The position numbers and the translations under genes were made by a program. A DNA stretch of 20,000 nt from Asterionella formosa (taxonomy: Eukaryota): assembly GCA_002256025.1 (NCBI GenBank), contig NKIB01012964.1, forward strand, positions 46,743 to 66,742, given 5' to 3'. Each line of letters opens with the position of its first letter. Positions within the stretch are counted from its first letter, which is position 1. This document shows, piece by piece, positions 1 through 20,000 of the stretch. The notes under the pieces are model-generated. The model made no database searches. It was not told the origin of the DNA and saw nothing but the letters and a program-made list of their open reading frames with translations.

Positions 1-85
1 TCTTCCTTGCTGCTCCAACCTCGATTCAGCCTCTGGATTCTACCATGGGTAATCCAACCTTGTTCTGATTCCTACATTTCATCCT

Positions 86-107
86 GCCTGGCAATCGATT
101 GCCAGGC
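86..107. repeat. Perfect 22-bp palindrome GCCTGGCAATCGATTGCCAGGC
   Basis: The sequence equals its own reverse complement. Confidence 0.95.
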
Positions 108-1514
108 TTCTCAATTCAAATTAACCGAAATGTCCATACAGTTTGCCATAAATACTTTCTTTGTCTCTCAAGACCCTTCTCTTTTGCTATCTTATCATGT
201 CTTGTTCATCAGGCTACACTCATAATATTGATTCTTTCAATTCCCGGCTTCTCATTTCATAATGATTCTCCCAAATTGGCCTTGCAGCTTTCATCTTTGC
301 CCTATATTTATTGATTGGCCTTCCAGTCTGTGCTCTTTCCCCTCTACTGTTCTACACATGCTTCCAAACCTCTAAGAGCCCTGTAATGGGCTCCTTCCCC
401 TTGCTCACCATCTCTACGGTTGTTTCACCTCCAATCTGCAACCCCTAAGAGTCCCACAAATGGACCCTCACTCATTTTCACCTTGGGACCCATATGGGCC
501 CTAGTGTGACTCCATGAGCTCCATTTGACTTGAGTTTCAATAAAAGCGTTCTTTGAGATATATTTGCCTACTATTTAGATGTTTGTCACTGATCTGTTGC
601 CATTGAAGATCTGTGTTACACCATGATACAAATTGGTGATACAAGTTTATGTGGAGAATTGAGGAGGAAATTCAGTTCAAACCAAGTTACCATTCTTGCT
701 CATACATTTTCAAAAATTTTCAAATGAAGTTATACCCAATGAAAAATGATAAGAACAGTCCATGATACTCCTTGCCATGAAGAAGAGCCGTGAATGGATG
801 AGCGGATGATCTACCGGTAAGTCTTTTTCTTCTTGGAAGTAAATACATGACCGGTACTAGTCTAATATATCCCATATTGTAAGGTAGCACTCTGTTAATT
901 ACCATATTCTTTCATTTCCCATAACCCCATCCTCCTTTTTTCAAGCTACAGTCTCTTTGGTATGCCTCTTACCAGTACCTGGCTGCACAAAGAAATAGCT
1001 ACAACTACTCACTGTTACCATGAGCTTCGATTGCTAGATATTGTAGTAAACCGCTTTTAGTAACCTTTCTCTGTTAATTCTGCCTGTTTGGTTGTTATTA
1101 GTACCTGGTGGTCTAAACTAACCTCATTCTTTGCATGCATACATCACATCGAGGATATTTGTTCACTATTGTTTCCTCTTGTTGATGGGGACCTTCATTC
1201 TGATGGGGTGAACCTTTAACCTAGGTAGCAAGCTTATTGGTGGGGCAACAGACAACCCAGTCTACAATTCATGTGACTTGCATGTGCTAACATTGCCGAA
1301 TGCTTAGAACACACTCGTGTCAAATCAAACATGTAGACTGTACTGTCTAAGTTACAGATGATGGTGACCATGGGTTTAGTGCTACGTATTGTATGTATAA
1401 CTAGTTGTATATTTCTGCTGAAAATATAAGGACAGTCACCACATCAACCACGATATTGGTAGCGATATAGAGCATACAAAACCCCTCACAACTTAGGTAA
1501 TCATCACTTGACAG

Positions 1515-2968
1515 CTATGGGTTCAATGGAAAATGATTCTTGTTGAAGTGATATTTGATATCAGCAAGTTTGGCGGCAGTATCAGTTGGCATTGAAGCAG
1601 TGGCAACGTTTTCATGTACTGGCTCCTTCCCTGTTTCAACAGACGTCAAATCCAAATGTGCAGAATTCAAATTGATAATGATCGCACTGACAATTGACAC
1701 TGGCTCCTTGAAAAAGTATGCATATGGATCAGAAGTAGGGAAGACGTCAAGTCTAAATATTCGCTGAAGTGTATCCTGACCTTCAACAATTTTGGCAAAG
1801 CAAGGGTCTGCCTGTTCTTCCAAGTCATGTTGGAACTGCCCCCCAGGACCATGAGGTATTGTGTTGTCTGCCTTGTTAATATACCAGTCAGGCCCACCTG
1901 GACGTCCTGTAAAGCCAATGGTCCACGGGAGATGAGGGAATGAGGAATTGTATTCAGGAAATGCCAATTGATCTAATTGCTGATCGACGAAGCGTTTCAG
2001 GTTTGTTCCTAATTCCGAATCATCGTCCCAATCTTGTGGACCGGCTTGCAAGACGTGCGGGCCATTGAGGTAGAAGAATGTGTTGTTCCATAACCCATGA
2101 TAGACCTGCTCGAGGAATAAATGCACAGCATGGGGCATTACGTCTAGACTAGCCATTTCGGCGACAAAATCACCTTCAACGGGGTCATTGGGGATCTTGA
2201 TAGTGAATTTAACACGATGAGGGCCGGGTCCAAAACTGAAGTGATAAGAAAAGAATTGCAGGGAATCAGATGGCGCATAAACTGAAATCCACACATTCAC
2301 GATAATTTTTCTTACCGCGCCTTGGCTTCACGGGCCGACTCTCGTGAAGTAGCATTCTGAAGAACGTGCACCTGCTTTCGCCATGCTTCCTCTCTTGCCT
2401 TGAGCTTAAGTTCTTCTTCACTAGCTAGAGCCCTGGTGCCTAAATCGCCTTCGTACTTTACTCTGAGTTCATCCTTGCTCTTTCGAAGGTCGCGATTCTC
2501 CGCCTCCAAATGTCGGACCGTGTCCTTGAGCCTGGCCTGGGCTTCCCTCAAGTTCTGCGCTTCTTTTGCGAAGCGCACCTTCTCTCGCTCCACCTGTTGG
2601 AACATTCCTATGGCCTGGTCAATGCTCGTTGCGTGGAGCTTGGACAAAATGGCCGATGATTGCCTTCGATAGTAGAACGTGGTCCCCAAGAAGAGGAGAG
2701 CCACAACTCCTGCCCAAACTAGTTTATTTTTTAGTATAGAGGCAATGTCAAGGGATTTCCCCTTGCGAGGTACACCATGACGAGGCGAGGCCGCAGGAGT
2801 GGGGTAGGTGTCGTAGGCCCCGCCAGATGACGCTCCGTAGCTGGAAGAGGAATACCCTCCGTATCGTCCATCTCCTCCTCCCTGACCGTAGCTTCCGCCA
2901 TATCCTCCTGCGCCTGCTCCATAGACATTGGTGGGCAATCCATTGGTGGTCTTGCCAGGACGAAGCAT
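1515..2968 (-). CDS. Type II membrane protein: Gly/Tyr-rich N-tail, TM anchor, coiled coil, C-terminal cyclophilin-like domain (2 exons, ~457 aa)
   Basis: Exons 2968-2316 and 2235-1515. The 80-nt intron 2315-2236 (GTAAG...TTCAG) joins the two ORFs in frame (..AKAR/FGPGPHRVKF..). TM segment LVWAGVVALLFLGTTFYY. Cyclophilin-like motifs: MPHAVHLFLEQV, HVLQAGP, GPDWYINKADN, CFAKIVEGQDTLQRI. Confidence 0.8.
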
Positions 2969-3249
2969 GTTGTTGGTTCTCTTCCAGTGGTTGCTGATGA
3001 GGTGAAGGTGCTGAATGGACAATATACCCGGAAAATAGTCTACCGTTAAGATGTTTTATTTGCTCAAATCATGATGAATATATCGGTATATATCGACTAC
3101 GGGCTGTATTTTCTGGAAAGGGAATGTTTTATATGAATAATATATAGCGCTAATATAATATATAGCATATATACATTGAATCACCCAAATATGCGTGGTC
3201 GTCTTTAGGGGATATTGTTTTATGCGGTTTTATGGAAGTGTGACATTGT

Positions 3250-3740
3250 ACCACAGGAGTACTCCCTGGTACCAGGTACCGCATGTCGCATACGTATGAA
3301 TGAAATTCATTATAGCCAAGCAAAATCAAAAAATCGGCCTTGGTGACTGATCTTGCAAAAGATGTACAGTAATATTTTTATTTTATGTATCAGAGCGCGC
3401 CCATTATTGCTTTGCTTTCTTTGCGTCCTCCCATCGTCTGTCTCCCTCTGACAAGCAATGATTGGACATAAGTGCCTCCCCTCCGCCAATCAGCCAAACG
3501 ACAGGGTATAACACGTTTTTACTTAAAAAAATTCAGCCAAATATTTCGATTACCGGACTGTCCAGGGTAGCTACCAGGTACCCCAGGTGCCGTACAGTTA
3601 CCGTACCTGGTACCCGAGGTATACATGACTCACACATCACCCAAGAGTCAATATTTTTTAAATCACCTATTCTTTACAAGGCGAACGCGCAAGTGTACCA
3701 CTATCAGGTAGGTAGATGCAGTTTTCCGGTACCAGGAGTA
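3250..3740. promoter_or_regulatory. GGTACC/CCWGG motif cluster upstream of the cyclophilin-like gene
   Basis: CCTGGTACCAGGTACC at 3265-3280, with several TACCAGGTACC, TACCTGGTACC and CCGGTACCAGG copies between 3570 and 3737. Confidence 0.45.
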
Positions 3741-4165
3741 GCATATAGCAAATTACAAGCGACAAAAAATCTGCCTGCCAGCTTGTTGCTAGTAGTTTCA
3801 TGTCAACAATGCAGGGCATCCATCATCCGTATGACCGACCGCAGCAGGCTCAAATCCGAAGCAGCCGTCTGGTTTCGGGAAGGAATGCTTGAGTCAAGAC
3901 ATCACTCCTAAGAAGAGAAAATTGCTCCTGAAAACGACATTTACTCTATAGGTAATACCGTACCCTTCAGCAAATTAACCAATAGGCTCTAACTAGGCCA
4001 ATACTGCTGGAAGAGTCCACATTAGCTTTATCAGCTTATCCAACCCACCCTCTGCAATTCTTTATTGGATCAATACTAGTTTTGCATTCACTTACCTTGG
4101 TGAAAATTCCAAAATGGTTGATTCCACTGTCAATTTCATTCGTACTCTGTGGTGATACTTCCACT

Positions 4166-5581
4166 CTAAAGTTCTTGTTTATTAGGCACTGCCTTGCTCA
4201 TTGTTCCATACAACAAGGTCAAATTGATGCGATGGTTTTTGTGACCTCTCTTGAATTCGAATTTGTCGGTGTGATGAAACAAGGCAGAATCAAACAAGAT
4301 GGCTCGATTCTGTTTGTGAGGTACTGTCACATTGGCAAAATTGGTTGGCCTTAGCAATTGTTCATAAACAAATTCTGTATCTGTGTTATACTTTGCAAAC
4401 TCCCAATCTATTGGTGGCTTTGTTTTCAAATGATATTGCATGTAAATAATTAGTAACAAAATCAAATCACAAGGCAACAATTATTTCCCAATTTTTAGTG
4501 CCCATACCTTTGCTGTAAAGACAACTAAACCACCTGACGTTGGATCAAGATTTGCTTCATCAGGAGTTAACCAAATATTGACATTTACTGCAGCCTCATC
4601 TGCATGTGTATTGATACCAGTGTATGCTTCATGATATTTGTAGGCCCACAGGTACTTCAATGGATGACCCTTCATTATTCTTGGGAAGACTTTTTTCAAT
4701 TCAAAAGCTAGTTGGAGCAGAATCCGATCATGAAGGCCATCGTCAATATCTTCGCCGAAAATATTTTCTTGTTAGAAAAGCAGAGGTAGAGAAACACATG
4801 CAACAGTGGTGACTTAGATGGACTCACATGCACCAACATATCCACCAAACTTGAGAGGCATTTTAGTTTGATACCACACTGTACTCTCTAGCATCAGCTG
4901 GCGAATCCGAGCCAGGGCCTCTCTTGACAGAAGATCGTCAATAATCACAATTCCAGGATATGTATGATCAGGGTCTTGCCCAAACCATTGCCGTTCAATT
5001 CTTTTTGTGTCCAGGGTAGGATTCAACAACGACATAATGGTGCCGTTTTTGTGCTTCAGTTCTTCGAAATTGGTCTTATACAGAGCTTTGTTATAAATAT
5101 CACCTATATCAGGGCCATCGGTTGGTCGGAAGGCATACAGTCCCTGCGTTTGTCCAAGTTGCTCCAATGGCAGGATATTCTTTAGCACATTTTCGTACAC
5201 AGGCTTGACAGAATTGGCAAAGAAATCAGCAAGTTTCTTTTCTTTCAAATGTTTGGCCAGAAAGTCTGCTTGTTCCAGGTCCATGGCAAGCTTGTACTCG
5301 GTAGTATATGTCAAACCACCACCCCGCGATGTAATTTGTTGTGGTAGCTTGTTTCGAATCTCATCTCGGTTGGGATTTCGTTCCGATCGGCGAAACACAT
5401 TGCTCAGAGCCCAATATAGTCCATCGAGGTCGTCCTTCTCAAAAAAGTAGGCAATGTCATCACTGTCTAGCACTATTGGGAACTCTACGCCAGCAGTGGT
5501 TGGGACTGAAAATAGAGTTGTTGCTGTAATTAACGAAGCAAGAAACACTTGCAGGAGTGTGAAGGGAAGAGACGTCCTCAT
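4166..5581 (-). CDS. Secretory-pathway 2OG-Fe(II) dioxygenase-like protein (3 exons, ~415 aa)
   Basis: Exons 5581-4828, 4749-4508 and 4417-4166. Introns 4827-4750 (GTGAG..AAG) and 4507-4418 (GTATG..AAG) give one frame: YVGA/YIDDGLHDR and VFTAK/PPIDWEF. HxD...H triad (THADEAAVNVNIW, LFHHTD) and the 2OG-binding Arg (RINLTLLY) are present. Hydrophobic signal peptide; C-terminal KQEL. Confidence 0.8.
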
Positions 5582-6189
5582 ATTGGCAAGTGGCCACCAG
5601 GAGTTCCCGGTAGACTACGGTTATGTGCAATACAATACATGATACCCAATACATAAACTGCCGAAGCCATCAAAGAAGGCACACAGCCCTGGCTGTTCAG
5701 TGTCATCATTGGAAGAAGGCAGGTTTGGCACTAGTGATCATAGCGGTCGTGGTACAGACATATTGATTTCGGACTCAATGATCATCAAATGCTGAAAAGA
5801 AGTTCCGGGAGCTACCGGTATAACAACAGCGTAGCCTCGTTGAGCGAGGGATACTCTCAAATCGATATCACGACATCCCTACCACCGGGTTTACAGCTCC
5901 TGGTGGTACCAGTTACTGGTAGTCTCATAACTTGCTTCGCGGTCGGAAACCAATCATGATGATTTGCTGGTGAGGGGCGGGTTTAATCAAGTGCATCTAA
6001 AAAGTGAAATACGTGTACCGGTACACGTTTACACATGTACCGCTATTTCTATAGTGTATTCAAAGAAAAAGCAGAAATGGCCACCATGCTCACAGCCGTG
6101 CCTTGCTGAAACAAGGCAAGACACGCCCGAGGTAGTCGCATGCCTGCTAGTACACTTGTGTTGACATATATGGCGCCTACTCTAGGTGG

Positions 6190-6525
6190 GCTCCAGTACT
6201 GCCCTGGAATGACCGGTCAAGATCTTTCTCATGCCACTGGTCTTCAGATTCTTCTGCTATATAAATCCTGTCTATTTCGGTTTAGACACTCCTCAGACTA
6301 CCTAGTCTTTGGACACCTGTCGACATCAACAGCCTAACAGACACACTCTGACACACTCTGGAGTAAACGAGAAGGCAAGGACGTACCAACTGAGAAAGGT
6401 CTTGCCATGTTGAAATGTGTGGCGTGTCTTCCTAGTGTGCTCCAGTACTGCCCTGGAATGCCTCAGACTACATCTCGCCTTTGGACACCTGTCGACATCA
6501 ACAGTCTAACAAATGCATTCTGACA
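6190..6525. repeat. Imperfect direct repeat with a 79-bp indel
   Basis: GCTCCAGTACTGCCCTGGAATG occurs at 6190-6211 and 6439-6460. CCTCAGACTAC...GGACACCTGTCGACATCAACAG...CTGACA occurs at 6291-6353 and 6461-6525. ACACACTCTG is also repeated twice at 6341-6360. Confidence 0.9.
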
Positions 6526-8864
6526 TTGTTGCAAAAACAGCAATTCACAAACTAGCTATCATCACACCATTCACTTACCTATTGCCCACAAAAAAAGCAT
6601 ACCAAAATGACACTTTATGCTTGCTATTGCCCATCATATAAAATATATTTTGTACATTTCTATATTCTCATCAAAAATCATTGCCAAGGGTCAATATTGT
6701 CCATCATTAAAATATTTTTTGAATATTTGATATGTTACCATTTTGGCAATACAATTTACACAAACTGCCCCTTGGTTTTCCATACCTGGTGGGATTCTTG
6801 CTGAAATTGGCATGTGTCTACATAAGGAAGAAACCTTTTATAAGTTGCGGTCATTTTGCTGAAATGTACAACATAACACAGGACAAGCACTCAAGTTTTT
6901 CAAAGTAAATAGAGCACATCATCAATTCTCCCTTTTAAATCGACTGTATTATGACTTAGTGATGCAGATTTTATGCTACTAATTAAGTCGTCTAAATGTG
7001 GGAATCTCAAAACAAGGGCAAATGGCTAATATAGAAAATGACAATGACCAGTGCATAAGAAGGGCGGGGTAGCCCGAAGCAATAGTAGTAAGCAAACAAA
7101 GTAATCAACGTCTGCAAATAAAAAATTATTGTACATATAGGATCAGGGGTATGTTACTATAACTGGCACGGAATTTTTCTGTGCATGATATGCATTTTGT
7201 TACTTGTGAAGGATAAACTGATGTTGCTGATGATAGCGGCGGGTTGCCTCTCCCCATTCCCTTGTACTCCATATCAGAGCTTTCCTTCATTATTAATGTT
7301 CATGTTAATGTTGTAACAACTGCGAAGCAAATACTTCTAAGTCATATTATTCTTATGCAATAACATGCAGTTCCATTCTTATTTTCACTTACCATGAATA
7401 GATGTATTTCATCACACAGGTTTCTCAAGCAACACAATGTGTCAAACAATCCATTTCGATTGTTCACTGTATTAACTAATGGGAAGTAAATGTGTGTTCG
7501 GCTTGTTTAGCTTTTATTAAAACAGGCATTTCCAATCATGATGGTTTGGTCACTTACCGCAACAATTATACGAATCCATGTTCAGTTTCCATATTCCTCA
7601 AGAAATCATGAAGACATTGATGTTCAGAACTTCCATGTACTCTTTGTATACAATTACCCTGATAGTTATAAAAGGATGTGTTACTTATGTTCTAACAGGT
7701 GATTCTTGTGAGAATTGATCCAATGACAGCACTTACTGCAACCGTCATTTCTTCACATTGAATTTGTCCCCACAAGTATGCATATACAGGTAAGCAAATA
7801 AACACTTGAAGAGAGAGCACGCATTGAGAGAAACTGTCAACCCAACAATTGAATATTCTGACATATTCCATTGACCTGCTAACGTGGCTTTTGGCCTTTT
7901 GTTCAGCACCATTCCTTATTGTGTTTCCAACGAAGTCGCAAGATATCGGTAAATTGATTGTTTTCATTACTGGTGTGGCCAGAAAAGGAAAATGATTTTG
8001 AGTTTGGAGATAATAGCACATGCAAAGTAAGCAAAATTTCTTATTGTGCCTTTGCTTCTTTTGCATACCAGCAAGCTGCGGTAAAATTGCCAAGTTGACT
8101 ATTTGGAAATATTGTATATCCACACCTGAGGATCCAATTGTAAAAAATTTAATCTGGCTAAGTCGGATAAGACTTATCTTTCATTTGTGGCATGATTGTT
8201 TAGAATAATTTTATGCTAGAATTCGATTTGGAAGGAACTATTTTAGGGTCAAACTCATTCCCCCAATCTCAAACCCGCATCCCAATCGAAAAAATTGGGG
8301 GTTTTACGTGAGAGCTAGTAGGTTCCATTGGGGTCAGATGCGCACACAGAAAGATCATCATAGAATATGTTTGTCAAGCCCCACCCATGAGTGTACTCAT
8401 GCATATGTATCGTTGTTAGCTATCATGCAAGGACAAAAATTTATGTATGGGAAAATATATAGCGGTACATCGGCTATCTTCTCCATCTCCATCTAGTCTA
8501 TGTAGAATACATATACTCGTGTCTGTCTACATTCCTGAATACAGCCATATTAACTACTATTCATATTACCTGGTACCATATACTGTATGTATCCTGAACT
8601 TACATAATTTGCTATACCGATATATGGTTGTTAAGTGTTCTATATAAGCATGTATATTCTTGGAACACGATGTTTACATGGTACCAGTGGTATTGGCAAC
8701 ATAATGGCAATGATGATAAGCCCAGCATTGTAAACAGATAATTCACGAATTATAGATCAATTGTTGTTGTTTTTAGCTACTGATGTTGTAGAATATGTTT
8801 ACTTGATTCAAGATGGTTATGTACAAACTACTCGGGTTTTGATCCGGCAAGAAATCATGGAGAT

Positions 8865-9040
8865 ATTGTCATTGTGATCAAACTCCATTTTGCTTCTGCC
8901 GATTTTCTATTTTAGCTATTTTGCAATTAATATCAAAGCTATGTCAACAATTATTGTCATTGTGGTCGAACGCCATTTTGCTTCTGCCGATTTTCTATTT
9001 TAGCTATTTTGCAATTAATATTAAAGCTATGTCAACAATT
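8865..9040. repeat. Tandem duplication, 2 x 88 bp
   Basis: 8865-8952 and 8953-9040 align with 4 mismatches (ATTGTCATTGTG...GCTATGTCAACAATT). Confidence 0.95.
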
Positions 9041-9524
9041 GTTTCACTACTTGCTAGCGACACCTGTATTCTATCTAACCAGTTGGATAAAATTGAAAAT
9101 TAAAAATCATTTTATCATATTCTGTTACAATTGTCATGGGAAAATTCTTGTGTTCGATTCATGATGCGTTGTATAAATTATCTACTTCTATGTAGAACAA
9201 GCATGTTATGTACCAGGATATTCATCTGATATAAATGTACCACAGCCGTTCTCACTTGACTACCGGTAGTAAGTACTGGTACAAGAAGCAAATTGCAATC
9301 CCACAAAGAAAATTGCAATTGTATGTATTGGTGCCAGAGCAAGAGATTTAGCACTGTTTCCCTTATAGTAACAACCGCATTTACCGCACCGACATACCGG
9401 TGTGCATGTACCAGCAAGTTGCGGTCATCTTGCTTTAACTAACATTTTAATCTGGGATAAAAGAAAGCTAAATCTTTGGGTTCAGCAAAATTACCGCGAC
9501 TTGCAGATACATGTACATGATGTT

Positions 9525-9945
9525 TCATACCGGCACAGTACCTGGTACCAGGTACTCGTTGTTGGCACCAAGGAGGAAAAAAGGTATGCATCGTCATGCC
9601 TGTACCAGTACCAGGGTACCAGTACTCTTATACGGTGTTACTATGCAATACTACCGGTACAGTAGTTGGGAGGAGGACGAGGAAAAGAATTGCGTATAAA
9701 TATATACACGTATGGATATCATCATTTTCTGATGTGCAAATCCATTACTGGTACCAGTACCAGTACCTGGTAACGCATTTATAAACTATGTACCGGTACC
9801 GGTATGCGGATGATATTCCCTAGCCGCGGCGAAAGTCGAATCTTTGTTAAACATACATAGTACTGGTACCAGGGGCAGGAATTCCCACGATCAGGTAGAT
9901 ACGTGGTACAAGGTCCTGGTTCTTGGTACCAGGTAGGTACCGTAA
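9525..9945. promoter_or_regulatory. GGTACC/CCWGG/ACCGGT motif cluster upstream of the kinase
   Basis: Includes the perfect palindromes AGTACCTGGTACCAGGTACT (9537-9556) and TACCGGTACCGGTA (9791-9804). The regulatory role is inferred from position only. Confidence 0.5.
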
Positions 9946-10100
9946 TAAAATCATGCCAAGAGGCCTTGTTACTACCGTAGCTCGGGTGATGGATCAGAGA
10001 CACAGAAAAGTACGCCAATCAATTCAGTCACATGCATTGTCACTTGGACTAATCTCCTCTAAAAGAATCGGTGCGGGGGTTGAGATAACAAGACATCAAC

Positions 10101-12682
10101 ATGATGAGGGCGACAACGGCGATGCGACAATCGTCGAGGCTGCAACTTGGATTTTCACAATGGAAGAAGCAACGAGTAATGAGCATTCGTGAATCAAGGA
10201 ACAGAATAGGAAGTACAGTCACACGGTCCATCTCCACAGAGCAGCAACAATCTCAAGATGTTAACAGTCAATGGATGCTGCTAGCAGCAGGAGTAGCGTT
10301 AGCGCTTTCTGCTTCTGCGGTTGTTGGGCACAGGGGTGCCGCGCAATGCGATGTTTCAACTCGGAAGTCAAAACTTAATCGAACACTTTCGTTGCGCGGC
10401 CACATTTCTCTGGAAGAAAAGTACAACATTGAATGGGATATTGTCTTGGGAGAAGGAGCATATGGAAGTGTCCACCCCGCGAGGTTAGCAGCCACTGGCG
10501 AAAAGGTATGCGGCTCTCGCTTGTACACACAGTACCAGGCCACATGCTTGTACTCACTATCACTCGCCTTGTTCGCACCTTCGCTCATCCCATCTAGCTC
10601 GCACTGAAGAAAATAAGCAAACGATACACTAACTCGAGCACATTCAAGGCTGAAGTCGATGCGCTGAAACGAATCTTTGAAATGGGCGGGCACCCCAATA
10701 TTTCAGGCCTGCGCGACATGTACGATTCGGACCCTAACTATTTCTATTTGATTTTGGATTTAGTCTCGGGTGGAGAACTCTTTGAGCACCTCATTAATTA
10801 TGGAGCGTACTCGGAACAAGATGCAGCGAGATTAGTATACGAAGTCGCGAGTGCCTTGGCATTCTTACACGGTGTCGGTGTCGTGCACGCTGATTTAAAG
10901 CCTGAAAACCTCTTGCTATGTTCCAAAAATCGAATGGATGGGACTATAAAAATTATCGATTTTGGCTGTGCCATTGTCAGCGATGATTTTGACGATATAC
11001 CTTCCTATCGACATACGGAGGAGAATGGAAGTTTCCCACCGGTGACTGCATCGACTGGAACGACGGCGTATTGGCCGCCGGAACGGTTTCAAAAAGGCGC
11101 TGTTGCCGATGCGGCAATGGACATGTGGTCTGTCGGGGTCATTTTGTACGTTATGCTAACTGGTGTACACCCATTTGACGTACATGCGGATAGTTCGGAC
11201 GATCAGATTGAGGCAAGGATTCTTAGGGACCCAACACCTCCTATTCGACCAGAACTAACCGGACACCTTTCAGAGAGTGCCATTGATTTGATTAAGAAAT
11301 TAATGCACAAGGACCCTGCAAAGCGCATGACTGCAAGGCAAATGTTGAAGAATCCATGGGTTCGCGGAGAAACAGCCTCCAAAGAAAAGATGCAAGACTC
11401 TGATAAGCGTCTGTCACAATTCAAAGATACACGCTACGAGCTGGAAGCCGGTATCTTTGGTCTCTTAGTCAAGCAAGGGCACAGGGACGTTCGTTTAAGC
11501 GAGGCTAAAGTGAAAGGTGGAAGCGAATTCGAGCATTTAGGTTCAAGCAGTATTCTGAAGCGAGCATTTGCACTCATTGATGCAGGCGGAAAAGGATACA
11601 TCAACTCAGACGATTTAGGCAGGGTTGCGAAAGAGCAAGCCAATATCCAGGTTTCTTCTAACGATACACGTGAGTTGCTCTCTAAACAAGGATCACAACA
11701 AGATATCTTGTCATTTTCGGACTTCTCTTCCCTTTTTTCGGGGTTGCATCACGAGCATTTCCCTCGAGGGCACATGATTTTTAATGCTGGCGATGACGGT
11801 GACGCCATGTATTTCTTGGCCTCTGGAAAGGTGTTAATCCAGACTCGAAAAGGACAGCTAGTTGCGACACTTAAGACCGGTGATTTCTTCGGTGAAGGTT
11901 CCCTTTTATCTGAAGAAGCCAAGCGATTTACATCAGCCAAGTGTGCTACTCCGGTCGATGTCATCCAGATTAAACGAGCTGACTTTAACAGGTACATCTC
12001 ATCGTCGGAATCAACCAAGAATGAACTTCGGCTAAAGTGGCGAGCTCGGAACCTGGACTATGCTAAAAATCTCATTCGACTGGATTCCAATGTAAGGACA
12101 AATGAATATAGTAAGGGTGAGGTGGTGTATAAAGAAGGTGATGTTGGTCAGGACATGTATCACGTTTTGGAGAACGATGGTGGTATACTAGAAGTCAGTC
12201 ATGGAAATCAAGTAGTCCACCAATATGTGAACGGAGATTCTTTCGGTGAGACATCCTTGCTCTTCGAACGACCCCGATCATCGACGGTCACTTGCGTATC
12301 TGACAAATGCCTCCTTCAAGTGATGAGTGGTGCCGACTTTCGCGCTGTAGTTGATTCGAATCCCAACATGGCGGCCGCGCTAAAAAACATGTGCCGAAAA
12401 CGGCTGTTCAAGAGGGCTATCAAAGCGTATTCTCTTAAACAAGGGCGTAGTTTGTCAAACGAGGATATTGAGAAAACTTTCGTGGAGGCAGATGTCGATC
12501 AAAGCGGAAGCTTGAATCTTGATGAAGTTGCAGAGATAATGACACGCATGGATACAAATTTTCCAAGATCGGAGATCGAGGCTCTATTGAAATATATTGA
12601 CGTCGATGAAGATGGAAAAGTGAGCATCGAAGAATTCAGACGGCTTTTTCGTCAATTCGAAGATGTGAAAGCATCGACTTAG
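10101..12682 (+). CDS. CAMK/CDPK-like Ser/Thr kinase with EF-hands and two cyclic-nucleotide-binding domains (2 exons, ~829 aa)
   Basis: Exons 10101-10505 and 10598-12682. The 92-nt intron 10506-10597 (GTATG..CTAG) gives GEK/LALKKISK in frame with the 666-aa ORF. Kinase motifs: GEGAYG, ALK, HADLKPEN, DFG, YWPPE, DMWSVG. EF loops: DAGGKGYINSDD, DVDQSGSLNLDE, DVDEDGKVSIEE. cNMP cassettes: GDFFGEGSLL..KRF and GDSFGETSLL..PRS. The exact start Met is uncertain. Confidence 0.9.
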
Positions 12683-12904
12683 AATTCACTTCATTAGTGA
12701 TTTAACATGAATTAGTACGTCAACGGGTAAGACATGGACTGAACGTGTCTCCTCTTGGTGCCAATTTATGGTTGGTTGATCACGCCTTATGGGTCTAGCT
12801 TTACATAAGAGTACAAACGAACAAATCTTTAAAAAATCATGCAGTTGGATATTTCTCCTACAATCTAAGTTAGTGAATTGGCAAGTTAGCGATCCTAAAG
12901 TGAC

Positions 12905-14620
12905 TTACACTCGCTTCAACCACAATTGACTAAAGGCCCAATCTGCGATGATTACCATCAAACTACTCATAACGACAGCAAAAGTAATGACGTCAGGCAC
13001 ATGTCGAGGTGTTAAATGGGGCCACAGACGAGCCGATAGTTCTGCCACAAGCATAGTGATGGTCATGAACGCGACTGCTTTGGTCACATGATACACTGGC
13101 GGATAGGTCCAAAATTCAATCAATGCGTCTCCATAATTTTCAGAAAAAGTGCTTCTCAAGTCGAAATTCAGAAGAGCGTCTTTAAATGTGTACTCAATGC
13201 TTCCATCATTCACCTCCCAAAGAGGAGCAAGCGAGCGAAGTCTCCAGATAGGGAAAGTCGATTTGTACACTTCTTTCAAATAGAATTGTCGCGTCCCAAT
13301 ACCATATTGTGGACCTACGTGGCTTCCCAAGAAAATTGCCAACGCTGTCCCCATGGCCGTCAAGATTGGTGCCGCCAACAAAGCCGCTGCTAAACTTGGC
13401 AACAGCGTCCAGGTGAGTGGAGATATACCCAAGGTCGCTAGCAATTTTGTTTCCGACGTTGATTTCATTGTAGCCACTTTTCCAGCGTAGGAGCCACCAA
13501 TCCTACCGCACAACAGGAGTGCCGTGAGCAAAGGGCCGATTTCCAATACAAACAATTTCCCCATTCCCATTGCGTACAGCACTGCCTTGGCCTCAGGGAC
13601 TGCTGTATTGAGCATTGACTTGACTTTGGCTTTAATCATCATGAGCATCAATGGGCTGGACTCCTCCCCAGTAATCAACTTCAACATAGGACGAACTTCT
13701 TGATCAACAATGCCTACGACCTGATTAGTTACATCGATTCGCCTCAAAATATCACAACTAAGCATAGAAATCGCTAAGCCACATGCCATGAACGTCATTA
13801 GAATCAATGGAATGGACCAGCCAATGTAGTCCGTTAATCGTTCCTTGAATCGATCAAAATTCCTAGTTCCAAAGAGATTAAGAATTTTATCTTTTTGAGA
13901 GTGTGTGTCCTTGCAGCCCCCATTGAGAGGTGCCGTCAATTCCACTATGACGTTGTTGTTTGTTGTCTCTTGTTCCATCACCATATTTGCTAATTCTGGT
14001 TCATGACTAATCAAAATAAGGGCTGTTTTATATTCCAATCTCAAGTGCACCAATTCCCTCGCGACTGCTTTGGCAGATTCGTAGTCAAGGCCAGTAAAAG
14101 GTTCATCCAACACAATGACTCGCTTGCGCTGAGCCAACTGTAGTGCAAGGGAGGCCCTTCGCCCCATTCCACCTGACAGTTCACTTGGTCGTTTATTGGC
14201 ATCGTTTTGGAAGTCCAATCCCACACTTTCAAGAAGGGTTTGTATTTGCTTGTGCAGAGGCGTCGTTGAGATGATGCTAGACGAGGCATGCATCAATGCG
14301 ACTGCCAAGTTCCCAGCGACAGTCAGTTCATCCACCAGCGTTGTTTGCTGGAATAAAACACCACAGCGCTCTTGCAGAGGAATATCATCCCTCCATTGAA
14401 TCCCCACGTCAATGTCTAGCCGATCGAGTGAACTAGAGTTGCTCAAGCCAGCCAAGTAGGTGGCAAGAGTTGTCTTCCCAAAGCCGCTGTTTCCTTTGAG
14501 CCAGACGCAGGCGCCAGGATCGAGCTGGAACTCAATGGTTGCATTTCCGAATGGGCACTTTCTTCCCTTGTTTGTGGCGTGCAATGACACTAATGGAGAA
14601 TTAGGAGACGTAGATGTCAT
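12905..14620 (-). CDS. Fused ABC ATPase (MlaF/TGD3-like) and MlaE/TGD1-like permease, 571 aa, intronless
   Basis: ATPase motifs: Walker A GNSGFGKTT, Q-loop GVLFQQ, signature LSGGM, Walker B/D-loop IVLDEPFTGLD, H-loop ISHE. The C-terminal half carries the MlaE hallmark EIGPLLTALLLCGRIGG...MKSTSE..LLATLGISP and an MlaE-like final helix (VITFAVVMSSLMVIIADWAFSQL). Confidence 0.88.
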   Translation of the reverse strand: MTSTSPNSPLVSLHATNKGRKCPFGNATIEFQLDPGACVWLKGNSGFGKTTLATYLAGLSNSSSLDRLDIDVGIQWRDDIPLQERCGVLFQQTTLVDELTVAGNLAVALMHASSSIISTTPLHKQIQTLLESVGLDFQNDANKRPSELSGGMGRRASLALQLAQRKRVIVLDEPFTGLDYESAKAVARELVHLRLEYKTALILISHEPELANMVMEQETTNNNVIVELTAPLNGGCKDTHSQKDKILNLFGTRNFDRFKERLTDYIGWSIPLILMTFMACGLAISMLSCDILRRIDVTNQVVGIVDQEVRPMLKLITGEESSPLMLMMIKAKVKSMLNTAVPEAKAVLYAMGMGKLFVLEIGPLLTALLLCGRIGGSYAGKVATMKSTSETKLLATLGISPLTWTLLPSLAAALLAAPILTAMGTALAIFLGSHVGPQYGIGTRQFYLKEVYKSTFPIWRLRSLAPLWEVNDGSIEYTFKDALLNFDLRSTFSENYGDALIEFWTYPPVYHVTKAVAFMTITMLVAELSARLWPHLTPRHVPDVITFAVVMSSLMVIIADWAFSQLWLKRV

Positions 14621-14734
14621 GCCTTTCGTGGTGCGAGGGTATAATAGTCAGCAATTCAATAAACTGATTTTGATTCCACGGAATGGTGACCTCGTAGGAT
14701 GCCGACCGTGTCGCGCTGCTTTAGTTGTTGTGGG

Positions 14735-14945
14735 AGTACCAGGTAATATTGGCAAATATTTTCATACCTGGTTCTCCAGAGCACTACTTTCATTCATACC
14801 AGGACCTGGTACCAGGTACCGGTTGACTACCCAAATTATACCGTAGCTGTAGTATGATGTGGCCTGTGGACTATAGATACCACGAGGTACCTGGTACCTG
14901 GTCCCTGGTACTGCTGTGAAAAAGTACCTGGTACCTGGTACCAGA
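14735..14945. promoter_or_regulatory. GGTACC/CCWGG motif cluster with (GGTACCT)n heptamer runs, upstream of the MlaF-MlaE gene
   Basis: ACCTGGTACCAGGT at 14804-14817, GGTACCTGGTACCTGGTCCCTGGTAC from 14886, and GTACCTGGTACCTGGTACCAG near 14924-14944. Confidence 0.5.
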
Positions 14946-15607
14946 TACTGTTAAATCTTTGCAGGTCGTCCAAGAGTATTTCTTTGACAGTTGCTGTATT
15001 CAATTACTGATAGACTACGGAATTGCTTCGGAATTAAACTACCGGTACACATGATCCGCAGCTAAGAAATAAAAAATTACTCGGTTACATACTTGAACGA
15101 TATGCCGGTAGACCTGTATCATATGAATAGCTAACCTGTAACTGTGACACGTTAATATACCGGTGCTTATACTCAGCTCCCGCCGGCCCGTAACTTCACG
15201 TTTGTGGTGGTGTTTTCCTTTGTTTTGTGAAAATATTCTTGGCCATCGCTATGCAACAGTTGCTTGTCCTGCGACAGTCGTGGCAAGCCCATCTTTGCCC
15301 TTATGTATAGTATGAGGTGTCGTTTACTATCAGTCAATGACTCACAAATATTCTTCTTTTGCTTGGCTATTCAACTCTGCTACCTGTATCGACACACATG
15401 CAGCTACCGGTACTTGTTTATCTCTATCTATATACCGGTATTGCTATGGTCGTATCTCGTCTGTCTGAGCGTCTACATTATTCCTGCTTGTTCGTTTCCA
15501 GAGACATTCTCTTTGCTTACCATTTGACCAATGATGATTGAGTCAGCCCCGCGGCAGTGGGACGAAAGTGGAGGCCCAGCATGTGGATGGTGATGTGAAG
15601 GAAAGTA

Positions 15608-15860
15608 GACTACCGGTACCGGTACGGTAATAAATATCCGGAAAATTTACAGGTAATATGTAGGAGCACCAGGGTACCGGTGATGTACGTCCTGCATATA
15701 TAGACTAACTAGGTACGGGTAAAATTGCAGACAGTTGGAGGCTGGAGGTACCTATACATATATACATACTACCTGTGTGATGTTATCCAGGCAGGATTCA
15801 CAAAAAGTGATCCATACGAGAAAATATGATTCACCGGTATATCATATTCCGGTATATATA
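15608..15860. promoter_or_regulatory. ACCGGT/GGTACC motif cluster upstream of the RING gene
   Basis: TACCGGTACCGGTA at 15611-15624, CCAGGGTACCGGT near 15668-15681, and further copies to about 15855. Confidence 0.4.
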
Positions 15861-16169
15861 TTTGTACTCGGAGTACTAAATATTATAGGGACTATATTCT
15901 CCATTTTTTGACAACATTCTTCCGACTTCCACAATACTCACATCATAATACGCAATCGAGAACCAAGGATCAAGGTATATAGAATTAGGGCGTCACCCTG
16001 TTTCCTTTCTCTTTCAATCCATAGTTAAACTTGATTTCGAGCACCGGAGGAATTAACCGGTACTCTCCTGTCAAACTGCGACCTCACAATTTGAAATTTG
16101 AAACATTTTTGCGTTACAAGGGAACACTGGAGACTTGTGCACACCGCGTTTCTTCTTTTCAGCCAAGTC

Positions 16170-17087
16170 ATGCTAAACTGTACAGTCATTCCTTGCTTTT
16201 ACTCATCAGATGATAATAGTACTGCAATTGACGACGGACAAGACACTTTTGGTCAAGGAATCCTTTATGTACTTGCACTTGTTCTCGGCACCTTCGTTTT
16301 GATTCTCTTATCGATATGGGTTCTAAGCCTTTTCTTGGATTTACACTGTTGTTTACCGTCACAGTGGTTCATTTCTGAAATTGAGGCCCTAGAAGTGGAA
16401 TCTGGGCCTGTAGCGGCAAGAGCTGGACTAACAGGATTGACATCAGACGCGAGGAGATCGATTTTGGAACAGATTTGGAAAGGCACGCCGTATAAGCGTC
16501 GAGTGTCAAGCAGTAGCATAGAAACGAAGAAATCAATGTCGGAAAATGATTGTAACACTGATATTACCATGAAGCAGCTCGAGGATATTGAACGAGGAAG
16601 GGGATTGGTGCCCGTGTCACGAAGCATCGGGATAGAGATCAACGAGACGATCGCGGCCGACCTTACCAATGATTGGGATGCTCCCCTGAATGACGAGGAA
16701 AGCGGTAAGGCATGTGCAATTTGCCTCGATAACTATGGTAAGTCAAAATATGAACAACTCATTGTCCACTTTACCTGAGATTTTGTCATGTCTCTCATGA
16801 TTATCCGTTGGACAGACGAACACGACCTCGTAGTGACGGGATCGTCTTGTACCCACTTTTTTCACAGGTCGTGTGCTTTGGCGTGGCTGGATAAGCATGA
16901 TGATTGTCCCTGTTGTCGACGAGATATGATGACACCATATCAGATGGAAGTGGCAGCAAACCAGTTGTCGGATGAGCGAAAAATGCTGGCTAAGGTCGCG
17001 GCATCGGAATCGGCAACTACCGGTATACAGCACGGAACATTCGTGGAGTATCATGGGGCCTCAGTAACGGACCAGCGAGAAAGTTAG
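16170..17087 (+). CDS. Transmembrane RING-H2 (ATL-like) E3 ubiquitin ligase (at least 2 exons, ~279 aa)
   Basis: The 78-nt intron 16738-16815 (GTAAGT..ACAG) reconstitutes CAIC-x15-CTHFFHRSC-x10-CPCC. N-terminal TM ILYVLALVLGTFVLILLSIWVLSLFL. The start is tentative: first in-frame ATG at 16170, but a CAG at 16207-16209 could be the acceptor for an unseen upstream exon. Confidence 0.8.
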
Positions 17088-17599
17088 TATTAAATGATGT
17101 AAAGAATGAATGACATTTCTTTAGTTGCTGGCAAATAATCATGTTGAATTTTGAAATAACCTACACCAATAGAATTGAACGCTAGTGCTGATGCATAGGG
17201 TACCAGGGTACCTAAAATTACTTTTATAGACGCCCGAAAGACTCTGCAAATAGTTCAGTCTGTGCAGGAAAAAAGTCACAAAGTGTAGAGGAAAACCAGT
17301 GAAGATTGTTAAAAAACTTACTGGATACGTTAATAGTCCCTTTTTTGCCATTGTTTTGATTCACAAAACTCGGGGCAACTTCTTAGTCGCTTGTGAAGGA
17401 ACACTTCTTCCCATCATTTGCAAACAGGAAAATTCATCAAATAAAAGCAACAACATGTTGCATCCGAAAGATTAGCAACTAACAAAAGGCCCCACCAGGA
17501 TTCCATCCAGTCGGAGCAAATTGTTCAACAAAATTTTAAAAAAGTCGTAAGATTCAATCCCTCGAACCATCATGTCTCACTTCTTCTCTGAATCGTTAT

Positions 17600-18760
17600 T
17601 TATTCCATTTTCTTGCCCCTCGCCCGAGCGATACCAGTTGGACCATCTGGAACCTTAAATGTTCCCCAAAATCGATCACAAAATGTGAACATCTGACCAT
17701 AATTGTAAATATAGTGAGTGTGATGGACTGTGTGATACTTGCTTCCCATAATGGGATCCACATTCCAGTCCATTGCGTCATGAATGTACGTGGCCCACAC
17801 TGCCGTAAAGAACAGCATGACCATGTGAGTCGGGTAGTGACAGGGTATAGCAAAAAGCCAAATCACATAAGGACACGCTTGAAGCAGACCATCTAGTGGA
17901 TGAAAGGCAATGGATGCCCATGGAGTGAGGGTATCGGCCCTGTTGTACTTGTGATGCTGCAAATGTATATTCTTGTACATCCACTTGTTGGTGTGCAACG
18001 TTCGGTGCATCCAATAAATTCCAATTTCCACAAGAGAAAAGTATAGAATCATGCAGAATGCATGCGGGAGCCAACCTCCAATCTCGTCAATCGTGAAATA
18101 TACCTGCGTGTATCCGTTTTCCACAACAAATTCGTCAATGACAGGCAAACCAACATAGAGGAATAGACTGAGCTGCGATAGCTTGATTTGATCCCAAATG
18201 GTGTCCCAGGATGGCCGGGCGCGTTCCTTGAAGGTTTCTTGTGACCTCGGATGAACGTAAATCTGGTAGTGAAAAAAAGCGGCAGTGCCATAGTAGACGA
18301 GCGAGCCTGCGACTAAATTTCTGAGATAGCAAAGGAAATAATGACCCCACTCCATTCCCATGCTTTTGAGAACGTATCCCGCTAGCTGCGACGAGAACAA
18401 GATGGAATTGAGGAATGCATTAAAGTTCCGACAAGGATTGGCAAGCGCGTCGCCTTGCAGCAGGGCATCGTACGACGAGGAGTAGGTGTGGCCTTGGTAT
18501 TCAAACGAATCGATCCTGTCATCGGAAGCCATGCGATCGAGCCACCATGTTCCGGGGAAAGGGACTGAGGCACGGCAGCAGCGGTTAGGCGTCAGCAGAC
18601 ACGCAGGGAAACAAAACTCCTCCCATCACCTACCAGAAGGACTATCACTCCCAGTCGATACAGTCTCGTTCTTCTCCCACCACGCAGCATACGCTACAGT
18701 TGCGAATAGCAACAGAGACAGACAGAAGAAAAGGGCGGTTTGGGACGAGGAAATCGCCAT
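17600..18760 (-). CDS. ERG3: Delta7-sterol C5(6)-desaturase (lathosterol oxidase; ERG3/SC5D/DWF7 family), 2 exons, ~363 aa
   Basis: His boxes YWMHRTLH, HLQHHKY and YHTVHH, plus SIAFHPLDG and YNYGQ..FCDRFWGT. Exons 18760-18634 and 18564-17600. The 69-nt intron 18633-18565 (GTAGGT..CTAAC..CTCAG) is in frame. C-terminal KKME fits the KKXX ER-retrieval motif. Confidence 0.9.
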
Positions 18761-18917
18761 GGTTGACAACAACAACTATGAATGACACAACGCGAACGAT
18801 GCCAAGTTTTTGCAAATCGAAGTATGAAGTATGAAGCACACTGCCTTTTCTTTTCCAATGAGTTGGTTCTTGCTTTGTCTCGGCTTGCTTGCACGCACGT
18901 TGCCTACATACGATGTC

Positions 18918-19245
18918 GTGGTACCAGGAACCGCAACGACGACGATGATAAGAATAAAAATTCTATGAAATTTTTCGTCGCAGTATGATGCCGGTGTACA
19001 CTCCTCAGCATTCAGCAGTCATCGCTCATCCTCGTGCTGCACCACTCCAAATGGCTCCCGATTTTGCTTACCGGTATCTACTCCTATTCTTTTACGTACA
19101 ATGCATGTTTACCGGGTACCCCTATGTATGGAGTAACGACACCGTTTTATTTTGAATCGATTGTGACCATACAGACTGGCAATTTTGCCTGCTACTACTT
19201 TCTTGTACCGGTACCAGGTACCTCAGGCAGGTAACACCAGGTACT
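18918..19245. promoter_or_regulatory. GGTACC/CCWGG motif cluster upstream of the sterol desaturase
   Basis: GGTACCAGG near 18920, ACCGGGTACCC near 19111, and GTACCGGTACCAGGTACC at 19205-19222. Confidence 0.4.
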
Positions 19246-19249
19246 CTGA

Positions 19250-19822
19250 TGTCATAAATATACGATAACTACATACAGAAAGGATGATCAGGGCATCGGC
19301 ATTCATACGTTGCTGTTTCCATCATGACATGTTATATGTGTAGATCAGAATTTAGTCTGGACCTACCAGGAAGGTCCGGTAAAACACGGCTTTTACTTAA
19401 TGACAGACGAAGCTAAATATCTCGATCAACGGACCTTCCAGGATGTTGAAAGGTCTCGTACTCCTTCCCGTCTGACGGGTTCCTCTTACGTAGAACTTAC
19501 CTGCTATACCACTAGTATTGTTATCTTCTTTCTGCTGCTAGCCTTCGTGCTAGTTTTCGCTATTGACCTTACTCTGTCAATTCTCACTGTTTCTTAATTA
19601 TAAGATTAAACTAAAACTAAGTTTCAATCCCATTCATCACACTTCGAGAACCTGTTCTTCGTGTTCCCTTTTCGTTGATGTAAACCTTCTTCTGATTGAT
19701 CTAAGACATCAATCTCGTTAGCAAGCTTCTTGACATGGGAACGCACCATTTGACTCATTGGACTATAGTCGAGTCCACAGTCCTTGTGACTCATTATAGC
19801 CATTGATGCTATATTCTTGACA
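19250..19822 (-). repeat. Putative 3' LTR, 573 bp
   Basis: Starts TGTCAAGAATATA (minus strand, 19822) directly after the PPT. The other end reads TGTCATAAATATA on the plus strand at 19250, an 11/13 terminal inverted repeat with TG...CA ends. The partner LTR is not in the window. Confidence 0.7.
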
Positions 19823-20000
19823 TCCTCCTCGTTACCATGTTCAAGAAGTTCTAAAATTGTACCACTCAGCACGGGTCCAGATAACCTTGTAAAAATCTGC
19901 TCTTTGACATTCTTCGTCAAAATGTCTGCTGGATTGTTTTCTGATCTTAGAAAAACAATATGCAACTCACCCTCATCTATCATGTTCTTGACATGATGAA
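19624..20000 (-). CDS. pol: Copia Pol C-terminus (RNase H), 5'-partial
   Basis: Open frame from the window edge to a TGA at 19626-19624; NPADILTK motif. Confidence 0.85.
   Translation of the reverse strand, partial: HHVKNMIDEGELHIVFLRSENNPADILTKNVKEQIFTRLSGPVLSGTILELLEHGNEEDVKNIASMAIMSHKDCGLDYSPMSQMVRSHVKKLANEIDVLDQSEEGLHQRKGNTKNRFSKCDEWD
19823..19830 (-). other. Polypurine tract GAGGAGGA
   Basis: Purine run between the RNase H motif and the TG start of the LTR. Confidence 0.7.

Follow-up and report, generated by a model that had tools for sequence, protein, structure and literature searches.

A CDPK-like kinase of the diatom Asterionella formosa with tandem cyclic-nucleotide-binding domains between two EF-hand pairs

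Gene Structure and Expression

The window analysed here, that is, a 20,000-nt stretch of the A. formosa contig NKIB01012964.1, carries on its plus strand an expressed two-exon diatom gene, the spliced form of which is carried as one mRNA. The predicted protein has about 803–829 amino acids, and the parts of the gene are arranged as follows (positions are those of the window, and residue ranges are those of the database protein P0001):

10101..10505, + strand: exon 1 (ORF list and sequence, P0001 match, RNA contigs)
10272..10328, + strand: hydrophobic segment WMLLAAGVALALSASAVVG, residues 32–50 (Kyte-Doolittle 19-aa mean 1.96)
10374..10391, + strand: basic motif L-N-R-T-L-S, residues 66–71, directly before the kinase (alignment)
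10422..11362, + strand: protein kinase domain, residues about 82–364, interrupted by the intron (Pfam Pkinase)
10506..10597, + strand: intron of 92 nt, GT..AG, within the kinase N-lobe (RNA contigs)
10598..12682, + strand: exon 2
11399..11476, + strand: junction helix, residues 377–402, presumed autoinhibitory (AlphaFold2, phmmer, hhalign)
11525..11731, + strand: N-terminal EF-like pair, residues 419–487 (EF-hand_7, sub-threshold)
11744..12079, + strand: cyclic-nucleotide-binding domain A (CNB-A), residues 492–603 (cNMP_binding 1.5e-19)
12095..12439, + strand: cyclic-nucleotide-binding domain B (CNB-B), residues 609–723 (cNMP_binding 5.6e-14)
12458..12676, + strand: C-terminal canonical EF-hand pair, residues 730–802 (EF-hand_7 2.7e-15)
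12680..12682, + strand: stop codon (ORF list)

The gene starts upstream of 10420, where the first-pass annotation had begun it and where the kinase domain sets in; the candidate starts are ATG 10101 and ATG 10179, and P0001 begins at the latter. The leader, basic motif and start of the kinase N-lobe with its Gly-rich loop (GEGAYGSV) all come from exon 1, and the VAxK lysine is located in exon 2, that is to say, the intron splits the kinase domain. Exactly 92 nt are skipped by RNA contigs from four runs of three studies, scored 'GT..AG (cut +2)', and the unspliced form is represented by one 140-nt RNA contig of run X7. P0001 is the spliced product and matches it through the exon junction with 100% identity. 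RNA contigs cover exon 1 from 10050, 10073 or 10207 to 10503–10505, the entire coding sequence is contained in each of three spliced RNA contigs (2987, 2659 and 2714 nt), and the transcript goes past the stop codon, with RNA contigs reaching beyond 12750. A tRNA scan found none.

Such a combination of domains could also arise if two or three adjacent genes had been fused by misassembly or read-through. No support was found for this, and the intron in the kinase accounts for the fact that a plain ORF misses the N-lobe. Against it, a single ORF of 666 codons (10682–12679) runs unbroken from the kinase C-lobe through the last EF hand, the single spliced RNA contigs that span the whole region come from three studies, and all 120 listed homologues hold the kinase and cNMP families, 105 of them also the EF-hand family. 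The fusion artefact is thus refuted by the ORF, the homologues and the RNA contigs, and its probability is negligible.

Kinase Domain and Junction Helix

All five elements that the first-pass annotation had proposed, namely a CAMK-type catalytic domain with a junction segment, an EF-like loop with a degenerate partner, two tandem cNMP-binding domains and a canonical EF pair, lie where it had placed them: the 666-aa product of the ORF matches Pfam Pkinase (1.7e-46), cNMP_binding (2.1e-33, in two stretches) and EF-hand_7 (3.4e-19 overall). First of all, the kinase and junction are CDPK/CaMK-like by PDB search, hhalign and fold match. In the sequence search of the PDB, rows 1–33 were all CDPKs or CaMKs, the best being PfCDPK2 (4mvf, 1.6e-45), and the first PKG appeared in row 34 (8.2e-38). 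In structure, the kinase matches the CaMKII fold of 5ig1_A with Z 32.7 and an rmsd of 2.2 over 290 aligned residues. The 50 best fold matches of the whole model (Z 31–33) were all CaMKII, CASK or DAPK, with no AGC kinase among them; this whole-model search is filled by kinase domains and is uninformative for the regulatory part.

The catalytic loop, HADLKPEN, is of the non-RD type, the DFG motif is present, and the activation segment has a variable acidic insert. Across 108 aligned proteins, down to 32% identity, to which all counts out of 108 below also refer, position 207 is Ala in 68, Gly in 13, Cys in 11, Ser in 7, Asn in 5 and Thr in 3. With K113, E128, D208, K210, N213, D230, F231, G232 and E271 unchanged throughout 30 orthologues, we predict an active kinase. 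The best reading of this domain is a CAMK-type non-RD Ser/Thr kinase derived from CDPKs.

The kinase is followed by the junction helix with the consensus DSDKKLSxFKDLRxKLEAGIFAVLV. AlphaFold2 places a helix at 377–402, the phmmer alignment with PfCDPK2 extends through residue 401, and the junction together with the first EF pair is collinear with CDPK-type relatives in hhalign (Prob 92.3%, E 5.6e-7). The docking of this helix in an autoinhibited state is taken solely from fold-alignment ranges, in which the match of the model to DAPK2 and CaMKII in their autoinhibited form reaches residues 386–404.

N-Terminal Leader

The leader of about 70 amino acids is of low confidence in AlphaFold2 and includes the hydrophobic segment. 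Among the 84 relatives having at least 60 amino acids of N-terminus, a segment with a Kyte-Doolittle value of at least 1.2 is found in 69, and one of at least 1.6 in 29. Judged by this composition, the segment may be a membrane anchor or a piece of a targeting signal, and it probably tethers the kinase to a membrane. The motif L-N-R-T-L-S is, in the alignment, the counterpart of the conserved PRNVMLHRMRS of the orthologues, and in 65 of 94 relatives the pattern occurs among the 22 amino acids that precede the kinase. The CAMK consensus is phi-x-R-x-x-S, which L-N-R-T-L-S fits, and we infer that it could serve as an autophosphorylation or pseudosubstrate site.

EF-Hand Pairs

The two EF pairs differ in quality. 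For the N-terminal one, the piece 11468–11770 gives EF-hand_7 with an E of 8.1e-5 and 23.3 bits, where the curated cut-off is 30, and its best PDB match is centrin (1.4e-7). Its first loop (11579–11614, DAGGKGYINSDD) is non-canonical, position 3 being Gly and position 5 Lys, and its second loop has no ligand pattern. Among the 108 proteins, the first loop has Asp at position 1 in 106, Glu or Asp at position 3 in 56 and 26, Lys or Arg at position 5 in 86 and 13, Gly at position 6 in 105, and Asp or Glu at position 12 in 92 and 6; that is to say, 99 of 108 lack the position-5 ligand. A conserved Lys/Arg thus stands at a ligand position of this pair, for which a structural role is likelier than Ca2+ sensing.

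The C-terminal pair (EF-hand_7 2.7e-15 in the piece 12428–12679) contains the loops 12491–12526 (DVDQSGSLNLDE) and 12599–12634 (DVDEDGKVSIEE), both of which have the canonical oxygen ligands (positions 1, 3, 5 and 12) and the Gly of position 6. At positions 1, 3, 5, 6 and 12, respectively, loop 1 has D in 103, D/N in 76/19, S/T/D/N in 72/12/10/8, G in 105 and E/D in 80/20 of the 108 proteins, and loop 2 has D in 97, D/N in 82/12, D/S/T in 67/16/11, G in 97 and E/D in 90/11, so the binding residues of this pair are conserved. In hhalign it fits both CDPK lobes about equally well: compared with the nearest CDPK-type relatives, it scores 98.6% (7.6e-16) with their first EF pair and 98.2% (4.5e-14) with their second. 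The earlier proposal, a CDPK with a tandem cNMP module inserted between its two calmodulin-like lobes, therefore stands in part: the protein is CDPK-like and the module is flanked by EF hands, while the insertion between lobes does not follow from the comparison, as both lobes match alike. A predicted complex of the junction plus first EF pair (372–495) with the C-terminal pair (722–803) had a score of 0.00, its alignment was not used, and it speaks neither way on whether the calmodulin-like domain is split.

These data bear on the explanation that only the cyclic nucleotide controls the enzyme, which would then be a CAMK-based functional analogue of PKG/PKA with EF hands that are structural or permanently loaded with Ca2+. 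The non-canonical first loop agrees with it. In the C-terminal loops, positions 1, 3, 5 and 12 keep an acidic or polar ligand in 94–103 of 108 proteins from diatoms to brown algae, which is hard to explain without Ca2+ binding, although high-affinity structural sites would show equal conservation. On balance, we regard this explanation as possible and rather doubtful.

Tandem Cyclic-Nucleotide-Binding Module

As the first-pass annotation had suggested, the two domains are of the PKA-R/PKG type: the pieces 11723–12085 and 12068–12445 give cNMP_binding at 1.5e-19 and 5.6e-14, and the tandem is collinear with PKA RI-alpha (query 2–192 to 54–249) and with Plasmodium PKG 79–256. The phosphate-binding cassette (PBC) of CNB-A is located at 11885–11941 (FFGEGSLLSEEAKRFTSAK), with G541 kept in 108, E542 in 106 and R552 in 103 of the 108 proteins. 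Compared with the canonical cassette it has one residue more between Glu and Arg, and the residue after Arg is Phe in 57 of 108; because of these two features, the affinity and selectivity of CNB-A for a cyclic nucleotide are uncertain. The cassette of CNB-B (12239–12292, SFGETSLLFERPRSSTVT) has the canonical pattern FGExSLLxxxPRSSTV and can be aligned with PKG and PKA-R domains that bind cGMP and cAMP; G659, E660 and R669 are kept in 108, 104 and 99 of 108 proteins. Neither the Ser nor the Phe after Arg, in PBC-B and PBC-A respectively, would be a safe guide to cAMP/cGMP selectivity. For the sensors as a whole, the ligand-contacting residues are kept in 94–108 of 108 proteins and appear to be under purifying selection.

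The full-length AlphaFold2 model has a pLDDT of 85.3 and a pTM of 0.71. When folded alone, the regulatory module reaches a pLDDT of 91.0 and a pTM of 0.86, so that the model predicts it as one fixed unit. Each CNB domain of the model, taken singly, superposes on solved cNMP-bound domains with an rmsd of 1.2–2.0 Å. The modelled orientation of the two domains to each other does not match that of solved PKA-R structures, with an rmsd of about 14 Å over 193 residues, and a PKA-R-like inter-domain arrangement is not claimed. In the AlphaFold2 secondary structure, the exit helix of CNB-B (698–723) is long and runs into the last EF pair.

The cassettes also bear on the opposite explanation, namely that the protein is a divergent CDPK controlled only by Ca2+, whose CNB domains serve as spacers without ligand or take up a ligand other than cAMP/cGMP, perhaps by analogy with CNB-homology domains and kinetoplastid PKA-R. 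The atypical PBC-A and the CDPK-like kinase and junction would suit it, and a kelp survey places the brown-algal member among CDPKs (PMC12335766). Its weakness lies in the cassettes themselves, in which Gly-Glu and Arg are kept in 99–108 of 108 proteins in both domains, and in PBC-B, which is canonical and aligns with domains that bind cGMP or cAMP. Control by Ca2+ only is thus unlikely.

Family Distribution and Database Labels

By sequence comparison, the gene is not unique; it is one member of a widespread and large family of ochrophyte algae. Two paralogue clades of diatoms share this domain order with the bolidophyte Triparma, Chrysoparadoxa and brown algae (Ectocarpus), and it is present in all six relatives scanned (two Ectocarpus proteins, Triparma, P0386, Nitzschia inconspicua and Cylindrotheca closterium), and the family occurs in every major diatom lineage sampled. 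The Chrysoparadoxa protein P0149 shares 45% identity with that of Ectocarpus siliculosus and 33–38% with diatom clade-1 proteins, to whose family the present gene belongs, over 96–99% of its length (E 1e-137 to 1e-107), and P0001 matches it with 420 bits and 38% identity. The listed homologues include MMETSP transcripts tagged 'type:complete', and the ESM Atlas matches are the diatom cluster to which the protein itself belongs and clusters of PKG-like proteins. A midpoint-rooted FastTree tree, which has SH-like support only, was used solely for choosing representatives and telling the two diatom clades apart. Altogether, we are highly confident that the gene and its architecture are real and belong to an ochrophyte kinase-EF-CNB-CNB-EF family, and both sensor types appear to have been conserved over a long time.

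In the wider group, a kinase and two to four cNMP domains without an EF hand at E<=1e-6 are found in 8 of 30 relatives, and in a second set, at E<=1e-5, in 9 of 20. Because relatives with no detectable EF hand exist, part of the wider group can do without the Ca2+ input, and control by the cyclic nucleotide alone gains from them, in that the cNMP module can be the sole recognisable sensor. UniRef calls several members 'cGMP-dependent protein kinase', which points the same way but is an automatic label and does not fit the kinase type; other members are labelled 'CDPK-like with two EF hands', a name that is silent on the cNMP domains. The family is therefore also of value for annotation, as the current labels omit the cNMP domains or imply PKG despite a non-AGC kinase.

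Proposed Regulation and Its Significance

The best explanation, to which we give a probability of roughly 0.55, is that of a CDPK-derived kinase which is autoinhibited by its junction helix and freed by cyclic nucleotide and/or Ca2+. The regulatory module would consist, in order, of the junction helix, the degenerate EF pair, CNB-A/CNB-B and the canonical EF pair. At rest, the junction helix would lie on the kinase as in autoinhibited CaMKII/DAPK and be kept there by the compact regulatory module. The cyclic nucleotide would bind to both phosphate-binding cassettes (Arg552 and Arg669) and shift the long helix after each CNB domain, the second of which enters the last EF pair; Ca2+ would occupy the two canonical C-terminal loops and open that lobe. 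These changes, jointly or separately, would free the catalytic cleft of the junction and activate the kinase. The odds that both messengers control the activity are about balanced.

A stricter form of this scheme is put forward tentatively: a single-chain coincidence detector, that is, a membrane-tethered kinase which fires only when rises of Ca2+ and of cAMP/cGMP overlap. Here the C-terminal EF pair might read Ca2+ and the tandem CNB domains cAMP or cGMP, and the CNB-B exit helix would couple both sensors mechanically to the CDPK-type junction.

In diatoms and brown algae, Ca2+ and cyclic nucleotides are signals of stress, nutrients and reproduction, and to our knowledge few of their decoders have been characterised in these organisms. 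If the activity needs both ligands, the protein would join the two pathways directly at the molecular level and be a new regulatory design among CAMK kinases. If the coincidence detector is real, it would be the first known kinase that directly decodes both messengers, and it could join diatom Ca2+ and cyclic-nucleotide responses (nutrient resupply, CO2 sensing, pheromone signalling) that have so far been reported separately.

Comparison with Known Systems

The novelty attached at first to this architecture is weakened, and one of the grounds for refutation named in the first-pass annotation, a prior description, applies: besides forming a large ochrophyte family, the architecture is already in print for SjCDPK13 of Saccharina japonica and other brown algae (PMC12335766). 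In that 2025 kelp CDPK survey, the architecture is listed with expression data only, SjCDPK13 is a group III CDPK with orthologues in other brown algae, and diatom CDPKs appear only in groups I and II, diatom members of the present family being unrecorded there (PMC12335766). SjCDPK13 is described with an N-terminal kinase, two CNMP domains and two detected EF hands, but it has 1047 aa and 17 introns, compared with about 803 aa and one intron here (PMC12335766). It is tied to the family by this domain description and by the orthologues stated for other brown algae (PMC12335766), and its orthology to the Ectocarpus matches is assumed; the Ectocarpus proteins, with a kinase, two cNMP domains and a C-terminal EF hand in this order, are homologous to the diatom family. 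PMC5924475 and PMC13436692 contained nothing on the architecture. The first-pass annotation knew of no characterised example, which agrees with our full-text literature searches, where no biochemical study of any kinase-EF-CNB-CNB-EF member was found.

With canonical CDPKs of plants and apicomplexans (such as PfCDPK2 4mvf, TgCDPK1 and CpCDPK1) the protein shares a CAMK-type kinase followed by a junction helix and an EF hand, and alignments to 9d8s and 3igo reach query residue 474, within the first EF pair. Unlike in them, the calmodulin-like domain is split and has no four working EF hands; the sub-threshold and the canonical EF pairs lie ~240 aa apart with the tandem CNB domains between them, and the catalytic loop reads HAD instead of HRD. 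Plant CDPKs typically bear acylation motifs at the N-terminus, where the diatom protein has its hydrophobic segment.

The likeness to PKG and PKA-R lies in the tandem CNB-A/CNB-B with their Gly-Glu...Arg cassettes and collinear alignment and, for PKG, in the presence of sensor and kinase on one chain. In contrast to PKG, the kinase is CAMK-type and not AGC, a CaMK-type regulatory helix follows it, and the CNB domains (492–723) are C-terminal to the kinase (82–364), whereas in PKG they are N-terminal; EF hands set the protein apart from PKG and PKA-R alike.

Finally, CCaMK of plants, which is composed of a kinase, a visinin-like EF domain and a calmodulin-binding site, receives Ca2+ and Ca2+/calmodulin as its inputs and has no cyclic-nucleotide domain, yet it resembles the diatom protein in being a single CAMK-group kinase on which two inputs act via an autoinhibitory segment.

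Gene Structure and Transcript

The window has a eukaryotic, diatom-like character, and its ORF list contains the following entry for the kinase gene:

10682–12682, plus strand: ORF of 666 codons

An ORF in another frame lies upstream and ends in the Gly-rich loop of the kinase. Inspection of the sequence revealed a GT at 10506 and an AG at 10596–10597, and splicing here joins ...ATGEK to LALKKISK...; P0001, the database protein of this gene (803 aa), has the identical junction ATGEK/LALKKISK and is 100% identical to the spliced product. A 92-nt gap with GT..AG ends is found in RNA contigs of four runs from three studies. Single RNA contigs of 2987, 2659 and 2714 nt start at 10207, 10073 and 10050, respectively, and all extend past 12750, while the start codon of the kinase may be 10101 or 10179. 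Since single spliced contigs cover the region from the kinase to the EF hands, the whole architecture is located on one mRNA. That is to say, a fusion artefact as the source of the kinase/cNMP/EF combination is ruled out by these contigs. In the RNA sequencing run X7, one 140-nt contig (10486–10625) crosses the intron unspliced and a spliced contig is also present; possible sources of the former are intron retention, pre-mRNA and DNA carry-over.

Domain Architecture and Kinase Class

In the Pfam scan of the long ORF, a Pkinase domain (1.7e-46), two cNMP_binding stretches (2.1e-33) and EF hands were identified; scanned piecewise, the cNMP domains gave 1.5e-19 and 5.6e-14 and the C-terminal EF pair 2.7e-15. 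The order kinase, EF-like region, two cNMP domains and EF pair, proposed in the first-pass annotation, is borne out, with positions agreeing within a few dozen bases. The kinase had also been called CAMK-type, and CDPKs and CaMKs are indeed the 33 best solved-structure sequences for P0001 (PfCDPK2, 1.6e-45; CaMKI-D, 3e-45), PKG kinase domains entering at row 34 (8.2e-38). The PfCDPK2 alignment extends past the kinase and through the junction to residue 401 of P0001, and those of TgCDPK1-type and CpCDPK1 chains reach residue 474, within the first EF pair.

All 30 orthologues compared have the catalytic Lys and Glu, HxDLKPEN, DFG and the PPE glutamate. The HRD arginine is absent, position 207 being Ala (68), Gly (13), Cys (11), Ser (7), Asn (5) or Thr (3) among 108 family members, and therefore the family is non-RD. 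In non-RD kinases, phosphorylation of the activation loop is usually not needed. The nearest CDPK-type matches are also non-RD, with HAD in P0251, P0255 and P0264 and HGD in P0245.

The full-length AlphaFold2 model of P0001, built on the 108-row alignment, has a pLDDT of 85.3 and a pTM of 0.71, with low confidence in the first 68 residues (pLDDT <50) and the activation-loop insert. In this model, the junction is a 26-residue helix at 377–402. Fold comparison ranks CaMKII, CASK and DAPK highest (Z 31–33), and their alignments cover the junction to model residue 386–404 and include autoinhibited DAPK2 entries; autoinhibitory docking of the junction helix on the kinase would fit the model.

Calcium and Cyclic-Nucleotide Sensors

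Residue counts were taken from an alignment of 108 family members with identity down to 32%. In the phosphate-binding cassettes A and B, Gly is kept in 108/108 and 108/108, Glu in 106/108 and 104/108, and Arg in 103/108 and 99/108. Cassette B has the canonical form (FGE-SLL---PRSSTV); in cassette A, one additional residue separates Glu from Arg, and Arg is followed by Phe (57/108) or Ser (34/108). Ligand residues are retained in both C-terminal EF loops, at positions 1/3/5/12 in 103/95/102/100 of the 108 members for loop 1 (Gly6 in 105) and in 97/94/94/101 for loop 2 (Gly6 in 97). In the first EF-like loop, Asp1 (106/108), Gly6 (105/108) and Asp12 (92/108) are kept, but position 5 is Lys or Arg in 99/108; judged by its residues, this loop is conserved, yet non-canonical as a putative Ca2+ site. 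The EF-hand_7 match of the post-kinase segment is only 8.1e-5 and, at 23.3 bits, falls short of the cut-off of 30; this segment corresponds to the EF-like loop and degenerate partner of the first-pass annotation. The most likely mechanism would be control of the kinase by both Ca2+ and cyclic nucleotide, with a probability of about one half; the strong conservation of both sensor types supports it.

The tandem CNB module is collinear with PKA RI-alpha (2–192 to 54–249) and with CNB-A/B of Plasmodium PKG. The regulatory module folded alone by AlphaFold2 reaches pLDDT 91.0 and pTM 0.86, and is therefore predicted as a fixed assembly. Its single CNB domains superpose on those of Epac2, PKG I-beta, HCN and SthK with an rmsd of 1.2–2.0 Å; the modelled tandem superposes on PKA RI-alpha with an rmsd of about 14 Å (Z 16.5, 193 residues), and therefore the predicted inter-domain geometry differs. 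The idea of a CDPK/PKG-type hybrid is largely right.

N-Terminal Leader

The leader upstream of the kinase domain is rich in Arg, Ser and Thr and contains a hydrophobic segment (19-aa hydropathy 1.96); among 84 relatives whose N-terminus is long, 69 have a segment scoring at least 1.2. It is followed by a conserved basic motif, KLNRTLS here and PRNVMLHRMRS in orthologues, which fits the CAMK substrate consensus in 65/94 relatives. The leader may tether the kinase to the membrane, and the motif may be an autophosphorylation or pseudosubstrate site.

Family and Origin

All 120 relatives listed contain the kinase and cNMP families, and 105/120 also the EF-hand family; the other 15 have a query coverage of 81% or less. 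Those of the 120 that carry a name come from diatoms (Fistulifera solaris, Nitzschia inconspicua, Pseudo-nitzschia multistriata, Amphora, Cylindrotheca, and centric and pennate MMETSP species). Among 1.84 billion cluster representatives, 2367 matched at 1e-30 or better. An N-terminal kinase with at least two cNMP domains is present in 28 of 30 representatives scanned; 15 of these 28 also end in an EF pair (at 1e-6), and two of them have four cNMP domains. A further 20 comprised 12 kinase + cNMP, 5 CDPK-type and 3 double-kinase proteins. In the wider relatives P0249, P0233 and P0219, a CAMK-like N-terminal kinase precedes three or four cNMP domains without an EF hand; thus, the kinase-then-CNB layout is a broader, variable theme. 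UniRef labels P0392, P0394, P0135 and P0423 'cGMP-dependent protein kinase' despite their CAMK-type kinase and C-terminal CNB domains, and names the Seminavis member P0356 'MAP kinase-activated protein kinase 2'.

In a FastTree phylogeny of 34 representatives, the window's gene falls in its own diatom clade, apart from a second clade, also of diatoms (Nitzschia inconspicua, Seminavis robusta, Epithemia, Attheya, Thalassiosira); each clade contains one Nitzschia inconspicua protein. Deeper relatives come from Chrysoparadoxa australica, Ectocarpus, Pylaiella and the bolidophyte Triparma strigata. Six named relatives, Ectocarpus and Triparma proteins among them, were scanned, and each shows the domain order of the window's protein.

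The profile of the junction and first EF pair is collinear with the corresponding segment in relatives of the CDPK type (Prob 92.3%, E 5.6e-7), whose first and second EF pairs are matched about equally by the C-terminal EF pair (98.6% and 98.2%). Together, these profile matches support probable descent from a CDPK-like ancestor, in which the CNB pair may have been inserted between the two lobes, as proposed in the first-pass annotation. Among canonical CDPK-type proteins with four EF hands, P0251 and P0264 are the closest, and both have the HAD catalytic loop; P0251 also has an SDKKL-type junction start, as in the window's family, and P0264 an N-terminal hydrophobic stretch. These common features point to a common stramenopile CDPK-like stock.

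Neighboring Genes and Elements

The other features of the window are as follows:

1518–2300, minus strand: 261-aa ORF, weak match to the cyclophilin type (7.6e-4; 20.2 bits, cut-off 21.7)
8864–9040: tandem duplication, 88-bp unit, 2.0 copies, 95% matches
12905–14620, minus strand: 571-aa ORF, ABC transporter ATPase domain (1.2e-20) fused to MlaE-type permease (5.6e-21)
17603–18532, minus strand: 310-aa ORF, fatty acid hydroxylase domain (6.5e-23)
3267, 5904, 8571, 8679, 9543, 9749, 9864, 9924, 14807, 14936, 18919: octamer TGGTACCA, all outside long ORFs

At E<=0.01, Pfam gave nothing for five other ORFs of 124–255 aa. The ABC/MlaE ORF is convergent with the kinase gene, their stop codons being 222 nt apart; in well-known bacterial and plant lipid-transport systems, the ATPase and the MlaE-type permease are separate proteins. 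The 88-bp duplication sits upstream of the kinase gene in an AT-rich stretch without long ORFs. The palindromic octamer, a candidate promoter element, occurs in 11 copies, whereas 0.24 would be expected and none of 200 shuffles had more than 2. Four copies are found in the roughly 560 nt before the kinase start; on their upstream side, the ABC/MlaE gene has two, adjoining a GGTACCT 7-mer array at 14886–14942, and the fatty-acid hydroxylase ORF has one.

Comparison with Known Kinases

The window's gene is a member of a large ochrophyte family, catalogued but not characterised in the literature searched. Phytophthora infestans has cNMP-binding domains tabulated in AGC and CAMK kinases, and Thalassiosira pseudonana one CDPK-like kinase with two EF hands (PMC3019232); nine CDPK-like proteins are listed in Phaeodactylum, of which two have two EF hands, the main text making no mention of cyclic-nucleotide domains (PMC13187674). 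The first-pass annotation knew of no characterised example of the architecture; the full-text search found one paper naming it, and no characterised example. In that paper, the kelp SjCDPK13 (1047 aa) has an N-terminal kinase, two CNMP domains and two EF hands, and diatom CDPKs are placed in groups other than its own (PMC12335766). Its data there are on expression only, which is higher in males at the mature gametophyte stage and increases 3.5-fold after a pathogen, and orthologues are present in other brown algae (PMC12335766).

Follow-up and report, generated by a model that had tools for sequence, protein, structure and literature searches.

A fused ABC ATPase-MlaE permease of the diatom Asterionella formosa belongs to a family of protists and a few bacteria and may be a self-contained half-transporter

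The DNA analysed here, a window of 20,000 nucleotides from Asterionella formosa, encodes on its reverse strand (14620-12905) a protein of 571 aa in which an ABC nucleotide-binding domain (NBD) is followed by an MlaE-type permease. This fusion is not a one-off, but a member of a family that extends across several protist groups and a few bacteria and that is apparently undescribed. It is probable that the protein is a half-transporter of the ABC type, complete in itself and descended from the Mla/MCE (type VIII) permeases, which would be homodimeric, ABCG-like and independent of any MCE protein, and would move a hydrophobic lipid at the ER or plasma membrane. Independence from MCE is the surprising part of the family, as to our knowledge an MCE ring serves every MlaE-type permease of known structure (Mla, Mce1, TGD). 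The original prediction of an NBD-TMD half-transporter built from Mla parts is borne out with respect to fusion and fold (Pfam matches, structural Z 24.2), while a homodimer is likely from modelling and lipid transport is plausible from the family.

The gene is a single intronless ORF, stop-free throughout its 571 codons as first described. An in-frame stop lies 10 codons 5' of it, the 100 nt preceding the start contain no ATG, and no upstream exon was seen in the RNA runs; N-terminal extension of the ORF is impossible without splicing. In RNA run X4 one contig crosses the gene from 12847 to 14715 with no mismatches and no joint, so that transcripts do not split the ORF, and the same run splices an intron of the adjacent kinase gene (10504-10595, GT..AG) and has zero cover at 9800-10167 and 14952-15300. 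The unbroken contig, together with the intron spliced in the same run, indicates that the fusion is not an artefact of assembly or gene calling; the gene is transcribed as a single unit. One contig of run X2 also spans the ORF, and run X6 covers it piecewise. Run X7 resembles DNA from another strain. The neighbours are eukaryotic genes, among them one for a RING protein, one resembling sterol desaturases and one for a kinase that carries EF-hand and cNMP-binding domains. The desaturase-like gene is also a single ORF (310 aa, ATG at 18532 to 17600), and the claim that the fusion is unique among six genes in being intronless is therefore doubtful and probably wrong. Scanning of 14 ORFs in the window gave no Pfam match to an MCE family, in agreement with the first reading.

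Both halves of the protein match their Pfam families far above the cut-offs: ABC_tran at aa 29-175 (75 bits against a cut-off of 25, E 1.2e-20) and MlaE (PF02405), with its best stretch at aa 352-453 (E 5.6e-21, 75.6 bits, gathering cut-off 22.5). This confirms a complete NBD followed by an MlaE-type permease, as proposed. There was no Pfam match to ABC2_membrane in the 571-aa protein. The catalytic ATPase motifs are all intact (Walker A, Q91, signature, Walker B, D-loop and H206). The features of the gene, all on the reverse strand, are as follows.

12905..14620, reverse strand: whole coding sequence, 571 aa, intronless NBD-TMD fusion (translation, Pfam, RNA)
12847..14715, reverse strand: extent of a single joint-free RNA contig (run X4) across the gene; its ends are not necessarily those of the transcript
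13931..14593, reverse strand: ABC nucleotide-binding domain, aa ~10-230, without the long MlaF-type C-terminal extension
14471..14494, reverse strand: Walker A GNSGFGKT, aa 43-50
14165..14179, reverse strand: ABC signature LSGGM, aa 148-152, the identical word in 55/58 family rows and 39/39 MlaF rows
14102..14119, reverse strand: Walker B VIVLDE, aa 168-173, catalytic Glu intact
14003-14005, reverse strand: H-switch, H206
13862..13930, reverse strand: short, flexible linker of aa 231-253 (pLDDT 57-59), which replaces both the tail of MlaF and helix IF1 of MlaE
13739..13861, reverse strand: IF2 (connecting helix) and TM1, aa 254-294, from the predicted structure
13589..13738, reverse strand: family-specific TM1-TM2 helical hairpin, aa ~295-344, with amphipathic helix 298-317; outer face by MlaE topology
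13430..13588, reverse strand: TM2 (LFVLEIGPLLTALLLCGRIGGSYAG) and coupling helix, aa 345-397
13256..13420, reverse strand: TM3 and periplasmic/luminal helix, aa 401-455
13106..13249, reverse strand: further, variable insertion on the outer face, aa ~458-505; long in diatoms and missing in the bacterial and choanoflagellate rows shown
12914..13102, reverse strand: TM4 and TM5, aa 507-569, with K514 and D560 equivalent to K205 and D250 of E. coli MlaE

The permease half lies outside canonical MlaE by the NCBIfam cut-offs (TIGR00056, 64 versus 212.2; NF033619, 46.8 versus 315). The NBD is a candidate member of the MlaF/MceG/TGD3 ATPases, with mixed indications: it shares LSGGM with MlaF and has E. 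coli MlaF at Foldseek rank 2 among near ties, but the NCBIfam top 25 does not single out MlaF. An mlaE gene adjoins the ATPase in 64 of 77 bacterial loci retrieved, in a selection that favours such loci.

AlphaFold predicts the structure with a pLDDT of 91.6 over the full length and 95.1 in the membrane domain. Full-length Foldseek and VIA lists are dominated by the ATPase half. Searched alone, the membrane domain is nearest to YrbE1 of the mycobacterial Mce1 system (YrbE1A/B and MceG; 8fed_I, Z 24.2, rmsd 2.8, 224 aligned) and to MlaE of the type VIII MlaFEDB complex, known from E. coli, P. aeruginosa and A. baumannii (7ch8_G of P. aeruginosa, Z 23.1, rmsd 2.4, 222 aligned). The next-best fold falls to Z 10.3, and ABCG (Z 6.5-8.1), ABCA (8.5-8.8), MacB (6.3) and LptF/G (within 6-9) are only distantly alike. 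No TGD1 chain was among the five PDB sequences matched by the TMD profile. By this model, the membrane domain is a five-helix MlaE/YrbE fold with coupling and periplasmic helices.

Two structural departures from MlaFEDB, which consists of four proteins where the family has one chain, distinguish the family. Structural alignment begins at MlaE/YrbE residue 38-41, past IF1, and this helix is thus missing from the diatom protein. The distance from H-switch to TM1 in the family is 51-164 residues, with a median of 55 (72 rows), while the canonical MlaF tail after the His alone is 50-87 residues, which shows that the MlaF tail, part of the MlaB site, has been lost as well. An LxxF/LG-type motif precedes IF2 in 39/39 canonical MlaE rows versus 4/58 family rows; PMC7790496 describes LxxF/LG motifs as the means by which IF1 holds four of the six MlaD helices. 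The second departure is a gain. The span from G281 to G362 is 67-91 aa in 58/58 family rows, versus 34 in 39/39 canonical MlaE rows and 31-40 in all nine of a second set of NBD-first fusions, so that 33-57 extra residues stand between TM1 and TM2 in every family row and in none of the 39 canonical ones. This insertion is predicted as a helical hairpin (aa 298-317 and 323-344), with near-invariant V301, P311, G318, K332 and P342. Judged from its position, the hairpin would lie on the outer face where MlaD docks, and would clash with MlaD. An N-glycosylation sequon at aa 338-340 in 72/113 homologues was considered as evidence for topology and rejected, because a cytoplasmic loop is equally enriched (67/113) and the query itself has no sequon.

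The core of the permease has been conserved while its putative lipid-facing residues have changed. As in MlaFEDB, the E-x-G-P...G-R motif and the buried Glu/Lys/Asp network (E360/K514/D560) are retained, as is the LSGGM signature. The site equivalent to R97 of E. coli MlaE, in contrast, is R or K in 33/39 canonical rows (and so missing also in six of these) versus 0/58 family rows, and a TM1 Gln, which maps by motif to E. coli Q73, is present in 37/39 versus 0/58; both sites are hydrophobic in the family. The D198-equivalent is lost also in most hairpin-less fusions. In E. coli, R97 is reported to contact the lipid phosphate, yet R97A is without a phenotype. It is further reported that MlaE lacking residues 1-25 complements, such that the MlaD-binding part of IF1 is dispensable (PMC7790496), while deletion of 1-39 abolishes function. 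The E. coli results for R97A and for residues 1-25 mean that loss of the Arg and of IF1 need not imply a changed substrate or MCE independence.

A homodimer prediction had been suggested as a check, and one of the membrane half only (aa 250-571, with the ATPase halves left out) passes, with a score of 0.36 versus 0.00 for the best control. The runs agree in at least 88% of contacts with pLDDT of at least 70, and the interface is formed by TM1, TM2 and TM5, as in the dimer pocket of MlaFEDB; the hairpin is not among the confident contacts. The mark used is reached by 21/30 microbial homodimers and 0/23 single chains, and in eukaryotes by 17/29, yet by only 1/7 where no older relative had been solved. 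Already solved MlaE dimers, remembered by the predictor, may account for the pass. From this model, the diatom protein is likely to be homodimeric.

The same architecture was sought, as had been recommended, in diatoms, other algae and bacteria, and was found in all three. A homologue search found 448 among 8000 scored, and of the best 120, which we inspected, 119 have both Pfam domains, the exception being a 422-aa fragment. Apart from a near-identical top match these 120 are 49-77% identical to the query, and the readable species names among them are those of diatoms (Attheya, Seminavis, Odontella, Nitzschia, Pseudo-nitzschia, Cylindrotheca and Cyclotella). The range widened when a profile was run against 1.84 billion representatives and divergent members were used as queries, with the best 120 or 150 matches taken each time; this added the haptophytes Haptolina and Prymnesium, a pelagophyte, Vitrella brassicaformis, Mucochytrium quahogii and the choanoflagellates Diaphanoeca grandis, Salpingoeca infusionum, Didymoeca costata, Bicosta minor, Savillea parva and Choanoeca flexa. 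A metagenome scan gave 77/80 loci that are ordinary bacterial ATPase or mlaF-mlaE loci, with the ATPase pattern predominant. Three eukaryote-like contigs are also present in the metagenome set. There was no relative among 36 pattern matches on viral contigs. A link to silica, shared by diatoms and loricate choanoflagellates, was dropped since Salpingoeca, Choanoeca and bacteria carry the gene too, and a marine-only distribution was dropped because the best-matching runs are from lake or freshwater. FAT1 of Skeletonema is a P-type ATPase, according to the accessible part of PMC6805942, and is unrelated.

Bacterial members were overlooked in the earlier reading, as were the loss of IF1 and the TM1-TM2 hairpin. 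The ESM Atlas contains one eukaryotic and two Myxococcota-rich clusters with the ABC_tran/MlaE pair, and when species genomes were scanned by means of an alignment of the membrane domain, 98 pattern matches gave 12 loci, 11 of them single NBD-TMD ORFs and one truncated by a contig end. The family is rare, with carriers making up 9/300 genomes of the phylum Chlamydiota, 3/301 of the phylum Myxococcota and 5/151 of the Myxococcota order, and one member is named as Coxiellaceae. A second set of bacterial fusions (P0220, P0206, P0281, L125, L129, L131, L133, L139 and L140) is NBD-first like the family, but has a canonical-looking MlaE half without the hairpin, with a short loop, the TM1 Gln kept and a longer segment before IF2. 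Among 401 genomes of the phylum Myxococcota, 21 matched P0220, of which six gave stop-free fusions (three candidates per genome scored).

Trees of each half, free of TGD and cyanobacterial sequences and with no outgroup beyond MlaF in the NBD tree, drew on six other fusions, 39 of 81 canonical pairs and the 58 of 76 family rows that remained once near-duplicates had been removed. The family forms one branch in both trees (SH-aLRT 100 and 99), so the halves have travelled together; the separate phylogenies proposed at the outset are thus in accord where bacterial MlaE and MlaF are concerned. The family nests within the hairpin-less fusions, on a long stem that is flagged by the tool, and the two together are one branch (SH-aLRT 99 in a quick tree, 100/99 in a careful concatenated tree of 35 rows). 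It is most likely from this nesting that the fusion arose in bacteria and is old in protists. In the 35-row tree the diatoms and the pelagophyte group at 100/100, these with choanoflagellates and one unassigned transcript at 97/98, and eight of nine bacterial members group apart (94/90). The free tree, rooted on a long branch, puts bacterial members among eukaryotic ones, and eukaryote monophyly is not rejected (AU p 0.21). Recent transfer from bacteria to diatoms, of which intronless structure had been offered as a possible sign, is not supported on sequence grounds, as the GC3 of the gene (0.49) is like that of its neighbours (0.43-0.55), a homologue on another contig (L003) is interrupted by GT..AG introns, and the diatoms group with pelagophyte and choanoflagellates rather than with bacteria.

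The gene context of these bacterial loci bears on whether the family still needs an MCE ring. A fused but ordinary core of an MCE system, docking either an MlaD-like ring or some unrecognised partner whose gene lies elsewhere, is unlikely in our assessment. It would fit with the presence of MlaD elsewhere in all 16 bacterial carrier genomes, as this makes use in trans possible, and with the nearest relatives, the six hairpin-less fusions with known context in the phylum Myxococcota, all of which have mlaD directly downstream. These six are one clade and represent about one event, and the 16 carriers are likewise a few related clades rather than independent events. It also fits with the accessible text of PMC7790496, in which MlaD binds the MlaE core too and the MlaD-binding part of IF1 can be spared. 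Against this, no MlaD match lay within 99 kb on the same contig in any of the 16 carrier genomes (some contigs, as at L082 and L099, end close by), and none of MlaD, MlaC, MlaA or STAS was found in the 127/149 ORFs scanned with Pfam at the 12 bacterial loci, unlike the situation for MlaFEDB. A separate canonical mlaE adjoins mlaD in 12/12 carrier genomes checked, and the nine carriers of the phylum Chlamydiota have a single MlaD match, which in the six checked is beside this canonical mlaE. In addition, the hairpin occupies the face used by the ring, and Phaeodactylum tricornutum carries the gene and has TGD2 listed as 'No' in the relevant supplement of PMC9546453. The loss of IF1, the TM1-TM2 hairpin and the lack of linked mlaD (0/16, versus 6/6 adjoining in hairpin-less fusions) together point to independence from the MCE ring. 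A bacterial MlaF-MlaE fusion still using MlaD would then have given rise to an MCE-free clade that is old in protists and patchy in bacteria.

How such a half-transporter might work can be outlined from its likeness to ABCG. In both, an NBD and a membrane domain follow each other in one chain, in a homodimer layout that for the family comes from the model, and the two are joined at IF2, the connecting helix, which is the same junction as in ABCG. MlaE IF2 is equated with the ABCG connecting helix (CnH) in the available portion of PMC7790496. Two copies would pair through TM1, TM2 and TM5, as the modelled membrane dimer suggests, creating two ATP sites and a central hydrophobic pocket. This dimer should work without an MlaD/TGD2 ring or MlaB, with the TM1-TM2 hairpins as a cap over the outer opening of the pocket, in the position of the MCE ring. 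Closing of the pocket, driven by ATP, could perhaps flip or extract a hydrophobic lipid. TM1 of the eukaryotic proteins would act as a signal anchor, directing them to the ER or plasma membrane rather than to inner plastid membranes. ABCA and MacB carry an extracytoplasmic domain between TM1 and TM2. As their membrane folds, and that of ABCG, are only distantly alike, and the family has five helices rather than six or four, on this evidence the parallel would be convergent and not ancestral. The Mce1 system differs in using a YrbE heterodimer with a separate MceG and an Mce needle, where the family has one fused gene and no MCE gene.

The original prediction described the protein as TGD3-TGD1-like, and the plant and green-algal TGD1-TGD2-TGD3 system does resemble it in combining an MlaE-family permease with an ABC ATPase in a eukaryote. 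However, the TGD proteins act as individual subunits in the plastid, one of them an MCE protein (PMC5948301), and the family has no transit peptide. Only 1/101 complete N-termini has a signal-like hydrophobic stretch by a crude hydropathy scan, and an h-region with an ASAF-like motif was found in 0/101 by a similarly crude test. The lack of a targeting peptide and the occurrence of members in plastid-free choanoflagellates and Mucochytrium leave the plastid framing unsupported. A variant that escapes the first of these objections is a TGD-like lipid importer in the outermost plastid membrane of diatoms; the chloroplast ER is continuous with the ER, and no bipartite peptide would be needed. This reading would put an MlaE/TGD1-fold protein in organisms in which TGD homologues are reportedly lacking: the available part of a 2026 review describes none known in P. 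tricornutum and diatom plastid lipid import as unexplained (PMC13235166), and supplement file 4 of the plastid-transporter atlas gives 'No' for both TGD1 and TGD2 in this species (PMC9546453). The gene is also present in both centric and pennate diatoms, the pelagophyte, the haptophytes and Vitrella. We nevertheless regard it as distinctly improbable, given that six choanoflagellate species and Mucochytrium carry the gene without a plastid, that Arabidopsis TGD1 differs from the family in having a 34-residue short loop and in keeping the Gln, Arg and Asp (by eye), and that no targeting signal was seen. The published absence of TGD could be explained by the gene model: the P0056 cluster includes P. 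tricornutum EEC46462.1, a partial NCBI model of 180 aa that matches aa 31-210 of a 584-aa protein, which is the ATPase only. Eukaryotic type I MCE proteins are recorded from Chlorophyta and Streptophyta, with few animal entries of which all but one are ascribed to contamination, in the accessible part of PMC5561183.

With regard to what the proposed MCE-free half-transporter carries, lipid transport is plausible by analogy with the family, and a neutral lipid such as a sterol might be more likely than a glycerophospholipid. A sterol is our single best guess, offered tentatively and with the expectation that it will more often than not be wrong; it draws on how the pocket has changed, on the thiolase/ChsH2-type genes that lie upstream of the fusion in 2/6 Myxococcota-type loci (and may be genome background) and on the presence of Chlamydiota and Coxiellaceae, which live in eukaryotic cells, among the carriers. 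Three Myxococcota-type loci have an aminotransferase upstream, but it resembles PRK08960 rather than serine palmitoyltransferase, and a sphingolipid link was therefore dropped. An alternative of low probability is that the cargo is no lipid but some other small molecule of hydrophobic or amphipathic character, such as a xenobiotic or metabolite, exported or imported as by pumps of the MacB or ABCG2 type, for which the lost polar lipid-headgroup residues, the NBD-first homodimer layout common to MacB and ABCG, and bacterial neighbour genes that differ between phyla with no conserved partner could be cited, but the fold is far nearer to MlaE/YrbE, all of them lipid handlers, than to anything else, and acyl-CoA dehydrogenase, thiolase/ChsH2-type and SDR genes surround several of the Myxococcota-order loci, which may reflect genome background.

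In the open-access full-text literature we found no paper on the NBD-MlaE architecture or the family, or on the hairpin-less bacterial fusions; subscription papers fall outside this scope, and the gene may be listed in supplements to surveys of HGT in diatoms. The ABC_tran/MlaE domain pair already appears in databases under generic names. If the family is MCE-free, its one-gene version would be the simplest system in which to study the mechanism and direction of lipid movement by the MlaE fold. Such a version would also constitute a new membrane-domain type in the eukaryotic ABC repertoire, in ecologically weighty algae and in choanoflagellates, the sister group of animals. A broader proposal, which is unlikely to hold in full, is that of an MCE-free type VIII subfamily of eukaryotic ABC proteins in which the hairpin replaces the MCE ring and which in diatoms, at the chloroplast ER, supplies the missing lipid-transfer step; it would offer a living parallel to the emergence of ABCG- and ABCA-style pumps from multi-subunit bacterial ones. 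The published statement that P. tricornutum has no TGD1 homologue is in any case qualified, as an MlaE-fold gene is present whose NCBI model ends after the ATPase half, and the genetic tractability of this diatom makes the question directly testable.

The transporter gene lies convergent with a protein kinase gene whose 3' end points toward it, and RNA contigs from two of the matched RNA runs, X2 and X6, span both genes. The kinase is a single chain that combines, by Pfam, a kinase domain, EF-hands and two cNMP-binding domains, and splicing of its intron is supported by three RNA runs. About 3 kb away from the transporter is a gene of the fatty-acid hydroxylase family, which by its motif looks like a sterol C5-desaturase. 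The neighbouring genes and repeats in the window are as follows.

10101-12682, + strand: protein kinase gene, intron 10504-10595 (Pfam domains and RNA)
17600-18532, - strand: fatty-acid-hydroxylase-family gene (PF04116), single ORF, 310 aa
19624-19998, - strand: open frame
14797-14953, 9535-9940, 3265-3614, 19204-19235: GGTACC-rich palindromic repeats, intergenic
8864-9039 and 6159-6525: 88-nt tandem duplication (95% identity) and two 52-53-nt repeats

Among the GGTACC-rich repeats are two in inverted orientation to each other on the upstream side of the transporter gene, and since short pieces of the repeats match many unrelated contigs, they are probably a dispersed repeat of the Asterionella formosa genome. 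The tandem duplication and the 52-53-nt repeats are set in low-GC, gene-poor DNA. At its start the open frame looks like the RNase H terminus of copia-type retrotransposons; the frame had no Pfam match at E 0.01.

Among diatom members of the transporter family, some (P0096, P0099, P0100, P0104 and P0105) carry a SAP domain (PF02037) N-terminal to the ATPase. In the Chlamydiota phylum, the fusion gene occupies a stable position amid housekeeping genes in three genomes, directly preceded by recA on the opposite strand and followed, in the two loci scanned (L084 and L090), by a 5-formyl-THF cyclo-ligase gene.

L084: 6112-9334, fusion-gene locus
L088: 6206-9316, fusion-gene locus
L090: 4156-7349, fusion-gene locus

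Some 45 further proteins of 500-580 aa (P0282-P0327), labelled MlaF-like and lacking an MlaE domain, are probably tandem ATPases; two bear the names Kofleriaceae and Bradymonadaceae. Other bacterial fusions comprise MlaF-MlaE proteins encoded beside mlaD in six loci of the Myxococcota phylum (L125, L129, L131, L133, L139 and L140), reverse-order MlaE-MlaF proteins (P0328, P0330 and P0337), and one protein uniting ABC_tran with MlaD (P0343). Mla parts have been fused on more than one occasion.
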